IMG/VR virus record: IMGVR_UViG_3300009011_000002 | Coordinates: 124,001 to 188,000 of that record | DNA: 64,000 nt | Strand: one strand, 5' to 3' | Shown here: one piece after another, positions 1 to 64,000 of the stretch | Layout: each line of letters starts with the position of its first letter | How positions within the stretch are numbered: the stretch's first letter is position 1 | Notes under the pieces: model-generated | Told to the model about the DNA's origin: nothing | Databases searched by the model: none | The model's input: only the letters and a program-made list of their open reading frames with translations | Program-made: the position numbers and the translations under genes

Positions 1-21
1 TACGGCATTCCGAAAGATAGA

Positions 22-261
22 CTACCTGGCCCATGGTGAGACATTCCTCGAAAGGCAGTTGGGATACTTCTGGTAGTAAGCCTCTGCCAAGGCGTCAGCG
101 TGCTGCTTGACCTGCATTGATGCCTGTTGCAAATCAGCAGCTTGGTGTTCATCAGTGGTGCACGCGCTGAGAGCAAGAAGACCCACTGCCCGGTCTTGAG
201 TCTGCTGAACGATATGAAGCTGTTGCATGCGAGCGCGCACTTCGGTTACGTTATTAGTCAC
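22..261 (-). CDS. hypothetical protein
   Basis: 79-aa ORF with GTG start and AGGAG RBS; part of the leftward gene run. Confidence 0.6.
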   Translation of the reverse strand: MTNNVTEVRARMQQLHIVQQTQDRAVGLLALSACTTDEHQAADLQQASMQVKQHADALAEAYYQKYPNCLSRNVSPWAR

Positions 262-294
262 TTACTGACTCCTTGTAAATGAAAGAGAGGTGGG

Positions 295-474
295 CTAATT
301 GTTTTGCCCGTAATAAACCGCATAGACAAGATACGACAGTATTAAACCAACGATGCTTGCCAATGCGTAAGTTGTAAATCCATTAACGAAATCACTGTAC
401 TCCTTGTGGGCCTTTCTGCGGTGTTCTCGAATCTCTTCGATACGCCGCTTCCGTTCCTCCGCGGAGTCTTGCAT
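295..474 (-). CDS. small membrane protein
   Basis: ATG at 474 overlaps the upstream TGA; C-terminal TM segment ALASIVGLILSYLVYAVYY. Confidence 0.6.
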   Translation of the reverse strand: MQDSAEERKRRIEEIREHRRKAHKEYSDFVNGFTTYALASIVGLILSYLVYAVYYGQNN

Positions 475-785
475 CAAACCACCCTGCACCCAATGTGGGC
501 TTTCAATTCCTCGTAGCTTTCCCACCCCCAAGGGGCGTCTTCAGGCTTACGAGGCGTGTAGTTAGGATCGGTCAGGAAGTTAAAGTAGCTACGACTACCC
601 GACCGGGTTAAGAAGAAACGATCCAGCTTGTGGTCATCGCTCACAGTGATCACGTAGACGCGACGCGAAAACTCAGAGTCATTAACCAACCCGAAGACCA
701 CCGAACCACCCAACTTCTGGTTGTCCTTGATCTCAAGCATGTCCACCAGGATCGGTTTCTTTTGGAGTTCTACCGGTGGGTACAT
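474..785 (-). CDS. hypothetical protein
   Basis: 103 aa; stop/start coupled with both neighbours. Confidence 0.65.
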   Translation of the reverse strand: MYPPVELQKKPILVDMLEIKDNQKLGGSVVFGLVNDSEFSRRVYVITVSDDHKLDRFFLTRSGSRSYFNFLTDPNYTPRKPEDAPWGWESYEELKAHIGCRVV

Positions 786-1075
786 CAGTCTTTCTTCCTT
801 TCTCTGATGACAAGGTTGTAGCCATTGAGCGCGTCACCATCAGTGATGATTTCGTAACCAATAGCCGCAGCTTCCTTATGCGCTTGTTCCGCCAACTCAG
901 TGGCTTTGATAACAGCCTTCTCACGCATGTACACAGTCCCTAACCCCGGCATGTCACGCATGGTGATGATACTCTGCCGCATCAGTTCCCCGATGTGACG
1001 AACAGCCGCTTCTGTTGCCACCGGGTTTTCCACCTTCTTGCGAGGGCGGTCGAACATGTTAATCACTTCACCCAT
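785..1075 (-). CDS. hypothetical protein
   Basis: 96 aa; coupled to neighbour. Confidence 0.65.
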   Translation of the reverse strand: MGEVINMFDRPRKKVENPVATEAAVRHIGELMRQSIITMRDMPGLGTVYMREKAVIKATELAEQAHKEAAAIGYEIITDGDALNGYNLVIRERKKD

Positions 1076-1078
1076 ACA

Positions 1079-1432
1079 TCACCCCGTAATTAACTCGTTA
1101 GAATGCGAGTCGCTAATACGATCAAACAAAGGACGCATGAATTCCTCCGTTGACCGCATGGTGCATTCTTCGAATTCTTCCATCTCCCACAGCACTGTCG
1201 GTAGATCGTCTTGATCCACTACGAAGAAAGGATACGTCTTCCCTTGGTGTTGGAGGAACATACAGAAACCCTTTACGTACTCGGTGGGTTTTGTGTTAGT
1301 CACCTTGTAGACGTCGAACAAGATATCCACTACCCAGGCAATGCCGATGAGTTTGACACCATCCACTTCAAACTCGATCATGTTTCCATCATCGGCTGGC
1401 GAAGGGAAGTGGTGGTTTTTGCCGATCGACAT
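1079..1432 (-). CDS. hypothetical protein
   Basis: likely start MSIGKN at 1432 after AAGGAG RBS. Confidence 0.6.
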   Translation of the reverse strand: MSIGKNHHFPSPADDGNMIEFEVDGVKLIGIAWVVDILFDVYKVTNTKPTEYVKGFCMFLQHQGKTYPFFVVDQDDLPTVLWEMEEFEECTMRSTEEFMRPLFDRISDSHSNELITG

Positions 1433-1640
1433 GGTTAACTCCTTGTTGATTGAAAAGCTTGTCATAGCGAGCTTTGATAATGTTCGCCTGCCGCAACAGC
1501 GCTTTGCTCTCCATTCGGAGGTCACGACGCTCATGGATGTTGTGAGAAGCACATGCCATGCGTGACAACCGACGAGCTTGTTTTTCAAGCTGGGTAATGC
1601 GGTGAGTCATCATATCTTTCAAGTGCTTCAAATGGTCCAT
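1389..1640 (-). CDS. hypothetical protein, first gene after an early promoter
   Basis: 83 aa, GGAG RBS, 55 nt downstream of the TATATTAC motif. Confidence 0.55.
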   Translation of the reverse strand: MDHLKHLKDMMTHRITQLEKQARRLSRMACASHNIHERRDLRMESKALLRQANIIKARYDKLFNQQGVNHVDRQKPPLPFASR

Positions 1641-1694
1641 GGTCGTTCTCCGATTAGTAGATAATAAGCGCCTTAATTTGTGGCATTCCTACAG

Positions 1695-1724
1695 GTAATA
1701 TAGGTTTCAAATCTACTGCAAATT
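1695..1724 (-). promoter_or_regulatory. phiKZ-type early (virion RNAP) promoter
   Basis: minus strand AATTTGCAGTAGATTTGAAACCTATATTAC; TATATTAC is the phiKZ early promoter core; motif recurs in intergenic gaps. Confidence 0.8.
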
Positions 1725-1836
1725 AAACGTCAATCGGCTCTAACAAATAGGACCCGCGGTAAATAAATAAGCGGAGCGGGTTATTTTATTTCGATTTTAT
1801 GTTGCACTCCCTTAAGCCACCCGGAACCTTAAAAAT

Positions 1837-2433
1837 ATGGCCCTTCCAAATGAAAAACTCTTTTTGGATCGGTTTGTCCTTTACAACAATGAACGCTACA
1901 AGGATGAACCCCGAATCGTAAACGCGCTCAACGCCTTGACCGTTGGCAACGTTGTGTTCTCCAACTACCGTAAGGTTCCGCTCGAAGATGGTTCCAGTGA
2001 GATGACTCACTTGGTGGACCTCGACCAGCCAGGGATCTTGATTGCACACGACCAGCAATATCTCCCGGCAGACTATGTCGAGAACGGCGCTTCCCAGGTA
2101 GCGGAAGTGGATCCTTTGGCGTTGGAAGAACTCCAAACCCGTAAGTTCGATGGTATCTACCGTCTCCAAGAGAGCGTAGAGCCACCGGCTCACATCGGGG
2201 CGGTTCTGGTGCTGAAAGGGGAGAAGACAGCTGAGAACATTCGGCTGGTAGTGAAGGAGAACTGCTTCTTCATGCTGGACGACGAGGAGATTGTCATTGA
2301 CGACGAACTCACTCTCGTGACCATTGATTCCCACACCGTTGTGGGTGTCTTGCAGATCGTCGAAGGTATTTACGCTCGTGGTGAGCCGATCTACGACGGT
2401 ACCTACAACTACGACGGTACGATCACGTACTAA
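1837..2433 (+). CDS. putative virion/tail protein, paralog of 19941..20549
   Basis: 198 aa; C-terminal YDGTYNYDG repeats typical of tail proteins; directly upstream of the fibre gene. Confidence 0.65.
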   Translation: MALPNEKLFLDRFVLYNNERYKDEPRIVNALNALTVGNVVFSNYRKVPLEDGSSEMTHLVDLDQPGILIAHDQQYLPADYVENGASQVAEVDPLALEELQTRKFDGIYRLQESVEPPAHIGAVLVLKGEKTAENIRLVVKENCFFMLDDEEIVIDDELTLVTIDSHTVVGVLQIVEGIYARGEPIYDGTYNYDGTITY

Positions 2434-2459
2434 AACTCGCTTATCAAGGTAAAGAGATC

Positions 2460-5400
2460 ATGGCGAATATTGAAGAAGAAAGTGTCTTCCCCGAAGAAAT
2501 CCCGCTTATCGAGCGGGGTGAGAAAGTCGAAGGTGGTGTGGCTGGTGCTTCCAACCGCGCACTGATCCTGTTTGCCATGCGTACTCGCTGGCTGAAAGAC
2601 CAGCTGGAAGCCCTGGCTATCAACGGTCTGGACATGAAGGGTACTCTTCCCGATGAAGAAGCTCTGCTGGCCATCGATACCGAAGACCTTGCCCGCGGTA
2701 CCGCCTACGTCGTTGATTTCGCAATGCGCGTCTGGAACGGCACTGAATGGGCGAGCTCGGGTTCGCTGCGCGGTGCGCGTGGTCTGAACATCCTGGGTCG
2801 TTGGCCAACCAATAGCGATCTGCCTGTTGCGGAAGATCAAGAACTGGGTGACGCCTTCCTGTGGCGCAACGACGTTTGGGTGCTGACCCCCGATGGTTGG
2901 GAAGCTCTCAACATTCGTGGTGCTGACGGCAAAAGCGCTTTCGACGTCTGGTTGGAAATCCCAGGCAACGAAGGTAAGACCGAGGAAGAATTCGTCGAAG
3001 CCATCAAAGGCCCCGTCGGTGACTCCTTCCTGGATTCCTGGTTGGCACTTCCCGGTAACGAGGGTAAAGACCTCGATGACCTGATGGAAGCGCTGAAAGG
3101 TCCTCAGGGTGACGTGCGTCCTGCCTTCGCAGTGAAAGGCACCAAGCCAACCGCTGAAGATCTGCCACAACCTGGTGTTCAAGGCGACGCCTGGTACGTA
3201 GGCCTCGACCTGTACTTCTGGGTCGAAGAAGACGCCAGCTACTCGATGATCCCAGGTATCGGCGGTAAATCCGCCTTCGAGATCTGGAAAGAGAACGGCC
3301 ATCCAGACGGCACCATGGAAGAGTTCCTCGAATCCATGATGGGTGGCGAAGGCATCCTGATGAAGGGGCGTCTGGCTGACGAGGAAGCACTCGCAGCTAT
3401 CGATACCACCAACCTGAAACTGGGTACTTCCTACTTCGTCGATTTCGCGATGCGTGTATGGAACGGTACCGAGTGGAGTAGCTCGGGTTCCCTGCGTGGT
3501 GAGCGTGGTATCAACCTGCTGGGTAGCTGGCCAACTGGTAGCGACCTGCCGGTCCGTGACGACTACATCGTAGGTGACGCGTTCCTGTGGCGCAACGATA
3601 TCTGGATCCTCCTGCCTGAACCTGAGGGTTGGGAGTCCATGAACATCCGTGGTGCGGATGGTCGTTCGGCGTTGGAAGTATGGCAAGCCATCGAAGGCAA
3701 CGAGGGTAAAGACGAAGAAGACTTCTTCGAAGCCCTGCGTGGCCCTGCTGGTCTGTCGGCTTTCGCTGAGTGGCAGACCTTCCCGGGCAACAAGGACAAG
3801 CCGTACTCCGAGTTCCAAGAGACCATTCGTGGTCCTCAAGGTAACCCACGTGCTCCGTTCGAAGTAGCTGGTAGCGTTCCCAACGTTGGCGCTCTGCCAA
3901 CCCCTGGCGATGCAGCCAAAGCCTACTACATCGACCGTGACCTGCATGTGTGGGTGGAAGACACCCAGAGCTACTTCGTCATTCCTGGTCTGGCCGGTAA
4001 ATCGGCGTTTGAAGTATACACTTCGATCCCAGGTAACGAAGACAAGACCCTGGGCGAATTCTGGGAGTCGCTGCGTGGCCCTCAAGGTGAGAACGTCAAG
4101 GGCGATCCTGGTAAAGACGGTGCCAACCTGAACGTGCTGGGTCAAGTTGCAAATCGTGATGCACTGGACGATCTGCAAGACGTCAAAGACCAAGACGCCT
4201 ACAGCCTGGCTGACACCGGCCACCTGTGGATCTACTCCACTGAGAAAGGCGGGTGGGTTGACGCCGGTCCTTACCGTGGCGTGGATGGTAAATCCGCCTT
4301 CGAGATCTGGAAAGAACAGCCAGGTAACGAAGACGGTACTGTTGCTCAGTTCTTGGCTGCACTGAAAGGTAAAGACGGTACCAGCGTCAAGATCCTGGAT
4401 GTGTTCGACGAGCTGTCGGAACTTCCTACCGGTGCTGCTGAACAAGACACCTACGCTGTCCGTGAAACCCGGTCGATCTACACTTGGTTGAACGGTGCCT
4501 GGGCTAGCCTCGGTACGTTCGGTAAAGATGGTGCGGACGGTAAAGACGGTAAGTCGCTGGATATCATCAAAATCCTCACCGAGGACGACGATGCCATCCC
4601 AGCAGCTGACAATACCAGTCTCGGTAAGGCTTACGTCGACTTGGACAAAAACGTCTTCGTCAACATCGCCAACAGCTGGGTAAACGCCGGTAAGTTCACC
4701 GGTGAGCAAGGTGAGATCGGTCTGCCAGGTCATAACCTGCGCCCGAAAGGCACCATCGAATCGGTAAACCAACTGCCTAACCCTGCACTGGAAGGTGTGG
4801 AAGAAGGCGACGCCTACGTCATTGCCAGCACCAAGCTGATGTACGTGCTGGTGGACGGTCTGTGGAATGGTCCGTTCGACTTCATCGGCCCAGAAGGTAA
4901 GGACGGCCCTCAGGGTGCTCCTGGTGCGTTGATGCCTATTAAAGGTACCTTCGTATCCATGACTGCATTGCAGGCCGCACACCCTACTGGTGAGCTCGGT
5001 GACGCGTACATGCTCATCGACCCATCCGCTCAACCAGAACCACTGCGTAACCTGGCTATCTGGTCTCCAGAACAAGCCACGTGGGTCGACACCGGTCCTG
5101 CCGGTATCCGTGGTGAGAAAGGTGAACCTGGTAAGGATTCTACTGTACCGGGTGTCAAAGGTGACAAGGGCAGCCAGTGGCTGATTCTCGATGAAGTTGA
5201 TGAGCCGTCCAACACCTTCAACGGTCGCGTAGGCGACTGGTGTGTTACCCGTGGCATGAAGGTGTACTACAAGTCGCCTACCGGTTGGCAGTACTGGGGT
5301 ATGTTGATGGCGGGTGATGTCAACTCGCCGCTGCGTAGCCTGGGTAAGGTCGTGCGTTGGGGTACCGAGTGGGTCGCTCTCCCGGTTGATGAAGTTGAAG

Positions 5401-6050
5401 CACCAGAAGCTGGCATGTTCTACGCCCGTATTCTGAAAGAGGGTTCTCTGGATGAAACCGAGTGGGGCGTGGTCGAATTCCCGAAAGGGATCGAAGATCT
5501 ACTCACCGATGATGGCAAACAATACGTTCGCGTATTCGCTGCTGACGGGGAAACCCCAATCTGGGCAGAGCTCGATATCAGCGACCAGCTGGAAGGCTTC
5601 ATCAAAGACCCAGAAGGTGCTGCGGCTAACACCCTGTGGCTGCGTGCCGCCGGTGAGAAAACCTGGATCGAGTACAAGAAGGCGCCTACCACTACTGGCC
5701 TGCAGTTCCTCCAAATCGGCGGTGAGTGGAAGTCCTTCGACCGTTACGACTTGCTGATCAAAACGGCTAACGCCACTCTCACTATCAACCCTAGCGTCGA
5801 ACAATTCGTGAAACTGGATAACTCCGGTGCCACGGCCAAGGTCGTTAGCATCAACAACCACGGCGCCACTCGTGGCATGTGCGTGGTGTTGGAAGTGGTG
5901 GGTGTGGTTGGTGCGATCAGCTACGGCGGTACCAACATCAGGTGGGATCAGAACACCATCCCTAGCTTGACTGGTACCAAGAACCTCATCCTGTTCACCT
6001 GGGATGGCGATGTCTGGATCGGTTCCAAAGGTCCTGGTCTGCTCAACTAA
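2460..6050 (+). CDS. long collagen-like repeat tail (or head) fibre protein
   Basis: 1196 aa; N-terminal tail-fibre motif (IERGEKVEGG..SN..RTRWLK); G-X-Y triplets; repeated GKSAFEIW..GNEGK..EEF and GDAY...W...W...G modules. Confidence 0.85.
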   Translation: MANIEEESVFPEEIPLIERGEKVEGGVAGASNRALILFAMRTRWLKDQLEALAINGLDMKGTLPDEEALLAIDTEDLARGTAYVVDFAMRVWNGTEWASSGSLRGARGLNILGRWPTNSDLPVAEDQELGDAFLWRNDVWVLTPDGWEALNIRGADGKSAFDVWLEIPGNEGKTEEEFVEAIKGPVGDSFLDSWLALPGNEGKDLDDLMEALKGPQGDVRPAFAVKGTKPTAEDLPQPGVQGDAWYVGLDLYFWVEEDASYSMIPGIGGKSAFEIWKENGHPDGTMEEFLESMMGGEGILMKGRLADEEALAAIDTTNLKLGTSYFVDFAMRVWNGTEWSSSGSLRGERGINLLGSWPTGSDLPVRDDYIVGDAFLWRNDIWILLPEPEGWESMNIRGADGRSALEVWQAIEGNEGKDEEDFFEALRGPAGLSAFAEWQTFPGNKDKPYSEFQETIRGPQGNPRAPFEVAGSVPNVGALPTPGDAAKAYYIDRDLHVWVEDTQSYFVIPGLAGKSAFEVYTSIPGNEDKTLGEFWESLRGPQGENVKGDPGKDGANLNVLGQVANRDALDDLQDVKDQDAYSLADTGHLWIYSTEKGGWVDAGPYRGVDGKSAFEIWKEQPGNEDGTVAQFLAALKGKDGTSVKILDVFDELSELPTGAAEQDTYAVRETRSIYTWLNGAWASLGTFGKDGADGKDGKSLDIIKILTEDDDAIPAADNTSLGKAYVDLDKNVFVNIANSWVNAGKFTGEQGEIGLPGHNLRPKGTIESVNQLPNPALEGVEEGDAYVIASTKLMYVLVDGLWNGPFDFIGPEGKDGPQGAPGALMPIKGTFVSMTALQAAHPTGELGDAYMLIDPSAQPEPLRNLAIWSPEQATWVDTGPAGIRGEKGEPGKDSTVPGVKGDKGSQWLILDEVDEPSNTFNGRVGDWCVTRGMKVYYKSPTGWQYWGMLMAGDVNSPLRSLGKVVRWGTEWVALPVDEVEAPEAGMFYARILKEGSLDETEWGVVEFPKGIEDLLTDDGKQYVRVFAADGETPIWAELDISDQLEGFIKDPEGAAANTLWLRAAGEKTWIEYKKAPTTTGLQFLQIGGEWKSFDRYDLLIKTANATLTINPSVEQFVKLDNSGATAKVVSINNHGATRGMCVVLEVVGVVGAISYGGTNIRWDQNTIPSLTGTKNLILFTWDGDVWIGSKGPGLLN
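2634..3683 (+). repeat. internal ~105-aa duplication in the fibre gene (about 2634-2950 vs 3360-3683)
   Basis: MKG.L.DEEAL.AIDT...VDFAMRVWNGTEW.SSGSLRG...GDAFLWRND.W...IRGADG.SA occurs twice. Confidence 0.9.
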
Positions 6051-6099
6051 GTAGGTTGGGGGTAGTAACCCTACCCCCGCCTTAACACAAGAGGTTTCT

Positions 6100-6756
6100 A
6101 TGACCATTGTAACTGCAAACACCCGCTTGATCTATGCGGAAACGGGCGAATACCCAGTGTTCCTCAGCCAAATGGGTTCCCGTTTGGTTGGTTCGTTCGG
6201 TGAACAAACCGAATCGGATCTGTTGGAAGAGTTCGGCTACCATGTGGTGGTTGACACTCCTGTTCCAACAGGTGATGTTGTCATCGAGGGTGCTCCTGAG
6301 CTGGTAGATGACGAATGGCGTCGTACCTACATCGTGCGTGCCTTCGACGAGATGGAAGTAAGTGCCCAGCTGTCCAGCGAGCGTGCTCAACATCTGTCCA
6401 ACATTGAACAGTTCCGGATCACCAATTTCGAAAAAGGTTTTCCTTGTCTGTTCAACGGCGGTACTGATCTTTACTACGTTCAAATCCGTAATAAGGATCT
6501 GACCTTCATCACCGCACTGCGTGTACTGGCCAAGGAAGCACTCGAAGAAGCTACTCCATTCAGTGTGGACTTCCGCGTATACGAAGACGTAGGGGTAACC
6601 CTGGATGCAGAAGAAGTAGTGCGCGTGTCGAACCTGGCTAACTTGCACGTTCAAGAAGGCATGCGTAAGTACTGGGACCTGAAAGACGCTACCAAGGTAG
6701 CGACCAGTAAGGAAGCATTCCCGGAGATCCCTGCCGAGATGTTTGAACTGAAATAG
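6100..6756 (+). CDS. tail fibre assembly/chaperone-like protein (DUF4376-like)
   Basis: 218 aa directly after the fibre; C-terminal pattern ERAQHL..F..GF..QIRNKD..LDAEEV resembles DUF4376. Confidence 0.6.
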   Translation: MTIVTANTRLIYAETGEYPVFLSQMGSRLVGSFGEQTESDLLEEFGYHVVVDTPVPTGDVVIEGAPELVDDEWRRTYIVRAFDEMEVSAQLSSERAQHLSNIEQFRITNFEKGFPCLFNGGTDLYYVQIRNKDLTFITALRVLAKEALEEATPFSVDFRVYEDVGVTLDAEEVVRVSNLANLHVQEGMRKYWDLKDATKVATSKEAFPEIPAEMFELK

Positions 6757-6776
6757 CCCATCACTCCGTACCAAAA

Positions 6777-6810
6777 TAAGGAGCTAGGTGGGCACCCACC
6801 TAGCTCCTTA
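6777..6810 (+). other. perfect 15-bp intergenic hairpin
   Basis: TAAGGAGCTAGGTGG-GCAC-CCACCTAGCTCCTTA immediately before the next RBS. Confidence 0.7.
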
Positions 6811-6822
6811 GAGGGTTTTTGT

Positions 6823-8847
6823 ATGATTGAAGCATTATTACCACGGAAAAGTGATATTTACCCTTGGCCGGGTGATCAGTACTTAGGCGAAGTTACCAGC
6901 GCTAATTTCATTGATGGTGTCGCTTTGGCATCATTGTTGGGATTAACCAGTGGCCTGGTCTCTAACAGTGACGCAGGCTGGTTGAAGTTTAAAAAGCAAG
7001 AAGGCGAAACCCTCCTTGTTGCTAAGAAAACTTTACGCTACCGTTTGTCGTGGAACCAGCTAGAAGCAGCGCTGATCATGTACGGCGAACGTTTGATTAG
7101 CATTCAGGGTAATACCTACAAGGTACGGTTGTTGCGAGGGGCTGAGAAAGACCCTAGTGATTGGCGTACGTCGATGTCACAGGACAACCCTCCAGAAGCG
7201 GCACCGTCTGAGTGGAACCGTTTGATCCACCGGGTGGCTGTGGGTAACCCCGGATTGGCACCGAACTTTGCCACATTTCCTTTGACGGACTTGAGCATTG
7301 CAGTGTCTGCTACAGGGCGTATGACCCTGTGCCAAGAAGCCCTCTCCGAGAACACTGGTAACGCAGTTGCTCGGGGTAACACCAGCCTGTCAATATTCAA
7401 CTACGTGCTCAAATCTGATGGTGCTGCATCGTCTGCGCAGGATCATTACGGTTGGCGGCCCGTGTTGGAACTCGTAGGTCCTACCAAGTACTACCCAGGC
7501 TCTGGACCTGGTAGCAAGACGTTAGCGTTTGGTAATGAGCAGCTCGGTTTCTTCGGTGAAGTGGCTGCTTCAGAGATGGTAACCAACACCCAGTTGAAAA
7601 CACACTTGGGTCATGCGGCAGGTACTGCTCGTGCTGATCAAGGGTGGTTAAAGTTCTTCTATAAAGGCAAGGTTATCTTCATCGGGAAAAACACCTATTG
7701 CTCTGGGTTGACGTGGAACAACCTGTATGCAGCTGGTGGTATTTACGGAACCAACGACAATGGCAAGTACCCAGCAGCTACTCCAGTAAATCAGTACAAA
7801 CCACTGACCTGGAATAGCGAGAACAAAGTATTCAGGTTAATTCCTCGCGCCACGACCATGTCGGCTGACCCGTTTGAAAACGGTGACCCGGTTACTTCGG
7901 ATAACGAGTACTCTGACCTGCTGGGTCGGTTGATGGTAAACGTCGCGTTCCCGGGGAGTGGTCAGTGGGGGCGGTACACCGCAGCACAGCTCAACATGCA
8001 CATTGTTCATATGGGTCCTGGTACTCGCGGCTCTGCTCCTACCTATGCGGCAATCCGTGGTTATACTGGTGGTACTAACTACACCAGTTTGCTGAGCCTT
8101 ACTAAGGCAGATGCCAGCGGGTACAACCAACACTTCCGGATGACCTTAGTGGTTGAAGGTGACCCTAACGTTGAACCTATCTCAAGTAACTGGAGCGACT
8201 CCTTTACTTTTGATCCAGGTAGCAGCGGAGTTTCTCTTAGCGGGAAAACCAACGTTACTTCTGGTGTCATTCGAGAAGAGCCACCGTCCATCGGCGACGT
8301 AACAGTGTCCTTGCCGCTTGGTAACTTGGACAACATTACCTGGGAGTTTGATCAACCGCTTGATTTGTCGGCGCGTGACTGGACCCTTGAATGGTCTTCT
8401 CGTAACGAGGCTAGCGTACTGGCAGGTTACGTAGCGGATACCGCCTTGTTGTCTACGGCTGGTTTAGAAGCTGTTTGCGCACGCTATGGTAACTCTGGGT
8501 ATGGCGATCGTTTCCAGTTAGGTGGCAACATGGCTACGTCGGCAGTGGTCTGGAACAGTCGGTTTACTAAATCAGCTGTTAACGGGGTACTGAAAAACTA
8601 CGCGTTGGTTTCGGTTGCTGGGCAGATCTCTCTGTACGTCGATGGCGTGAAAGAGATGTTGGCCAACGGAACAAGTTCGAACTACACTGCAGCCTCGTTT
8701 GCTTCTAACGCTTCCCTGACCGCAGTTAAGTATATCAGATTGGGTGGTTACGGTGCAAACGCCATTACCATGCCAGCGAAACGTGGTAAAGCACGGTTCA
8801 GTCTGTTTGCTCGTTATAGCGACAACTACACACCAACCCCTTTCTAG
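6823..8847 (+). CDS. virion protein: two paralog-family domains plus C-terminal LamG/ConA-like lectin domain
   Basis: two GEV..GWLKF..W..L domains; C-terminal DWTLEW..ISLYVDG..RFS..ARY..YTP pattern. Confidence 0.7.
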   Translation: MIEALLPRKSDIYPWPGDQYLGEVTSANFIDGVALASLLGLTSGLVSNSDAGWLKFKKQEGETLLVAKKTLRYRLSWNQLEAALIMYGERLISIQGNTYKVRLLRGAEKDPSDWRTSMSQDNPPEAAPSEWNRLIHRVAVGNPGLAPNFATFPLTDLSIAVSATGRMTLCQEALSENTGNAVARGNTSLSIFNYVLKSDGAASSAQDHYGWRPVLELVGPTKYYPGSGPGSKTLAFGNEQLGFFGEVAASEMVTNTQLKTHLGHAAGTARADQGWLKFFYKGKVIFIGKNTYCSGLTWNNLYAAGGIYGTNDNGKYPAATPVNQYKPLTWNSENKVFRLIPRATTMSADPFENGDPVTSDNEYSDLLGRLMVNVAFPGSGQWGRYTAAQLNMHIVHMGPGTRGSAPTYAAIRGYTGGTNYTSLLSLTKADASGYNQHFRMTLVVEGDPNVEPISSNWSDSFTFDPGSSGVSLSGKTNVTSGVIREEPPSIGDVTVSLPLGNLDNITWEFDQPLDLSARDWTLEWSSRNEASVLAGYVADTALLSTAGLEAVCARYGNSGYGDRFQLGGNMATSAVVWNSRFTKSAVNGVLKNYALVSVAGQISLYVDGVKEMLANGTSSNYTAASFASNASLTAVKYIRLGGYGANAITMPAKRGKARFSLFARYSDNYTPTPF

Positions 8848-8852
8848 GATAA

Positions 8853-9320
8853 ATGAGTATGAGCACATTCACGCGTTTCAGTGCAGAAGAACAGTTGGTT
8901 TACCAGCGGAGTCTTAGCCACGTAGTAGGGAAAGCGTTGTATGCTGCTCTACCTGGTTATCGCTACTACATTGGATCGGAGGACTCTAACCGCTGGGTAG
9001 ACGTGGAGACCGGGTTTATTACTGACGGTGCAACCATCCCACGGATATTCTGGTGGTTACTCCCGCCAATCGAAGAGTATACCCAGTGTACTACTTTGCA
9101 TGACAAGCTGTGCACCACGTACTACATCATTGAAATGCGCGATGGTGTGGAATACCAGGTACCAGTTACCCGTGCAGAGATCGACGAGATTCTGAAAGAG
9201 TCCATGGACGTGTTGGAAGTGACCCCATGGAAGAAGAAGTTTATTATGTTCGGGGTTAACTTAAACCGACTGATCAAGAAACCAACTAAGCCAAAACCAG
9301 TCTACTCTTTGGCTGCATAA
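8853..9320 (+). CDS. DUF1353-family protein
   Basis: GFITDGATIPRIFW..P...LHD motif. Confidence 0.75.
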   Translation: MSMSTFTRFSAEEQLVYQRSLSHVVGKALYAALPGYRYYIGSEDSNRWVDVETGFITDGATIPRIFWWLLPPIEEYTQCTTLHDKLCTTYYIIEMRDGVEYQVPVTRAEIDEILKESMDVLEVTPWKKKFIMFGVNLNRLIKKPTKPKPVYSLAA

Positions 9321-9335
9321 GGCTGGAGTGAAGAC

Positions 9336-10262
9336 ATGATTGAATTATTGAATCACCGCAATAAAGTAAGGGGCGGTCCCCAAGAAAGTGGCGAACAGTT
9401 GGTCTGGACATCGGCCCCAACGGAACCGGAACGCATCGGCCACAGTTTATTAGTTGTGGGGGATGAAATGTTTATGGCGGGCGGTCTCAACGGCAGCGGG
9501 GCCTATCCAACCACTTTCCAAAAATATAATTTCCTTACCAAACAATGGGCCGTGCTGGCGCCGTTACCTACTACTGGGTTGCGTTATTCTGCTTTGATTG
9601 CGGTTAATGGTGACATTCGACCAGTTGGGTTGAGTAACCGTAAAGAAGCATATGCGTTAACAGGAAACGCTTGGCGCTCTTTAGGAACAGCCCCTGAATG
9701 GGTTTGCTACGGATATATTTCTGGTTGGTACAACGGTAAATTTTATCAGATTGGCGGAGATGGAACAACTGTAAACGGTGTCACGAGGACTAGACAAACT
9801 TTCGCTGAATGGGATCCTGCCACAGATAAATGGACAACATTACCAAATATACCTTTCCCCTCGATGTATGCAGTTGGCGGCGTTGTTGGTAATAAATTCT
9901 GGGTTTATGGGGGTAACGGAACATTGGCCGGGACCCCGTATATGTGGACTTACGACTTCATTACCAAAGTCTGGTCACGAGGACCTATGCATCCAAGTGG
10001 GCAGAGTCGCGCACAAGCGTTCAGCGGTAGTCTAGGTAATCGAATAATTGTTGGTGGTGGAACTGATGCAGTAAATGGCCGGTCCAAAGAAGTTTATGTT
10101 TTCGACTTAGACACAATGGGTTGGGAACGCCTCAAGGATTTAGAATCTGGTATTAGCGCGACATGTGCTGTTGTGTACGATGACAAGATTTGGGTGCACG
10201 GAGGACAGGCTACTGCTGGTATCCTCAGTAAGTTTTTCTCCTACGATATCAAAAGGAGTTAA
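9336..10262 (+). CDS. Kelch-repeat beta-propeller protein (putative virion/receptor-binding)
   Basis: repeated hhGG...YD..T..W Kelch blades. Confidence 0.85.
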   Translation: MIELLNHRNKVRGGPQESGEQLVWTSAPTEPERIGHSLLVVGDEMFMAGGLNGSGAYPTTFQKYNFLTKQWAVLAPLPTTGLRYSALIAVNGDIRPVGLSNRKEAYALTGNAWRSLGTAPEWVCYGYISGWYNGKFYQIGGDGTTVNGVTRTRQTFAEWDPATDKWTTLPNIPFPSMYAVGGVVGNKFWVYGGNGTLAGTPYMWTYDFITKVWSRGPMHPSGQSRAQAFSGSLGNRIIVGGGTDAVNGRSKEVYVFDLDTMGWERLKDLESGISATCAVVYDDKIWVHGGQATAGILSKFFSYDIKRS

Positions 10263-10267
10263 CAAAC

Positions 10268-11173
10268 GTGATTGAACTATTAGCAGGAGGCGGGGCAAAA
10301 GGCAAAAACTACTTCCCCGACTCCGGTCCCGGAGAGAAGACCCTCGTTTATGGTAACGAGGAACTGGGGTACTTCGGTACCCTTACTGTCGACGAGTTCA
10401 TGGATTATAGTGAACTCCGACGACAATTGAAGTTCTTTTTAGGAAGTGCGCAGAACTCGATTAATAACGAATGGGTTAAAGCCATCTACAACAAAAAAGT
10501 CATCTTCTTCCCCCGGAAATATATCGCCAGCAGTATCGGGTGGAACATGTTGTATGACAACGGCTTGATCCATGGTGTTGATAACAACGGTGCGTTCCAA
10601 TCAGTTAATGGTCCCGTTAACCAACAGCGGTTGGTGAGTGCTAAAGGCAGTACTTTCAGGGTCCGTGTGTTTGCATCAGATAAATCAGATCCTACTGCCT
10701 TATCGGGAAGCTTCAACTGGGGGAACCCCACCACCCAACCTCAAATTGATGTTAACCTGTCTGAATTGGGGAGCATGGTAAACTCTCTAAAATCCGGGGC
10801 TCCAATAAGTTACCCTGGCCCTAAATGGGCGGTGCTCGCTACAGACTCCCTATTTAACGGAGCCAACGGCATAACCAAGCAAACTGTGAGTAGTAATAAC
10901 CTCAACTTCTTGGGGGCGATCGCGGCAGTAGGTGTTGGTCCGTATGCCAAAGTCAATAACTCCTATGCATGGCTTCCTGTATTGGAACTGGTACCTTCTA
11001 ACGAAGTGATCATTCAACCGGTGGCGGACGTCGAATCGCGTAACGCACTCATACTGGAACCTGTGGTAATAACTGAGGTAATCCAGAACGTTGGTCTACG
11101 GGCTATTCGTAACCCAAGTGTTGTTAGTGTTGGGCCGGAGCCTGTTCATTCGGTCTCGGTTACGTACAGTTAA
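10268..11173 (+). CDS. virion structural protein, paralog family
   Basis: SGPGEKTLVYGNEELGYFG...W.PVLEL shared with 6823, 11183 and 12149. Confidence 0.75.
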   Translation: MIELLAGGGAKGKNYFPDSGPGEKTLVYGNEELGYFGTLTVDEFMDYSELRRQLKFFLGSAQNSINNEWVKAIYNKKVIFFPRKYIASSIGWNMLYDNGLIHGVDNNGAFQSVNGPVNQQRLVSAKGSTFRVRVFASDKSDPTALSGSFNWGNPTTQPQIDVNLSELGSMVNSLKSGAPISYPGPKWAVLATDSLFNGANGITKQTVSSNNLNFLGAIAAVGVGPYAKVNNSYAWLPVLELVPSNEVIIQPVADVESRNALILEPVVITEVIQNVGLRAIRNPSVVSVGPEPVHSVSVTYS

Positions 11174-11182
11174 GGAATCCTC

Positions 11183-12145
11183 ATGGACATTAAACTTAAG
11201 TGGGTTAACCGGAACACTACTCCGGTGACCATCAAGATCTACCGCAACGAAACCCAAGTCCCTAACGAGCAGTTGGGTGACCCCATAGCGACGTTGGTTG
11301 GGACAGCGACTGAATGGACTGACACCACAGCAGTTCGTCGAAAGACGTATTACTACACCATCGAGACCACTGATGGTAACGTGCGCAGTTATTCCTTGCC
11401 CCGGAAGGTCTTTGCTGATTTCAACAACGGCCCTGGGCCGCGTGAGTTAATCTGGGGTAACAGTGATTACGGTTACTTTGGTATCGTGGAGTCTCCTGAT
11501 TTCTTCAGTGCTACCGAAGTGGCCGCACTGTCACAGGCTACCTTAAACTCCCCTCCTTCCAACCCTACCCCAATCTGGCATAAATGGATACGCCGCGGCA
11601 AGATCTGTTTTGTACCAGCCCAACCACTCGCTAATACTGTTACTGTGATACAGCTTTATCAGGCTGGCTTGGTACACGGCATGGACAACCCCGGCCCCTG
11701 GAATCCCGGTTTGGGTACTGCTGGTAACGTTAACCAGCTGCGCACCATCGAACGCGGCTATGATAAATTCATTGTCCGACTCCCGACCGCTTCTGATGAC
11801 CGTAACAACCCCAGCCGTGCTATCTCAATATCAGGGCAAACCCCAGCAGTTCGTCGTTACAGTGAGGTTTCAGACCTTATCTATCCAGGCGTGCGTGGTT
11901 TTGTGCCTTCATCCCAACGAACGCCTAACACCGAGTATTATGTAGTGCCTGGCCAGCAGAACGCTGGTCGCCAAACAGCGACTTGCACCATGTTCGGCAC
12001 TACAGGCACACTACAAGGTACCCCAAGTACCGCGGCAACAACTGGGGTGGAATTGGAGGCCATTGGTGGCGTTGCCACTTGGGCCACTGCCTTGTCTTGG
12101 TCCCCCATCTTGGAAATGGTGCCACAGTTGACAGTGGAGATTTAA
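11183..12145 (+). CDS. virion structural protein, FN3-like N-terminus plus paralog domain
   Basis: LKW.N..IYR..WTDTTA..YYY then GPGPRELIWG..GYFG..WSPILE. Confidence 0.75.
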   Translation: MDIKLKWVNRNTTPVTIKIYRNETQVPNEQLGDPIATLVGTATEWTDTTAVRRKTYYYTIETTDGNVRSYSLPRKVFADFNNGPGPRELIWGNSDYGYFGIVESPDFFSATEVAALSQATLNSPPSNPTPIWHKWIRRGKICFVPAQPLANTVTVIQLYQAGLVHGMDNPGPWNPGLGTAGNVNQLRTIERGYDKFIVRLPTASDDRNNPSRAISISGQTPAVRRYSEVSDLIYPGVRGFVPSSQRTPNTEYYVVPGQQNAGRQTATCTMFGTTGTLQGTPSTAATTGVELEAIGGVATWATALSWSPILEMVPQLTVEI

Positions 12146-12148
12146 AAC

Positions 12149-13024
12149 ATGAGCAACACTTTAAAGTGGACCAACCCAAACATATCGTTCGACGAGATCC
12201 AGATCTATCGGTCGGAAGTTAAACCCACTCCCAACGAAATTCCTACCAACAAAGTAGACACCATCACCGACGGCGCTACCACGTGGACGGATGACACAGC
12301 AGCGCTCAACAAGTACTATTGGTACTGGATTGCCGTAAAGATGGGTACGGAAATCGTTTACGGTTACCCGATCATGGCAATCAACATGCCCTATACTGGT
12401 CCTGGCCCTCAGGAACTGCTGACGGGTGACTGGAGCCGTGGTTACTTTGGGTCTGTAACCAGTGCGGATTTCTTTACTAACCAAGAGCTGGTCAACTGGT
12501 TAGGTGCCGGGTCTTTGTACAACATTGCACATGCCTGGCACAAATTCATATTTAACGGCAAGATCCTGTTTTACCCTGAACGGTACGTGGCATCTGGCCT
12601 GAGTTGGAACACGTTGTACTCGGCAGGTGTTATGTATGGAGTGGACGGTAACGGCCCTGCTACTGGTCACGGACTTACCCCAGTCAACCAGAAACGTGTC
12701 ATTACCAAGGGTGAACACAGTTTCATTGTTCGCTTGCCACGCTGCCAGAATACCCCAGATTACTCGTTTGTTACGCGACAGGTGTTCGACAGTGAGTGGT
12801 ACTTGACCCTGGGTTCCGCATTCGGTGCGTATAACCCTGCCCCTGCGCTTGACTTGGCAGAGATCAGTTACGCGCCATTCCCCACAGGGTTTGCCCCATT
12901 TGTTGAGTTCAATGCTGTGGGTCCTGCTTACCTTTCCGCTACCACACCAGCGACACCCAGCAGCGGTAGCACACGAGCAACTAACGGCCTATGGCGACCG
13001 GTGTTGGAGTTAGTCCTTCTGTAA
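12149..13024 (+). CDS. virion structural protein, FN3-like N-terminus plus paralog domain
   Basis: same architecture as 11183..12145; ends WRPVLEL. Confidence 0.75.
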   Translation: MSNTLKWTNPNISFDEIQIYRSEVKPTPNEIPTNKVDTITDGATTWTDDTAALNKYYWYWIAVKMGTEIVYGYPIMAINMPYTGPGPQELLTGDWSRGYFGSVTSADFFTNQELVNWLGAGSLYNIAHAWHKFIFNGKILFYPERYVASGLSWNTLYSAGVMYGVDGNGPATGHGLTPVNQKRVITKGEHSFIVRLPRCQNTPDYSFVTRQVFDSEWYLTLGSAFGAYNPAPALDLAEISYAPFPTGFAPFVEFNAVGPAYLSATTPATPSSGSTRATNGLWRPVLELVLL

Positions 13025-13043
13025 AGCAAAAAAGAAAAGGCAC

Positions 13044-13077
13044 TACTACCTCCTACCCGTAAGGGTAGGAGGTAGTA
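13044..13077. terminator. terminator hairpin between convergent gene blocks
   Basis: 15-bp perfect stem, GTAA loop; A-run on + gives a U-tract on the minus strand. Confidence 0.8.
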
Positions 13078-13087
13078 CACCGTCACG

Positions 13088-13480
13088 TTACTCGGCTGGA
13101 GATTTGTTTAGCAACATCACTTTCAACCGTTTGATTTCGGTATCCAGAGCTATTCGCCAGCCACCAGGAGACTTCAGATACATGTTCAGCAACAGGTGAA
13201 TAACAAACGCCTGTTCTTCTGCTGTGTCATGCGGGATATCCGGGTGGGTTGTTTGTCGGAAGACTGCTGCAATGTGAGTGCAACGATCTGCCGACATCCC
13301 CATGATGATCCGCAGGTCGTAGGTCAACGGAGGCAGCTGACCAACCAGATGGGGTGGTTCTTCTGGTGTAAGAATACGGCTCGACAACACCTCCTTACCC
13401 AAAGTCTCCAATTCACCCAATACCTTGTCATCAGGTTCAGGTGCAATGAAAGACTTGTCTTCACCAACTGTATCAGACAT
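13088..13480 (-). CDS. hypothetical protein
   Basis: 130 aa, GAGG RBS. Confidence 0.65.
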   Translation of the reverse strand: MSDTVGEDKSFIAPEPDDKVLGELETLGKEVLSSRILTPEEPPHLVGQLPPLTYDLRIIMGMSADRCTHIAAVFRQTTHPDIPHDTAEEQAFVIHLLLNMYLKSPGGWRIALDTEIKRLKVMLLNKSPAE

Positions 13481-13490
13481 GATAACCTCG

Positions 13491-14291
13491 TTAAGCTGGA
13501 GATCGGCTGAAGTGGGCCATCAATGCATGGAGTTTTTCACGGCTCGCTTCTTGCCCTTGTTTGCTTTGTGGGGCCTTGAAGACGAGGCCGTTACCCACTT
13601 TGCCTTTCTTGACGGCCCTGTCAGTCTTCGAGCACAACTCGGAGCAATACTTCATGACTCCGTCATTGATCTGCTTGGAAGGGTAGTTGTTCAGGTCGAA
13701 GTCGTAGCACCACCCACCAATGCTGATAATTGTAGCAGCACGGTTTTCAGGATCGAAGTACAGACGGCAAGGTACTGGCTTACCCTTTGCAGTGGTCAGC
13801 GTGAAGGGAATAACCGTGCTATCAAAGAACACTGCCTCCAGGACCTTGTACCAGTAGTCTGGGAGGTTTTTAGAGGCACTGGTATACAGACGTTCCCCTC
13901 GGTCGATGTTCGTCTCAAACAGCCGCTTAACGGCCTCCTGAGCATCCCCTGCATTCCCCCGTGTACGCCACACGAAATCGAAGTGGCCTTTCTTGAAGGA
14001 GAAGTACGTCTGCTTGACTGTACGGAGAATCCCGATAACAAAGTGATCCCCGCATTCACTCTTGATGACGGAGTGGCCAATGATCGGACTGTCGATCATG
14101 AGCTCGATAACCTTCTCCGGCACATCTTTCCACACCGGCAGGCCAGTTACCAACGACAGCTTCACCACACGCTCTTCGTGAGAGCGGATAAAGTCCTGGG
14201 TGAACCCCAAGTCAAAAAGCAACACCGGTTCTGCAAAGGTATCCTTCACCAGATCCAGTGGTTGGTTTTTACCCGTGTATTGCTCCGACAT
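13491..14291 (-). CDS. hypothetical protein
   Basis: long ORF; likely start MSEQYT at 14291 after AAGGA. Confidence 0.7.
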   Translation of the reverse strand: MSEQYTGKNQPLDLVKDTFAEPVLLFDLGFTQDFIRSHEERVVKLSLVTGLPVWKDVPEKVIELMIDSPIIGHSVIKSECGDHFVIGILRTVKQTYFSFKKGHFDFVWRTRGNAGDAQEAVKRLFETNIDRGERLYTSASKNLPDYWYKVLEAVFFDSTVIPFTLTTAKGKPVPCRLYFDPENRAATIISIGGWCYDFDLNNYPSKQINDGVMKYCSELCSKTDRAVKKGKVGNGLVFKAPQSKQGQEASREKLHALMAHFSRSPA

Positions 14292-14302
14292 AACTGCTAT
14301 CC

Positions 14303-14851
14303 TTAAAAGTGTTTGGTCCAACGGACCGAAATACGCTGAGGACCAATGCTGGCCTTCGGCTCTTTTTTGTCGTTGAAAGGGTGGGTGTAGCCGGTTGGGA
14401 TTTTGTTGGTGTTTGCAATCTGTACTTCGCCAACCAGCTTCATTTCTACTTCGTCCAGGATGAGGTATTCACCCGTGACGTGTGCATCCCATACGAGACG
14501 GTCTGCAGTTAATATACCTGGAGTCACTACCCGCTCATCTCCCTTGAACACGGGAGAGTAAACAAAGAAATTCATGTTGGGGTATTTGTTGACTTCGAAG
14601 TACTTCGAGACATTGGGGTAAACCCCGGTGAAACAGCCCTGGATATCTTCAGCGACCGAGATACGACCGATGTTAGGTTCAGGGTACCACGCTTCCTTAT
14701 TGGGATCCGGTACTTCAGGGTGGTTCTCATCAGGCTTCTGGTTAAACTCGGGATCCCATAGTCCTTCGAGCTTACCGTTGAAGCTGATGTGGTACAGTTC
14801 TTTTACTCCCAGGTTCTTCAACCGGGAACTGGGTATTGACTTGATGTCCAT
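14303..14851 (-). CDS. hypothetical protein, possible ADP-ribosyltransferase-like fold
   Basis: LYHIS...RISVA...FFVY...VWDAHVTGEYL spacing loosely resembles ART folds; unconfirmed. Confidence 0.4.
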   Translation of the reverse strand: MDIKSIPSSRLKNLGVKELYHISFNGKLEGLWDPEFNQKPDENHPEVPDPNKEAWYPEPNIGRISVAEDIQGCFTGVYPNVSKYFEVNKYPNMNFFVYSPVFKGDERVVTPGILTADRLVWDAHVTGEYLILDEVEMKLVGEVQIANTNKIPTGYTHPFNDKKEPKASIGPQRISVRWTKHF

Positions 14852-14867
14852 ATGTATCCTTAGTTAA

Positions 14868-14900
14868 GTTGTGGTCTCCCATCTGATGGGAGACCACAAC
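14868..14900. terminator. perfect inverted repeat, probable terminator
   Basis: GTTGTGGTCTCCCA-TCTGA-TGGGAGACCACAAC. Confidence 0.65.
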
Positions 14901-14911
14901 CTACCCCTTAC

Positions 14912-15148
14912 TTATACGTCAGTGAATTCTTCCACCGTATACATGGTCACACTTTGCTGGATGTACGCCGCGAATTTCACCCCTGCGTCAAACCCTTGAC
15001 CCTCTTCGGTGATGACGATGTATTTACGCGGCCCGCCACGATGAGGGGCTACTTTCACCTTGCAACCCATTCCAACCATCGCCTTGACGAATTCTTCCTG
15101 GGTTGGAGCGTTGGTTGCGAATTCAGTAACGAGAAATACATGAGACAT
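14912..15148 (-). CDS. hypothetical protein
   Basis: 78-aa ORF in the minus-strand run. Confidence 0.55.
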   Translation of the reverse strand: MSHVFLVTEFATNAPTQEEFVKAMVGMGCKVKVAPHRGGPRKYIVITEEGQGFDAGVKFAAYIQQSVTMYTVEEFTDV

Positions 15149-15178
15149 TTGAGGATACCTAACAAAAGTTTGAATGGG

Positions 15179-15664
15179 TTACTTGCGGATCATACCAAAG
15201 CCGGTATAGACGAAGTTGTCGCCCAGGCCGGACATCAGCTCTTTCCGCGACTGTTCTACACGCTCGCGGTAGGTCATCTTCGGAAGAACCCCCATGCCGC
15301 CGATTCGGTCAGTGAACCTGAAACCACCAGGTACTTGACTACGATCTTGGCTGGTCTTCGCCGAAACGACCCCATGGTACCCACGACGGAAGCCACCACT
15401 GATCATGAAGTCCCTCATGCGTTGTAGGATGCGCTGACAAGCTTGCTTGTTGTCATCCTCCAAGCAGAACTGCAGTTTCGGTGGGTAGTCGATACACAGC
15501 TGGGTGAGGGAGCGGTGACCACCGATCACCGGCTCTGCGCGCATACGTTCACGGAACGCCAGAGAGTCGCCGGCGAAGTCAGGGAACAGCGGTTGTTCTA
15601 CACGGGCTACCATCGCGCCAGCCACACAGATTGCATTGCCTTGCATTTGGATAAGTGCTTTCAT
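15179..15664 (-). CDS. hypothetical protein
   Basis: 161 aa with RBS. Confidence 0.6.
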   Translation of the reverse strand: MKALIQMQGNAICVAGAMVARVEQPLFPDFAGDSLAFRERMRAEPVIGGHRSLTQLCIDYPPKLQFCLEDDNKQACQRILQRMRDFMISGGFRRGYHGVVSAKTSQDRSQVPGGFRFTDRIGGMGVLPKMTYRERVEQSRKELMSGLGDNFVYTGFGMIRK

Positions 15665-15673
15665 GTTACACCC

Positions 15674-16342
15674 TCACACATTGAAGTTAGGTTTGGTTAC
15701 TGCGTAGAAACCGTGGTCACCAATCAGTTTTCCGATCACCCGGGATCTTTCGTCCGGCGTGTTAGCCTGAGCTAACCGGACATAGGTAGAGATGAGCGCC
15801 TCGTTGCCGAAGTCAATGTGGCCAACAGTCCCTACATTAACCGGGTGAGTAAATACAGCCTTGGGGCGATGGCATTCCGCGTACCGTGGAAATACCTGCG
15901 CGACGGCATCCCACACCCACTCCTGATAAAGGCTAGGGCCTTTAAGGATTTCCGTGGCATGCGGATACATCAGTTCCAATGGGTCGGGTTCCCTATCGGC
16001 AAAATGCTCCCGGTAAAAATCCTCCATTGGTTTTGCATACGCACGACCGGGATGGAACTCGTACCGCAACATATCCCCAATCACAGAAATGGCTGGGTAC
16101 GAGTGGACACGTTTACCGGCTACGCGAAGGTGCCATTCGTCTGTGTCTATCACTGGACAGTTTTGCCCAGTTACAACATCATCAGGCTCCCACAGGGGAT
16201 CTGGAACCACATGAGTGGAAATTACCGTATCGATGTACGGACCATGAGGACCCATCGTAACAAACTCGTTACGATGGTCGTAGAACAAGTAGCCTTCGGG
16301 AGACCATGCTAGACCAACCCCACGATAATTATCCATTACCAA
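15674..16342 (-). CDS. hypothetical protein carrying an EF-Tu G1-like peptide
   Basis: 222 aa; contains VNVGTVGHIDFG. Confidence 0.65.
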   Translation of the reverse strand: MVMDNYRGVGLAWSPEGYLFYDHRNEFVTMGPHGPYIDTVISTHVVPDPLWEPDDVVTGQNCPVIDTDEWHLRVAGKRVHSYPAISVIGDMLRYEFHPGRAYAKPMEDFYREHFADREPDPLELMYPHATEILKGPSLYQEWVWDAVAQVFPRYAECHRPKAVFTHPVNVGTVGHIDFGNEALISTYVRLAQANTPDERSRVIGKLIGDHGFYAVTKPNFNV

Positions 16343-16632
16343 CCCTCCCCGAACTCTTTGTTGACAGTTGGGCGGTTGGGATCACGCGGGCGACGACCGG
16401 GTGGCATGTACTCACCGTCGATAGGACCCGAGAGGAGCTTCTCGATGCTGCTGGAGTACATGGTCAGCGACGGTGTTTGGATACCCGGCAGTTCGATGGC
16501 GAGGGTAGGGCTACCGTCGACAACAGGACCCACTTGGGTTTCCAGCAGGCGCCCCACCGGGAACCGTGGGTGAGCGGCCGCGTGAATACGGGACATGGCC
16601 ATACGTTTAAAAGAATCAGGTTGCAGGGGCAT
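16336..16632 (-). CDS. hypothetical protein
   Basis: 98 aa, AAGGA RBS. Confidence 0.5.
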   Translation of the reverse strand: MPLQPDSFKRMAMSRIHAAAHPRFPVGRLLETQVGPVVDGSPTLAIELPGIQTPSLTMYSSSIEKLLSGPIDGEYMPPGRRPRDPNRPTVNKEFGEGW

Positions 16633-16643
16633 AATCTTTTTCC

Positions 16644-17261
16644 TTAACCGAGAATTTCGACGAGTGGGTGGGTGTAGAGCGAAACAAGGTTGCTCTTGCC
16701 GTTAACGTCCATCAGCACAGAAGAGGGCGATTGCAAAGGCATGCGCTCAATGTCCAAGTTAACAAGCAACCCTTTCCATTTACCGGTGATAGTGACGTTG
16801 AAGTCATCTTCCTCTTTAATGGTCCGGAAGTACTCGATGAAGAAGTGCTTCATCAATTCATACAGCTGGATGGTGCGAGGACGGTCATCCAGCATCACCG
16901 ATTTGAACAGGTTGATCCAAGCATCCTCAAAGGAACGGCTTGGCATGTGCGCTACGTAAGTAGCCCGGGTGGTTTTCGAGAACCAGTAGTAACGGGTATC
17001 TCGTCCATCACTGATAGCTACCACACGCAGTTCGGAATGTTCTTGCCACGACTTAGGCTCTTCCTTGCCTTTAACGTGAGTGACACAGTAGTAGTTGATC
17101 GGATACTTCAGGCCAGGGCGCACGATGTCTACCAGTTTAGCCTTCTTGGCCAGGTCGGTGCACATGTGAGAGGGAGTACGGTCTGCTTTGAGGATAGCCA
17201 AACGGTTGTCTACCAAAGCGAAAGGGAAAGGGCCTTTGTGTTCGAATTCTTTATGCAGCAT
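16644..17261 (-). CDS. hypothetical protein
   Basis: 205 aa, GGAG RBS. Confidence 0.7.
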   Translation of the reverse strand: MLHKEFEHKGPFPFALVDNRLAILKADRTPSHMCTDLAKKAKLVDIVRPGLKYPINYYCVTHVKGKEEPKSWQEHSELRVVAISDGRDTRYYWFSKTTRATYVAHMPSRSFEDAWINLFKSVMLDDRPRTIQLYELMKHFFIEYFRTIKEEDDFNVTITGKWKGLLVNLDIERMPLQSPSSVLMDVNGKSNLVSLYTHPLVEILG

Positions 17262-17309
17262 GATAAGATCTCCGTGATCTATCTGAGAGGGTTTAGCTCT
17301 TTGGGTGGA

Positions 17310-17954
17310 TTACTTGCAGAAGCTGTTGCGGGTGAGGAGGGTGGTTTTGTCTTTCTCGCCTACCAGCCAAAGCTGGTCTGCGTACTTCAGCTTACGGGAA
17401 CCAAACTCGCCTTTCGAGAAGTTCATCCGCCAGAACTTGCCTTTGGGATGTTTCTCGGTAATACGATTGTCAGCCCCCAGAATGGTGAGGGTATCACCGG
17501 GGAGTTTGATCTCGTCGATGATCTTTGGATGAGACCGATCCAACAATTGGTAACCGAACAGACTCTTACTCGGGTACTCGTAATGCCGGACAACATCGAG
17601 CTTGCCAGTACCCCAAGGCACGGTGCATTCGTTAGTGGTCACATGAACCGATTCCACAACGTTCTCGGCCAGGAAAGCTTTACCGGCAAAGAACAACGTC
17701 AACATCAGGGTAACGAACACAATCCAGAACCCGACCCGTTTGTACTTCCGTTTACGGATGTCCTCTTGGGCGCGTTTTATTCTTGTCAAGGCCTGGAGAC
17801 CCTTATCGCTGGCATCCTGTTCCAAGATGCGGATGGCATCGTCCACAGACATGTGGGGATCGATCGCTGGAGTAGGCGGAACAAGAAGCTGACCCATTGG
17901 ATGATAGTTAGGGTTTGGGTTCATCGAAGGTTGCATCAGGTGACTCCTAGTCAA
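17310..17954 (-). CDS. single-pass membrane protein
   Basis: basic patch then TM VGFWIVFVTLMLTLFFAG; soluble C-terminal domain; exact start uncertain. Confidence 0.7.
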   Translation of the reverse strand: MTRSHLMQPSMNPNPNYHPMGQLLVPPTPAIDPHMSVDDAIRILEQDASDKGLQALTRIKRAQEDIRKRKYKRVGFWIVFVTLMLTLFFAGKAFLAENVVESVHVTTNECTVPWGTGKLDVVRHYEYPSKSLFGYQLLDRSHPKIIDEIKLPGDTLTILGADNRITEKHPKGKFWRMNFSKGEFGSRKLKYADQLWLVGEKDKTTLLTRNSFCK

Positions 17955-17971
17955 AATAAGGTCTAGCGAGA

Positions 17972-18304
17972 TTACGAACGTGGGGTGTGGTACAACGCGT
18001 ATTCTTCACTATAGGTGATGTCCCACGCACCGACGATAGGGAGGTTATGCACGTCACGCAACCGTTTAGCCCACAGGACTTGGGTAATCCGACAGAACGT
18101 AAACAACCCCGTCACGTTGACGATAGCCTTTACAGCAGGGAACACCACCGCCCCACTGTGACCGTCGTACTCCGGTTGGATGGCCATCTGCTGAACCCGA
18201 CCGTAACCTGCAGTATTCGCCAACATCTCGATCATCCAGGTGTGGGGGTCCTTCACGGCTTCGGCATAATCGCTGTCGATGTCGCCTTCGTAGTAGAGTG
18301 GCAT
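17972..18304 (-). CDS. hypothetical protein
   Basis: 110 aa, AGGAGG RBS. Confidence 0.7.
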   Translation of the reverse strand: MPLYYEGDIDSDYAEAVKDPHTWMIEMLANTAGYGRVQQMAIQPEYDGHSGAVVFPAVKAIVNVTGLFTFCRITQVLWAKRLRDVHNLPIVGAWDITYSEEYALYHTPRS

Positions 18305-18356
18305 AAAGCCTCCTAGTCAAAAACAAATGCCCCTAGTGGGGCGGAAAAACCAAGCC

Positions 18357-18382
18357 CTTCCTAGTCGGTTAGGACTAGGAAG
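18357..18382 (-). terminator. intrinsic terminator
   Basis: 10-bp stem CTTCCTAGTC/GACTAGGAAG after the 18397 gene. Confidence 0.55.
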
Positions 18383-18396
18383 AGTTGGGCATTGCC

Positions 18397-18963
18397 TTAG
18401 GCTGACAAACGGTCAGTCAAGAATGGAATGAAGATTTCTTTTTCCGTCTTCGTATCCTTCAACAGGATCGTCGAGTAGAAAGGCACGGCCATGTAGGTAC
18501 GTGTCAGAATAAGTTCGTAGGGTGTCCCGTCCAAGGTGAACGCGCCGTAGGGCATTCCGAACGCTGTGAAGAATTCATTGAAGATCTTCAGATACCCTTG
18601 AGTGAAAAAGTCCGAAATCAGTTCTTCTACCCGAGATCCAACTTGCACGCCCTGGAGGCTTTGGATCTTGGTGAGCTTTGCAGCATTCGTGAACATGATT
18701 GCGCCCCGGTGTGGTTTGGTGTACACATCCGGGTTGTTGAGCAGTCGCCCGCTCGGGAAGCCTTCGAAATCACCAATCTCAGCCATTGCATCAATTGCGT
18801 AAACAAATTCCCGGAGTTTGTGAGTGTCCTTGATTTTCTCCATCCACGCGTCCACGAATTCCGGGTTCATGATCTTGCGGTAGTAGCCGACGTGGTTGGA
18901 TTTCACTTCGGCCAAAACAGGTTTCACTCCATTGATCCCCTCCAATGCTAGAGCTTGATTCAT
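18397..18963 (-). CDS. hypothetical protein, paralog of 19237..19806
   Basis: start MNQALA; shares F..GR.L...D, FTLDG.PYE and PFL.DRL. Confidence 0.75.
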   Translation of the reverse strand: MNQALALEGINGVKPVLAEVKSNHVGYYRKIMNPEFVDAWMEKIKDTHKLREFVYAIDAMAEIGDFEGFPSGRLLNNPDVYTKPHRGAIMFTNAAKLTKIQSLQGVQVGSRVEELISDFFTQGYLKIFNEFFTAFGMPYGAFTLDGTPYELILTRTYMAVPFYSTILLKDTKTEKEIFIPFLTDRLSA

Positions 18964-19036
18964 ACCTTTTTCCTTTCGATTAAACAACGTCAGTGTCATT
19001 ACACGAGAATGATGTAGGTCTGAACGCTTCCTCAAC

Positions 19037-19225
19037 TTAATTTGCAAAGTAGGCATGCAGGCTCCACCCTGCCAGGAGCGACACAACTCCCAGCGCAAAC
19101 ATCAATACCTTAAACCGACGCATTCGCCGGCGTTGTTGCTTCTTCAGCTTTGCTACAATGTCATCAGGATCCCATTCAGAATCCGATGGGGTGTTGATAG
19201 GTCCGCCTGTTGGATCCAAAGCCAT
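19037..19225 (-). CDS. small membrane protein
   Basis: basic patch plus C-terminal TM; AAGGAG RBS. Confidence 0.6.
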   Translation of the reverse strand: MALDPTGGPINTPSDSEWDPDDIVAKLKKQQRRRMRRFKVLMFALGVVSLLAGWSLHAYFAN

Positions 19226-19236
19226 AATGTTTCTCC

Positions 19237-19806
19237 TTAGCTAACCATAGGGAGGTCAGCGCGGTACAGTGCCAAGCGCAGCCGATCTTTGAGGAAGGGC
19301 AAACGGACTACCATTTGGCGTTCGAAGTCTCGGTACTCCAACACGGAGTAACGGAGGTGAGGGGAGTCAATGTTGATAGTGATCTCGTACGGCAGACCAT
19401 CCAACGTAAACGGCATCTCTGCGTAACCCATGCGCAACATGATCAGGTAGATCGAACTGATATAGTCCTCGTCAAAGAATTCTTGAATGCATTTACTGGC
19501 TTGCTGGTTCAGCGGGACTACTCGCCAGTATTTGTTACCCGATACCTTAGCGAACCGGTTGTACGTGTCGATGGCATTACGGCAGTGCTGTGCATCGATG
19601 TTCAAGTCAGAGCTGTGAAGCATGCGTCCATTCTTGAAGTCACGTGTCTTGGTAAGTTCGTCCAGGTGGTCCATGGCGTCTACGAAGAACTGGACGTTCT
19701 CGTAGGGGATGTTACTATCCTTGAAAGCCGCCACAAACTCAGCATTGAGTACCGCAAATGCGCGCGAATACTTGAACTCTTCAGCAAAAATGTCAAACGG
19801 GGACAT
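19237..19806 (-). CDS. hypothetical protein, paralog of 18397..18963
   Basis: 189 aa; shared motifs as above. Confidence 0.75.
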   Translation of the reverse strand: MSPFDIFAEEFKYSRAFAVLNAEFVAAFKDSNIPYENVQFFVDAMDHLDELTKTRDFKNGRMLHSSDLNIDAQHCRNAIDTYNRFAKVSGNKYWRVVPLNQQASKCIQEFFDEDYISSIYLIMLRMGYAEMPFTLDGLPYEITINIDSPHLRYSVLEYRDFERQMVVRLPFLKDRLRLALYRADLPMVS

Positions 19807-19858
19807 GCAAATTCCTTATTAAAGACACGGCTAAGTTCGTGTAGAGAATAGCCGGGGA

Positions 19859-19888
19859 GTGATATTAAATTGCAATTTACCGAGTGGC
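19859..19888 (-). promoter_or_regulatory. possible degenerate early promoter
   Basis: minus strand ..CGGTAAATTGCAATTTAATATCAC, similar register and distance to ATG as the consensus copies. Confidence 0.35.
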
Positions 19889-19940
19889 GTAATAGACCCT
19901 TACGAGCAGCTTTCGCTACCCGTAAGGTATCAGGAGTGCC

Positions 19941-20549
19941 TTAAGGCAGCGGAGCTTCTTCTTCGACATCCAGCTGACCGTAGTAGGTCGGCGGGATGAC
20001 AATGATCTCAGCAGCACCTTGCACCCATTCCAGGGTACCCAGGAAGGTATCACCGATCAGTTCGATGGTGGTACCACCTTCCGGAACGTTCACTTCCGGA
20101 ATGTCGTATTTCAGCGCAGCTTTCAGGGCGGTTTCAACAGCAGCCGCAAAGCCCGCTTCTTCCACTTCGGCGGAGATCACCACAGCAGCCTTAACGGTTT
20201 CGCCGTCGAGGTAGCTGTACACGCCAACAGCGGTTTGTTCCTTCAGGGTTTCGAGGTCCGCGATAGGTACCAGCGGATCTTCGTTGCCCAGGGTGTAGAG
20301 CTTGACGTTGGTCGCAGCGTCTGCTGGGGTCCAGTCTTGCTCGATACCTTTGAAATTCCGTGCTACCGAAGTAACAGTGGAACGACGGCTACCCTCCACC
20401 GGCTCCGAAATATCGGTGATGTCAGTGATGGAAACCATACCCAAGGTCAGACCTTGGAACAGCGGCAACATCTTCGGATCGTCTTTGTAACGATCCAAGT
20501 TGAATTTCACGAAACGTTCGTGAAACAACTCCAAGTGGGCCTTAGCCAT
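19941..20549 (-). CDS. acidic putative virion protein, paralog of 1837..2433
   Basis: LFHERFVKFNLDRYKDDP..LTLG.V vs LFLDRFVLYNNERYKDEP..LTVG.V. Confidence 0.7.
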   Translation of the reverse strand: MAKAHLELFHERFVKFNLDRYKDDPKMLPLFQGLTLGMVSITDITDISEPVEGSRRSTVTSVARNFKGIEQDWTPADAATNVKLYTLGNEDPLVPIADLETLKEQTAVGVYSYLDGETVKAAVVISAEVEEAGFAAAVETALKAALKYDIPEVNVPEGGTTIELIGDTFLGTLEWVQGAAEIIVIPPTYYGQLDVEEEAPLP

Positions 20550-20603
20550 GAGGCTTCTCCTAAGTGATGTTCAACAAGCGGGTTACTCACCCACTGCATA
20601 ACA

Positions 20604-20846
20604 TCAGAAGAAGATAAGGTCTACGGCAACAAGAATGGGCAGCATAAACGCACAGAGTCCAAGATTATTGCCAACACAGTAGTGTGGTTCTTCTTGCTTG
20701 ATTAGCACTTGATAACCCAACCGCGCTGAACAGTAAAAGAACGCTACCCAATAACCCGCCAAGAATGGAACTTGACTCAACCCTACCATCAACAATATAA
20801 AGATAATTGGGATGGGTTGGAGCAACAAACGCATTTGTAACGTCAT
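20604..20846 (-). CDS. small multi-TM membrane protein
   Basis: three hydrophobic segments; GAGG RBS before MTLQ. Confidence 0.55.
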   Translation of the reverse strand: MTLQMRLLLQPIPIIFILLMVGLSQVPFLAGYWVAFFYCSARLGYQVLIKQEEPHYCVGNNLGLCAFMLPILVAVDLIFF

Positions 20847-20892
20847 GTTTACCTCAAATAGGAATGGGGTGGTGTTACCCACCCCGCTTTAG

Positions 20893-22548
20893 TTAACTGA
20901 TCTTCACAGCGCCGTGGCGTTCGTTGACCAGGATGCTGCTCAGCGTTGCCAGCAGTCGAGCCGTTTGAACACCGCCCTTCAGCGCAGTAATCGACGCATA
21001 AGCTGTGTCGTAAATACCCAGTGCTTCCGGAGTGCCAGTTTCACCCGTGGCCAAGTTGACCACCTCAATCTGGTCCAGCTCAGATGGCTTCGGTACCGCA
21101 GCCTCTTCGCCGACCAGGATCTTGTAACCCACTTTGGAAATTTCACGGATAGCCCCGATGATGTCGATCTGCCGAGGGGTGATCTCCTGACTCTTCTCAA
21201 TGTACTCTTCGTACAGCTGACGCTCAGCCGCCGCTGTAGCGCGAATCAGGGCGGTGTGTACCCCAGGCAGGATACCGTTCTCCAAAGCGCTCTGTACCGC
21301 ACGAGAGACATCCTCGAAGCGGTCTTTACGCTCACGGATCTCCGACAGGGTTTCACCACCCACCAGCACGGTCACCAGCTCACCGTTCAGAGCACGCAGA
21401 CGGGCTTCGTTGAAGCGAGCACGAGGGCTGAACTTCTCGGAGAGTTCGAAGGTTTCCAGCTGCTTCTTGATCTCACCGACCCGGGCTTCTACACGTTGCT
21501 TGGCAGCATCGCTGAGACCGGTGACCAAGGAACGACCCGAACCCAAGGTAACGTTCTCCATCACCAAGGGAATAACCTGGCTGGTAACATCTTCGCGGCT
21601 GGTGAACATCGGTACACCGAAGACAGTGGCAATGTCCTGCATCAGCGACGTACCCACCGAACCACCGAAGTTGGTCTGGAGACCGATGACTTTCGCGCCG
21701 TTATAGTAACTGCCCTTCACGGCGTTCTGCGCATTGATAGCCGCCAACACCGAGTTGTAATCGTTGTCGATGCTGCGAGTAATCAACAGGACGTGCGTGA
21801 TGATGCTGTTCTTGTACAGGTGTTCCATCAGGTCGGCCACGAACTTGACCATGCTGCGTGGGTCGTTGCCGCGGATGGAATCGTCCAGCACCACTGGATA
21901 GAACGTATCCAAGGACCAGTCTTCGCCGGTGCCGTTTGGCGAGAACAGCGGGTTGCTGTACACCATGCGCAGTGGGAGACCGTTGGCACGCTGGACGGTG
22001 TCTTTGCTGCTATTGGCTTCCTTGAACTCGATCTGCGGGTACGTACCCTTGCTGGCGTGGAAGATGTCGCAGATGATCTTGCTGAGCTCTTCGTCGTTGT
22101 TCGACGAGGTCAGCGCCAGCTTGTACAATTCTTCGCTGTCGGTGTTGACCGAGATGGTCGCCTTGGTCAGGTTGGCGATGATCATCTTGGTGTACTTGTC
22201 GATGAACTTGTGGTCCACGAACTTCGGGAACTTCCGGTAGAGGGTATAGAACTCTGCCGTCAGCATGGTGGTAGTGGTGGTACCGTCACCACATTCCACG
22301 TCAGTCTTGATTGCTGGTTCGATCATGACACGAGCAACGGCGTCTTCGATCGGGTCCTGGAACGAGATCGAACGGGCCACGGTGACACCGTCCTTGGTAA
22401 CGGACACTGAAGTCCCGGTACGAATAGCCGACAGCTGGCCATCCGGACCCATGGTAGCGACCACAGCACGACGAATCCGATCGACCACGCGTTCTACTAC
22501 AGCTTGGGTGTTTTCAATGGTCACGAGTTTGTCATTGTTGTACTGCAT
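20893..22548 (-). CDS. groEL: phage-encoded GroEL-like chaperonin
   Basis: TMGPDG, VTKDGVTVA, GDGTTT, VGGET..E..ERKDRFED, GI.PG, GIYD motifs; 551 aa. Confidence 0.95.
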   Translation of the reverse strand: MQYNNDKLVTIENTQAVVERVVDRIRRAVVATMGPDGQLSAIRTGTSVSVTKDGVTVARSISFQDPIEDAVARVMIEPAIKTDVECGDGTTTTTMLTAEFYTLYRKFPKFVDHKFIDKYTKMIIANLTKATISVNTDSEELYKLALTSSNNDEELSKIICDIFHASKGTYPQIEFKEANSSKDTVQRANGLPLRMVYSNPLFSPNGTGEDWSLDTFYPVVLDDSIRGNDPRSMVKFVADLMEHLYKNSIITHVLLITRSIDNDYNSVLAAINAQNAVKGSYYNGAKVIGLQTNFGGSVGTSLMQDIATVFGVPMFTSREDVTSQVIPLVMENVTLGSGRSLVTGLSDAAKQRVEARVGEIKKQLETFELSEKFSPRARFNEARLRALNGELVTVLVGGETLSEIRERKDRFEDVSRAVQSALENGILPGVHTALIRATAAAERQLYEEYIEKSQEITPRQIDIIGAIREISKVGYKILVGEEAAVPKPSELDQIEVVNLATGETGTPEALGIYDTAYASITALKGGVQTARLLATLSSILVNERHGAVKIS

Positions 22549-22584
22549 TATGTTTCTCCAATTATCAGGGGTGTTACTACCTAA

Positions 22585-22614
22585 GTAATATAGGTTTGAC
22601 TTATTTTCGTTATT
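22585..22614 (-). promoter_or_regulatory. early promoter upstream of the chaperonin
   Basis: AAACCTATATTAC 37 nt upstream of the ATG. Confidence 0.8.
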
Positions 22615-23014
22615 AGTGTTCGTGCATGAACAACACTTTGGTTTCCCAATCGAACTCGTTTAACATCTGCTCAAACTTGTTATATTCTTCTAGCAGATAT
22701 TGCCAGGTATCCGAGTGGTTGAACTCGTCTTTCTGACGCACTGCTTGTTTACGGCAGGTTGCCAGAAAAGCCAAGAACTGTTCCTTGGTAACCATGTACG
22801 AATCAGGAGTCTTCCACACCAACGGCAGGTCATCACGTAGCCCGTCCAAGATTTTACCGCTGGTCGGCGAAATCCAGAAGAGGGAGAACCCTTCCGCTTC
22901 ACCGAGAGTAACATCCAAGTCGCTGATTCCCTTACCCTCTAGACCTGGTTTAATATAAGGGTACTTCTCGGCATTCTCTTTGGTGATCTGGTACACGTAA
23001 GCTTCAGAACTCAT
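22613..23014 (-). CDS. hypothetical protein
   Basis: 133 aa, GGAGG RBS. Confidence 0.7.
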   Translation of the reverse strand: MSSEAYVYQITKENAEKYPYIKPGLEGKGISDLDVTLGEAEGFSLFWISPTSGKILDGLRDDLPLVWKTPDSYMVTKEQFLAFLATCRKQAVRQKDEFNHSDTWQYLLEEYNKFEQMLNEFDWETKVLFMHEH

Positions 23015-23122
23015 GGGCTTTTACCTCCGAAGAAACCAATAAAAAGGCAAACAGCCAGTAGGACCCCCAGTGCTTTAAGGAGGTCCCGAAGGACCCGGCG
23101 AGGGGCCCTTTTCTTGTGGGGT

Positions 23123-23761
23123 TTAATCATCGAGTTCCCTGTCGAAGAATTTGCGCAGTTGGTCAATTGCCTTCAACGCTTTACCAAGCCCTTTAGAAAG
23201 GTCTTCCAGTTGTTTAATAAGCTTATCCCGAGACGTGTCTTTGACGATCTTGTCTTTATCGTCCAACCACACGTACACCCACCAGTGGATGGCTTTGTGG
23301 CAATCCGCAATAACGAACACACCATCGCCGTTCTCATCCAGCTTGCTGCTGGTGTAGCCTGTGAAGTGGGTATTGCCTTCATTGAGCCAAGTGCGCTCTA
23401 CCAAATGTTTCTTGGCGGGGGTCTTAATGCGCTTCTTGTACTCGGCTACGAAATGATCGAGTTTCTCTTTAAGCAGAATCAACTTCTTCTCTTGCTTAAC
23501 CAGCCCATAATCGTGCTCGGGGCTGTGCAGGTGAATACGCGCCGAGCCTACACAGATGTTGATGTGACCAGTCCAAACGTAGTTCACCACTTCGGCTTTG
23601 GGTTTACCCTTCTTAGGAGGATCCGCCCAGTCCGTGTAGGCTTCGACACTAAACGCGTAGTCGTAAAACCCTGTGTCGGTCTTGTAAGCCCCTTCTAGGA
23701 AATCCCGCCCCATTACCAAAAGGTTATCGAACTTTACAGTACCTTTGGTATACTTGTCCAT
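23123..23761 (-). CDS. hypothetical protein
   Basis: about 212 aa; possible internal two-fold repeat. Confidence 0.7.
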   Translation of the reverse strand: MDKYTKGTVKFDNLLVMGRDFLEGAYKTDTGFYDYAFSVEAYTDWADPPKKGKPKAEVVNYVWTGHINICVGSARIHLHSPEHDYGLVKQEKKLILLKEKLDHFVAEYKKRIKTPAKKHLVERTWLNEGNTHFTGYTSSKLDENGDGVFVIADCHKAIHWWVYVWLDDKDKIVKDTSRDKLIKQLEDLSKGLGKALKAIDQLRKFFDRELDD

Positions 23762-23829
23762 TACTTCCCCCAAACAAATAAAACAGCGTACCTCTGCCTA
23801 GGCGAACCTAGGCAGGGGTTACCACCGTA

Positions 23830-24099
23830 TCAAGGATCCTGACGTACCAGGACGAAATGGGTCTTGAGTTGGGTGAAGTGATACAGAGCACCATCAACAT
23901 GCCCGGTGAGCTCCACTTCCAACTTACGACCCAGGTTAAATACCGAGGAAACCTTCCCGATATAATCCTCAGGGGCGATAAATTTGATGTGGGGGTTACA
24001 GCCGATGACACTGACGCCTTCGGTTTTGACTTGGTCGCTCAGACGCTTGAATGCTTCCAAGCCGAGCTTCTGGTGAATCTTAACTTTGGTTGTTGCCAT
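23830..24099 (-). CDS. hypothetical protein
   Basis: 89 aa, AAGGAG RBS. Confidence 0.65.
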   Translation of the reverse strand: MATTKVKIHQKLGLEAFKRLSDQVKTEGVSVIGCNPHIKFIAPEDYIGKVSSVFNLGRKLEVELTGHVDGALYHFTQLKTHFVLVRQDP

Positions 24100-24114
24100 G
24101 ACAGCTCCTTACGA

Positions 24115-24696
24115 CTACAGGCCTACAACGGGAACGAGGATGATGGAGACCAGCATGACAATGACCATCACGATAGTCCAGCCCACCAGGGTTTCTGAAG
24201 CTTCCTTGTAGCTGACAAAACGACGCGGTTGAACAGTGCGCGAGCTCCAGTTGAAGAAGGACCACCCACGAAGCACAACCGGTGCTTCTTCTTCAATCTT
24301 GAGTGGTTCCGACCACATGTACTTGATGATCTTGATCAGGATCACACAGATGGCCAAAGACGCAATCATCATACCGATCAGCTTACCGAAGATCTTCAGC
24401 AAAATGATCGCTATCGTGAGCATGCCCGCTGGAGTGGTGATGAAGTTGTTTACTTCCACGCCAAGTTTATTGGCGGCAATACCAATAGCTTCAGCCACTT
24501 CCTTTGCCACACCCGCATACTCAGACACCTTCTTGGCATTTACCGGAGACGCCACCTCAGCAGCTTGAGCTTTCAGGCAGTCCAGCTCTAATTGCTTCTT
24601 GCTTACATCAGTAAGACCGGAAGCAGTGATGGTGCAATCAGCCAGTGCCAACGGGCTGAACAACGCCAGCAATACAACGAAGATCCAATGTTTCAT
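24115..24696 (-). CDS. membrane protein with signal peptide
   Basis: signal peptide ending ALA, then 2-3 TM helices. Confidence 0.75.
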   Translation of the reverse strand: MKHWIFVVLLALFSPLALADCTITASGLTDVSKKQLELDCLKAQAAEVASPVNAKKVSEYAGVAKEVAEAIGIAANKLGVEVNNFITTPAGMLTIAIILLKIFGKLIGMMIASLAICVILIKIIKYMWSEPLKIEEEAPVVLRGWSFFNWSSRTVQPRRFVSYKEASETLVGWTIVMVIVMLVSIILVPVVGL

Positions 24697-24705
24697 TACA
24701 ACTCC

Positions 24706-24936
24706 TTAGATGAGGTGAACTGTTTTCCAGACAAGGGTAATACCGAGGACCACTACCATGTATACGAAACATACGATCGTGCACCCAATGAACTTACCGT
24801 CCAGGTCTACGAAAACCCTTTCATTTTCCGTAGACCTGATATGACGGAAATCATTCCACGCTTTGTAACGCGCGAGATACAACCGAGCCCAGAACCACAC
24901 CAGCAAAAGCAGAACACCGAAAACAACTAATCCCAT
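24706..24936 (-). CDS. small 2-TM membrane protein
   Basis: two hydrophobic helices, GGAG RBS. Confidence 0.65.
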   Translation of the reverse strand: MGLVVFGVLLLLVWFWARLYLARYKAWNDFRHIRSTENERVFVDLDGKFIGCTIVCFVYMVVVLGITLVWKTVHLI

Positions 24937-24945
24937 GACAACTCC

Positions 24946-25209
24946 CTAGTAAGTGATGTATTTACACAATGCTGGTTGTCCATACGACAGTGCACAGACA
25001 AACCCGTCGAAGATCACGTACAGTAGCACCAGCACCAGGAGTACGATGACCACGCCAATTATGCGGGCTTCCCAACGGCAGAAGCGTCGAGCTGCCTCAA
25101 CGCTGTACTTCGTTAGCATCACTTCTGCCATGGCAGGACCCAACCAGGCCATCCACAGCATACAGAATGCCAAAAACCCAATAAAGATTCCTACAAGCAT
25201 CATAGTCAC
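24946..25209 (-). CDS. small 2-TM membrane protein
   Basis: two hydrophobic helices. Confidence 0.65.
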   Translation of the reverse strand: MTMMLVGIFIGFLAFCMLWMAWLGPAMAEVMLTKYSVEAARRFCRWEARIIGVVIVLLVLVLLYVIFDGFVCALSYGQPALCKYITY

Positions 25210-25212
25210 CCC

Positions 25213-25866
25213 TTAGATTTTGAAACCGCCGTTACGGTCGAGTGCATCGTTGCGTAGACGACCCAGGTGTTGAGGCTGGGTACGGCAATCGACGCACAAG
25301 AGCAGTTTGAGGTCTTCGATGTTACCCTCACCGCGGTCGAAAGGAACGTACTGCTGCAGCTGAGCCACATGGAACTCCCCGCCGCAATCCGAACACTCGC
25401 GGAAGTCTTCCGCCACGACAACGGTTTCGTTGCACTCAGGGCCGATGCCCGGATCCCACAGGTTCTCATCACCCTCGGTGAGTTCCAGTTGGATATCCTG
25501 GTTGGTCTTGAGCAGTGCTTGGTGTTCGTCGGATTCCCAGCACAGTGTGCACACCGCCAGTTCCGTTTCCTCGACCGACAGACCTTCACGGTCATACGGT
25601 GTCCACATACGGATCTCTTCGCGGAGGAACTCGGTGGCGCAGTAGTTGCAGCACACCAGATCCTTCGCACGCTTGACGGTGTAAGCGTCGAAGCAGTGCT
25701 TGCACATCAGGTTCATGTGGACGTCTTCACCCACCTTGAACGACGAGTAACCATGTGCTTGCTGGTTACGATTGAGGTGGTCACACTTGCTGTGTTCCAC
25801 CAACAGGCCCTGACGATTAAAACCTACAGACAAACCAGTCAGTCCGTGCCCGTGCCATTCAGCCAT
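25213..25866 (-). CDS. Cys-rich zinc-finger protein
   Basis: five CxxC pairs; duplicated CxxC..EF..P.D..CxxC..H module. Confidence 0.75.
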   Translation of the reverse strand: MAEWHGHGLTGLSVGFNRQGLLVEHSKCDHLNRNQQAHGYSSFKVGEDVHMNLMCKHCFDAYTVKRAKDLVCCNYCATEFLREEIRMWTPYDREGLSVEETELAVCTLCWESDEHQALLKTNQDIQLELTEGDENLWDPGIGPECNETVVVAEDFRECSDCGGEFHVAQLQQYVPFDRGEGNIEDLKLLLCVDCRTQPQHLGRLRNDALDRNGGFKI

Positions 25867-26476
25867 TTGTACGTACTCCTACAACAATTTTGTTAACACA
25901 CTTAGAATAACGCCCAGCGTGGCACGTTATTCCGATCGTTTTACGATGGAAGACAATCTCGTCCCAATAACCTTGACCGAAGATCTCTTCACAACCCTTA
26001 CACCACCGACCAGTACATTGATGATCCGTGGGATCTTCTGGATCAGGCTCACAGTCATCCCAATCCTCGTCAGGGATCAGGAAATCTTCCTCATCGTCAT
26101 CCTGCTGGCGGAGGAATGCATCATTCTCCAGACGTTGGATGTGACGATCCTTGGTTTGACAATCCTTACAGACCCACCGCTTGGAGTCCTCGTTCTCGCT
26201 CGGCGATCCGTCCATGATGTATGGGACGTACCGATAAAGCGTGTTACGCGGGAACTCCTGACCACAATCGTCACACTCTGTGGGCTCTGTTTTACGTACC
26301 TGGAGGAAAGCCTCGTAGCAGGGCTGGCACTTGAGGTAACGCTCTTCACCAAAGCTGTCTGCTTCCCCGGAATAACCGAAAGCAACATCTCCGTCTTTCA
26401 GGTGCCTGCAACGACCACCCTCATCAGGTTCAGCGCCAACGATCTGTTGTGTCCTGCCATGTACGTACCAGTTCAT
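25859..26476 (-). CDS. Cys-rich zinc-finger protein, paralog of 25213..25866
   Basis: C.HL..GYS..CxxC..CxxC..YVP..CxxC..H..RL.NDA shared; acidic tract. Confidence 0.75.
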   Translation of the reverse strand: MNWYVHGRTQQIVGAEPDEGGRCRHLKDGDVAFGYSGEADSFGEERYLKCQPCYEAFLQVRKTEPTECDDCGQEFPRNTLYRYVPYIMDGSPSENEDSKRWVCKDCQTKDRHIQRLENDAFLRQQDDDEEDFLIPDEDWDDCEPDPEDPTDHQCTGRWCKGCEEIFGQGYWDEIVFHRKTIGITCHAGRYSKCVNKIVVGVRTNG

Positions 26477-27108
26477 CGGTATCCGTCCTCGTCGTGAGCA
26501 TCATGGTCGTAGGTGTCGATGAACTCACGTACCTCTTTGGCGCGCTGAGTATCACGATCACCGTTCTTCAACATGAGCTGGAAATAGTCCTCCAGCCACT
26601 TCTCCGGGATCCCGTCGAGGATCCGTTCGCCGTTAATCAACTTCATTAACGGCTCAATGGCGTGGAAGTTCCGTGGATCCTTCTTGTCGTACCAGCGCTG
26701 GATCTGATCCGGGAAGTCCAACGGGTTATCGATTGCCAACACGAACGTCAGAACCCCTACGCCTGGTTCATTGAACAACCAGTCGAGGGATTCGTCTTTG
26801 AGGTAGACCTCGTCGTCTTGGACAATCTTCCAAGTCTCTTTAGGCATCTGGGTTTCTATCACCAGGTGCTCGCCCAAGGTCATGGAATGAGCCCGCAGGT
26901 TAGGATCACTCAGCGGCAACGCATAGACCAAGAAGCACTGGAGCTTCTCCCAGTACTTAGGGAGTTGCTTCTTGGCGGCGGGTACCACAGTGATGAAAGC
27001 GCCCATGCGACGGAAGTGACCTTCCTGTTCCATCTTGACGTCTTTCTCACCCACCTTGACCATGACGTTGCCTTCGTCACCGTAGGTGTAAATCCGAACT
27101 TCTGGCAT
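26473..27108 (-). CDS. hypothetical protein
   Basis: 211 aa, AAGGA RBS. Confidence 0.7.
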   Translation of the reverse strand: MPEVRIYTYGDEGNVMVKVGEKDVKMEQEGHFRRMGAFITVVPAAKKQLPKYWEKLQCFLVYALPLSDPNLRAHSMTLGEHLVIETQMPKETWKIVQDDEVYLKDESLDWLFNEPGVGVLTFVLAIDNPLDFPDQIQRWYDKKDPRNFHAIEPLMKLINGERILDGIPEKWLEDYFQLMLKNGDRDTQRAKEVREFIDTYDHDAHDEDGYR

Positions 27109-27117
27109 AGCGGTTCC

Positions 27118-27618
27118 TTAGAAAGTAAAGACAGGGAATTTAGTTCCCGAAGTGTTATTGGTACGCACTACAGTTCCAGCGATTTGTTGCTTACGGGGTT
27201 CTTCGAAAGCACAGTTGGTGAAAACCGACTTGTCTCCGAACACCGTATCAGAATCCTTCTCGACATGAGAGATCCCCACTTCCCGCTGACCTTCGTCGTT
27301 GGTGTAGAAGTAAAGAATCTTTTCCTCAGTGTCGAGATAGTAGGTGATGGCAAGGCCTTCTAGCCCTACCATCTCCGGGTTTACCGACTTGAACACATCA
27401 TCACCGAAAACAACATCACTCCCTTCCAGCTTGAACGTACTCACCAAAGGGAGCGTCTTGATGGAATGGAAGTCTTCGGCTTTGTCGGTGTACCCGTAAT
27501 TCTGGCACACCAACTGTTGCTCGGCCGCTTGCGCAGGCCGAGTAGTAAACATCAGGATGATGATCAATGCAGTCAGACCACCCATCATACCAAAGAACCA
27601 CTTGCTGTGCTCATTCAT
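27118..27618 (-). CDS. exported/periplasmic protein
   Basis: signal-like N-terminus ending AQA; two Cys flanking a beta-rich domain. Confidence 0.7.
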   Translation of the reverse strand: MNEHSKWFFGMMGGLTALIIILMFTTRPAQAAEQQLVCQNYGYTDKAEDFHSIKTLPLVSTFKLEGSDVVFGDDVFKSVNPEMVGLEGLAITYYLDTEEKILYFYTNDEGQREVGISHVEKDSDTVFGDKSVFTNCAFEEPRKQQIAGTVVRTNNTSGTKFPVFTF

Positions 27619-28181
27619 TACTTTTCAGCTCCGTCCATGGTCTCGAAGAACGATACATTTTTGACATCCTGAATATGGTCTTCCAGTGTTTTGACCATAT
27701 CCAGAATTTTAGCGTAGAAGCTGCGATCAGACGCAGCATTGTTGTAGTCTTGGGTGATCTCGAGGCCATTGATGCCTTCCCCGAACATCTGGAAGACCAT
27801 GCGGTTACGACGACGTACCGCGTGGAACATCAGAGGGCGGTTGTTCTCGAGAATCATCTTGGTAAACGCTGGCCGAGGGCCATTGTCCAAGTGCTCCAAC
27901 AAACGAGCCGGTGCGCTGGCCCAACCGTAGAACTCGTGCAGGGCGTCAACGATTTCTTTCAGCTCCGCCTGGTACGCCTTTACGTGCTCCATCACCTTGT
28001 GGATGCGAACACCCTTAGGCGAGAAGGTAGCACGACGCTCCAGACGACCTTGAGCACCGAAGTCGATGGTGACCTTGAAGACCACTTGGTCATCGACAGT
28101 GCGAATACCTGTCGACTGGTTAACGATGTTGCGGTTAACAAAAGCAGACGACAGTTCACGCGAATGGAAAAGACTAGCCAT
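27618..28181 (-). CDS. hypothetical protein
   Basis: 187 aa, GGAG RBS. Confidence 0.7.
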   Translation of the reverse strand: MASLFHSRELSSAFVNRNIVNQSTGIRTVDDQVVFKVTIDFGAQGRLERRATFSPKGVRIHKVMEHVKAYQAELKEIVDALHEFYGWASAPARLLEHLDNGPRPAFTKMILENNRPLMFHAVRRRNRMVFQMFGEGINGLEITQDYNNAASDRSFYAKILDMVKTLEDHIQDVKNVSFFETMDGAEK

Positions 28182-28278
28182 TTTTAATACTCCAATAATT
28201 TCGAACCACGCAGAGTGGTTTCGTTAATAGGAAAAGCAAAAATCCGCCAACCCTATTGATTGGCGGTGAGGTTACAAC

Positions 28279-29652
28279 TTACTTGTCTTGGTCTTTGGGA
28301 ATGCGGTTCTCTGGGACCTTGGTCAACGGCTTAGCGTCTTCGAAGCCCAGGTCACCGAATTGATCACGGACCTTTTGTTGCGATTCAGCAATCGCCTTGT
28401 CGACTGCCTTGCGCACCTTACGGAGAGCAATCAGACGGTCGATATACTTCGCGCCAGCACCCAGCGCATCCTGGACAAGGTGGAAGTCAACATCCTTCGC
28501 TAGGCGACGAATACGACTTTCCGCTTGACGATGGTCAACCATGATGGGATTGAGTCCCAGCTTGGTGTGTAACTCGCTGATTTCCTTGAACCAGTACGAA
28601 TGAGGATTCTTTTTCTCATCGTCAGTCAGTTCAGAGTCGTCGCGGGTTTTCTTGGTCCCTGGGAACACGACACCGGCTTCATGGGAAAGGTAACCGTGTT
28701 CCTTGAGGTGTGAGTGGATAGCAAGGCTGGCGCCACCCCCAACGACGACGACATCGTTAAAGAGCTGCGGTTCCCGCCCACGTACTCGGACACCCTTGAC
28801 ATCTACACCGAAAGGAGGTTCTTCACAAATAGCTTCACCTACGGTACCGGTAGGGCCACCCACAGACCGACCAGGCGCATGGAAGCGGGATCGGACCAAT
28901 ACCCCTTCAGCGTTGATCACGTCTTCGGTGAACGGAACGTACTTGTTACCTTCTTCAAACAGCCGGTGGACCAAAGCAACATACGCGTCCCAACGAACTA
29001 CTGAGTCAGGATCGGTCAGCGCTTTGGTCACTTCAGTTATTGTGACACCAGGAAGCACATCTCGCACCACTGTTGTGACCTTGGGCATGTTTAACGTCCA
29101 GTGGGCCAACCCAAACGCCTTGTAGAAGTGTCCGGCGTTCTGCTGCCAGTACAAGCCAGCTTTCCGGTAACGGAAACCAAAGCGGTCTTTCCCTAGCGCC
29201 TCACTCAAGGTGTCGGCACCACCGTCCGTTATCAGAGCCTTCTTGGCTGATCGGCTTTCACCCAAGCTATCAGCCAGGTCAATGATACCGTCAGCGTAGT
29301 GATCCATGATTGGACCCTTCAACAGCTCTGGATCCAGGGTGACCTTTGGCTGCACCGGGTAAGTACCCTGAGCAATTGCCAACTGACGCGACAGCCAACG
29401 AATACGCTCCTTGACTGCCGTCATGAAGGCGATCTTCGGGACATGACCGTCTTTTCCCATGGCCAGCATGACACGGATTTCGGCGTCCTGGCTGCGGTCG
29501 TAGTTCATGAATGCGTAGTTAGCCAACTCGTCGTCCGAGAAATCCGCCATTGGGAGGTCCTCACGAGGACGATCCAAGTAGTTGGCAAATGGATCTTCCT
29601 TCCCTTCTACAGCCCAACGGAACTGCACCACATCTTTCTTTTCACGAGCCAT
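28279..29652 (-). CDS. mosaic hypothetical protein
   Basis: 457 aa, AGGAG RBS; contains a DVVVVGGG stub. Confidence 0.75.
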   Translation of the reverse strand: MAREKKDVVQFRWAVEGKEDPFANYLDRPREDLPMADFSDDELANYAFMNYDRSQDAEIRVMLAMGKDGHVPKIAFMTAVKERIRWLSRQLAIAQGTYPVQPKVTLDPELLKGPIMDHYADGIIDLADSLGESRSAKKALITDGGADTLSEALGKDRFGFRYRKAGLYWQQNAGHFYKAFGLAHWTLNMPKVTTVVRDVLPGVTITEVTKALTDPDSVVRWDAYVALVHRLFEEGNKYVPFTEDVINAEGVLVRSRFHAPGRSVGGPTGTVGEAICEEPPFGVDVKGVRVRGREPQLFNDVVVVGGGASLAIHSHLKEHGYLSHEAGVVFPGTKKTRDDSELTDDEKKNPHSYWFKEISELHTKLGLNPIMVDHRQAESRIRRLAKDVDFHLVQDALGAGAKYIDRLIALRKVRKAVDKAIAESQQKVRDQFGDLGFEDAKPLTKVPENRIPKDQDK

Positions 29653-29667
29653 TGTAAAGTCTCCTAA

Positions 29668-29862
29668 TTAAAGGGGGTAATAGATATACATCCAGGTGTA
29701 GGCCAACATCTGGAGGATGAACATAGTCAGGAAGAAGCAACCTTCCATGTAAGCGGTATGGGCGATGAAAGGATTCTCGGTTCTGTCCATACGACGTACC
29801 GAATATCCAACACCGACCAAAGTAAATACCAGCGGCGCAATAACAGCCAGTAAGTAGTGCAT
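29668..29862 (-). CDS. small 2-TM membrane protein
   Basis: two hydrophobic helices; first gene after a promoter variant. Confidence 0.6.
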   Translation of the reverse strand: MHYLLAVIAPLVFTLVGVGYSVRRMDRTENPFIAHTAYMEGCFFLTMFILQMLAYTWMYIYYPL

Positions 29863-29896
29863 GACGATTCCCTAAAGAAAGTCAAGTTACAAATAG

Positions 29897-29926
29897 ATAA
29901 TGTAGATGTGAAACTTACTGCAAGTT
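29897..29926 (-). promoter_or_regulatory. early promoter variant
   Basis: AACTTGCAGTAAGTTTCACATCTACATTAT: variant core, near-identical upstream element to 1695. Confidence 0.6.
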
Positions 29927-30443
29927 AATTGTACTTTGGTCGTTCCATCAGGGGTTGTTTGATCCCGTGTTGGACCGGGTGGTCTTTGCACTGCGGACGG
30001 AAGGTGAATCCGTTCTTGCGGTAGAACGACAACGCAATCTGGTTCAGGTCGAAACAGTTAACCTTGATCTGTTCGTACGGATGTTCCGCAGCAAAGCGAG
30101 CGATGATCACCGACCCGTAGCCCATGTTCCGGTATTTCTCCTTGATGAACATGGCGTTGATTTCGTAAGGCTCACCGTGGTTGATTCCAACGAAGCCGAT
30201 GATCTCGGTATCAGTTCCCGGGGTTATCACGAGGTAGAAACCTTTCACCGCCATCAGGAGTTCGTCCAGGGTCATCTCCAGGTTTGCTTCGATGTAGTCT
30301 TCCGCATTTGGGGTAAACGGCATCTCGAATTGCAGCAGGTCCCGGTACATCCCCCGGATCTCTTCTTGGCGCTCCCGGGAAAGTTCCTGCATGGTAGTGA
30401 AATAGCCAATGCTGCCAATAGGGAAGTCGCGTAGTTTGTTCAT
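29925..30443 (-). CDS. GNAT-family acetyltransferase
   Basis: IIGF...FIKEKYRNMGYGS (motif A)...N..ALSFYRKNGF. Confidence 0.9.
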   Translation of the reverse strand: MNKLRDFPIGSIGYFTTMQELSRERQEEIRGMYRDLLQFEMPFTPNAEDYIEANLEMTLDELLMAVKGFYLVITPGTDTEIIGFVGINHGEPYEINAMFIKEKYRNMGYGSVIIARFAAEHPYEQIKVNCFDLNQIALSFYRKNGFTFRPQCKDHPVQHGIKQPLMERPKYN

Positions 30444-30488
30444 TGTAATCGCCCAAAAGAAACAGTCTGAATGGAGAGAGGCGGCTAA

Positions 30489-30522
30489 AGCGGAGCGGTA
30501 GGCTTTACGCCTCCGCTCCGCT
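30489..30522. terminator. GC-rich intergenic hairpin
   Basis: AGCGGAGCGG...CCGCTCCGCT. Confidence 0.5.
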
Positions 30523-30543
30523 AATTAATAGGCCGTACAGTGG

Positions 30544-30951
30544 TTATTTAGTGGTGCACTGACCGAGTACAACTACCCGGTTAGCTTGGTTGGCGTCGAA
30601 GAAGTACACCATGAAGTACGGGTTACCCGATTCATTGTGCTTCTTGAAGAACAGGTTCTTGGTATTGCTACCCACACCACCCCGGGTATTTTCCGAGGTG
30701 CTGTTCAGGACGGTCTCTTTGTCCCAGATCTTGTTCTTGTCGATGGTGAACGAGGTTTCACTTTGGTGGATCACAGTGATCTCGTTGATAGCAGGGTTGT
30801 CAGTTTTGAAGCCTTCTTTCTTGCTGTACTCGTTGTCGGTGTACTGCGCGCACTCGTAAGTCTTTTCAGTGAAGGGGGTAGGGTCACCCTTCTGGACGCT
30901 AGCAAAGGCCAGGGACGAGAAGAGGAGAATCAACAGACCGAAAGATTTCAT
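30544..30951 (-). CDS. exported/periplasmic protein
   Basis: signal peptide ending AFA; two Cys; architecture like 27118..27618. Confidence 0.7.
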   Translation of the reverse strand: MKSFGLLILLFSSLAFASVQKGDPTPFTEKTYECAQYTDNEYSKKEGFKTDNPAINEITVIHQSETSFTIDKNKIWDKETVLNSTSENTRGGVGSNTKNLFFKKHNESGNPYFMVYFFDANQANRVVVLGQCTTK

Positions 30952-30976
30952 GCAGTACTACTCCTGTAGTTAATTA

Positions 30977-31354
30977 TTAACGCTTTACTGGTAGACGCGG
31001 GAAACGGGATTTGGTTTGCACCAGTTTGTTCAGCACAGCGCCGGTAGTGGCAAAGTAATCCGCCATCCGGTTGATGCCGAGTACCTTGAGTCCTTCATCG
31101 ACCTCGAAGGGCTGCAGTGTGAGCAGATTGATCGAAGGACCCCGATCGCCTTCGAAGTCGAACAGCTCATACGCCCGGTTCAAAGCAATGGCCCGGGCGC
31201 AGCCGGTTTGACGCATGTACCACAACACCCAATCGTTAGATGGGTGAGTACCGGCCTCGTTTGCCAGCTTGGGTTCTTGATCCAGCTGTTTTGCCAAACG
31301 GCAAAACACTTTGATCATGTTGCTGCCCATTTTGTTCAGAGGGGTAGTGTTCAT
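30977..31354 (-). CDS. WxxW-module protein
   Basis: EPKL...SNDWVLWYMRQTGCARAIA. Confidence 0.7.
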   Translation of the reverse strand: MNTTPLNKMGSNMIKVFCRLAKQLDQEPKLANEAGTHPSNDWVLWYMRQTGCARAIALNRAYELFDFEGDRGPSINLLTLQPFEVDEGLKVLGINRMADYFATTGAVLNKLVQTKSRFPRLPVKR

Positions 31355-31686
31355 ACTTCTTCCAGTTTCTTGTACTTAGGGTAATGACGACGGCGCTCTA
31401 CAAAAGGTGTTCTAGCATCAGGTAATACACTCTTACCTACTGCCCTGACCACTTCCATCCGCTGGTAAACCACAATAGCCGCAAAATGAGGCCGACGCTT
31501 CATAATGCGTTCGATGATGGTCACGTCCTGAAAGTAGCGAGTGGGTCCGCCTGACATAGACAACTGGCTACCGTGGGCACCATGTGGATAGCGAACAGCG
31601 CCGATGATAAAGTTACGATCAGGCCCACCGGCAGTCTTGATACCGTCGAGGGCTTCGCGGTGGTCGGTATACGGTAAGGTAGCCAT
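31351..31686 (-). CDS. hypothetical protein
   Basis: 111 aa, GGAG RBS. Confidence 0.6.
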   Translation of the reverse strand: MATLPYTDHREALDGIKTAGGPDRNFIIGAVRYPHGAHGSQLSMSGGPTRYFQDVTIIERIMKRRPHFAAIVVYQRMEVVRAVGKSVLPDARTPFVERRRHYPKYKKLEEV

Positions 31687-31743
31687 TAAAACAACTCCGG
31701 GTTTTCAAGATAGTTCTGGCTGTCCATCAGGTCGTCACGAGCG

Positions 31744-32049
31744 TTAATTAGAGACGGTTCTGCGCCCATTATCGGCCCTTGTCGGTGTGAAGTTGAGAAT
31801 GGCGTTGTCCAGGATCTCTATTAGCTGGAAGTCCTGTACATCGCCGTCGAAAGCAAACATCGATTTCTCGAGAGCCATGCCCTCGGCTTCGTCGTAGCTA
31901 ACGGCATGGGCCTGCATGCACCATTGGAGCCATGCAGGGTTGAACTGAATTTGGTTGACGATGTACAGCGGAGGCTGTACAAGGACATTTTGAGATTGCC
32001 CCAAGTGGGGTAGAAGATTAACCGGGTTACATGGGTAAAGGATCTTCAT
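31744..32049 (-). CDS. WxxW-module protein
   Basis: PPL...FNPAWLQWCMQAHAVSYDEA. Confidence 0.7.
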   Translation of the reverse strand: MKILYPCNPVNLLPHLGQSQNVLVQPPLYIVNQIQFNPAWLQWCMQAHAVSYDEAEGMALEKSMFAFDGDVQDFQLIEILDNAILNFTPTRADNGRRTVSN

Positions 32050-32276
32050 GGTTTGAACTTCCTTTTCGGTTTTGGTCTTCCGATGCGAAGCTCTCCCCGA
32101 CGGATCGCTTCTGCTCGGGTGCAGTTGTTAGTCAACATGCACCAATCGATCCAATCGGAGTTGAGCTCAGGAGGGTTGCCAACAGTAAGCGGTGGTTCTT
32201 CTGAGGTAATGCTGGTAAGTTTGATACAGTGTTTCATAGATCTCCTATATGGTTTATTGTTTAATTGTTTTGCCAA
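32046..32276 (-). CDS. WxxW-module protein (near stand-alone)
   Basis: EPPL...LNSDWIDWCMLTNNCTRAEA; may start at MKHC after AGGAG. Confidence 0.7.
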   Translation of the reverse strand: MAKQLNNKPYRRSMKHCIKLTSITSEEPPLTVGNPPELNSDWIDWCMLTNNCTRAEAIRRGELRIGRPKPKRKFKP

Positions 32277-33363
32277 GTTTCTTGGCTTTCTTCCGATACT
32301 TCCGCATCGCTTCCTTACAGGATTCGTCTGCGTTGATATAGAACTTGATACCCTCGACGATATCGTCCCAGGTAGGATAGAGCTTGCAGTTATCCATGAT
32401 GAACTTGACGAGCTTGCGATTGGTCAGGTCTTTACCCAACTTCTCGAGCTCTTGGTTCAACCGGCGGAGCCAGCTGTTGCTGAACCCGGAGTTGCTGTGG
32501 ATCTGACGGTGGCGTTTCGCAACGGCGCGCTTGCGGGCTTCCTCTTCTTCAGGCGTAGGGCCGTAGACGAAGTTGAAGTCTTCCAGGTTCACGGTCATGA
32601 TGTCGATCTCGCCGTCACCGAGAACTTCCATGGCCTTTTTGACCTGAGAAGGTGTCAGCCCCTTGCTCTTGAGGAACTCGCGGATCTGCCCCGTCTTAAC
32701 GATCTTGGCGGTGGCCTTACCGAAAAGATTTCCGTCGAACATTTCCTGACGTGCCTTGGAGGCAATCTGGATACCTGGCTCGCATAGAAGGTCGGTATCA
32801 CCAAGACTACCCGAGGGACGCTGGTGGCCGAGACGAACACCCAGCTTCAGATCGTGCAGCTCGGACAGCGCAGCATAAGAAACGTTGGTCAGGGTTACGG
32901 TACGCCCAGAAGGCAGCTTGAAGATACGAGGACCGATGTCACCCTCATTAATCTTTATGACCTCCCCCAACGTCGGAACTTTCAACCCGAGTTTAAGCCC
33001 ACTGAGAGGCAATTCCGTGTTATAAGCCTGTTGGTTTTTGGAGATTTCTTCCTCAGCTTTAGGTGGAGGAAGGACTACACCCAGAAACTCCAACCCGGTC
33101 ACATCACGTTTGCTTGTACGTCCTGCTTCGAGCAGCTTACTCCAGCCGGAGTTGAAAATACTGTTCTCGGCGTGGCTCTGGACGATCGCGTGGCTGAGGG
33201 CTTGCGTGAAGAACGAATCGTCACCGGTGAAGATTTTCTTAAGCTCTTCAACCGTGCTGTTCTCTACCAGTTTACGAAGTTCTTCCTTACGGTCGCCGGC
33301 AAATTGATCGAGCTTACCGGCTTCAAACATTGCCAGCAGTGCTTCTTTAAGATTGTTAGCCAT
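32254..33363 (-). CDS. hypothetical protein
   Basis: 369 aa ORF. Confidence 0.7.
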   Translation of the reverse strand: MANNLKEALLAMFEAGKLDQFAGDRKEELRKLVENSTVEELKKIFTGDDSFFTQALSHAIVQSHAENSIFNSGWSKLLEAGRTSKRDVTGLEFLGVVLPPPKAEEEISKNQQAYNTELPLSGLKLGLKVPTLGEVIKINEGDIGPRIFKLPSGRTVTLTNVSYAALSELHDLKLGVRLGHQRPSGSLGDTDLLCEPGIQIASKARQEMFDGNLFGKATAKIVKTGQIREFLKSKGLTPSQVKKAMEVLGDGEIDIMTVNLEDFNFVYGPTPEEEEARKRAVAKRHRQIHSNSGFSNSWLRRLNQELEKLGKDLTNRKLVKFIMDNCKLYPTWDDIVEGIKFYINADESCKEAMRKYRKKAKKLGKTIKQ

Positions 33364-33634
33364 TCTTCTGTTCCTTCAATTCTTCAATTCGGAGTTTGCA
33401 AGCAGCGAGGCTTGCCTTAGGGGAATAACGACGACGCAAACGGAACCACGTCACCCAAACCGGGTTAGGTTTACCGTTAGCCAGAGCGGGAGGAGGCTCT
33501 GGCATTTCTTTCAAACTGTCGTTGAAAGCATGGTGTGCTTCTTTGTAAGACACTCCCTTTTGTTGCATGTACGCTTGGACCCAGGTGTGATTAATCTCAC
33601 CTTTCTTGGAAATCAAAGGTGGTAGTGTGTTCAT
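33356..33634 (-). CDS. tandem two-WxxW-module protein
   Basis: PPL..INHTWVQAYMQQKGVSYKEA and PPAL..PNPVWVTWFRLRRRYSPKA. Confidence 0.7.
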   Translation of the reverse strand: MNTLPPLISKKGEINHTWVQAYMQQKGVSYKEAHHAFNDSLKEMPEPPPALANGKPNPVWVTWFRLRRRYSPKASLAACKLRIEELKEQKNG

Positions 33635-33650
33635 AGGGTCACCGTAAAAG

Positions 33651-34265
33651 TTATACCGTCAGCGCATCGATTTCTTTACGCTGTTCTTCCAGTTCCGCAC
33701 CAAAAGCTTTGATGTACAAATCCGGATAACGAGCATAACCACCAGTGCCGAACTTTTCCTTCAGATGCTTGAGAGCACCTTCACGACGCTCAGCAAGGGT
33801 CATCTCAGGGTTGTGCTTTTCTCGGTACATCACAGCACGATAGCGCATCTGAGTAACCCGACCTGGCAACCCACGATCCGCCGAGTTGATCAGTTCAGCA
33901 AATCGATTACTGAACTCCCCCTTGAATGAAGCACGATGTTGCTGACAGCCCAGGTATACATTCCTGAGTTCTTCACCTTGAAGGTTGTTAACAATCAGCG
34001 GGTGGTCAGTGGTAACCAGCCACTCGTAGCTGAGGGTGTGGTGATTATTACGGCTCCACGCGAACATGTCGTGGAAGTAAGCGGCGAACAACATCCACTT
34101 AGGGTCGTAACCCAACCCTAGGCGTTGATCGATCACCATAGCGGTTTGGAACACTTCTTCGAAATGTTCTTTGCGATGAGCTTTGTCATTCAGTTCCCAA
34201 AGCTCAGAGAACGACTCGATAATTTGTTTACGCAGTTCGCCAATCTGTTCTGGGGTGGTCATCAT
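33651..34265 (-). CDS. HD-domain metal-dependent phosphohydrolase
   Basis: AH..EH..EV...AAYFHD...H...INSAD motif order. Confidence 0.85.
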   Translation of the reverse strand: MMTTPEQIGELRKQIIESFSELWELNDKAHRKEHFEEVFQTAMVIDQRLGLGYDPKWMLFAAYFHDMFAWSRNNHHTLSYEWLVTTDHPLIVNNLQGEELRNVYLGCQQHRASFKGEFSNRFAELINSADRGLPGRVTQMRYRAVMYREKHNPEMTLAERREGALKHLKEKFGTGGYARYPDLYIKAFGAELEEQRKEIDALTV

Positions 34266-34549
34266 GCGTTTCCTTCTTGTAAGAGTTTGAGTTTAGCCAA
34301 CCCGCATTTCTTTGCGATGTTGGTTGTTACGTTGTTGTGGATCCGATACCAGTGGACCCACCGCACACTGAGGAACTGACCGGTCTTCGAAAGCTTAGGC
34401 TCCGGCATAGCCTTGATCCGTTCGATATGTTGGAACCGAGCAGTTACAGGGGTACACCCATGTTTCTGTTGATACCACAGCTGCCACGCTGGATTGAACC
34501 CACCATTCCCATCAATGAGACTGGGTTCTTTTAATAGGACCTTCGGCAT
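34262..34549 (-). CDS. tandem two-WxxW-module protein
   Basis: EPSL..FNPAWQLWYQQKHGCTPVTA and EPKL..LSVRWVHWYRIHNNVTTNIA. Confidence 0.75.
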   Translation of the reverse strand: MPKVLLKEPSLIDGNGGFNPAWQLWYQQKHGCTPVTARFQHIERIKAMPEPKLSKTGQFLSVRWVHWYRIHNNVTTNIAKKCGLAKLKLLQEGNA

Positions 34550-34585
34550 AATAATCCCTGAATATGTTAGCTATCTAACACCTTA

Positions 34586-34615
34586 GTAATATAGATGGGA
34601 GATCGGCTAAAACTT
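34586..34615 (-). promoter_or_regulatory. early promoter
   Basis: CCATCTATATTAC 37 nt upstream of the 34549 ATG. Confidence 0.75.
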
Positions 34616-34654
34616 AATACCGATGTATCGGGTTAATAGGTCGTATCAAAAAGA

Positions 34655-34699
34655 AATATAACCCCCTACTGCCTTTGTGGGGCAGTAGGGGGTTATATT
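34655..34699 (-). terminator. intrinsic terminator
   Basis: 19-bp perfect stem followed by a U-rich tract on the minus strand. Confidence 0.85.
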
Positions 34700-34709
34700 C
34701 GGTTACTCG

Positions 34710-35117
34710 TTAGCCGAACAATACGGACAGGTCAGGTTTAACCAAGTTGAGTAGCGTTCTCAATTCTTGATTGGCCGGATTCATGACCATTTCGTAGTGA
34801 GGGTACTGAGGTGTCCACTGCCGAGTGTCTTTCAACGGTGGTGGTTTCAGCCCACAGAATTCATCGATGATGTGGTCTTCTTGCTCCAACATCATGTTGA
34901 ACCGGACGGAACTGAGTTGTTGGTGACGCATGAGTTCCCCAACGTTCCATTGGGTATTATGGGCCATTACATCCATCCCAAGGAAATCCATCCAGGCCCT
35001 TTCGTTGACACGACCGTCTACCTTACGCAGGGGTTTAGGTCGGACTACTGTTGGGCGAAGACCTTTACCACGACCAAAGGCAGCAATCAGATCGAGAGTA
35101 GAATTATTAGAACGCAT
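34710..35117 (-). CDS. hypothetical protein (possible degenerate WxxW module)
   Basis: PKPL..DGRVNERAWMDF. Confidence 0.6.
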   Translation of the reverse strand: MRSNNSTLDLIAAFGRGKGLRPTVVRPKPLRKVDGRVNERAWMDFLGMDVMAHNTQWNVGELMRHQQLSSVRFNMMLEQEDHIIDEFCGLKPPPLKDTRQWTPQYPHYEMVMNPANQELRTLLNLVKPDLSVLFG

Positions 35118-35604
35118 AACGGTTCACCTCGGCTGGTTCGGTAGGGAGCCACAACAGAACGGCACCGGCACCATGGTCATCGGGCAATGCTTCACGAACG
35201 GTAGCCCGCTGGTAATTGTCGAACAACCCTACCTCGCCGTTGAACTTCTGCTTGAACGGCAGTTCGAGTCCAACAGGTTTGGTATAACGGATAAAGCCCA
35301 GTACCCACTGCTCGGACTTACCGCCCCTTTCATAGTGACACACCACGATGAGCCCGTCACCGTACTCGTTGACCTCCAACTCGAAAGTCCGGGAGTTGAA
35401 GACCGTGTGGTTATGGAACATGATGAAAGCCAAGAAGGCTTCTTTCGTTGCCGGGACCAACACCTGCGGGAAACCGCTGTCGTTGAACATGTCACGCTGA
35501 ACGAACAGACAGTACTCGCCCGGGAAGGACTGGTCTTTACCACGAACCATATCCCAGTATTGTTCGGAAGTTTGGTTCTTGATGATGTCGATATAAGGAT
35601 GCAT
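35107..35604 (-). CDS. hypothetical protein
   Basis: 165 aa. Confidence 0.65.
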   Translation of the reverse strand: MHPYIDIIKNQTSEQYWDMVRGKDQSFPGEYCLFVQRDMFNDSGFPQVLVPATKEAFLAFIMFHNHTVFNSRTFELEVNEYGDGLIVVCHYERGGKSEQWVLGFIRYTKPVGLELPFKQKFNGEVGLFDNYQRATVREALPDDHGAGAVLLWLPTEPAEVNRYAF

Positions 35605-35619
35605 GTTCTGTACCTTTAG

Positions 35620-36210
35620 TTATTCAGATGGCCCGCTGTTGTCACTGCCGCTACTACCGCCGTAGTCGTTGTCAGACCCACGAGGAGAACACCGGGGCGC
35701 GCTCAGAGGCTCTCCGGTGCCTAAATCAGGGCCGTATTGGTGATGGTGGTGGATATGGGTGACGTTGCCGCCATGACGTTTAGGAGGAGCTGGCGGAGGC
35801 CCTTTTGGAGGGATCTTCGGTAGGGGGTTGCGACGGCCAGGTTCTAATGGTGGAGCTGAAGCTCGTGGATACCCGCCAGCTTTACGAGTCTTCTCACCCA
35901 ACGGTGGTTGACTGATGCTGTCAATCGTTAAAACGATATCATCAACACTATAGGCTTCGATGAAATCTTTTTCACTCTTACCTGCATTACCTTCGAGTGC
36001 TTGCCATACTTCAAATGCCGAACGACCCAGTCTTTTACTACGCTCGAGCTTACGGATTTCTTTCTCGGCATCACGGAACTTCTTTTCGAACTCGTTAGCC
36101 CGACGAGTCTCACGACACCACATAACGAACGAACTGATTACTGCGATCCAGAACAACAGGAACAGAATAACAGCCGGCAACATAGCGGCGGGGTTTAAGT
36201 GGAACGTCAT
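35620..36210 (-). CDS. membrane protein with coiled coil, one tail-fibre repeat and Pro/His-rich tail
   Basis: N-terminal TM; GRSAFEVWQALEGNAGKSEKDFIEA; start MTFHL after AGGAG. Confidence 0.7.
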   Translation of the reverse strand: MTFHLNPAAMLPAVILFLLFWIAVISSFVMWCRETRRANEFEKKFRDAEKEIRKLERSKRLGRSAFEVWQALEGNAGKSEKDFIEAYSVDDIVLTIDSISQPPLGEKTRKAGGYPRASAPPLEPGRRNPLPKIPPKGPPPAPPKRHGGNVTHIHHHHQYGPDLGTGEPLSAPRCSPRGSDNDYGGSSGSDNSGPSE

Positions 36211-36212
36211 CA

Positions 36213-36500
36213 CTAGCTCCTGTATTGAAGGTACAAGAGAGCCCACGCAACAATGTGGCCTCCCAATGCAATCGAAACCCCCAAGACCTGCCACCGATTC
36301 TGTAATGGCCAGTGGCGGCGCATCCGTTGCCAGCGTGTGGCATTCGGTTGTACCGGGGGACGGTTATCAAGCATCATCAGGATATTGAACGAGTCAGTTT
36401 TGAAGTGCTCGTCCACCATCCGTTTAGCTTCCTCGAGGTTGCCAGGAACCGGATGGCTTTCGATGTTAGGTTCGCGGAACTTGAGAATCTTGGCTGTCAT
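36213..36500 (-). CDS. small membrane protein
   Basis: C-terminal TM segment. Confidence 0.6.
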   Translation of the reverse strand: MTAKILKFREPNIESHPVPGNLEEAKRMVDEHFKTDSFNILMMLDNRPPVQPNATRWQRMRRHWPLQNRWQVLGVSIALGGHIVAWALLYLQYRS

Positions 36501-36702
36501 TTCGTTTACTCAGCTCTTCTTGTATCAGCCAATGGTGTTCTTCGGTAATCACCAACGTGGGTGGGCCAAAGCGGTAGTATTTGAACGTGAAGCCACCGGG
36601 GAGCATCTGGTTCATGCCCCTCAGTGCAGGGAGGTCGAGAGTCTCAACGCACCGTTTGATGCGTTGTTCTTCTCGAGTAAGAAAGCGAAGCACCTTGCTC
36701 AT
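36466..36702 (-). CDS. hypothetical protein
   Basis: start MSKVLRF coupled to the upstream stop. Confidence 0.5.
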   Translation of the reverse strand: MSKVLRFLTREEQRIKRCVETLDLPALRGMNQMLPGGFTFKYYRFGPPTLVITEEHHWLIQEELSKRNDSQDSQVPRT

Positions 36703-37091
36703 TACCGGATTCCTTGATCGTACTGAACTTGTTGCCTGTTCAATGCATAGGCCAGAGAGCACACCTCTTCTGGGGTCATGCCGTCCCGCCTAGCAATGTC
36801 CATCACCCAACGTTGAGACAACTGCCCGTTGGGTGTCCACATGGACGGTGGTTCGTCTGGCAGTTCGGCTGTCAAGAAGTGCAGCTCATTACGAAGGCCT
36901 TGTTTCAACATGTTGGCCATCATCAGAACTGTTTCTTTGTCTTCGGGGTGGACGCTTACCACACGTCCAGCCTTAGCCAACTTCTCGGACATCCAGTTGG
37001 TCCATTCGAATGCCACACGGTCTTTGTGGGAAGTAAAGACCGTGGGTTCATCTTCGCCTGCTTGGTAACCCTTGTAGCCTGGTGGAAACAT
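36702..37091 (-). CDS. WxxW-module protein (variant)
   Basis: EPPSM..GQLSQRWVMDIARRDGMTPEEV; AGGAGG RBS. Confidence 0.7.
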   Translation of the reverse strand: MFPPGYKGYQAGEDEPTVFTSHKDRVAFEWTNWMSEKLAKAGRVVSVHPEDKETVLMMANMLKQGLRNELHFLTAELPDEPPSMWTPNGQLSQRWVMDIARRDGMTPEEVCSLAYALNRQQVQYDQGIR

Positions 37092-37109
37092 AAATCCTCC
37101 TTTGTGCTA

Positions 37110-37295
37110 TTAAATGTCCTTCACGTCCTCCACCAACGTCAGGGTCAGCACAGGGGAGTAGGTGAGTTGTTCTTTGACAGGTGGTGGTAACTGGGCGATG
37201 AGTTCGGGGGTGAAGTGTAAACGGCCCAGCAAGGCAACGGGTATATCTTGGTCCAGTTCCTTGAGTCTAGCTAAAAGTTCTTTTTGACGATCCAT
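37110..37295 (-). CDS. hypothetical protein
   Basis: 61 aa, AGGAG RBS. Confidence 0.55.
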   Translation of the reverse strand: MDRQKELLARLKELDQDIPVALLGRLHFTPELIAQLPPPVKEQLTYSPVLTLTLVEDVKDI

Positions 37296-37312
37296 GAGGT
37301 ATATCTCCTAGG

Positions 37313-37798
37313 TCACATACCGAGTCGCTTAATGGCTTCTTGCAACAACTGGGTGTCAAAGGTCTTGCCAGCGATCTTGCCATCGCGTGTCAAGGAAGCC
37401 GCCAGGATCTCGAGGTGCTGGGAGATGTCCTTGTTGGTCATGTCGGATGGCGCTGGGATAAATGTCTTAGCCAGTGGGTTGTCCAGCATGGCCCGGAGTT
37501 TATCCAGTTCCTTGGTGGCCATCTTCATGCCTTCACTGAGAGCACCAATTGCTTGGATGCCTTTGAGCATGCCTTCGAAATTAGCGGCGAAGTTGCTTCT
37601 AAGGTCCGCAGGTTTGATGGAGTCGGCGTGGACTTTTTCGAGCTTACGCATCCCTGCCCCAAGACGCAGGCACATGTTCAGCTGTTCGATTGCAGCAGTG
37701 CGGTATTCCCGACTGGTACCGTCGGTCACAGGCAGTGCCAACACCATACGTTTCAGTGCACCCACTTGCCGTGCGTAATCATCGAGATCTTTGATCAT
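37313..37798 (-). CDS. hypothetical helical protein
   Basis: 161 aa, AGGAGG RBS. Confidence 0.65.
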   Translation of the reverse strand: MIKDLDDYARQVGALKRMVLALPVTDGTSREYRTAAIEQLNMCLRLGAGMRKLEKVHADSIKPADLRSNFAANFEGMLKGIQAIGALSEGMKMATKELDKLRAMLDNPLAKTFIPAPSDMTNKDISQHLEILAASLTRDGKIAGKTFDTQLLQEAIKRLGM

Positions 37799-38426
37799 CG
37801 GGTTCTACGCCTCCTTTTTCAATGAAGTCCTTGCCTATATGGATGGCAGCGACCAGTGAGATGTCATAGTGGTCACGCGCCCACTTAACCCACTCGTAGT
37901 TAAGGCCGCATTGCATGGAACCACTGAGTTTAGGTTCGCCGGGACGGCGGGCCAGATAAGTCCCTTTGGCATTCCAACGTTTGAGGAATGTGTGGATAGG
38001 AGAACCAGGGTTTTCCCTGATGCTGATTTCCAACGGAGTTTTATCGACAAGGCGACGACCGCTCTTGAAAATCCCCATCAAATCCAGACTGCCGTCTTCA
38101 AGGAAGAACTGACTGATGTCTTTGAAGTTGCCCCTGCCACTGACCGAATCAAAACTGGCTTCCGCATCTTCGATGCAGCTGAAGTACTGGCCGTTAGGAG
38201 GCAATTGGATCCAGCACTCTTGAGGAATGGCTTTGATCACATCCTCCGCCGACAGGTACTTAGGGATCCCACCAAACACCGTGCTGAAGGTACCAGGGCG
38301 AAGTCCGCCGTTCAGCAACTTATCCAACGTTGGAAAACCAACACTGAGTTTTTCCAGATGTTCCTTGGGGACCGGCTCAAATTCCGGCATTTTCAATTTG
38401 AGCCGATCAAACAAATCTTTATCCAT
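37779..38426 (-). CDS. RadA/DnaB-like N-terminal stub fused to a WxxW module
   Basis: LSVGFPTLDKLLNGGLRPG without Walker A; C-terminal EPKL..LNYEWVKWARDHYDISLVAA. Confidence 0.7.
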   Translation of the reverse strand: MDKDLFDRLKLKMPEFEPVPKEHLEKLSVGFPTLDKLLNGGLRPGTFSTVFGGIPKYLSAEDVIKAIPQECWIQLPPNGQYFSCIEDAEASFDSVSGRGNFKDISQFFLEDGSLDLMGIFKSGRRLVDKTPLEISIRENPGSPIHTFLKRWNAKGTYLARRPGEPKLSGSMQCGLNYEWVKWARDHYDISLVAAIHIGKDFIEKGGVEPDDQRSR

Positions 38427-39165
38427 GTTCCATCACTCCAAAGGCTTCTTCACGTTGTGCCTTGCTCATCTTGCGCATTGCACGCTTTTTCTTGCGTTCT
38501 TCTTCCTCGCGTCTCTTTTCCTCTTTCTCCTTTTCGGACACGTCAATGGCGACGTACTTGGCGAGGTCTTCCTTGAGTTTCTTCTCATCCTCTTTACGCC
38601 AGATTTCCTTCAGTTCTTCGATGTGCTTTTTCGGCCAAATCTGCTCGATGTAGAACGAAATGCCCGAGAAGCCAAAGTCACGGAACAACACAATCCGGCC
38701 CTTGAACTCCGTACGACGGTTCTTCACCATCCAGGTCGCCAGTACTTCATCGACAATTTTGGCTTCTTGATCCTGGGCCCACAACTCGTTCTTGTTCCTG
38801 AGCCAGTTCTTGTTGGTGTCCAACGTCACTGGGTACAAGGTAGGACCGTCCATGATCATGCCGTGGTGACCGGCGTCCATGAACTCTTTCATGATGATCG
38901 GATAAGCTTCCATTTCCCGGAAGCAACGTTTCATCCACTTCACCGGATCACGGGTGTTTTCCAGTGTGTCGAACAGGCTGAGTTGGATGAACTCCGGATG
39001 CAGGTGGCGGATCTTGCGGGCCATCTGCAACAGCTTCTTCGGGTTGTCCGTCATGTTGTCACGGAACCAGGTCAGGATGTGGATCTCCTGATCAAACGGT
39101 TCCAGGTTCGGGTTGAACTCGTACGGGGTTGGGGCGCCTTTCTTTTTGCTGTGTGCTGCTTGCAT
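38419..39165 (-). CDS. hypothetical protein with charged C-terminal coiled coil
   Basis: 248 aa, AAGGA RBS. Confidence 0.7.
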   Translation of the reverse strand: MQAAHSKKKGAPTPYEFNPNLEPFDQEIHILTWFRDNMTDNPKKLLQMARKIRHLHPEFIQLSLFDTLENTRDPVKWMKRCFREMEAYPIIMKEFMDAGHHGMIMDGPTLYPVTLDTNKNWLRNKNELWAQDQEAKIVDEVLATWMVKNRRTEFKGRIVLFRDFGFSGISFYIEQIWPKKHIEELKEIWRKEDEKKLKEDLAKYVAIDVSEKEKEEKRREEEERKKKRAMRKMSKAQREEAFGVMEHG

Positions 39166-39169
39166 TGCT

Positions 39170-39538
39170 TTACTGTCCTTGGTAGGGGATAGTGCCGTGA
39201 ATGAGGAAGTTGAGGATGGCGTCGTTAGCGCCAGTGATGAACGGATACTGCATTTTTACAGCCGCCGCGATTTCGTCGCCAGGCAGGTTGTAAAACACAT
39301 CGATCCAGCCGTCTTCTTTTGCGGTTACGACCACGGTACGAGAGATAGGGCAAGTCTCACCAGGTTTGCCAGTACCGGGTTCGGTCTTGTGGTAAGTCAG
39401 TGAATGCCCTTCGATGGTCGACACCACCACACCGTTGGTTTCTTTGGCGTACTTGGCTTGTTTGGCCAGATGACCAAGCTCGATTTCAAAAGCAATCAGG
39501 GACTTGAGGATAGTCCCCTGCAGAATGGTAAAGGCCAT
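39170..39538 (-). CDS. hypothetical protein
   Basis: 122 aa. Confidence 0.65.
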   Translation of the reverse strand: MAFTILQGTILKSLIAFEIELGHLAKQAKYAKETNGVVVSTIEGHSLTYHKTEPGTGKPGETCPISRTVVVTAKEDGWIDVFYNLPGDEIAAAVKMQYPFITGANDAILNFLIHGTIPYQGQ

Positions 39539-39541
39539 GAC

Positions 39542-40114
39542 CTAGTCCTTAGGTTGTGGGTGGAAGATAAGGTCGTCGAGTTCTTCAACCGACAGGGGGC
39601 CGGGATCAGAGGAGAAGCCAGCTTCTTTGAGGGCTTCTGCCAGTGGTGGGGCCCCCAGGATACGAGGTCTATGTTTATCAAGGCTCGAAAAGGACAGACT
39701 GGTAGGTCTGCTTCGGCCATACGAACCCGTACGGATGAACAGGTGTTCCGCTGGGTTGTAGTACCGATCCGGTTTGGGGATATACCTGGCTTGGTTTACG
39801 GTGAGTTGATCAACGTAGATATCCCTGTTCTGCCGGAAGTCATGCAGGAACAGGTTAACCCGAGTGGCATGTTGCGCCATCAAGGAGATACCCACGTTGA
39901 TGATTTGTTCCAGAGACTTGTCCGACTGGGCCACCGCCTCGTTGACCCACAGATGGTTCAACCTACCGTCGTCGGTGATCAGCGTGATGGACATCTTGGC
40001 GTCACGCGAATGACGGTAGGTGTCTTGGACCATCAGGTCTGGAACATTGGCCAGTTTGCATTTGGCCAAGGCGCTTTCCAGCAATTCGAGTGCTTCTTGT
40101 TGCTCATCGTTCAT
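39542..40114 (-). CDS. hypothetical protein
   Basis: likely start MNDEQQ at 40114 after AAGGA. Confidence 0.65.
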   Translation of the reverse strand: MNDEQQEALELLESALAKCKLANVPDLMVQDTYRHSRDAKMSITLITDDGRLNHLWVNEAVAQSDKSLEQIINVGISLMAQHATRVNLFLHDFRQNRDIYVDQLTVNQARYIPKPDRYYNPAEHLFIRTGSYGRSRPTSLSFSSLDKHRPRILGAPPLAEALKEAGFSSDPGPLSVEELDDLIFHPQPKD

Positions 40115-40466
40115 TTTCGCGTTCCTTGTCAAAGTCTTCCCGGGTCTTTTCATCGAGCACAATGAATGCACGACCACACTTGCATTCAGATTGGCTCTTG
40201 ATCTTGAACCCGTACGAAGACAACAAAATAGCCCGGCCGTTAGCCAGCGGTTGGAGACAGAAAGTCTGTCCCTTAGAGGCAAACTTCAAGCGACGAAGTT
40301 CGTTGACGATCGAGACGTTGTAATGCGACTGGCAGTAATCATCGATCAGTTCTTCGAATACGTTGCGTATTTCCTTTTCATCGAGACCCTCAAAGAGCTT
40401 AGTCAAACGCTCCCCAAGTTTCTCCCCGGTCTCTTGGGAGTAGAAATGAGAGTCGTGTTCGGACAT
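40104..40466 (-). CDS. hypothetical protein
   Basis: 120 aa; coupled to upstream gene. Confidence 0.6.
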   Translation of the reverse strand: MSEHDSHFYSQETGEKLGERLTKLFEGLDEKEIRNVFEELIDDYCQSHYNVSIVNELRRLKFASKGQTFCLQPLANGRAILLSSYGFKIKSQSECKCGRAFIVLDEKTREDFDKERENER

Positions 40467-40840
40467 TACAACCCCGTGGCTTTCTTCATGGATTGGCGAA
40501 CTTCCACCAGGCGCATGATCAGCCCATCGACGTCGTCCTGCTCGAAGATCAGGAAACGAACTTCGTCGCCTTCATATGACCCATCACGACCAGTGCCGTC
40601 GTATTCAGTCGGCAGAGACAAGTTGGGATCCTTGCGAAGAGATTCCACTTTATCCCACAGATCGTCGCTGCCTGTGTTTGCAATTAGAGATTCAGGTGCC
40701 AGTGAAATAGAAACAAAGTCATTGTCACCACAGGCACCAGTTCCGATGTACAAGGTATCGTCAGTGCGATTTTCCCAGATCTTGGTGAACAGCACTTCGT
40801 GTTCGAGTGCTCTGAATTCAGCGCGGTTTACAATACGCAT
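40466..40840 (-). CDS. hypothetical protein
   Basis: 124 aa; first gene after a promoter. Confidence 0.7.
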   Translation of the reverse strand: MRIVNRAEFRALEHEVLFTKIWENRTDDTLYIGTGACGDNDFVSISLAPESLIANTGSDDLWDKVESLRKDPNLSLPTEYDGTGRDGSYEGDEVRFLIFEQDDVDGLIMRLVEVRQSMKKATGL

Positions 40841-40887
40841 TTACGTTACTCCAAATATAAGTAATTACCAGCCCAAACTACAGGCTG

Positions 40888-40917
40888 GTAATATAGAGAC
40901 AAGACTTACTACAACTT
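40888..40917 (-). promoter_or_regulatory. early promoter
   Basis: AAGTTGTAGTAAGTCTTGTCTCTATATTAC. Confidence 0.75.
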
Positions 40918-41182
40918 AAGGGTAGACCTTAACGCGGAACAGCCCGTTGGTCGAGGGAACAGCTTGTAACTCCCACGTGAACGCTCCAACCGGTTTATCA
41001 GCAAGCTTCTGCGCAATCATGAGGCCGCCTATACGAGCAGCTTCCATGAAGCGGTGATCACCTACCATGGCTGGTGTTCTCCCATCCGCCGACATCGTGG
41101 ATGCACGCCAATGGACCCATTCTGGATTCAACAACTCCGGGTGTTGGTCGGCATCAACTTGAAGCTCGGGAATGAATTGCAT
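40916..41182 (-). CDS. WxxW-module protein
   Basis: PEL..LLNPEWVHWRA. Confidence 0.65.
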   Translation of the reverse strand: MQFIPELQVDADQHPELLNPEWVHWRASTMSADGRTPAMVGDHRFMEAARIGGLMIAQKLADKPVGAFTWELQAVPSTNGLFRVKVYP

Positions 41183-41196
41183 GGGATTGCTCCTGG

Positions 41197-42042
41197 TTAC
41201 AGGCGAGCTTTCTGCTCGATGATTATTTCTGGGTCACGTTGGGAGTTATCAATGGTGATCTCAACGCTAGCTGGACGACCGGTCGGGAACACCATCTTTA
41301 CTACACGTGCGATAGCCTCGGTCCCGGCTTTTTCAGGGGTGTTGCTAGGATGTTGCGCCAAGAACCATTCGATCCAGTCGAAGGAGATGAAACGGCGAAC
41401 GTAGGGGTGGTTACCCGTAGGCTGTTTGGTGATAAACAGATCAGGTTCGGGTACGGCCGCTTGCGCTGCTCTGCCAGCCGCTTCCTTAAGTTCTTCACCG
41501 GTGAGCACGTGAACAGACTGACCTTTCTTCAACGCATTGGCCAGCTTGTAGAAATGGCTAGCCGTCGAAGCGAGCAATGCCAGTTCCTTTTCGTCGATCC
41601 GGCTATCAAAGCCGAATGCATTTTCGAAGAAGCCCAAACGGCGCAGGACCACGCGGAGTTCTTCAGACTGCCGTTCTTCACCCAGCTTCTTGGCCGCATC
41701 AACGTTAGAGTCTCGCAGCAAACCAGTGAGCGCCGGAGAAATGTCCTTGAACATACGGACGAGGTCATAACCGTCGAGGCCGTGGGACTTGAACGCATCG
41801 TCGAAAGCGTACAGGCGGTTCTGCAACCAATCGATACGGTCGAGGACGTTGTTGAAGAAGATCTGGGCTTGTTCTTTCTTGGCACCGGAGCATTGCTCGA
41901 TGATTTCTTTGGTGCCAGCCTCGAAGTAACCCTTGAAACCGAAATCGTTCTTGTCGGCCAATGGGCGTTGTTCGTAGTTGCACATGGTAAGGTTGGTAGC
42001 TTCTGATAAGCGCATAGTGGATTCCGTTCGAAGTACTGGCAT
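41197..42042 (-). CDS. helical protein with C-terminal WxxW module
   Basis: EPDL..ISFDWIEWFLAQHPSNTPEKA. Confidence 0.7.
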   Translation of the reverse strand: MPVLRTESTMRLSEATNLTMCNYEQRPLADKNDFGFKGYFEAGTKEIIEQCSGAKKEQAQIFFNNVLDRIDWLQNRLYAFDDAFKSHGLDGYDLVRMFKDISPALTGLLRDSNVDAAKKLGEERQSEELRVVLRRLGFFENAFGFDSRIDEKELALLASTASHFYKLANALKKGQSVHVLTGEELKEAAGRAAQAAVPEPDLFITKQPTGNHPYVRRFISFDWIEWFLAQHPSNTPEKAGTEAIARVVKMVFPTGRPASVEITIDNSQRDPEIIIEQKARL

Positions 42043-42045
42043 GAG

Positions 42046-42618
42046 TTAACGACCTTTAGGTGGGTTACGTGGACAAGCTTTGCCGTTGGCATCATAGGGC
42101 GCGCTTGGATCAGGCAGTGGCTGGTAACCATTCCCTGGCAAACAACCGTCTGTACGGTCTAGGTGTTTGGTGCGTAACAGCAGTTGTTTCATTTCCGGCG
42201 ACGGCACGAGGACAGGAATGTGCACAGACCGAGGGTTTACAATCACGCCATTCTCTAACATGACGTGCGGTTGGTCTTGTTCTACTTTCACTTCACTACG
42301 TTTACGCAACCGCAGGTTCTTGCTACGCAGGTTACGGTTGGTGCGCTTCAACGAACCGATCTCGTTGGACATGTACACAACGCGCTGTACGAGGCCCGCT
42401 ACGTCCCATTCGGTTAATGGGGTACCATTCTGCTTGTAGGCGGCAAACGCCACCAGGAAGCGCTCTGCAGCGTCCAGGTTGGTGTCTTCCGGCAGGTAGA
42501 AGTCATCTCGGCGGATGGGTTCTTCCAGTTTGTGCTTGCCAATGAAACCGGACAAATACAGTTTCAACTTCTCGGTAACTTTGGCGAGGGGGAAACGCTT
42601 CTTGCTTTCGATGGCCAT
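42046..42618 (-). CDS. hypothetical protein with coiled coil and Pro-rich tail
   Basis: 190 aa; ends GYQPLPDP..PRNPPKGR. Confidence 0.7.
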   Translation of the reverse strand: MAIESKKRFPLAKVTEKLKLYLSGFIGKHKLEEPIRRDDFYLPEDTNLDAAERFLVAFAAYKQNGTPLTEWDVAGLVQRVVYMSNEIGSLKRTNRNLRSKNLRLRKRSEVKVEQDQPHVMLENGVIVNPRSVHIPVLVPSPEMKQLLLRTKHLDRTDGCLPGNGYQPLPDPSAPYDANGKACPRNPPKGR

Positions 42619-42656
42619 AATTCATCTTCCTGATAAGGTTGAGGGGTTACGTAATA

Positions 42657-42686
42657 GTAATATAGGTTTAATAAAAACTAACACGG
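42657..42686 (-). promoter_or_regulatory. early promoter
   Basis: AAACCTATATTAC 39 nt upstream of the ATG. Confidence 0.8.
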
Positions 42687-42700
42687 TATCAAAAATAAAG

Positions 42701-42726
42701 CCTTAGGCGGAGCAATCCGCCTAAGG
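42701..42726 (-). terminator. intrinsic terminator
   Basis: 11-bp stem, 4-nt loop, U-rich tract on minus strand. Confidence 0.8.
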
Positions 42727-42734
42727 TATAACAC

Positions 42735-44216
42735 TTACTGGATGAGTTCCAGCTTACGGCTCAGTTCGATCTTCAGCGGGTTGCCGTTGTTCGGGATCAG
42801 GTTGTAGCGTTCCAGCTCTTCCGGCTTCTTCTCGCTGGACATGACGCGGTAAGCACCCTTGGTCCACGCCAGTGCGAAACTGCACGAGTGGACGTTACGG
42901 TACCAGTCGATCCATTCCTGGGACAGGGTGTGGACTGAGGTGGTGAGGTTGGGTTCTTTCGGGCCCTTGTCGATGAACTCTTCCAGGCTCTGCGTGAAGG
43001 TCTTCAGCGCGGTCATTGGATTGACTGGACGTTGTTTACCCAGCTGGACAATGACCATGTCTTCGGTGATCCGCTTGGCGTCGAGCCGCTTGGCTACCAG
43101 TTCGCCAAACAGCTGGTAGTATTCCGGACCGAAGTTAACCCAGTTACTACCACCGCCACCGAAGGTGTTTTGCAACGAGAAGTAATTCATTCCCATGGTG
43201 AGGTGGAACGAACGGAAGAGTGCGGCCAGGCGTTCGTCGTTGTAAGAACCGACAATCCGACGAAGGAGGTCTTCTTTCTCAAGAACCGGTTCGTTCTCGG
43301 CGCGGTTGTCGAGCACACGCTCGAAGGCTGCCAGGACCAGTTGTCGAGCAATAGGGAGTACTTCGTTCGGGTACTCCCAACTGCGCCCTTGTTCGCCGAT
43401 GATGACGAAGGTTTCATCCGAACGTTCCGCCCAGGTCTGCTGGATCCAGAACAGCATTTGCTTGAAGTTCATGCCAGCAACAATGCCCTTGAGCTTGGCG
43501 GTGACTTCCTTGCGTTTTTCTTCGGTGAGTTCAGTCACTTCTGGTTCCTTTTCGTTAATAGTTTGCTTCTTGGCCATTTCAAGAATGCGTTGCATGATAC
43601 CAGCCGCCACAGAGAGACTCGCGGGACCTTCGTAGCGGTACAATGCGCCGGTGACAACATCGAACTCGAAAGTGAAATCTTGTTTCGACTCGGTGGTCTC
43701 TAACCGGTAATTGAAAATGGTGCCTGGAGTGTCTCGGCTTTCGGTCACGTCCAACCGCCACCCAGCCTGGAGACCCTGAGAATCACCGTCGAGGTAAGCC
43801 CAGTTATGACGAATAAACAGCTTCGCCAGTTCCAAAGAGTGTTCCATTAACCTGCCTTGAGCTGCCGCCGAGTTGTTCAGCTTGTCAAGGATGTAGTTAT
43901 AAACCTCCGAGAAGACTTCGTACACATCACCAGGGCTGGTGCCGAAATCCAATGCAGTCAGACGGTCCCCTGCAAGGTTAGCCGATACTTCAAAGTCGCG
44001 GATAGGGACCCCTTCACCACGGCCGGAGCTGTACTTGAACCCGTAACCAGGCGTACCGGCGAAGTATTGCAACCGCCATTCACCGATGGTCAGCCCAGGG
44101 GAGTAACTGGACCAGTTCATGACCGCGAACACACCGGCCAGTTCTTTAATTTTGTGGGCCAAGTCGGCAGCTTGTTTCAGTTCCATGTCCTTACTCGTCA
44201 TCACGAACAACTCCAT
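42735..44216 (-). CDS. multidomain protein with C-terminal WxxW module
   Basis: 493 aa; two similar N-terminal domains (NW....G...WRL); EPNL..LSQEWIDWYRNVHSCSFALA. Confidence 0.75.
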   Translation of the reverse strand: MELFVMTSKDMELKQAADLAHKIKELAGVFAVMNWSSYSPGLTIGEWRLQYFAGTPGYGFKYSSGRGEGVPIRDFEVSANLAGDRLTALDFGTSPGDVYEVFSEVYNYILDKLNNSAAAQGRLMEHSLELAKLFIRHNWAYLDGDSQGLQAGWRLDVTESRDTPGTIFNYRLETTESKQDFTFEFDVVTGALYRYEGPASLSVAAGIMQRILEMAKKQTINEKEPEVTELTEEKRKEVTAKLKGIVAGMNFKQMLFWIQQTWAERSDETFVIIGEQGRSWEYPNEVLPIARQLVLAAFERVLDNRAENEPVLEKEDLLRRIVGSYNDERLAALFRSFHLTMGMNYFSLQNTFGGGGSNWVNFGPEYYQLFGELVAKRLDAKRITEDMVIVQLGKQRPVNPMTALKTFTQSLEEFIDKGPKEPNLTTSVHTLSQEWIDWYRNVHSCSFALAWTKGAYRVMSSEKKPEELERYNLIPNNGNPLKIELSRKLELIQ

Positions 44217-44604
44217 ATTGATATTTCGCGTCTACCTTGTAACCAAGAGACACCCTTTCTTGCATGGTGACCTTAGCACGGAAGCGTGCTTTGTTCGTCC
44301 CGGTCTCGCGAACAGTGAAGGTTACTTCCGCCTTACGTTGCCCAACGCACACCGACGACTTGATCAGGGCTTCTACAAAGTTGTTGAAGTACCCTCCCTG
44401 ACGCAAGTCTTCAGTCATACGCCCCACGAAGATACCGGTTGCAGCTACAGCGTTGGTATACTCGAAGGGCTTGCCATTAGGGTCCAGTTCCTTCGGCAAC
44501 TTGTCCGGTGCTTGGTAGGCGTCTTCGAGGAACAGCTTTTGAGTAAAGCTATCCGCCTCTACCTGCACTTCGATGTAGCAGTTATCCAGTTCTGCTTCAG
44601 ACAT
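44191..44604 (-). CDS. hypothetical protein
   Basis: 137 aa; coupled to upstream gene. Confidence 0.65.
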   Translation of the reverse strand: MSEAELDNCYIEVQVEADSFTQKLFLEDAYQAPDKLPKELDPNGKPFEYTNAVAATGIFVGRMTEDLRQGGYFNNFVEALIKSSVCVGQRKAEVTFTVRETGTNKARFRAKVTMQERVSLGYKVDAKYQYGVVRDDE

Positions 44605-44840
44605 TACTTACTTCCCCTGATTGGTTTGCAAGAAACTTCGATGTTGCTGCTCGTCCCGTTACGAGCCTTCATGTACTGCGTCGACGACGAGTAGACGTGG
44701 TTACGAAGCCCCACATGCTCTACCACGGCCATCATGGCAGAACGACACTCGTTGGAGTCTACGATCTGGGAAATGTTCCCATGGACCGGCTGACCGTTAA
44801 CACTTGCCATGAAGTAGGTAGCAATTAGCAGGGCTTTCAT
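44604..44840 (-). CDS. small exported protein
   Basis: hydrophobic N-terminus, two Cys. Confidence 0.55.
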   Translation of the reverse strand: MKALLIATYFMASVNGQPVHGNISQIVDSNECRSAMMAVVEHVGLRNHVYSSSTQYMKARNGTSSNIEVSCKPIRGSK

Positions 44841-44875
44841 AAACGATAGGCCTCTCAGTTAAACGAAAAATAAAA

Positions 44876-44893
44876 GTGGACCCGAAGGTCCAC
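44876..44893 (-). terminator. intrinsic terminator with UUCG loop
   Basis: GTGGACC-TTCG-GGTCCAC followed by TTTTATTTTT on minus strand. Confidence 0.85.
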
Positions 44894-44921
44894 CTTTACC
44901 ACATTGCCTGTAAGCAGTTGC

Positions 44922-46442
44922 TTACATGGCGCCGATCATGCCCGAGACAACGGAAGGATCCACATCCAGGGCGGATGGTTCAGCGGCATTACCCAGCAGG
45001 TTGTTGCCTGGCAGCAGCGAACGACCCACTGCCGAACCCACAGCACCCAGGGCCAGGCCCGCGGTACCAGCAGCGACGTAACGACCGAACTGGCTTTCGA
45101 TGTTGCTGTCGATCAGCTCACCGGCGAAGAAGCTGCCGATGGCGCCCGCGACGGTACCCAGTGCCGAACCCACGGTCAGGCCACCGCGTGCTGCCATTTC
45201 CATGCCACCGCCCACGACTGCTGCGCCGACGCCGATCCAGGAGGAGCGGACGCCTTCGTCGCGTTCGTTCATCAGGCTGAAGCGGGACTTGGCTGCGGCG
45301 GCGCCCTCGGTCAGGTCTTCGATCTTGAACTGGGTCAGCAGGTAGCCCATGTAGGACTTGGTGAACTCCTGCTCGCTTTCCAGGAAGTTGTAGATGCGGT
45401 GGTCGCTGTCCATGTCAGCAGGTGCCGACGCGGAGAAGGTCGCCCAGCGCGCCATCACTTCTGGTTGGCCTTCCATGAAGTTCAGGAAGACTTGGGTGCG
45501 CAGGCCGCCGTCGATCATGCCCTTGGAGCTCAGGAACATGATGAAGCCGTCGAAGTCTTTGGCAGCGTTGTTGTTGTTGGCGGTGGTGTGAGCGTTGGCG
45601 TTGGTCATGGTGTCTTCCTCGGTATTCGCAGATTGGGTTTGGTTGGTTTGTTGTGCGGTGTTTTGAGCTAGCTGGTCGCGACGCTCTTGGGAGATGTTAC
45701 GTTTCGAGATCAGTTCGTGTTGGGCATTCATCACGATCTCGATGATGTCTGCCTCGGCGGTAAAGCCGGTGTATTCGATGGTGGTGTCATTGACCCTGTA
45801 GCCAGTAAGGTTCACCACCTCGGGGCACAGTTCTTTGATCCGTTCTTGCTGGTGTGCCACGATCTTTTCTTCCAGCGTCAACCAGCTGAAGTGGTGACCG
45901 GTCGGTGGGAAGATAGGTTCCGAGGATCCGTTTTCACGGCTCAGTTCGGTATCCGCATCACGGCGTCCGCCCACGACAATGTCGGCATTCACCGGGGTAT
46001 CGTCTTTGAGGGTCTCGTGGTCCTCGATGACTTTAACCACCACGCCTTTATCGCCAGGAAGATCAGTCATCTTGAACTTCGGTTCAGGATGTTCTTGGGA
46101 GGCAGCCATATCAACAGTCGCTGAGCCGTGAAGCTCAGCGACTGGGATAGGGTTAGCTGGGATCGAGGCGGGTGCTGCAGCAGCTGGGGCTACCGGCTCT
46201 TCGAGCACGATGGTCTTGGCTGCTTTGATCTGGGACATCGAATACTTCGTGCCCAGTTTGTGGTTCACGTTCGTCAGGACTTCAGTGCGAGACTGTTGCC
46301 GTACGAACTTGGGGTCGAGGAGCTTGGCCTTGATGGCGCTCTTCTGCTCTTCGACGGTGCCGCCCTTTTCACGCATTCCTTTAACAATGCCAACGATCGT
46401 CTCGATGGCAAACTCAGGAGTGGGGAATTGATCGTCAGCCAT
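44922..46442 (-). CDS. early protein with C-terminal glycine-zipper membrane domain
   Basis: 506 aa; G/A-rich hydrophobic helices; possible internal start at 45608. Confidence 0.75.
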   Translation of the reverse strand: MADDQFPTPEFAIETIVGIVKGMREKGGTVEEQKSAIKAKLLDPKFVRQQSRTEVLTNVNHKLGTKYSMSQIKAAKTIVLEEPVAPAAAAPASIPANPIPVAELHGSATVDMAASQEHPEPKFKMTDLPGDKGVVVKVIEDHETLKDDTPVNADIVVGGRRDADTELSRENGSSEPIFPPTGHHFSWLTLEEKIVAHQQERIKELCPEVVNLTGYRVNDTTIEYTGFTAEADIIEIVMNAQHELISKRNISQERRDQLAQNTAQQTNQTQSANTEEDTMTNANAHTTANNNNAAKDFDGFIMFLSSKGMIDGGLRTQVFLNFMEGQPEVMARWATFSASAPADMDSDHRIYNFLESEQEFTKSYMGYLLTQFKIEDLTEGAAAAKSRFSLMNERDEGVRSSWIGVGAAVVGGGMEMAARGGLTVGSALGTVAGAIGSFFAGELIDSNIESQFGRYVAAGTAGLALGAVGSAVGRSLLPGNNLLGNAAEPSALDVDPSVVSGMIGAM

Positions 46443-46515
46443 GTTTACAAACTCCTTTATCAGTTAGGTGGATTATCCAATCGAAGTCGAATAATCTTGT
46501 TATCTTATCACCCAA

Positions 46516-46545
46516 GTAATACAGGTTTGAAAACAACTGTAACTT
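46516..46545 (-). promoter_or_regulatory. early promoter
   Basis: AAGTTACAGTTGTTTTCAAACCTGTATTAC. Confidence 0.7.
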
Positions 46546-46549
46546 AAAT

Positions 46550-46888
46550 TTATCCGCACTGGATAACAGGTTTTGGTGGAGGGTTGGTAGGTGGAGGGAA
46601 CTTACGGACCAGTTTTAAGTGCGAACATTTGACCAATGCAAGTTCACCGAAGTCAGTCTCACCTGTCGACGTCACGTACTCCAGTTCGCATGGAGGTGTA
46701 GCATGGGCCACTATCCATGCTGCATCGTCCGCGTTATTGTCGAAGACGTAGAACGACGTCTCATGCTTCGAGTTACCATCCCGCATGCAGGGAATGAATC
46801 GGATCAAGTGAACGTGGGTGCCGATGTTGACCTTCGTGATGTCAGCATCAGTGATGATACAAAGATCACCTTTCTCGAGCTTGTCCAT
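46550..46888 (-). CDS. hypothetical protein (SH3/KOW-like N-terminus)
   Basis: LEKGDLCII...NIGT.V pattern. Confidence 0.55.
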   Translation of the reverse strand: MDKLEKGDLCIITDADITKVNIGTHVHLIRFIPCMRDGNSKHETSFYVFDNNADDAAWIVAHATPPCELEYVTSTGETDFGELALVKCSHLKLVRKFPPPTNPPPKPVIQCG

Positions 46889-46890
46889 AG

Positions 46891-47331
46891 TTACCCCTTA
46901 GGCTTCTTCCAGCCGTAGTCAGCTTTCCAGAACACCAGTTCTTTACCTGGCCAATCAGAGAACACACTGTTCAACGCCATGATGTCGTATTCATCGAAAT
47001 CATAGGCAATCGAAATATGGGGGAGTGGGGTCTCGTAGGCATGCTGGTAACCGGCATCCCGCAAGCGGCGGAACTCTTCGTTGAGGTCCGGGCTGGTGAG
47101 GTGGAAGACTACACCATCACCGAGGGGTTCCAGCTTGGTGACGAATGCACGGAACTCACGCTCCGGGTGCAGTTCAGCCAGTGGGCGGTCGATACCACGG
47201 TCGTCGAAGATTATGGTGGAGTGCAGGTCATGCTTGGGGATCTGTACCCCACATTCGCCCAGGAGCTTGTAGATCTCCATGATGAACTCGGGTTTCAGTT
47301 CTGCGGCTACGTAGCTGTAGTCACGTTCCAT
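46891..47331 (-). CDS. acb1: Acb1/T4 gp57B-like 2H phosphoesterase (anti-CBASS nuclease)
   Basis: YVAA, LHSTI and H.Y...PHISIAY motifs, 146 aa, C-terminal Trp, matching T4 gp57B/Acb1 layout. Confidence 0.8.
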   Translation of the reverse strand: MERDYSYVAAELKPEFIMEIYKLLGECGVQIPKHDLHSTIIFDDRGIDRPLAELHPEREFRAFVTKLEPLGDGVVFHLTSPDLNEEFRRLRDAGYQHAYETPLPHISIAYDFDEYDIMALNSVFSDWPGKELVFWKADYGWKKPKG

Positions 47332-47588
47332 TATTTCTTTTTCCTTGTAACGAAGATAGCGTGGATATTAGGTCTACTGCCAATGCGTTGGTTCAAGCGG
47401 CGACCCACCAAAGCTTGTTTAGAACTCGGGTGTGGGCAATCGTAAGCGAAGTAGGAAGAACCGTTGGTAAAATAAACAAGGTCAGGAAGTTCCGGGTAAG
47501 GAGTAAAACTCATCCCCCCAAAAGATAACACGCCCAGGTCTGAGTGATCACAAGTGCCCGTCATCACTATTCTTGGAAACATAATCAC
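47331..47588 (-). CDS. hypothetical protein
   Basis: 85 aa; coupled to the acb1-like gene. Confidence 0.5.
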   Translation of the reverse strand: MIMFPRIVMTGTCDHSDLGVLSFGGMSFTPYPELPDLVYFTNGSSYFAYDCPHPSSKQALVGRRLNQRIGSRPNIHAIFVTRKKK

Positions 47589-47614
47589 CCCAAAGCAAAA
47601 AAGAAAAGGTTAAG

Positions 47615-47638
47615 TACCGTCCGGGTAACCGGACGGTA
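47615..47638 (-). terminator. intrinsic terminator
   Basis: TACCGTCCGG-GTAA-CCGGACGGTA with downstream U-tract. Confidence 0.75.
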
Positions 47639-47641
47639 TTG

Positions 47642-47851
47642 TTACTGAATAATGCTTACAGTAACTTGGATCAACGGGCCATCTTTACTCAGCTTATTGG
47701 AGAGCCGGGTAATAGCCTGGCGCTGTTCGTCAGAGAACGCACGGAGACTGCTGAACACGTTCGTGGTGAGCACGTGATTTCCGAGTGTAAATAACACATG
47801 TTTCTTGGCGTCATAGCCGGCTTTACGAGCAAGACCGAGAAGACCGCTCAT
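47642..47851 (-). CDS. hypothetical protein
   Basis: 69 aa; coupled. Confidence 0.55.
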   Translation of the reverse strand: MSGLLGLARKAGYDAKKHVLFTLGNHVLTTNVFSSLRAFSDEQRQAITRLSNKLSKDGPLIQVTVSIIQ

Positions 47852-48018
47852 TAGTCGATCGTCCAGCGGGGGTTCTTGATGTAGACCGACTGGATGGTGC
47901 CTTTCTTTAGGCGTTGTTGCAGACGTTCAGCAGCGGCTTTGGATTCCTCCACCATGGCGAGAGGACCGCTGTGGGAGAGACGGTGTGCATCCACGAACAT
48001 CAAGTACTTGCTTTCCAT
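47851..48018 (-). CDS. hypothetical protein
   Basis: likely start MESKYL at 48018 after AAGGA. Confidence 0.5.
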   Translation of the reverse strand: MESKYLMFVDAHRLSHSGPLAMVEESKAAAERLQQRLKKGTIQSVYIKNPRWTID

Positions 48019-48022
48019 GGTG

Positions 48023-48358
48023 TTACTTCCTTTTGATTTTGACGATGTAAGGTGAAGACGGCGACGAAGAGAGTGGGACAGTTTCAAATTCCCGACCTTC
48101 GAAAACAGCTGCATTACGTTCAACAACGCTTCGCGTAGCTTCGGTGACAGCCTGAGCGAAGGCAGCTTTGGTATAGGTTGCACGAGGACCTCCGTTGTCA
48201 ATCCAGTGGGGTGGAAGATCGACATGAGGGGCAAGGGCCTCTACAAACTTTTTGGCGTCGGCTTTGTCGATCTCTTGTGCCCGCCATTGCAACCAGTCCA
48301 GGTTGATTACGTATGGACTGACGTCAACTGCGTGGAGCAGGGGTGGTGGTATTTGCAT
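48023..48358 (-). CDS. WxxW-module protein
   Basis: PPPL..INLDWLQWRAQ; AGGAGG RBS. Confidence 0.65.
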   Translation of the reverse strand: MQIPPPLLHAVDVSPYVINLDWLQWRAQEIDKADAKKFVEALAPHVDLPPHWIDNGGPRATYTKAAFAQAVTEATRSVVERNAAVFEGREFETVPLSSSPSSPYIVKIKRK

Positions 48359-48366
48359 AAGACCTC

Positions 48367-48645
48367 CTAGATCTCGTTGACCGTAAACTCCAAGGTCTCC
48401 GAGAAGCTCATACCGTTCATGAAATCTTCCCCGATCTCGGCTTTGGTGATAAAGCCGTTCTCGACAGTAATATGGTACTCGTGGTCGGAGATAGTTGGGT
48501 GCTTACGGATGACCACCACCTTAGGCCCGCCCACAACACCCAAGACCTTTTCCAAGGCATAGGTGTCAATCGGTTTACCGACGGCAGCGGCTTTAGGACG
48601 ATACATCCAGTCGTTCTTGTAACGGTAGAAGTGAATCATGGTCAA
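48367..48645 (-). CDS. hypothetical protein
   Basis: 92 aa. Confidence 0.6.
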   Translation of the reverse strand: MTMIHFYRYKNDWMYRPKAAAVGKPIDTYALEKVLGVVGGPKVVVIRKHPTISDHEYHITVENGFITKAEIGEDFMNGMSFSETLEFTVNEI

Positions 48646-48998
48646 TCCTTGGGGTAAGCGTTGGGATACTTGCTGTCGTCCTCGTCTTCGATTTCAACCG
48701 CCCAACGATGGGTAACCATTTCCAGTGCCAAAGGATCTACAACACCACCCATCTCTTTGGCCACTTCCGTAAGCAAGGTGGGGTGGTAGTTGTGGTCACC
48801 CATTAAGCAACCGCCGACCCTTTTCTCTACTTTCCTTAGTACATCGTCGGGATCGATGTTTTCTACCCGACCGTCGGGATGGAGGGCATACACGCTGTAC
48901 CACTTGCAGTAGTTCTCCATGGTCACAATAGGTCGACCTTCCGGGTCAATCTCTTGAGCCAGCAATGGAATACCGCGGTGACTTACGTACTTGGCCAT
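48642..48998 (-). CDS. hypothetical protein
   Basis: 118 aa. Confidence 0.65.
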   Translation of the reverse strand: MAKYVSHRGIPLLAQEIDPEGRPIVTMENYCKWYSVYALHPDGRVENIDPDDVLRKVEKRVGGCLMGDHNYHPTLLTEVAKEMGGVVDPLALEMVTHRWAVEIEDEDDSKYPNAYPKD

Positions 48999-49390
48999 AC
49001 CTTGCCCTTTAGTCGGTTGTTGTCCGTAATGGAAAGAACTTCAATTTTCAAGTCATTCATCAGGGTGCAATGATCGTTGTCGATTTTCGTGGCAACATAC
49101 ACATAGGTCTGACCGTGTAGAATGCCCTTTAAATCACCATCCACCCAACGCTTGTTAATGACATGAACAACCTCACCTACATACTTGCCTTCACTGTAAG
49201 AGAATCGACAGTGGATGTCTACGGTGTGGTCTTTATAGGGAAGATCATACACGACACATAGCGCCTGGCAGGTACGCCAGAAACCAAAAGTGAGTGCTTC
49301 TTCGTAAGAAATCTGGCGATTGCGTCTAAGGTACAGCGTGGCTATCCTTACCGACATCGCCGGATGAGGGTTAAAGTGGGCTGGGTCCAT
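48983..49390 (-). CDS. hypothetical protein (possible degenerate WxxW module)
   Basis: YLRRNRQISYEEALTFG resembles the module's second helix. Confidence 0.6.
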   Translation of the reverse strand: MDPAHFNPHPAMSVRIATLYLRRNRQISYEEALTFGFWRTCQALCVVYDLPYKDHTVDIHCRFSYSEGKYVGEVVHVINKRWVDGDLKGILHGQTYVYVATKIDNDHCTLMNDLKIEVLSITDNNRLKGKVWPST

Positions 49391-49890
49391 TAAGCAACCT
49401 TCTTGTATTCTTCGTCATGGACGGTAGGGTTACCGGCCGCTTCCTTGGCAAGCTTATCGGCTAGCTCGTTATCGGGAATACCCGCGTGGGCTTTAACCTT
49501 GATAAACGTCACCTTGTTCACCGCCAGCAGTTCGTGCATGATCCGCCACAGATCTTGGTTCTTGATCGGCTGTTGGGTCTTCCACGAAATGTAACCACTT
49601 CGGTTCCAACCCTTCAACCATTTGGTCGAACAGTCAATTGTGTACTGCGAGTCTGTGTAGATCTCGAAATGTTTACCCGGGCCGAATTCTTCCAGTGTCG
49701 CAATAACCCCCATGATTTCCATACGGTTATTGGTCGTCAAGTAGTAGCCCTTAGAGAGTGTGACCATCAGGTCTCCGCATCTCACTACCGACGCATAGCC
49801 CCCAGGACCGGGGTTGTTCAAGGCGCTACCATCCGTGTGCGCCTTGATTACGACTGGAGGCGTTTTACTCTTCGCCGCCTTTTTGGCCAT
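49390..49890 (-). CDS. rnhA: ribonuclease HI
   Basis: TDGS..NPGPGG, TNNRME, TDSQY, KNQDLW, VKAHAG..DNELAD. Confidence 0.95.
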   Translation of the reverse strand: MAKKAAKSKTPPVVIKAHTDGSALNNPGPGGYASVVRCGDLMVTLSKGYYLTTNNRMEIMGVIATLEEFGPGKHFEIYTDSQYTIDCSTKWLKGWNRSGYISWKTQQPIKNQDLWRIMHELLAVNKVTFIKVKAHAGIPDNELADKLAKEAAGNPTVHDEEYKKVA

Positions 49891-50911
49891 CAGTTTCTCC
49901 TCGCGGGTCAAAGTGCCCCATACGTTCCATCGCCTCGATAACTTTCATACGAGACTGAATGGAGTCAATAACGAACTGCGCTTGACTTCGGGTGAAGTCA
50001 CAGATCGGACAGCCATCCGCAACCATGTTGAGAATTTCATTTTGGAAAGTCTCATCAAACTTACGGTCAACTTCGACGCTGATATAACTCTTGTGCGAAT
50101 CGACACAATAAATACCGTCGCCAGTGTGGTAAAAGTAGTAGAAGGTGTCTGGGGTATCAATCCGACAAAATTGGAACTGGTCCCATACTTGGAACTGGAT
50201 CGGCTTGAAGCGCATGTCATTCCAGTGGCCCTTCAGCAACAGGATGCCAGTTTGACAGTCAACACTGATGCCATTCAGAAATGCACGCAACAGGATCAAC
50301 TTCCCACCTTGTGCGACGAGGTGAGAGTTCTTCAACTCACTCGTCTGAATGTCAATGCCGTACACGGAGTACAGGGAGGAGTCGTAGATCGAACTGCTGC
50401 GAATGTAAACATCCGCGACACTGTCCGTCTCCGTCCCATCCATATTGCGATCGGACTCAGCTGGCAGCCGGGTGTTTTCCAGGTGGGTAGATTCCAAGTG
50501 GGCACTCTCCACATCCCGGGAGAAGATATTGGACCACTCCTTGTTGAACCCGATGTAGGAATCCCGCATGTAGCAGTTGGTCACATTGGCGTGGACGATG
50601 GTGTTGTTCTCTCGCAGCTTGATACCGTCCACTGTGCTGTCGACGACAGTTAGGGTAGCGAGGTGGCGGTTAGCTTCAAAGTCCTTTGCATAGAGCCTGA
50701 CAGAGCTCTTCCCATCGACAGTGAGCATCAGGGCCGTGTCGTTCACCGGAATACGGTAAATGTCGTCCCCGTTGACCGACGCATTACCCATGTGCTCTGT
50801 AAGCACTCCCTGGGCATTTGGAGCTACGTTGATCTGTTGAGGGATCAGGCGAACGCCGTCCATGTACACTTCGCTGTTGAATTCGAATTTCTCAGTCATG
50901 GCAAATCTCAT
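49865..50911 (-). CDS. beta-helix-like repeat protein, paralog of 50963..52450
   Basis: short S/N-x-hydrophobic repeats; C-terminal FVIDSIQSRMKVI. Confidence 0.7.
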   Translation of the reverse strand: MRFAMTEKFEFNSEVYMDGVRLIPQQINVAPNAQGVLTEHMGNASVNGDDIYRIPVNDTALMLTVDGKSSVRLYAKDFEANRHLATLTVVDSTVDGIKLRENNTIVHANVTNCYMRDSYIGFNKEWSNIFSRDVESAHLESTHLENTRLPAESDRNMDGTETDSVADVYIRSSSIYDSSLYSVYGIDIQTSELKNSHLVAQGGKLILLRAFLNGISVDCQTGILLLKGHWNDMRFKPIQFQVWDQFQFCRIDTPDTFYYFYHTGDGIYCVDSHKSYISVEVDRKFDETFQNEILNMVADGCPICDFTRSQAQFVIDSIQSRMKVIEAMERMGHFDPRGETDGQKGGEE

Positions 50912-50962
50912 ATAAGTTAAATACCCCAGCGGATAGCTCCGCCGGGGTATTAATGGGGTTGG

Positions 50963-52450
50963 TTAATTGTCGAGCACGTCGTCCCAACGATCGAAACGAC
51001 CTTCCACGGTACGTACGATCTCGGTAGCCGAGTCCAGGATGCGGATCATTTCCAGACGCGACATTACCGCATCTACCGCATACTTGATGATGCTTTGTGC
51101 CAGCGGGTTGTTGTCAGGTGCTGGGGCGATTTCTTCCCAGCGGTAAGCGCGGCCGGAGATCACTTCGGTGACCACCTTCTCGATCGCTTCACGATCGTCG
51201 GTGAGCAGGATGCGCTTCGGTGTGCCGGTGAAGATATAGATATCCGCTTCGGTAGCCGAGGTACGACCCATGTGCAGTGTATCGGTCGGCAGGTCAACCT
51301 TGAGGAAGTTGAACTTGTTCTGCATGTTCAGCGCACGCTGGGAGATGTGCTCGCCGTTCAGGGAGAGGTTACGCAGGGTAACATGCCCTTCGCAATGCAC
51401 CGACGCTTCGACTGCATTCACGCGTTCCAGGAAGACTGTGGAACCTTTGATCTCCGCATGATCGAGGTAACCCTCGACAACACGCAGGTAACGATCCGAT
51501 ACCAGCGTGGAGCCTGTCACCGTAACCTTCGAGTAGAACCCTTCCGGTACCTGAGAGTCGGCGATCTGCGAACGGCGCAGACGCAGACGTTCGTGACGGT
51601 GACGTTTGAACTTGAATTCCTTGTCGGTAGTACCCCATGGCTTGAGCGACTGACGGCTTCCATACCGGTAACCCTGGTATTCACGCTGGGCACGAATGAC
51701 GGACACATTCATCACCGAGTTCTTCACGTCAACGTTGTGCAGCTGGTTCTCACCCAGGAACAGGTTGTTCTCGCTGCTCGAGTTGATGAGCACCACTTCC
51801 GCTGGCATGGACGAACGACGGGAGACGTAGCAGTCGTAATCATCGCCATGACCCAGCTTGTTCAGTTCCATGACCACGCTGGACTTGTCGTCGAGGTAGT
51901 AGGTCAGGGTAATGCCGTCAACAACGACGTAGTATTCGCTGATGGCGGTGTCGTCCAGGCCGTACAGGCTGAATTCCATGCGCGGCTGTTGGATACCGGC
52001 ATTGTCCTTCGCAGGGTCAACGATTCGGCCACGGTGGATCTTCAAACCAGTACGACTCGGCGCAATCTGCATGCTGTTGACCACCACGTAAGGCGGTTCC
52101 AGCATGGCGATGTCACGCTCGGTCAGAGCGACCTTGTCCGGGTAGATCTGCATGTACGGCTTGCCGTCACCGTTGAAGAGGTTTACTGCCTTCACGGGTT
52201 CAGCAGTCGTGTCATACGACCACGGTAAGCCAGTAAAGGCGGGATCGGTGCTGGTGACCAGGGTCTTTCCCTCGTGGTCCTTACCGACCTCTTTGATGGC
52301 AGGTTTAGCGGCACCTGCCTGGCTGGCGTTCTTGATCTTCTTGGCGACCATGGCTTCCACGGCTACCGGAACATCGGCCTTGGCGATCAAGTCTTTGGTA
52401 ACGTCCTTGACCACTTGATCTTTGTCTTTTACTGCAGTTTCTTTAGCCAC
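50963..52450 (-). CDS. beta-helix-like repeat protein, paralog of 49865..50911
   Basis: C-terminal YAVDAVMSRLEMI; F...D.P.DT shared. Confidence 0.7.
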   Translation of the reverse strand: MAKETAVKDKDQVVKDVTKDLIAKADVPVAVEAMVAKKIKNASQAGAAKPAIKEVGKDHEGKTLVTSTDPAFTGLPWSYDTTAEPVKAVNLFNGDGKPYMQIYPDKVALTERDIAMLEPPYVVVNSMQIAPSRTGLKIHRGRIVDPAKDNAGIQQPRMEFSLYGLDDTAISEYYVVVDGITLTYYLDDKSSVVMELNKLGHGDDYDCYVSRRSSMPAEVVLINSSSENNLFLGENQLHNVDVKNSVMNVSVIRAQREYQGYRYGSRQSLKPWGTTDKEFKFKRHRHERLRLRRSQIADSQVPEGFYSKVTVTGSTLVSDRYLRVVEGYLDHAEIKGSTVFLERVNAVEASVHCEGHVTLRNLSLNGEHISQRALNMQNKFNFLKVDLPTDTLHMGRTSATEADIYIFTGTPKRILLTDDREAIEKVVTEVISGRAYRWEEIAPAPDNNPLAQSIIKYAVDAVMSRLEMIRILDSATEIVRTVEGRFDRWDDVLDN

Positions 52451-54427
52451 TTATGCCGCTCCTTGTTTGATGTGCTTGATGAGAGTGTCGATAGAATCGA
52501 CTTGGGTTCCGCTCACTATACGGATACCCAGCTCAGCTGCTTTTAACAGTTTACTGTTACTAGGCTTCTCCCCCACGATGAGGAAGTCGCAGTCCTTACT
52601 AACGGTGTTTACCAGTTCAACCCCGTGGTGTTCGAAATACCGTGTCAACAGATCACGAGGTTGACCCAATTCACCGGTAACGCAACCTTTGAGACCACTG
52701 CCCAGGAAAGCCATTGGAACCTCCTTGAGGGTGCTCAGTAACAAAAGGGCATTATCCCTCCAGTCGGGGTCTTTGGCTGTCTCGGCGATCGGAAGTGCTA
52801 AGCCCGCTGAGAACCCGGAGATCTTTACGATGTTGTCCACATCACCGAACCAATCCAGCAAGGCCGGTGAAGAACCGGAACCCCACGCCACCGCCAGCTT
52901 ACGCGCGCGGGTCAAACTGATGTTAGGTAAACCCAACGCACAGATGATTCGATCCAGTGGTTGTTCTTTGGCGCACTTAACCGAATCAAGGTTGCCATTG
53001 TTCAGCCACGGGTACTCGACAGCAAAGATATCCGCTGGGCGGTTGACATGACCCTGGTCGATCAAACGACCCATGACAATTGGACCGATACCACGGATAT
53101 CCAGACACCGTTTACCCACCATTGCCAAACACCGCATCAGAAGCTGTCCAGGACAGCCAGAGACGTTGTTACAGAAGAGGTCGGCGCTGGTCTTGGTAAC
53201 GCGCAGTTCCAACACGGAACCGCAGTCAGGACACTCCGTAGGAGCTTCCAGCATCTTGCCTGTACCGTGATCAGCCACCACTGACACCTGAGGGATCACA
53301 TCACCGTTACGGGTGATCACTACCTTGGAGTCTTCCCGTAGCCCTAACTCCATGAAGTTGCGGTAGTTGTGGATCAAAGCCCGAGAACACCAAACCCCAC
53401 CCAGCTTAATCGCTTGGTAGATACCGGTCGGTACCACACGCCCCACTTTGCTGGTCGCCCAGTCGATGCTCTCGAATGGCGTGGTCGCTTCGGCAAACGG
53501 GAACTTGTACGCTCGAGCTGAATGACTAAAGCGGTTGTTGTGACCCAGTTCAGCAACCACGTTCAGGTCGTTGTGCTTGATCACGATACCGTCGGATGGC
53601 CAGTGAATGTCTTCACGGTTCTCTTTGATATCTTCAATGTCGCAAGGTGGTGCGGGACGGAACCCTGCTTCTGACCATTCCCCCAACAAGTGGCTGTACT
53701 CGGTTTGACCCAAGTTATTATCGCTCCAATAAATCCGGAACGACAACATCCCCAGTACAGCTTCGTCCTGGTTCTTCAACAACGCTCGTACCCAACCACT
53801 GACCGCATTACGTGGGTTAGCTTTCTCCTTGGTGGAAATCTCGTTGTACTGCCGGTAGTTCTCGTACGAGATAACCCCCTCGCCACGAATCTCCATGTCA
53901 GCCGGCCAATGACTCGGGATATATTCTGGAATGGAGTCGTCAAACAACCGGATGGAATGAGTAACATCCTCGCCGTCCAACCCACTGCCCCGGGTAAACA
54001 TCCCCACCCGTCGCCAGTTCTCATAACGAACGGATAAGGCTATGCCGTCCAACTTGACTTCGTACCAGTAGAAGGTATCGGGTGGAAACTTCTTCTGGAA
54101 CTCTTCCACTTCTTCCATCGAGTAGACTTTCTTCAAGCTGATCATGGGTTGATCGAACTTGATAATCTTCAAGCCTTCGTTGGTAGGGGTGTGAATTGGC
54201 ACAGGGCGCTGGTGAATGGCAAACAGTTCTGCCAAATCAGGACGGTGTTCCGCCAGCACATCCCAACGCTTCACCAGATCGTCGTAAACGTGGTTAGGGA
54301 TCTCTTGCCTGTCCTTATTAAAGAACAGATCCGCGTGGTAGGTGATCTGACGAGACAGGTTTTCCATCTCCTCGAAGATGACGTCCTGCTCGTCACTTTC
54401 GGTAGCGGGAGCAACTTGAAAGGCCAT
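52451..54427 (-). CDS. ligA: NAD-dependent DNA ligase
   Basis: EVKLDG, TRG.G..GED, EIRGE, NPRN, DGIVIK, GDVIP, Cys4 zinc finger, HhH, BRCT. Confidence 0.95.
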   Translation of the reverse strand: MAFQVAPATESDEQDVIFEEMENLSRQITYHADLFFNKDRQEIPNHVYDDLVKRWDVLAEHRPDLAELFAIHQRPVPIHTPTNEGLKIIKFDQPMISLKKVYSMEEVEEFQKKFPPDTFYWYEVKLDGIALSVRYENWRRVGMFTRGSGLDGEDVTHSIRLFDDSIPEYIPSHWPADMEIRGEGVISYENYRQYNEISTKEKANPRNAVSGWVRALLKNQDEAVLGMLSFRIYWSDNNLGQTEYSHLLGEWSEAGFRPAPPCDIEDIKENREDIHWPSDGIVIKHNDLNVVAELGHNNRFSHSARAYKFPFAEATTPFESIDWATSKVGRVVPTGIYQAIKLGGVWCSRALIHNYRNFMELGLREDSKVVITRNGDVIPQVSVVADHGTGKMLEAPTECPDCGSVLELRVTKTSADLFCNNVSGCPGQLLMRCLAMVGKRCLDIRGIGPIVMGRLIDQGHVNRPADIFAVEYPWLNNGNLDSVKCAKEQPLDRIICALGLPNISLTRARKLAVAWGSGSSPALLDWFGDVDNIVKISGFSAGLALPIAETAKDPDWRDNALLLLSTLKEVPMAFLGSGLKGCVTGELGQPRDLLTRYFEHHGVELVNTVSKDCDFLIVGEKPSNSKLLKAAELGIRIVSGTQVDSIDTLIKHIKQGAA

Positions 54428-54467
54428 AAGGTGCCTCTTTGAAATTTGAACTATCAGCTATAAGGCA

Positions 54468-54496
54468 AGCACTAGGGGGTTGCCCGCCCTAGTGCT
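54468..54496. terminator. intergenic hairpin
   Basis: AGCACTAGGG...CCCTAGTGCT. Confidence 0.5.
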
Positions 54497-54502
54497 CGAA
54501 GA

Positions 54503-54970
54503 TCATGCACAGACTTTGTTCTTTTCTGCCTGGAGGTCGTTCAGCAAACGGATGTCAATCAGGTCTTGATCTCGTTTGGCTTTTGGACGTTCAGGCTGGG
54601 CGTAACCACCCCGCTTCTGGATCATGAGGGTCAGCGGGTCGAAGATCTGAATACCTTCGACGTTGTGAATGCCGAAGTAGGTGTTACGCTTACGGATCCA
54701 GATCGGGGCTTCCTTGTCGTAATCCTCGCCGTGACCACTTTTGTACTGGAACGCTACGTCGACCATGGGGTGGACAATGACATTCTGATGGGCGGCGATC
54801 TTGAGGAACGATTCCTCATTCAACCACAGGTTAATGTCCTGGGTATTTTCACGCAACTCCATTGCAACTAACGCACCCCCACCGCCGACGACCATGTGGT
54901 CGAAAGGAACCGCATGATCTTCGAAAAGAGTACGCAGTCTCAAAGCGATTTCATAAGAGCTTCTGATCAT
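54503..54970 (-). CDS. Pol-beta superfamily nucleotidyltransferase-like protein
   Basis: VVGGGGAL...RENTQDIN; C-terminal QK...R.K..D..D. Confidence 0.65.
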   Translation of the reverse strand: MIRSSYEIALRLRTLFEDHAVPFDHMVVGGGGALVAMELRENTQDINLWLNEESFLKIAAHQNVIVHPMVDVAFQYKSGHGEDYDKEAPIWIRKRNTYFGIHNVEGIQIFDPLTLMIQKRGGYAQPERPKAKRDQDLIDIRLLNDLQAEKNKVCA

Positions 54971-54982
54971 TTCAAACCTTAC

Positions 54983-55423
54983 TCACGCCACGATCCGGGC
55001 GGTAAATCTGGATTGTTTAAGGATGTGTTCGAGTACCGCCACTTCGGCAAGATCGACCACACGTTTTTCTTCTTTACGGTTGGGGTGAGTTGCCAGGTAA
55101 CGCTTTTGCGTTAACATGGACTGAGGGCTGTAAATCCAGACACCGTCCACGCAGACAATGCCTGTATCCTCGTCCAAGATGTGCAGGTCGATGTCTTCGG
55201 CGTATTCGATACGCTCTGCGAAGCCTTCTTCCAGCAATACCGTTCTGCTACCTGAAACCCAACGGAAGACTGGAGCCAATACATCAGCATCCAGATCTTC
55301 CGCTTCATCACGGACACCCATCATTACCAGCGCTGCTCCCGCACTCAGTACTACGTTGTGCGGGTCCTCCTTCAGCTCCTGAACAAGCGCATTGTAACGT
55401 GCAATCACTTGATCCTTTTTCAT
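54983..55423 (-). CDS. Pol-beta superfamily nucleotidyltransferase-like protein (paralog)
   Basis: VLSAGAAL..GVRDEAEDLD; IDLH; C-terminal QK...R..K..DL. Confidence 0.7.
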   Translation of the reverse strand: MKKDQVIARYNALVQELKEDPHNVVLSAGAALVMMGVRDEAEDLDADVLAPVFRWVSGSRTVLLEEGFAERIEYAEDIDLHILDEDTGIVCVDGVWIYSPQSMLTQKRYLATHPNRKEEKRVVDLAEVAVLEHILKQSRFTARIVA

Positions 55424-55457
55424 GATGAAATCCTGTTGTGTTAAGTGTTTTTTCTAG

Positions 55458-55721
55458 TTAATGCACCAACTGAGGCAAGTGGTAGACCATGTTCTCGATG
55501 CTGCGAGGGTCCGCCATTTGGTTCAGTACGGTGTACCCAACGGGCTGTGTGCCCGTAGCATCAAAATACACCAGTACTTGGTTCATGCCAGCGAAGTTCA
55601 CGATGGCGGTTTGACCGTTAACAGGGTCAGCACTCCAGGTTACAGTAGCAGTACCTGGACCTTGTGCATCCGGGAAGAGGACGCCTTCTGCGTTTTGGTT
55701 CACTTGAAATTGAGTGTTCAT
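55458..55721 (-). CDS. hypothetical protein
   Basis: likely start MNTQFQ at 55721; first gene after a promoter. Confidence 0.55.
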   Translation of the reverse strand: MNTQFQVNQNAEGVLFPDAQGPGTATVTWSADPVNGQTAIVNFAGMNQVLVYFDATGTQPVGYTVLNQMADPRSIENMVYHLPQLVH

Positions 55722-55824
55722 ATATGTTCTCTTCTGGAATGCTTCATAACCATGGGATACACCAGTTCGAATACAACCAAAAGAGTCAGAGAAATGAACA
55801 CTCATCTCTCTGGACTCCACCGTA

Positions 55825-55854
55825 GTAATATAGGTTTATTAAATTACTACGGTG
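55825..55854 (-). promoter_or_regulatory. early promoter abutting the end of the SbcC-like gene
   Basis: AAACCTATATTAC at 55825-55837. Confidence 0.8.
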
Positions 55855-58319
55855 TTCTGGTTAACCTCCCCGGTGAGGGTAAGTCCTTCGTAACGCAAAG
55901 CCACGATGTTCGGCTTGTCGAACACACTGTACTGGCTAACGTAGTGAGAGACCAAGAAAAGTTGTCGGGCATCTGTACGCTGCGTGTATTCGCGGATGAA
56001 GTTAAAGAATCGCGTCCGTTTGATCTCATCCAAATAAGGCCCCACCTCATCCATAATCAGGGGGAACGGGAACGGGTGATACGGTGCCAAAACGAACCGC
56101 CACACCCAGTCAAGGATATCGATCTCACCACCACTGCAATCCGCGATGTCTGGAGAAGGAGAATAGTCGCCGGTCACTACAGGGAACTTGTAGGTCAGGT
56201 CACCGTTCTCTTTACCACAGTGCTTCACGTAGAGCGGGGTGTTCCAAATGTCCTTGATAATCACGTTAGCATTGCCACATACGGTCTTGATGAAGTCCAT
56301 CATCAGTTTGCCCAGCAATCCCTTATTGGGGCACAGACCGTTCATCCACACTTCTACAATCTTCAACCGACGCTTCAAGCGTTCGATATCCGACGAGATT
56401 GAATCGACCACCGCCGACAACGATTTGTTCTTGATAATCGAAGTCAGGATGTGTTCCTTATCCACCGACAACTCGTGGATACGTGTATCAACCGATTGAC
56501 GGAGGGTTACCTTACTCTGGTTCCCCAAGCCCTGGACAACTTCCTTACGCAGTTGTTCTAACCGCAACAGGTCGTCGTTATAAGACGTGATGGTTTTGAG
56601 TTGGCGTTGTAACCCTTCCAGACGTTGCTTGTGCACACGGATCAAACTGTTCTGAGTGATGAGCTCTTTCTCAGTGTGAGCCACATGGTTCGCAATATCC
56701 AAGACCTTGTTCTTGTCTAAGACGTTTAAACGCGCGTGTAGCACGCGTTTCTCACCTTCCAGTAGTCCGAGTTGGTCGTTGAGCTTTTCACGCTCACAGT
56801 AGGCTTGCAGAGCGTTACAGAGCCGCGCATTGGTGACCTTGCCTACTTCAAACTCTTTGATCAACTCTGGCAAGATGCGGACGTGGTTATTCTCCCGAAC
56901 CATGGTAAACAACTGGTTCATGGAGCTATACCATTCTGCGTCATTGTCGATCAGCAGTTTGAGACGACTTTGTTCTTTCTCCAGTTTCTCAATCTGGTTC
57001 AGAACACCCTCGTAACTCTTCTGGATCTTCTCGGCATCACCCGGTTGCACACCCCGCTTGAACTGGTGAGTACAGTCAGGGCATTCGATCAGGTCCATGT
57101 TCTGGATATGCTCCAGGTCATGTTTAAGACCTTGCGAAGTGAGGGTCAAGTTACGAATCTGAACGGTGTTCTGTTCATACGTCGTCAAGTAACCCTTATA
57201 GGTAGTGCCTGTCAGTCCTGCATCACTGGCAACAGTGACACGGTGGAGGTAAGACATAAAGTGATCGGTGATTCCCCGCAGACCTGTCAGATCGGCAGAT
57301 GGGTCTTCGAACACCGGGTAACGTTCCAGCGTCAAATCCCATTCGGCTAACTGATTGACAATCCGGAGTTCTTCCGCCTGTACTGTCTTCGCTTGGTTTT
57401 CGAGCAGTTCGGGGTCCTTGAGGAACTCTTCCATGCCATCCAAGAAGCCAGCGTTGTCGCTGATGATGCCCGACAACACAGCTGCTTGTTCCTGATGGTA
57501 GTCGATAATGTCTTCGGCTGTTTCAATTGCTGAACGAAGTTCAGGCTCTGTCAGGAAGAACCCACTCACCTTGTTCACAGCCAACTGATCCGCTAACCAC
57601 GTAAACCGCTGGATCTTCTCTTGCAGTTCGCCATCAACGGTAATACCTTCCAACTGACCGCGTACCAACAAGGATTGCTTGAGGTCCACATCGATCAGCT
57701 TGATGCGCTGTTCCAGTTGTTCAATGCCGCACTCGTTGATCGCAATCAGCTTACGGTTCTCTTCGGCAAACCGTTGGGCTTGGTTCTTGATCGCCGCGCG
57801 GAGTTCGTTACGTTCCGTCTTAAGCTTGTTATAGCGACTCATGGCGTATTCCGTATCGTTTGGATACAGTTCCATGAGAATGTCTTTACGACGTGCTGGT
57901 GACATGGCAGAGAAGCGGTCGGTGATACGAATACCACCCAAGAACTTCAGGATATTCAAACTGGCCTTGAGGTGGTTCTCGACCAATTCCTTCTGTACGG
58001 TGTACGTACCCCCGGTGTTCAGTTCTTTACCGACTTCATCACCTTGTTCGTACACTTTGAAACTGTGGCCGGTGCCCGTGTGGGTATGCGAATCCAACAC
58101 GTACAGTCTGCCGTCGATAAACCATTCCGTCTTCTTACGGCCATCTTTGTAGTTGGCGTTCTCAGGCGGGAAGGGATGGACTTCTTTCAGAATACTGGTT
58201 TTACCCGAACCGTTAGCAGAGATGAAAAGGTTTACCAGTTCATCTGTATCCAGTTCTACTTTATGGATATTGCTGCTTAACAGAGGGATATAATTCTCTA
58301 ATGTCAGTTTGAGCAACAT
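55839..58319 (-). CDS. sbcC: SbcC/Rad50-like SMC ATPase
   Basis: Walker A NGSGKT, coiled coils, CPDC zinc hook, CSGGE signature, LIMDE Walker B, VSH. Confidence 0.92.
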   Translation of the reverse strand: MLLKLTLENYIPLLSSNIHKVELDTDELVNLFISANGSGKTSILKEVHPFPPENANYKDGRKKTEWFIDGRLYVLDSHTHTGTGHSFKVYEQGDEVGKELNTGGTYTVQKELVENHLKASLNILKFLGGIRITDRFSAMSPARRKDILMELYPNDTEYAMSRYNKLKTERNELRAAIKNQAQRFAEENRKLIAINECGIEQLEQRIKLIDVDLKQSLLVRGQLEGITVDGELQEKIQRFTWLADQLAVNKVSGFFLTEPELRSAIETAEDIIDYHQEQAAVLSGIISDNAGFLDGMEEFLKDPELLENQAKTVQAEELRIVNQLAEWDLTLERYPVFEDPSADLTGLRGITDHFMSYLHRVTVASDAGLTGTTYKGYLTTYEQNTVQIRNLTLTSQGLKHDLEHIQNMDLIECPDCTHQFKRGVQPGDAEKIQKSYEGVLNQIEKLEKEQSRLKLLIDNDAEWYSSMNQLFTMVRENNHVRILPELIKEFEVGKVTNARLCNALQAYCEREKLNDQLGLLEGEKRVLHARLNVLDKNKVLDIANHVAHTEKELITQNSLIRVHKQRLEGLQRQLKTITSYNDDLLRLEQLRKEVVQGLGNQSKVTLRQSVDTRIHELSVDKEHILTSIIKNKSLSAVVDSISSDIERLKRRLKIVEVWMNGLCPNKGLLGKLMMDFIKTVCGNANVIIKDIWNTPLYVKHCGKENGDLTYKFPVVTGDYSPSPDIADCSGGEIDILDWVWRFVLAPYHPFPFPLIMDEVGPYLDEIKRTRFFNFIREYTQRTDARQLFLVSHYVSQYSVFDKPNIVALRYEGLTLTGEVNQNTVVI

Positions 58320-58368
58320 GGCTGGATTCTTTTAAAGGTATAATGGTCTAAAGGATGGGGATGCGAGT

Positions 58369-59367
58369 ATGAGTTTATTGCATTGTCTGGGTGTCGGTAC
58401 CGTTACTCAGACTAAGGAGACAAACACCGACACGGTTATGGTGTACTGCCCGTTCCTGTTCCCTAACGCCGAAGGGCGTACCGTTAACAACGTGGAGCAG
58501 GTTGAACAAACCAGTTTGAACGCCAAAGGCGAAGAAGTCAAAAGTAACAACATGCGCAGCAACTCGGTGCCTGCGAAGTGGATGAACTTGGGGGATAACA
58601 ACCGTATTACCTCCCCAGACGTCCGAGAAGGGTCCCAGGTAGCGATCTACAACGTGGACGGTGGTAACCAACTGTATTGGACCACCCACGGCGTTAACAG
58701 TGAAACCTTCCGGTTGGAATCGGTGATGTACGGCTGGTCGTCTAACCCTAAGCTGTCTGAGAACACACCTTTCGATCCGGACAACTTCTACACCGCCAAG
58801 GTTTCCACCCACGACGGTATCTTTGCTTTACGTACGTCTATGGCGAACGGGGAGAAATCCAAGTTCGACGTGCAAGTAGACGGCATGAACGGTCGGGTCT
58901 CGGTCGGTGGTTTTAATAAGGGGTTGTTTGTCCTCGATGATGTCGAGAGCAGTCTGACCTATAGTAATAAAGAGGGTTCGATTGCTCGGGTAGTGAAGAA
59001 GCAGGCCTTCATTAAAACCGAAGACATGATTGGTTTCTTTGCAGCTGAAACCCTGAACATCAAAACCAAGGTGATCCAGGTCCAGGCCGAGTTAGCCAAG
59101 ATCGACATCAAAAGAACCCAGTGGTTGGGGGACATTGAACAGACGGGCAACACGGAACAGAAAGGTGACTACACCCAAGAAGGTGATTTCACTCAAGTGG
59201 GTGACTTCTTCCAAGAAGGCGATACCGTGCGTAACGGTGACAGTACGTCTACCGGTACGGTTACTGGTCTTACCGATGTCATTGCTCCACCGATCAGTCT
59301 GCGTTTCCACCTCACCAGTGGCGTACGTGGTGGTCCCGATACTTCAGGCCCTCCTACACCTGCGTAA
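58369..59367 (+). CDS. baseplate central spike protein (gpV/phiKZ gp164-like)
   Basis: OB-like N-terminus; hexad repeats TGNTEQ-KGDYTQ-EGDFTQ-VGDFFQ; apex-like H..SGV.GG.DTSGP; adjacent to sbcC as in phiKZ. Confidence 0.75.
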   Translation: MSLLHCLGVGTVTQTKETNTDTVMVYCPFLFPNAEGRTVNNVEQVEQTSLNAKGEEVKSNNMRSNSVPAKWMNLGDNNRITSPDVREGSQVAIYNVDGGNQLYWTTHGVNSETFRLESVMYGWSSNPKLSENTPFDPDNFYTAKVSTHDGIFALRTSMANGEKSKFDVQVDGMNGRVSVGGFNKGLFVLDDVESSLTYSNKEGSIARVVKKQAFIKTEDMIGFFAAETLNIKTKVIQVQAELAKIDIKRTQWLGDIEQTGNTEQKGDYTQEGDFTQVGDFFQEGDTVRNGDSTSTGTVTGLTDVIAPPISLRFHLTSGVRGGPDTSGPPTPA

Positions 59368-59372
59368 CCTTA

Positions 59373-59406
59373 CTACTACTCTCCCGGGCAACCGGGAGAG
59401 TAGTAG
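59373..59406. terminator. terminator hairpin between convergent genes
   Basis: 15-bp perfect stem with GCAA loop. Confidence 0.75.
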
Positions 59407-59415
59407 GGGTTATGT

Positions 59416-62301
59416 TTAGCTGATCTTGTCGCGCTTGGTGAAGAACTTGTTCACCCCATCCGCACCGTTGTCACGGAAGCATGGGATTACACCACCTGCA
59501 CGGACATCGTTAACTACCCGGTTGTCCATGACGATGTATTCACGGTTGACAGTCATTACACCGTCCACAGCAATACCGAACAACAACTCACCGTTGTTAG
59601 GCTCCCGCTTAACCGAAGAGGCCAGCGTCGCCAAGGTGTTACCGTAACGTACCAAGTAGCAGTACGTGGTCCCGGTGGCACTCACCTTAATCGGATAGTC
59701 CCGATCGAGGATGTAGGTCCGACCGTTCATGACCGCACGACCCCCTGCTGGCAATCGAACCCAACCGGCTTCGTTGATCTCAAACGGATCGAACTTACGA
59801 GTACCGCCGATCTCACTCATGTTCGACGTGAACCGGGTGTTGTCACTGTCCATCTGGTACATACCCCGGTTAGGGATCATCACCAGTGGGTACAGTTCCT
59901 CGGTTACGTCAAAGGTCGAACCCTGGACGTACAGCTTGGCAGGGTTGACCACCACAGGTGTGAAGACTGGGTTAGCGCCAGTGATGGCACTCACGGTGAA
60001 AGTGAGGTCACCGTAGACTTCCCCGAACGGACGACAGATACCGATCTGGTAAGCATTGGTACCCGTCTGGAGGGCGAGCATGTCCGAGTAGGCCATCCAT
60101 ACCCCGTCACCCGTTTGCGACTCACGCGTGATCCCAGGAACTGTCAGACCCGTTGCGGTTACCGGCGTCAACTTCAAACCACCGGTGGTGATGTAATCCA
60201 GCACAAAGCTACCACCATCCACCGTGAAGTTACCGATACCGGCTTCTGCATAGCACACACCGTCCGAGATCAAGATCAATGCTTTGTTAGCCGTCAATGC
60301 AAAGACCTGGATCTGCGATACTCGCAAGGTATTGTTCACCGCAGGGTTAGCTGTACGGGCACGACCCATGACCTGAGCTGCAGTCGCCTGCAAGGTCAGC
60401 AAGCTGGCAAACGACAATTCCAAGTCAGCCCCCAAAGTGAGAACCTTGTTGGAATACGCCAGCGAGGCTTTACCCCGGTAGTTGTTCTGCGTGGAGAATG
60501 CCATGGCGTTGACTGACGCACCTGCACCGTTCTTGTTCGCCACAATGGACAAACCGGACGGCAGAGGGCCGAGGTTCTTGTTCTCCTCGATTACCGGGGC
60601 TACCTTCACCCCGATACGGTCAGCGGTCTGAGCACTGATAATACTTGCCTCAGGCCATGCCATTTCCACCCACTTGTACTGACCCACACCTGCGTCCAGT
60701 CCGTAGACCAGATACTGGGTACGGCCGGTGTCGTGGGAGAACGGGATGATCCGCTCTGGGAATGCCGTGAAGCAGTTGTGGCGAGCTGGCATGAACACTT
60801 CAGTTGCCGCCAACCGGGTGTCGATTGCCGGACGTTTGTTGTCCATCAACCAATCGGCCAACGTGGCATAGCCCGAAGTCTGATAGCGCTTGACCCGGAT
60901 ACCATACTTACTGGCAACCGCACGTACCAACTCACCCTCACCGACCATTGCACCCGGAGACTGCAATGCGTTGGCAAAGTCAAGACGGTTGTTGACCCGC
61001 AGCATGGTGGCGTTAGCCCCGATCGTACCGTCTGCATTAATCACATCTTTGGTACGGGAACCCAACGAAGTGATCTTAGCACTGCCGCCCGACGCCAGTG
61101 TACCTGGGATGTAGGCTTCGGTCAGGTTCAACACGAAGTCGTAGTTCACCGAAGCAATTCGCACACGCACAGGAATCTGCATGTTCAGGTAAGCTTCTTG
61201 GTCCTGGACGTTCCAGAACAACGAACACACGATGGTGTGGGTGTTCACCCCCGCAATGCTGACCTGAGACCCGGCAGGGAAGTCCACGTACTTGGTCAAG
61301 TCAATGTCATGGCTCAGGCTGGCCGGGCCACTGTACGGCGTTTGCCCCATCAGGTCATACTGCGCCAAGTAGGTCTGGTCCACGATCTCTTGAACGATCG
61401 GGTTAGTCTGCGCTTGGTCAACGTAGAAGAACCGATGGTGCATGGTGATGATGTTGCCACTGAAGACATAGCCAACCGCCATGCCTTTAAACAGCATCGA
61501 CGCATACCCCCGGTAGAACAGGAAGTTGCGCCCACTGCCTGGCAGAGTCAACCCGTTACGGAACTGATACAGCTTCTTGTCAGCCAAGGCTTTGAAGTAA
61601 GCAATTTGTCCGTTACTGGCCGAACACCCAACCTGGTTCCACCCCCACGAGTTGTAGCGAATGGTCAATGGAGGGGTCTCACCCAACTGAGTCCGTTTAA
61701 CAGGACCCACTGGAGCCGACTCGAACGCCACCTGGTTCTGGTACTGCGCAGTGTCCGATACCGCCGACATAACCAACCGGTCGTTGTTCAGCAGAATCGC
61801 CACCCGCAGGTCAGCACCGAAGTAGCGTGTAGGCTCTACCCTGGTCAGGGTTGCCATCGGATACTTGTCGGGGAAGTAGAACGAACTGAACTGGAACAGG
61901 TCGTTGCGCTGGTAGTTATCCAGCACAAACTGAGCGTTGTTCGTTTCGATCGACTGCTTGGCGCCCTGGGGGGTTACAAACGCATCAACCGGAGTCAACG
62001 CAATCTGTTCCGCCAGCGTAGCCACCCGGAAGTTGTCTTTCTTCGACAAGCCAGCAGTAGCCTTGGTTTCACCGTGTACAGCACCCCGTGCAGCCAAGTG
62101 GGTATTGGTAGGTCCCACCACGCTGTTCACGAAGTCGTTCAGGTTAACGTTCAGCTCTTCCAGCTTCAGTTTGATGTTGTCCCCGAAACTAACGGTCTTC
62201 TGTTCGAAGGTGTACGCCAGTTTGTTGAGTCGCTGGATCACGACCCCCAGTTCGGGTTCTGGGTTTTCAATGTGGGGTGGTTCCCCACCAAGAATAATCA
62301 T
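59416..62301 (-). CDS. large virion (tail/baseplate fibre-like) protein
   Basis: start MIILGG after GGAG; HGETKATAGLSKKDNF..FVTP resembles the H..TK.QVGL..VDN fibre motif. Confidence 0.7.
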   Translation of the reverse strand: MIILGGEPPHIENPEPELGVVIQRLNKLAYTFEQKTVSFGDNIKLKLEELNVNLNDFVNSVVGPTNTHLAARGAVHGETKATAGLSKKDNFRVATLAEQIALTPVDAFVTPQGAKQSIETNNAQFVLDNYQRNDLFQFSSFYFPDKYPMATLTRVEPTRYFGADLRVAILLNNDRLVMSAVSDTAQYQNQVAFESAPVGPVKRTQLGETPPLTIRYNSWGWNQVGCSASNGQIAYFKALADKKLYQFRNGLTLPGSGRNFLFYRGYASMLFKGMAVGYVFSGNIITMHHRFFYVDQAQTNPIVQEIVDQTYLAQYDLMGQTPYSGPASLSHDIDLTKYVDFPAGSQVSIAGVNTHTIVCSLFWNVQDQEAYLNMQIPVRVRIASVNYDFVLNLTEAYIPGTLASGGSAKITSLGSRTKDVINADGTIGANATMLRVNNRLDFANALQSPGAMVGEGELVRAVASKYGIRVKRYQTSGYATLADWLMDNKRPAIDTRLAATEVFMPARHNCFTAFPERIIPFSHDTGRTQYLVYGLDAGVGQYKWVEMAWPEASIISAQTADRIGVKVAPVIEENKNLGPLPSGLSIVANKNGAGASVNAMAFSTQNNYRGKASLAYSNKVLTLGADLELSFASLLTLQATAAQVMGRARTANPAVNNTLRVSQIQVFALTANKALILISDGVCYAEAGIGNFTVDGGSFVLDYITTGGLKLTPVTATGLTVPGITRESQTGDGVWMAYSDMLALQTGTNAYQIGICRPFGEVYGDLTFTVSAITGANPVFTPVVVNPAKLYVQGSTFDVTEELYPLVMIPNRGMYQMDSDNTRFTSNMSEIGGTRKFDPFEINEAGWVRLPAGGRAVMNGRTYILDRDYPIKVSATGTTYCYLVRYGNTLATLASSVKREPNNGELLFGIAVDGVMTVNREYIVMDNRVVNDVRAGGVIPCFRDNGADGVNKFFTKRDKIS

Positions 62302-62321
62302 AGCGACACTCCATGCTAAAA

Positions 62322-62347
62322 GAGTAGGGGAGGTTACCCTCCCCCTC
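62322..62347 (-). terminator. terminator-like hairpin
   Basis: GGGGAGG-GTAA-CCTCCCC then TACTCTTTT on minus strand. Confidence 0.6.
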
Positions 62348-62352
62348 AATGG

Positions 62353-64000
62353 TTATGGCAAGAGCTCCGCCTCACGCAGGAACGCGAAGATGCCCTCGTC
62401 TTGTGGGAACCCGGTACTGATCGGAATGATCCCCCCTTCACGGGTGAAGCTGAAGAGGAAGTCACCCACCATGAGCGGCTGCAACCGTTGGATACTGAGG
62501 ATCTGCAACTGAGCGGTTGTGACCACCCCCACCAACATCATCGAACCCGACTTACGGAGTTTGACACCAGAGATGAAATACCCGGGCGTGTCATCCTCGA
62601 TTGTCGCGTAGACGTAAAACGTCTTGTTCGCTGGGGCTGGGTCGATATCCCGCAGGTCTATGGAACCCCCCGGCATCTCGTAGTTGGTTCCGTTGATCAT
62701 CATCCGGATACCATCCTGGAAGAACAGTGTCCAGCCTGTTTGCGGGTACACGGTAGGACCAATATACCAGTCAATAACCCCGGTTGTTTCATCGGTCTTG
62801 TGCAGCAACCGCGCGGCACCGCCGGTGTAGTCGTAGACCGCTGGAGTCACGGTGTTGATACGGCCAGTGTCCACACCCCCCGTCAACCCCACATCACTCA
62901 TACCCACCTTCGGGATTGGTGCACACAAGTCTGGCACCGACCACGACGCTTGGTAGGAGAAAATGTTCTCGAGCTTGTTGGTCGGGATATCCACATCAAA
63001 CCGCGCCGTTTGCCGGGTATAGATGGTTGCTGTGGTGTTGGTGGTGTAGGCATTCATGTTGTATATCTGCAACTTGTTACCGTCGCGGTAGATGTACATC
63101 CCGGCTTTGGAACGAGTACCTACCAATCCCAATAGATTCTGCTCGGCAACCCGGTTGTTGATTGCGCTGCTATAAGCCGCAGACGTATCCAGGACAGTGA
63201 TGTCCTTGATCCAATGCACATCCGGATGGTCGGCATTGGGTGCTTCTACTACGGGGCGGAACAACACAAAGATCTGGCGGGTGAACTGCTTGGCAGGGTC
63301 CTGGAACGCAATGATTGCAATGCCCAAATTCAAGCCTTTGAACATCCCACCCATCTCGTTACCAAGGATGTGGAAACATACCGACCATGGCTTGTGTGCC
63401 GTGTAAACTGCCGGAATCATCGCTTCCATCTTGTCGATGAGTTCTTTCCGTACCCCGTAGAAACTGGTTGGGGTATACGTTGCCCGTTTGGTACCGGCAT
63501 CCAAGACCTTGTTGAACGTCCGTGCGCAGGAGATCAACATGCTGTTGGCTGCTGGGGCCGTGAAACCAGCCGACCTCGGGTAGGAATGCCCCGCCCCCAT
63601 GGAGGAGTACCCCATAGACGCCAATGACGTACTACCGCATTCTACCCCACCTGCTGTCAACTCAGCCGCACTTCCGGTGATACCGATAGGGGCTTCGTAA
63701 TACGCCATGTTGGTTTGGTAGATGTCGTTGGTCAATGGGCGAGACTTGATCCCACTGACTTCCGTGTTGGTCACTTCAGGTCGTACAGCGTAAGGACCCG
63801 AGACTTTACGGAAATACGTCGCACGGGTGTTAGTTACCGGGTTTGTCGCAGAGTACAGTTCACCATCAGCTTCGTACGTCATGGCTGCTGGGAACACACC
63901 ACTCAGCAATGGAGAACCCACCATCTGACTCACCCGGCGCTGTTCCTTGACCGGGGTGTAGATAATGTCCATACGTTGCGACAGAACTTCCGCGGCGGTC
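62353..64000 (-). CDS. large virion protein, 5'-truncated; C-terminus similar to 59416..62301
   Basis: frame open to the window edge; C-terminal GW....NG..Y...T.Y.Y...R.GG.IP shared with neighbour. Confidence 0.7.
   Translation of the reverse strand, partial: TAAEVLSQRMDIIYTPVKEQRRVSQMVGSPLLSGVFPAAMTYEADGELYSATNPVTNTRATYFRKVSGPYAVRPEVTNTEVSGIKSRPLTNDIYQTNMAYYEAPIGITGSAAELTAGGVECGSTSLASMGYSSMGAGHSYPRSAGFTAPAANSMLISCARTFNKVLDAGTKRATYTPTSFYGVRKELIDKMEAMIPAVYTAHKPWSVCFHILGNEMGGMFKGLNLGIAIIAFQDPAKQFTRQIFVLFRPVVEAPNADHPDVHWIKDITVLDTSAAYSSAINNRVAEQNLLGLVGTRSKAGMYIYRDGNKLQIYNMNAYTTNTTATIYTRQTARFDVDIPTNKLENIFSYQASWSVPDLCAPIPKVGMSDVGLTGGVDTGRINTVTPAVYDYTGGAARLLHKTDETTGVIDWYIGPTVYPQTGWTLFFQDGIRMMINGTNYEMPGGSIDLRDIDPAPANKTFYVYATIEDDTPGYFISGVKLRKSGSMMLVGVVTTAQLQILSIQRLQPLMVGDFLFSFTREGGIIPISTGFPQDEGIFAFLREAELLP

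What the first reader, a model, noticed from the sequence alone, without database searches (positions are those of the whole stretch)
54503..55423. Tandem minimal nucleotidyltransferase pair with one altered DxD
Seen: two ~150-aa paralogs share G-x-A-L...R...D and C-terminal QK...R..K..DL. 54983 keeps D-L-D, while 54503 has D-I-N. They lie downstream of the early promoter at 55825 and upstream of the ligase. Knowledge: this pattern fits Pol-beta-fold NTases of the AbiEii/MenT-like group, some of which modify tRNA 3' ends. Inference: an active/regulatory pair or heterodimer acting on tRNA or protein, or producing or interfering with nucleotide signals.
Basis: partly seen in the sequence, partly recalled or inferred. 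Interest (0 to 1): 0.6.

Follow-up and report, generated by a model that had tools for sequence, protein, structure and literature searches.

The report
Jumbo-phage nucleotidyltransferase with dead twin
Two neighbouring small genes of an EL-like jumbo phage encode an uncharacterised minimal nucleotidyltransferase and a conserved, catalytically disabled copy of it; they sit in their own small unit between DNA-repair genes, and what they act on is unknown.

Summary
ORF A (54983-55423, minus strand, 146 aa) and ORF B (54503-54970, minus strand, 155 aa) are paralogues: BLASTP E 2e-11, profile-profile probability 99.6%.

Both fold with high confidence (pLDDT 93) as minimal Pol-beta nucleotidyltransferases. 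The closest solved structures are TM1012, MenT1, MenT3, LnuA and ANT(2'')-Ia, at Z 9-10.5.

A keeps the Gly motif, D43-x-D45-x-D47, D79 and H81. B has D-x-N-x-W, plus W and R at the D79 and H81 positions. These changes hold across a well-supported B clade, so B is a selected pseudo-enzyme and not decay.

The window comes from a 226.8-kb phage related to Pseudomonas phage EL; A matches EL gp120 and B matches gp121. The order SbcC-like, small ORF, A, B, NAD ligase recurs in about 20 diverged EL-like contigs (one lacks B). A promoter-like motif precedes the unit and a hairpin follows it.

No Pfam, NCBIfam or PADLOC model matches, so the pair is not a sequence-level AbiEii/MenT member. The family is an unnamed one (phrog_12854) seen on jumbo-phage contigs.

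The substrate is unknown. The heterodimer prediction gave no verdict. In three lineages A has also lost its acidic residues.

Fold supported; membership, mechanism and function open.

The parts
55825..55852 (-). Promoter-like motif (AGTA box, spacer, AAACC-TATATTAC) directly after the stop of the SbcC-like gene
   Evidence: TATATTAC occurs 6 times in the window, all on the minus strand, against 0.49 expected. Seven relaxed TA[TC]ATTA[CT] sites share an upstream xAGTA box. AAACCTA[TC]ATTA[CT] stands at the same place in all 15 EL-like loci examined. The EL record annotates a 'putative phage promoter' at this site. Its timing class was not tested.
55787..55812 (-). Hairpin in the leader, followed by a T-run and a conserved GGTTGTATTCG-ACTG box
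   Evidence: Flagged as terminator-like with 11 pairs. A hairpin plus the box recurs in most of the 15 EL-like loci compared, about ten of them. Its role is unknown.
55458..55721 (-). Small conserved ORF (87 aa from the ATG at 55721; orthologue of EL gp119), first gene of the unit
   Evidence: tblastn finds it at the same position in all EL-like loci, 31-49% identity. It has only a weak phrog_16812 hit and no Pfam hit. The 120-aa GTG form listed runs into the leader hairpin and is probably over-extended.
54983..55423 (-). NTase A (146 aa): minimal Pol-beta-fold nucleotidyltransferase with the catalytic set intact (G29, R38, D43, D45, D47, D79, H81, K107, R116, K120, D124, E127); orthologue of EL gp120
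54503..54970 (-). NTase B (155 aa): paralogue of the same fold with D-x-N-x-W and W/R in place of the acidic set; the C-terminal QKR, R, KR and D..D residues are kept; orthologue of EL gp121
54466..54498 (-). GC-rich hairpin straight after the stop of B, before the ligase gene
   Evidence: The 83-nt stretch window:54428-54510 (minus strand), which contains the hairpin, folds at -28.7 kcal/mol, z -2.7. A strong hairpin of different sequence stands at the same place in all 11 loci checked, followed by a CUUUAU/CUUAUAG-like box. It is likely the 3' boundary of the unit, as terminator or processing site; this is inferred.

Best explanation
**What it is.** The two genes encode an uncharacterised family of minimal (about 140 aa) Pol-beta-fold nucleotidyltransferases found on phiKZ/EL-like jumbo-phage contigs.

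**Protein A (shown and inferred).** A has every residue expected of a working enzyme. These are a Gly-rich NTP loop, R38, three alternating Asp on strand 2 (D43/D45/D47), D79 and H81 on the neighbouring strand, and a C-terminal helical pair carrying K107, R116, K120 and D124..E127. The order of these residues mirrors motifs I-IV of MenT/AbiEii. That A is catalytically active is inferred, not shown.

**Protein B (shown and inferred).** B is an old duplicate. It keeps the fold, the Gly loop, R, and all the C-terminal Lys/Arg/Asp residues. The metal-binding carboxylates are replaced by invariant Asn, Trp, Trp/Tyr and Arg. I infer that B can no longer transfer nucleotides but still binds a nucleotide or a substrate end.

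**How the pair works (weakly supported inference).** Both genes are expressed together with a small upstream ORF as one unit, bounded by a conserved promoter-like motif and a conserved hairpin. The unit is embedded between an SbcC-like ATPase and the NAD-dependent DNA ligase and RNase H. My most likely reading is that A transfers an NMP from an NTP to the 3'-OH of a polynucleotide end (RNA/tRNA or DNA), and that B acts as a non-catalytic partner or regulator.

**Status of each step.** Shown: paralogy, fold, residue pattern, conservation of the pair and its synteny. Inferred: A active and B inactive. Not shown: A-B contact, the substrate and the biological role.
For: - **Paralogy:**
- **Fold:** AF2 pLDDT 92.7 and 93.5. 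For A, VIA-align gives TM1012 Z 10.5, MenT1 9.9, MenT3 9.6, LnuA 9.6 and ANT(2'') 8.8. For B, MenT1 9.8, TM1012 9.6 and ANT(2'') 9.3.
- **Residue census over 177 family sequences, non-B members:** G29 95%, R38 97%, T41 86%, D43 93%, D45 96%, D47 69%, D/E79 62%, H81 83%, K107 87%, D124 88%.
- **Residue census, B-type members:** defined in that census by N at position 45; W47 84%, aromatic at position 79 84%, R81 84%; K107, R116 and D124 kept.
- **B is one clade:** SH-aLRT 98. In an 18-sequence B alignment N47, W49 and R93 are invariant.
- **Pair and synteny:** SbcC-like, gp119-like, A, B, ligase, (495-aa ORF), RNase H recurs in EL and about 20 metagenomic EL-like contigs, with A at 44-57% identity.
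- **Unit boundaries:** promoter-like motif and terminal hairpin are conserved in position.
- **MenT motif definitions used for comparison:** PMC7450476, PMC11375011, PMC11162799. The N-terminal alignment offset fits T41/D43 of A matching T39/D41 of MenT1: model residues 4..139 align to chain residues 2..166.
- **Link to nucleic-acid or nucleotide metabolism elsewhere:** single-copy relatives sit next to an SbcC-like gene (L017) or next to RNR and dCTP deaminase (L015). The closest bacterial structural neighbours include fusions to RNase HII and RNase III.
Against: - No activity, binding or expression data exist.
- The heterodimer prediction scored 0.00; this is no verdict either way.
- A is acidic (pI 4.9, net charge -9) and B is near neutral. 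This is unlike the basic tRNA-binding MenT toxins and more like ANT(2'').
- In three EL-like lineages (L033, L034, L035) the A orthologue has itself lost the acidic residues, and L033 has no B. Catalysis is therefore dispensable in part of the lineage.
- Relatives fused to GNAT, or to GNAT plus NUDIX, fit small-molecule chemistry as well as RNA-end chemistry.
- Gene neighbourhood in a phage replication block is weak evidence for a shared pathway.
- The residue correspondence to MenT motifs rests on motif order and alignment ranges. No residue-level superposition was done.
Confidence: 0.45

Rival explanations
1. Small-molecule nucleotidylyltransferase of the ANT(2'')/Lnu kind. A adenylylates a metabolite, an antibiotic-like compound or a nucleotide second messenger. 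B binds the same ligand without turning it over.
For: ANT(2'')-Ia and LnuA are among the best structural hits at Z 8.8-9.6. A is acidic, as aminoglycoside-binding ANTs are (the ANT property is from my own knowledge). Family members are fused to GNAT acetyltransferase and to GNAT plus NUDIX. Language-model neighbours include clusters carrying the Aminoglyc_resit family.
Against: There is no sequence-level match to any ANT or Lnu model. The C-terminal K / D..D pattern and the T-x-D-x-D signature look more like MenT/AbiEii. The genomic context is DNA metabolism. No candidate ligand is known.
Confidence: 0.2
2. The conserved function is ligand binding and not catalysis. Both proteins would act as nucleotide- or RNA-end-binding regulators or sponges, for example against host nucleotide-signal immunity, and the intact acidic set of A in this phage would be partly vestigial.
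For: Carboxylates were lost repeatedly: in the whole B clade, in the second copies in L018 and L019, and in the A orthologues of L033-L035. Meanwhile R38, K107, R116, K120 and D124 persist. B has invariant Trp residues at former active-site positions. An Acb1-like anti-CBASS gene lies about 7 kb downstream in the same gene block, and next to the NTase in L021.
Against: A keeps D43/D45 in 17-18 of about 20 EL-like lineages and in over 93% of the wider family, which argues for selection on catalysis. There is no similarity to known sponges beyond a trivial helical overlap with Tad1 at Z 6.
Confidence: 0.15
3. AbiE/MenAT-like toxin-antitoxin pair carried by the phage. A would be a MenT-like tRNA-extending toxin and B its antitoxin, by analogy with the NTase-like C-terminal domain of AbiEi.
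For: Structural hits to MenT1, MenT3, MenT4 and to the AbiEi antitoxin domain. The genes form a tight tandem pair.
Against: The PF08843 HMM is not met even at E<=10. B has no winged-helix DNA-binding domain. The gene order is the reverse of AbiE (from my own knowledge). The pair is vertically inherited at a fixed place in a replication block and diverges like its neighbours, unlike a mobile TA module. A is acidic. No PADLOC hit.
Confidence: 0.1
4. B is a decaying duplicate without function.
For: It has lost the canonical catalytic residues.
Against: The reading frame is intact. The AF2 model has pLDDT 93.5. N47, W49 and R93 are invariant across orthologues down to 25% identity. B forms one well-supported clade and is present in all but one of the EL-like lineages examined.
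Confidence: 0.02

Closest known systems
MenT1 / MenT3 (DUF1814, AbiEii family) tRNA-extending nucleotidyltransferase toxins of Mycobacterium tuberculosis
   Same: Same Pol-beta NTase core plus a C-terminal helical part (Z 9.6-9.9 over 130-138 residues). Same order of signature residues: [ST]-x-D-x-D on strand 2, a further acidic residue on the next strand, a conserved Lys on the first C-terminal helix, and D..D on the last helix. The MenT residues are taken from PMC11375011, PMC7450476 and PMC11162799.
   Different: No HMM-level similarity. Only 146-155 aa, against 189-290 aa. Acidic and not basic. No unrelated antitoxin gene; the partner is a dead paralogue. Phage-encoded and syntenic in a replication block. 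In this window the Thr that MenT1 auto-phosphorylates is Ala in A.
TM1012 (DUF2204) and DUF6036 putative nucleotidyltransferases
   Same: TM1012 is the best solved structural match (Z 10.5, 124 residues aligned at 3.0 A) and is of similar size at 156 aa. A few distant family members give sub-threshold DUF6036 hits. DUF6036 and DUF2204 clusters are the nearest named neighbours in the ESM Atlas.
   Different: Those families have no known function either. The window proteins themselves score nothing against these models.
ANT(2'')-Ia and LnuA antibiotic nucleotidylyltransferases
   Same: Small two-part NTases of similar size, with Z 8.8-9.6. Like A, they are acidic.
   Different: No sequence-level relation. 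No resistance context. The pairing with a pseudo-enzyme is not a feature of those enzymes.
Pseudomonas phage EL gp120 and gp121 (phrog_12854)
   Same: Direct orthologues: 45% identity for A and 36% for B, in identical synteny gp118 SbcC-like, gp119, gp120, gp121, gp122 ligase.
   Different: Annotated only as hypothetical proteins. The literature searches found no paper that treats them.

Membership tests
Pol-beta nucleotidyltransferase fold superfamily | alpha-beta-alpha-beta core of the NTase fold | tested here: met
   AF2 pLDDT 92.7 and 93.5. All top PDB hits are NTases at Z 8-10.5 and cover nearly the whole chain.
Pol-beta nucleotidyltransferase fold superfamily | hG[GS] loop followed after 9-13 residues by [DE]h[DE]h on strand 2 | tested here: met
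   A has G29-A30 followed by D43-L-D45-A-D47 on predicted strand 44-48. B does not meet it, reading D-I-N-L-W.
Pol-beta nucleotidyltransferase fold superfamily | Third carboxylate on a neighbouring strand | tested here: inconclusive
   A has D79 on predicted strand 78-82, but D/E is kept at this position in only 62% of the family while H81 is kept in 83%. Spatial adjacency could not be measured because no coordinates were available. B has W here.
AbiEii / MenT (Pfam PF08843, DUF1814) | Match to the family HMM | tested here: not met
   No Pfam hit at E<=1. PF08843 finds nothing in the whole phage genome at E<=10, while it finds matches in the control genomes.
AbiEii / MenT (Pfam PF08843, DUF1814) | Four motifs: I and II metal ligands, III Lys, IV D..D | tested here: inconclusive
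   Analogous residues occur in the same order (T41/D43/D45, D79, K107, D124..E127) and the structural alignment ranges are compatible. No residue-level superposition was possible.
AbiEii / MenT (Pfam PF08843, DUF1814) | Cognate antitoxin (AbiEi/MenA) and toxicity | not testable with these tools
   No AbiEi-like wHTH gene is nearby. Toxicity needs an experiment.
DUF6036 (PF19502) / DUF2204 (PF09970) | Match to the family HMM | tested here: not met
   No hit for A or B. Only 3 of 90 relatives give sub-threshold DUF6036 hits.
Known anti-phage defence components (PADLOC), CD-NTases, MNT-HEPN | Match to a defence HMM, or a HEPN partner | tested here: not met
   No PADLOC hit for A or B. The partner B has the NTase fold and not the HEPN fold.
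phrog_12854 (phage protein family of unknown function) | Match to the family HMM | tested here: met
   A at E 4.1e-29 and B at E 5e-18, both over nearly the full length.

The most novel reading that the evidence does not exclude
The three-gene unit (small ORF, active NTase, pseudo-NTase) is a host-directed or counter-defence module of nucleus-forming jumbo phages. The pseudo-NTase, with its invariant Trp/Arg pocket, would capture a host immune nucleotide signal or an RNA 3' end. The active paralogue would cap or extend that target. This would be a mechanism not yet described for any phage NTase.
Probability: 0.12. Interest if true: 0.75.

Novelty: new variant of a known kind. Interest (0 to 1): 0.45.

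Why it matters
Minimal NTases of this branch include tRNA-poisoning toxins (MenT/AbiEii) and antibiotic-modifying enzymes. A phage-borne family with a fixed enzyme/pseudo-enzyme pair has not been characterised.

The profile search found 589 clusters at 50% identity. Every member whose context was examined lies on a jumbo-phage or phage-like contig, including EL, RP12, 201phi2-1, Phabio, Noxifer and PhiEaH1. The family is therefore a recurrent but unexplained component of nucleus-forming phages that are being developed for therapy.

Knowing its substrate would show one of two things. Either these phages edit nucleic-acid ends during replication and repair, or they manipulate host RNA or signalling molecules.

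The repeated, independent loss of catalytic residues also makes the family a clean case for studying how pseudo-enzymes arise.

Tried and rejected
- **Heterodimer prediction.** A plus B, each with its own alignment, scored 0.00, which is 'no verdict'. It is not used for or against binding.
- **Sequence searches of the Protein Data Bank.** Profiles of 29 and of 90 sequences returned only chance hits at E>0.2.
- **Family libraries.** Pfam, NCBIfam and PADLOC gave nothing for A, B or the small upstream ORF.
- **Near-identity DNA search of deposited phages.** No match, so the phage itself is not a deposited isolate in that collection.
- **Bacterial genome collection.** The search for related loci could not be run because no alignment had a stretch conserved enough. 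The distribution of the family in bacterial genomes was therefore not examined directly.
- **Literature.** Searches for EL gp120/gp121, DUF6036, Chimalliviridae plus nucleotidyltransferase, and the promoter octamer found nothing specific. The jumbo-phage comparative review PMC7824862 lists RlaP, CCA-adding and Thg1 NTases but not this family.
- **RlaP or CCA-adding enzyme.** Considered and rejected for lack of any HMM match and because of size.
- **B as a decaying pseudogene.** Considered and rejected on conservation.

Full report
**Anatomy**

The stated interval holds two minus-strand ORFs. A is 54983..55423 (146 aa) and B is 54503..54970 (155 aa). Twelve bases separate them, with an AAGG box before B.

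Upstream on the same strand lies a small ORF. It is best read as 87 aa from the ATG at 55721. Beyond it lies an 826-aa SbcC-like ATPase at 55839..58319 (phrog_77, E 2e-65).

Downstream lie four genes:
- an NAD-dependent DNA ligase at 52451..54427;
- a conserved 495-aa ORF of unknown function;
- RNase H at 49390..49911;
- further on, an Acb1-like 2H phosphoesterase at 46891..47331.

The window is bases 124001-188000 of a 226,773-bp virus record with direct terminal repeats. That genome holds only these two copies of the family.

A and B are paralogues. BLASTP gives 27% identity, E 2e-11. Both hit phrog_12854. Profile-profile probability is 99.6%.

**Identity of the phage and conservation of the pair**

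tblastn finds orthologues only in Pseudomonas phage EL and its relatives. A matches gp120 at 45% identity and B matches gp121 at 36%. More distant single copies occur in Ralstonia jumbo phages RP12, RP31 and FLC, and in Pseudomonas phage RVTF4. All are annotated as hypothetical.

The order orf977, baseplate gene (opposite strand), SbcC-like, gp119-like, A, B, ligase, orf495, RNase H is kept in EL and in every EL-like metagenomic contig retrieved. A diverges about as much as its neighbours: A 44-57%, SbcC-like 46-58%, ligase 37-51%.

Every B-type representative whose contig I fetched follows an A-type gene in the same arrangement.

**A bounded unit**

The octamer TATATTAC at 55825-55832 is one of six in the window. 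All six are on the minus strand, against 0.49 expected. The sites share an upstream AGTA box.

AAACCTA[TC]ATTA[CT] stands directly after the SbcC-like stop in all 15 loci compared. EL's record marks a putative promoter there.

Directly after the B stop there is a GC-rich hairpin; the 83-nt stretch holding it folds at -28.7 kcal/mol, z -2.7. A hairpin of different sequence occupies that position in all 11 loci checked.

The small ORF, A and B therefore look like one transcription unit set into a replication/repair block. That the motif is an 'early' promoter is my recollection of the phiKZ/EL literature. It was not verified here (one search found nothing).

**Fold**

With alignments of 29 sequences, AlphaFold2 gives pLDDT 92.7 for A and 93.5 for B.

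Foldseek and VIA-align place both among minimal NTases:

| Solved structure | Z for A | Z for B |
|---|---|---|
| TM1012 | 10.5 | 9.6 |
| MenT1 | 9.9 | 9.8 |
| MenT3/TglT | 9.6 | 8.8 |
| LnuA | 9.6 | 8.9 |
| Fungal NTase-like protein 5UVD | 9.6 | 9.0 |
| ANT(2'')-Ia | 8.8 | 9.3 |
| JHP933 | 8.4 | 8.0 |
| NTase-like C-terminal domain of AbiEi | 8.2 | 8.0 |

In BFVD the nearest models are uncharacterised proteins of RP12, EL, PhiEaH1, 201phi2-1, Noxifer, RSF1 and Phabio.

In the ESM Atlas the protein's own viral cluster has 109 members, 98% from viruses, and is auto-named 'Nucleotidyltransferase family protein'. The next neighbours are bacterial proteins of about 130 aa of unknown function, relatives fused to RNase HII or RNase III, and DUF6036, DUF2204, AbiEii and Aminoglyc_resit clusters.

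**Not a sequence-level member of a named family**

Pfam, NCBIfam and PADLOC give nothing. The PF08843 (AbiEii) and PF19502 (DUF6036) models find nothing in the genome at E<=10, although they do find matches in control genomes. Profiles find no PDB sequence.

A full HMMER profile search of 1.84 billion representatives finds 589 clusters at E<=1e-3 and 255 at E<=1e-10, mostly 130-160 aa. Those I traced lie on 170-310-kb contigs or beside phiKZ-type genes. Most of the 589 were not traced.

**Active versus disabled**

A census of 177 family sequences aligned to the profile gives these figures:

| Position (A numbering) | Non-B members (n=152) | B-type members (n=25) |
|---|---|---|
| 29 | G 95% | G 80% |
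| 38 | R 97% | R 96% |
| 41 | T 86% | T 80% |
| 43 | D 93% | D 80% |
| 45 | D 96% | N (the defining criterion) |
| 47 | D 69% | W 84% |
| 79 | D/E 62% | W/Y/F 84% |
| 81 | H 83% | R 84% |
| 107 | K 87% | K 92% |
| 116 | R 76% | R 96% |
| 124 | D 88% | D 100% |

In an alignment of 18 B orthologues that go down to 25% identity, N47, W49 and R93 are invariant. The B type forms one clade with SH-aLRT 98 in a quick maximum-likelihood tree of 161 sequences. B is therefore an old, selected pseudo-enzyme.

The residue order T-x-D-x-D, then D, then K, then D..D mirrors the four MenT/AbiEii motifs. In MenT1 these are T39, D41, K137 and D149/D152. In MenT3 they are S78, D80, D82, E146, K189 and D211 (PMC11375011, PMC7450476, PMC11162799). 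The alignment ranges fit this reading. I could not superpose residues, so the equivalence remains an inference.

**Complications**

- In three EL-like lineages the A orthologue has also lost its acidic residues (L033, L034, L035). L033 has no B, and L034 and L030 carry an extra truncated copy.
- Degenerate second copies arose independently in L018 and L019.
- A is acidic (pI 4.9) and B is near neutral.
- Relatives are fused to GNAT, and to GNAT plus NUDIX.
- The single complex prediction gave no verdict.

**Interpretation**

I commit to the following. A is a working Mg2+-dependent nucleotidyltransferase. B is a non-catalytic paralogue that keeps a ligand-binding pocket and serves A as partner or regulator. 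The pair is co-expressed with a small ORF.

The acceptor is most likely a polynucleotide 3' end. The reasons are the MenT-like motif set, the SbcC/ligase/RNase H context, the SbcC or RNR/dCTP-deaminase context of single-copy relatives, and the RNase-fused structural neighbours.

My confidences are about 0.95 for the fold, about 0.75 for 'A active, B inactive', about 0.35 for a physical A:B complex and about 0.45 for a nucleic-acid acceptor.

The rivals are a small-molecule NTase, a binding-only or sponge function, and an AbiE-like toxin-antitoxin pair. None is excluded.

**Novelty**

The NTase fold is known, and automatic naming has already attached 'nucleotidyltransferase' to the viral cluster. 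New here are three things: the definition of a jumbo-phage family outside the named Pfam families, the fixed enzyme/pseudo-enzyme pair in its own bounded unit, and the recurrent loss of catalytic residues. No paper found treats these proteins.

**Not done**

- No scan of bacterial genomes was run.
- No residue-level superposition was done.

Noticed in passing
window 46891-47331 (-): A 146-aa protein matches Pfam Acb1 (anti-CBASS 2H phosphoesterase) at 49.8 bits against a cut-off of 27. PHROGs and the EL record (gp126) call this family 'RNA ligase'. It is likely a cyclic-nucleotide-degrading counter-defence gene that is misnamed in phage records. In locus L021 its homologue lies about 1.7 kb upstream of that phage's NTase.
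   Followed up: partly
window 1695, 22585, 29897, 34586, 40888, 42657, 55825 (all minus strand): A bipartite promoter-like motif: an xAGTA box, then 11-12 nt, then TA[TC]ATTA[CT]. There are seven copies, all on the minus strand. The exact octamer occurs 6 times against 0.49 expected.
   Followed up: partly
window 55755-55812 (-), and the same place in L003-L012, L030: The leader of the small ORF holds a hairpin followed by a T-run and a conserved box GGTTGTATTCG[TA]ACTG. The hairpin sequence varies between phages while the box is kept. It could be an attenuator, a processing site or a second promoter.
   Followed up: no
window 54466-54498 (-); B-ligase spacers of L001, L003-L005, L010-L014, L031, L035: A strong GC-rich hairpin directly after the B stop is conserved in position but not in sequence. 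It is followed by a CUUUAU/CUUAUAG-like box just before the ligase gene.
   Followed up: partly
L033 3001-3447; L034 3001-3459; L035 3001-3429: In three EL-like lineages the A-type orthologue has lost the D-x-D-x-D and D79 residues. L033 lacks the B gene and carries an unrelated 137-aa ORF before A. L034 carries that ORF, a 106-aa truncated third paralogue and a B gene.
   Followed up: partly
P0085 (L025 6001-6849), P0154: Family members are fused C-terminally to a GNAT acetyltransferase (282 aa, on a phiKZ-like contig with a phiKZ_IP gene) and to GNAT plus NUDIX (426 aa).
   Followed up: partly
window 55458-55721 (-): An 87-aa ORF (EL gp119 orthologue) is always the first gene of the unit and has no recognisable family. 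The 120-aa GTG-start version listed mechanically overlaps the leader hairpin and is probably too long.
   Followed up: partly
window 50963-52450 (-): A 495-aa ORF (GTG start) of unknown function begins directly at the ligase stop. It is conserved after the ligase in all EL-like loci at 20-32% identity and has no Pfam hit.
   Followed up: no
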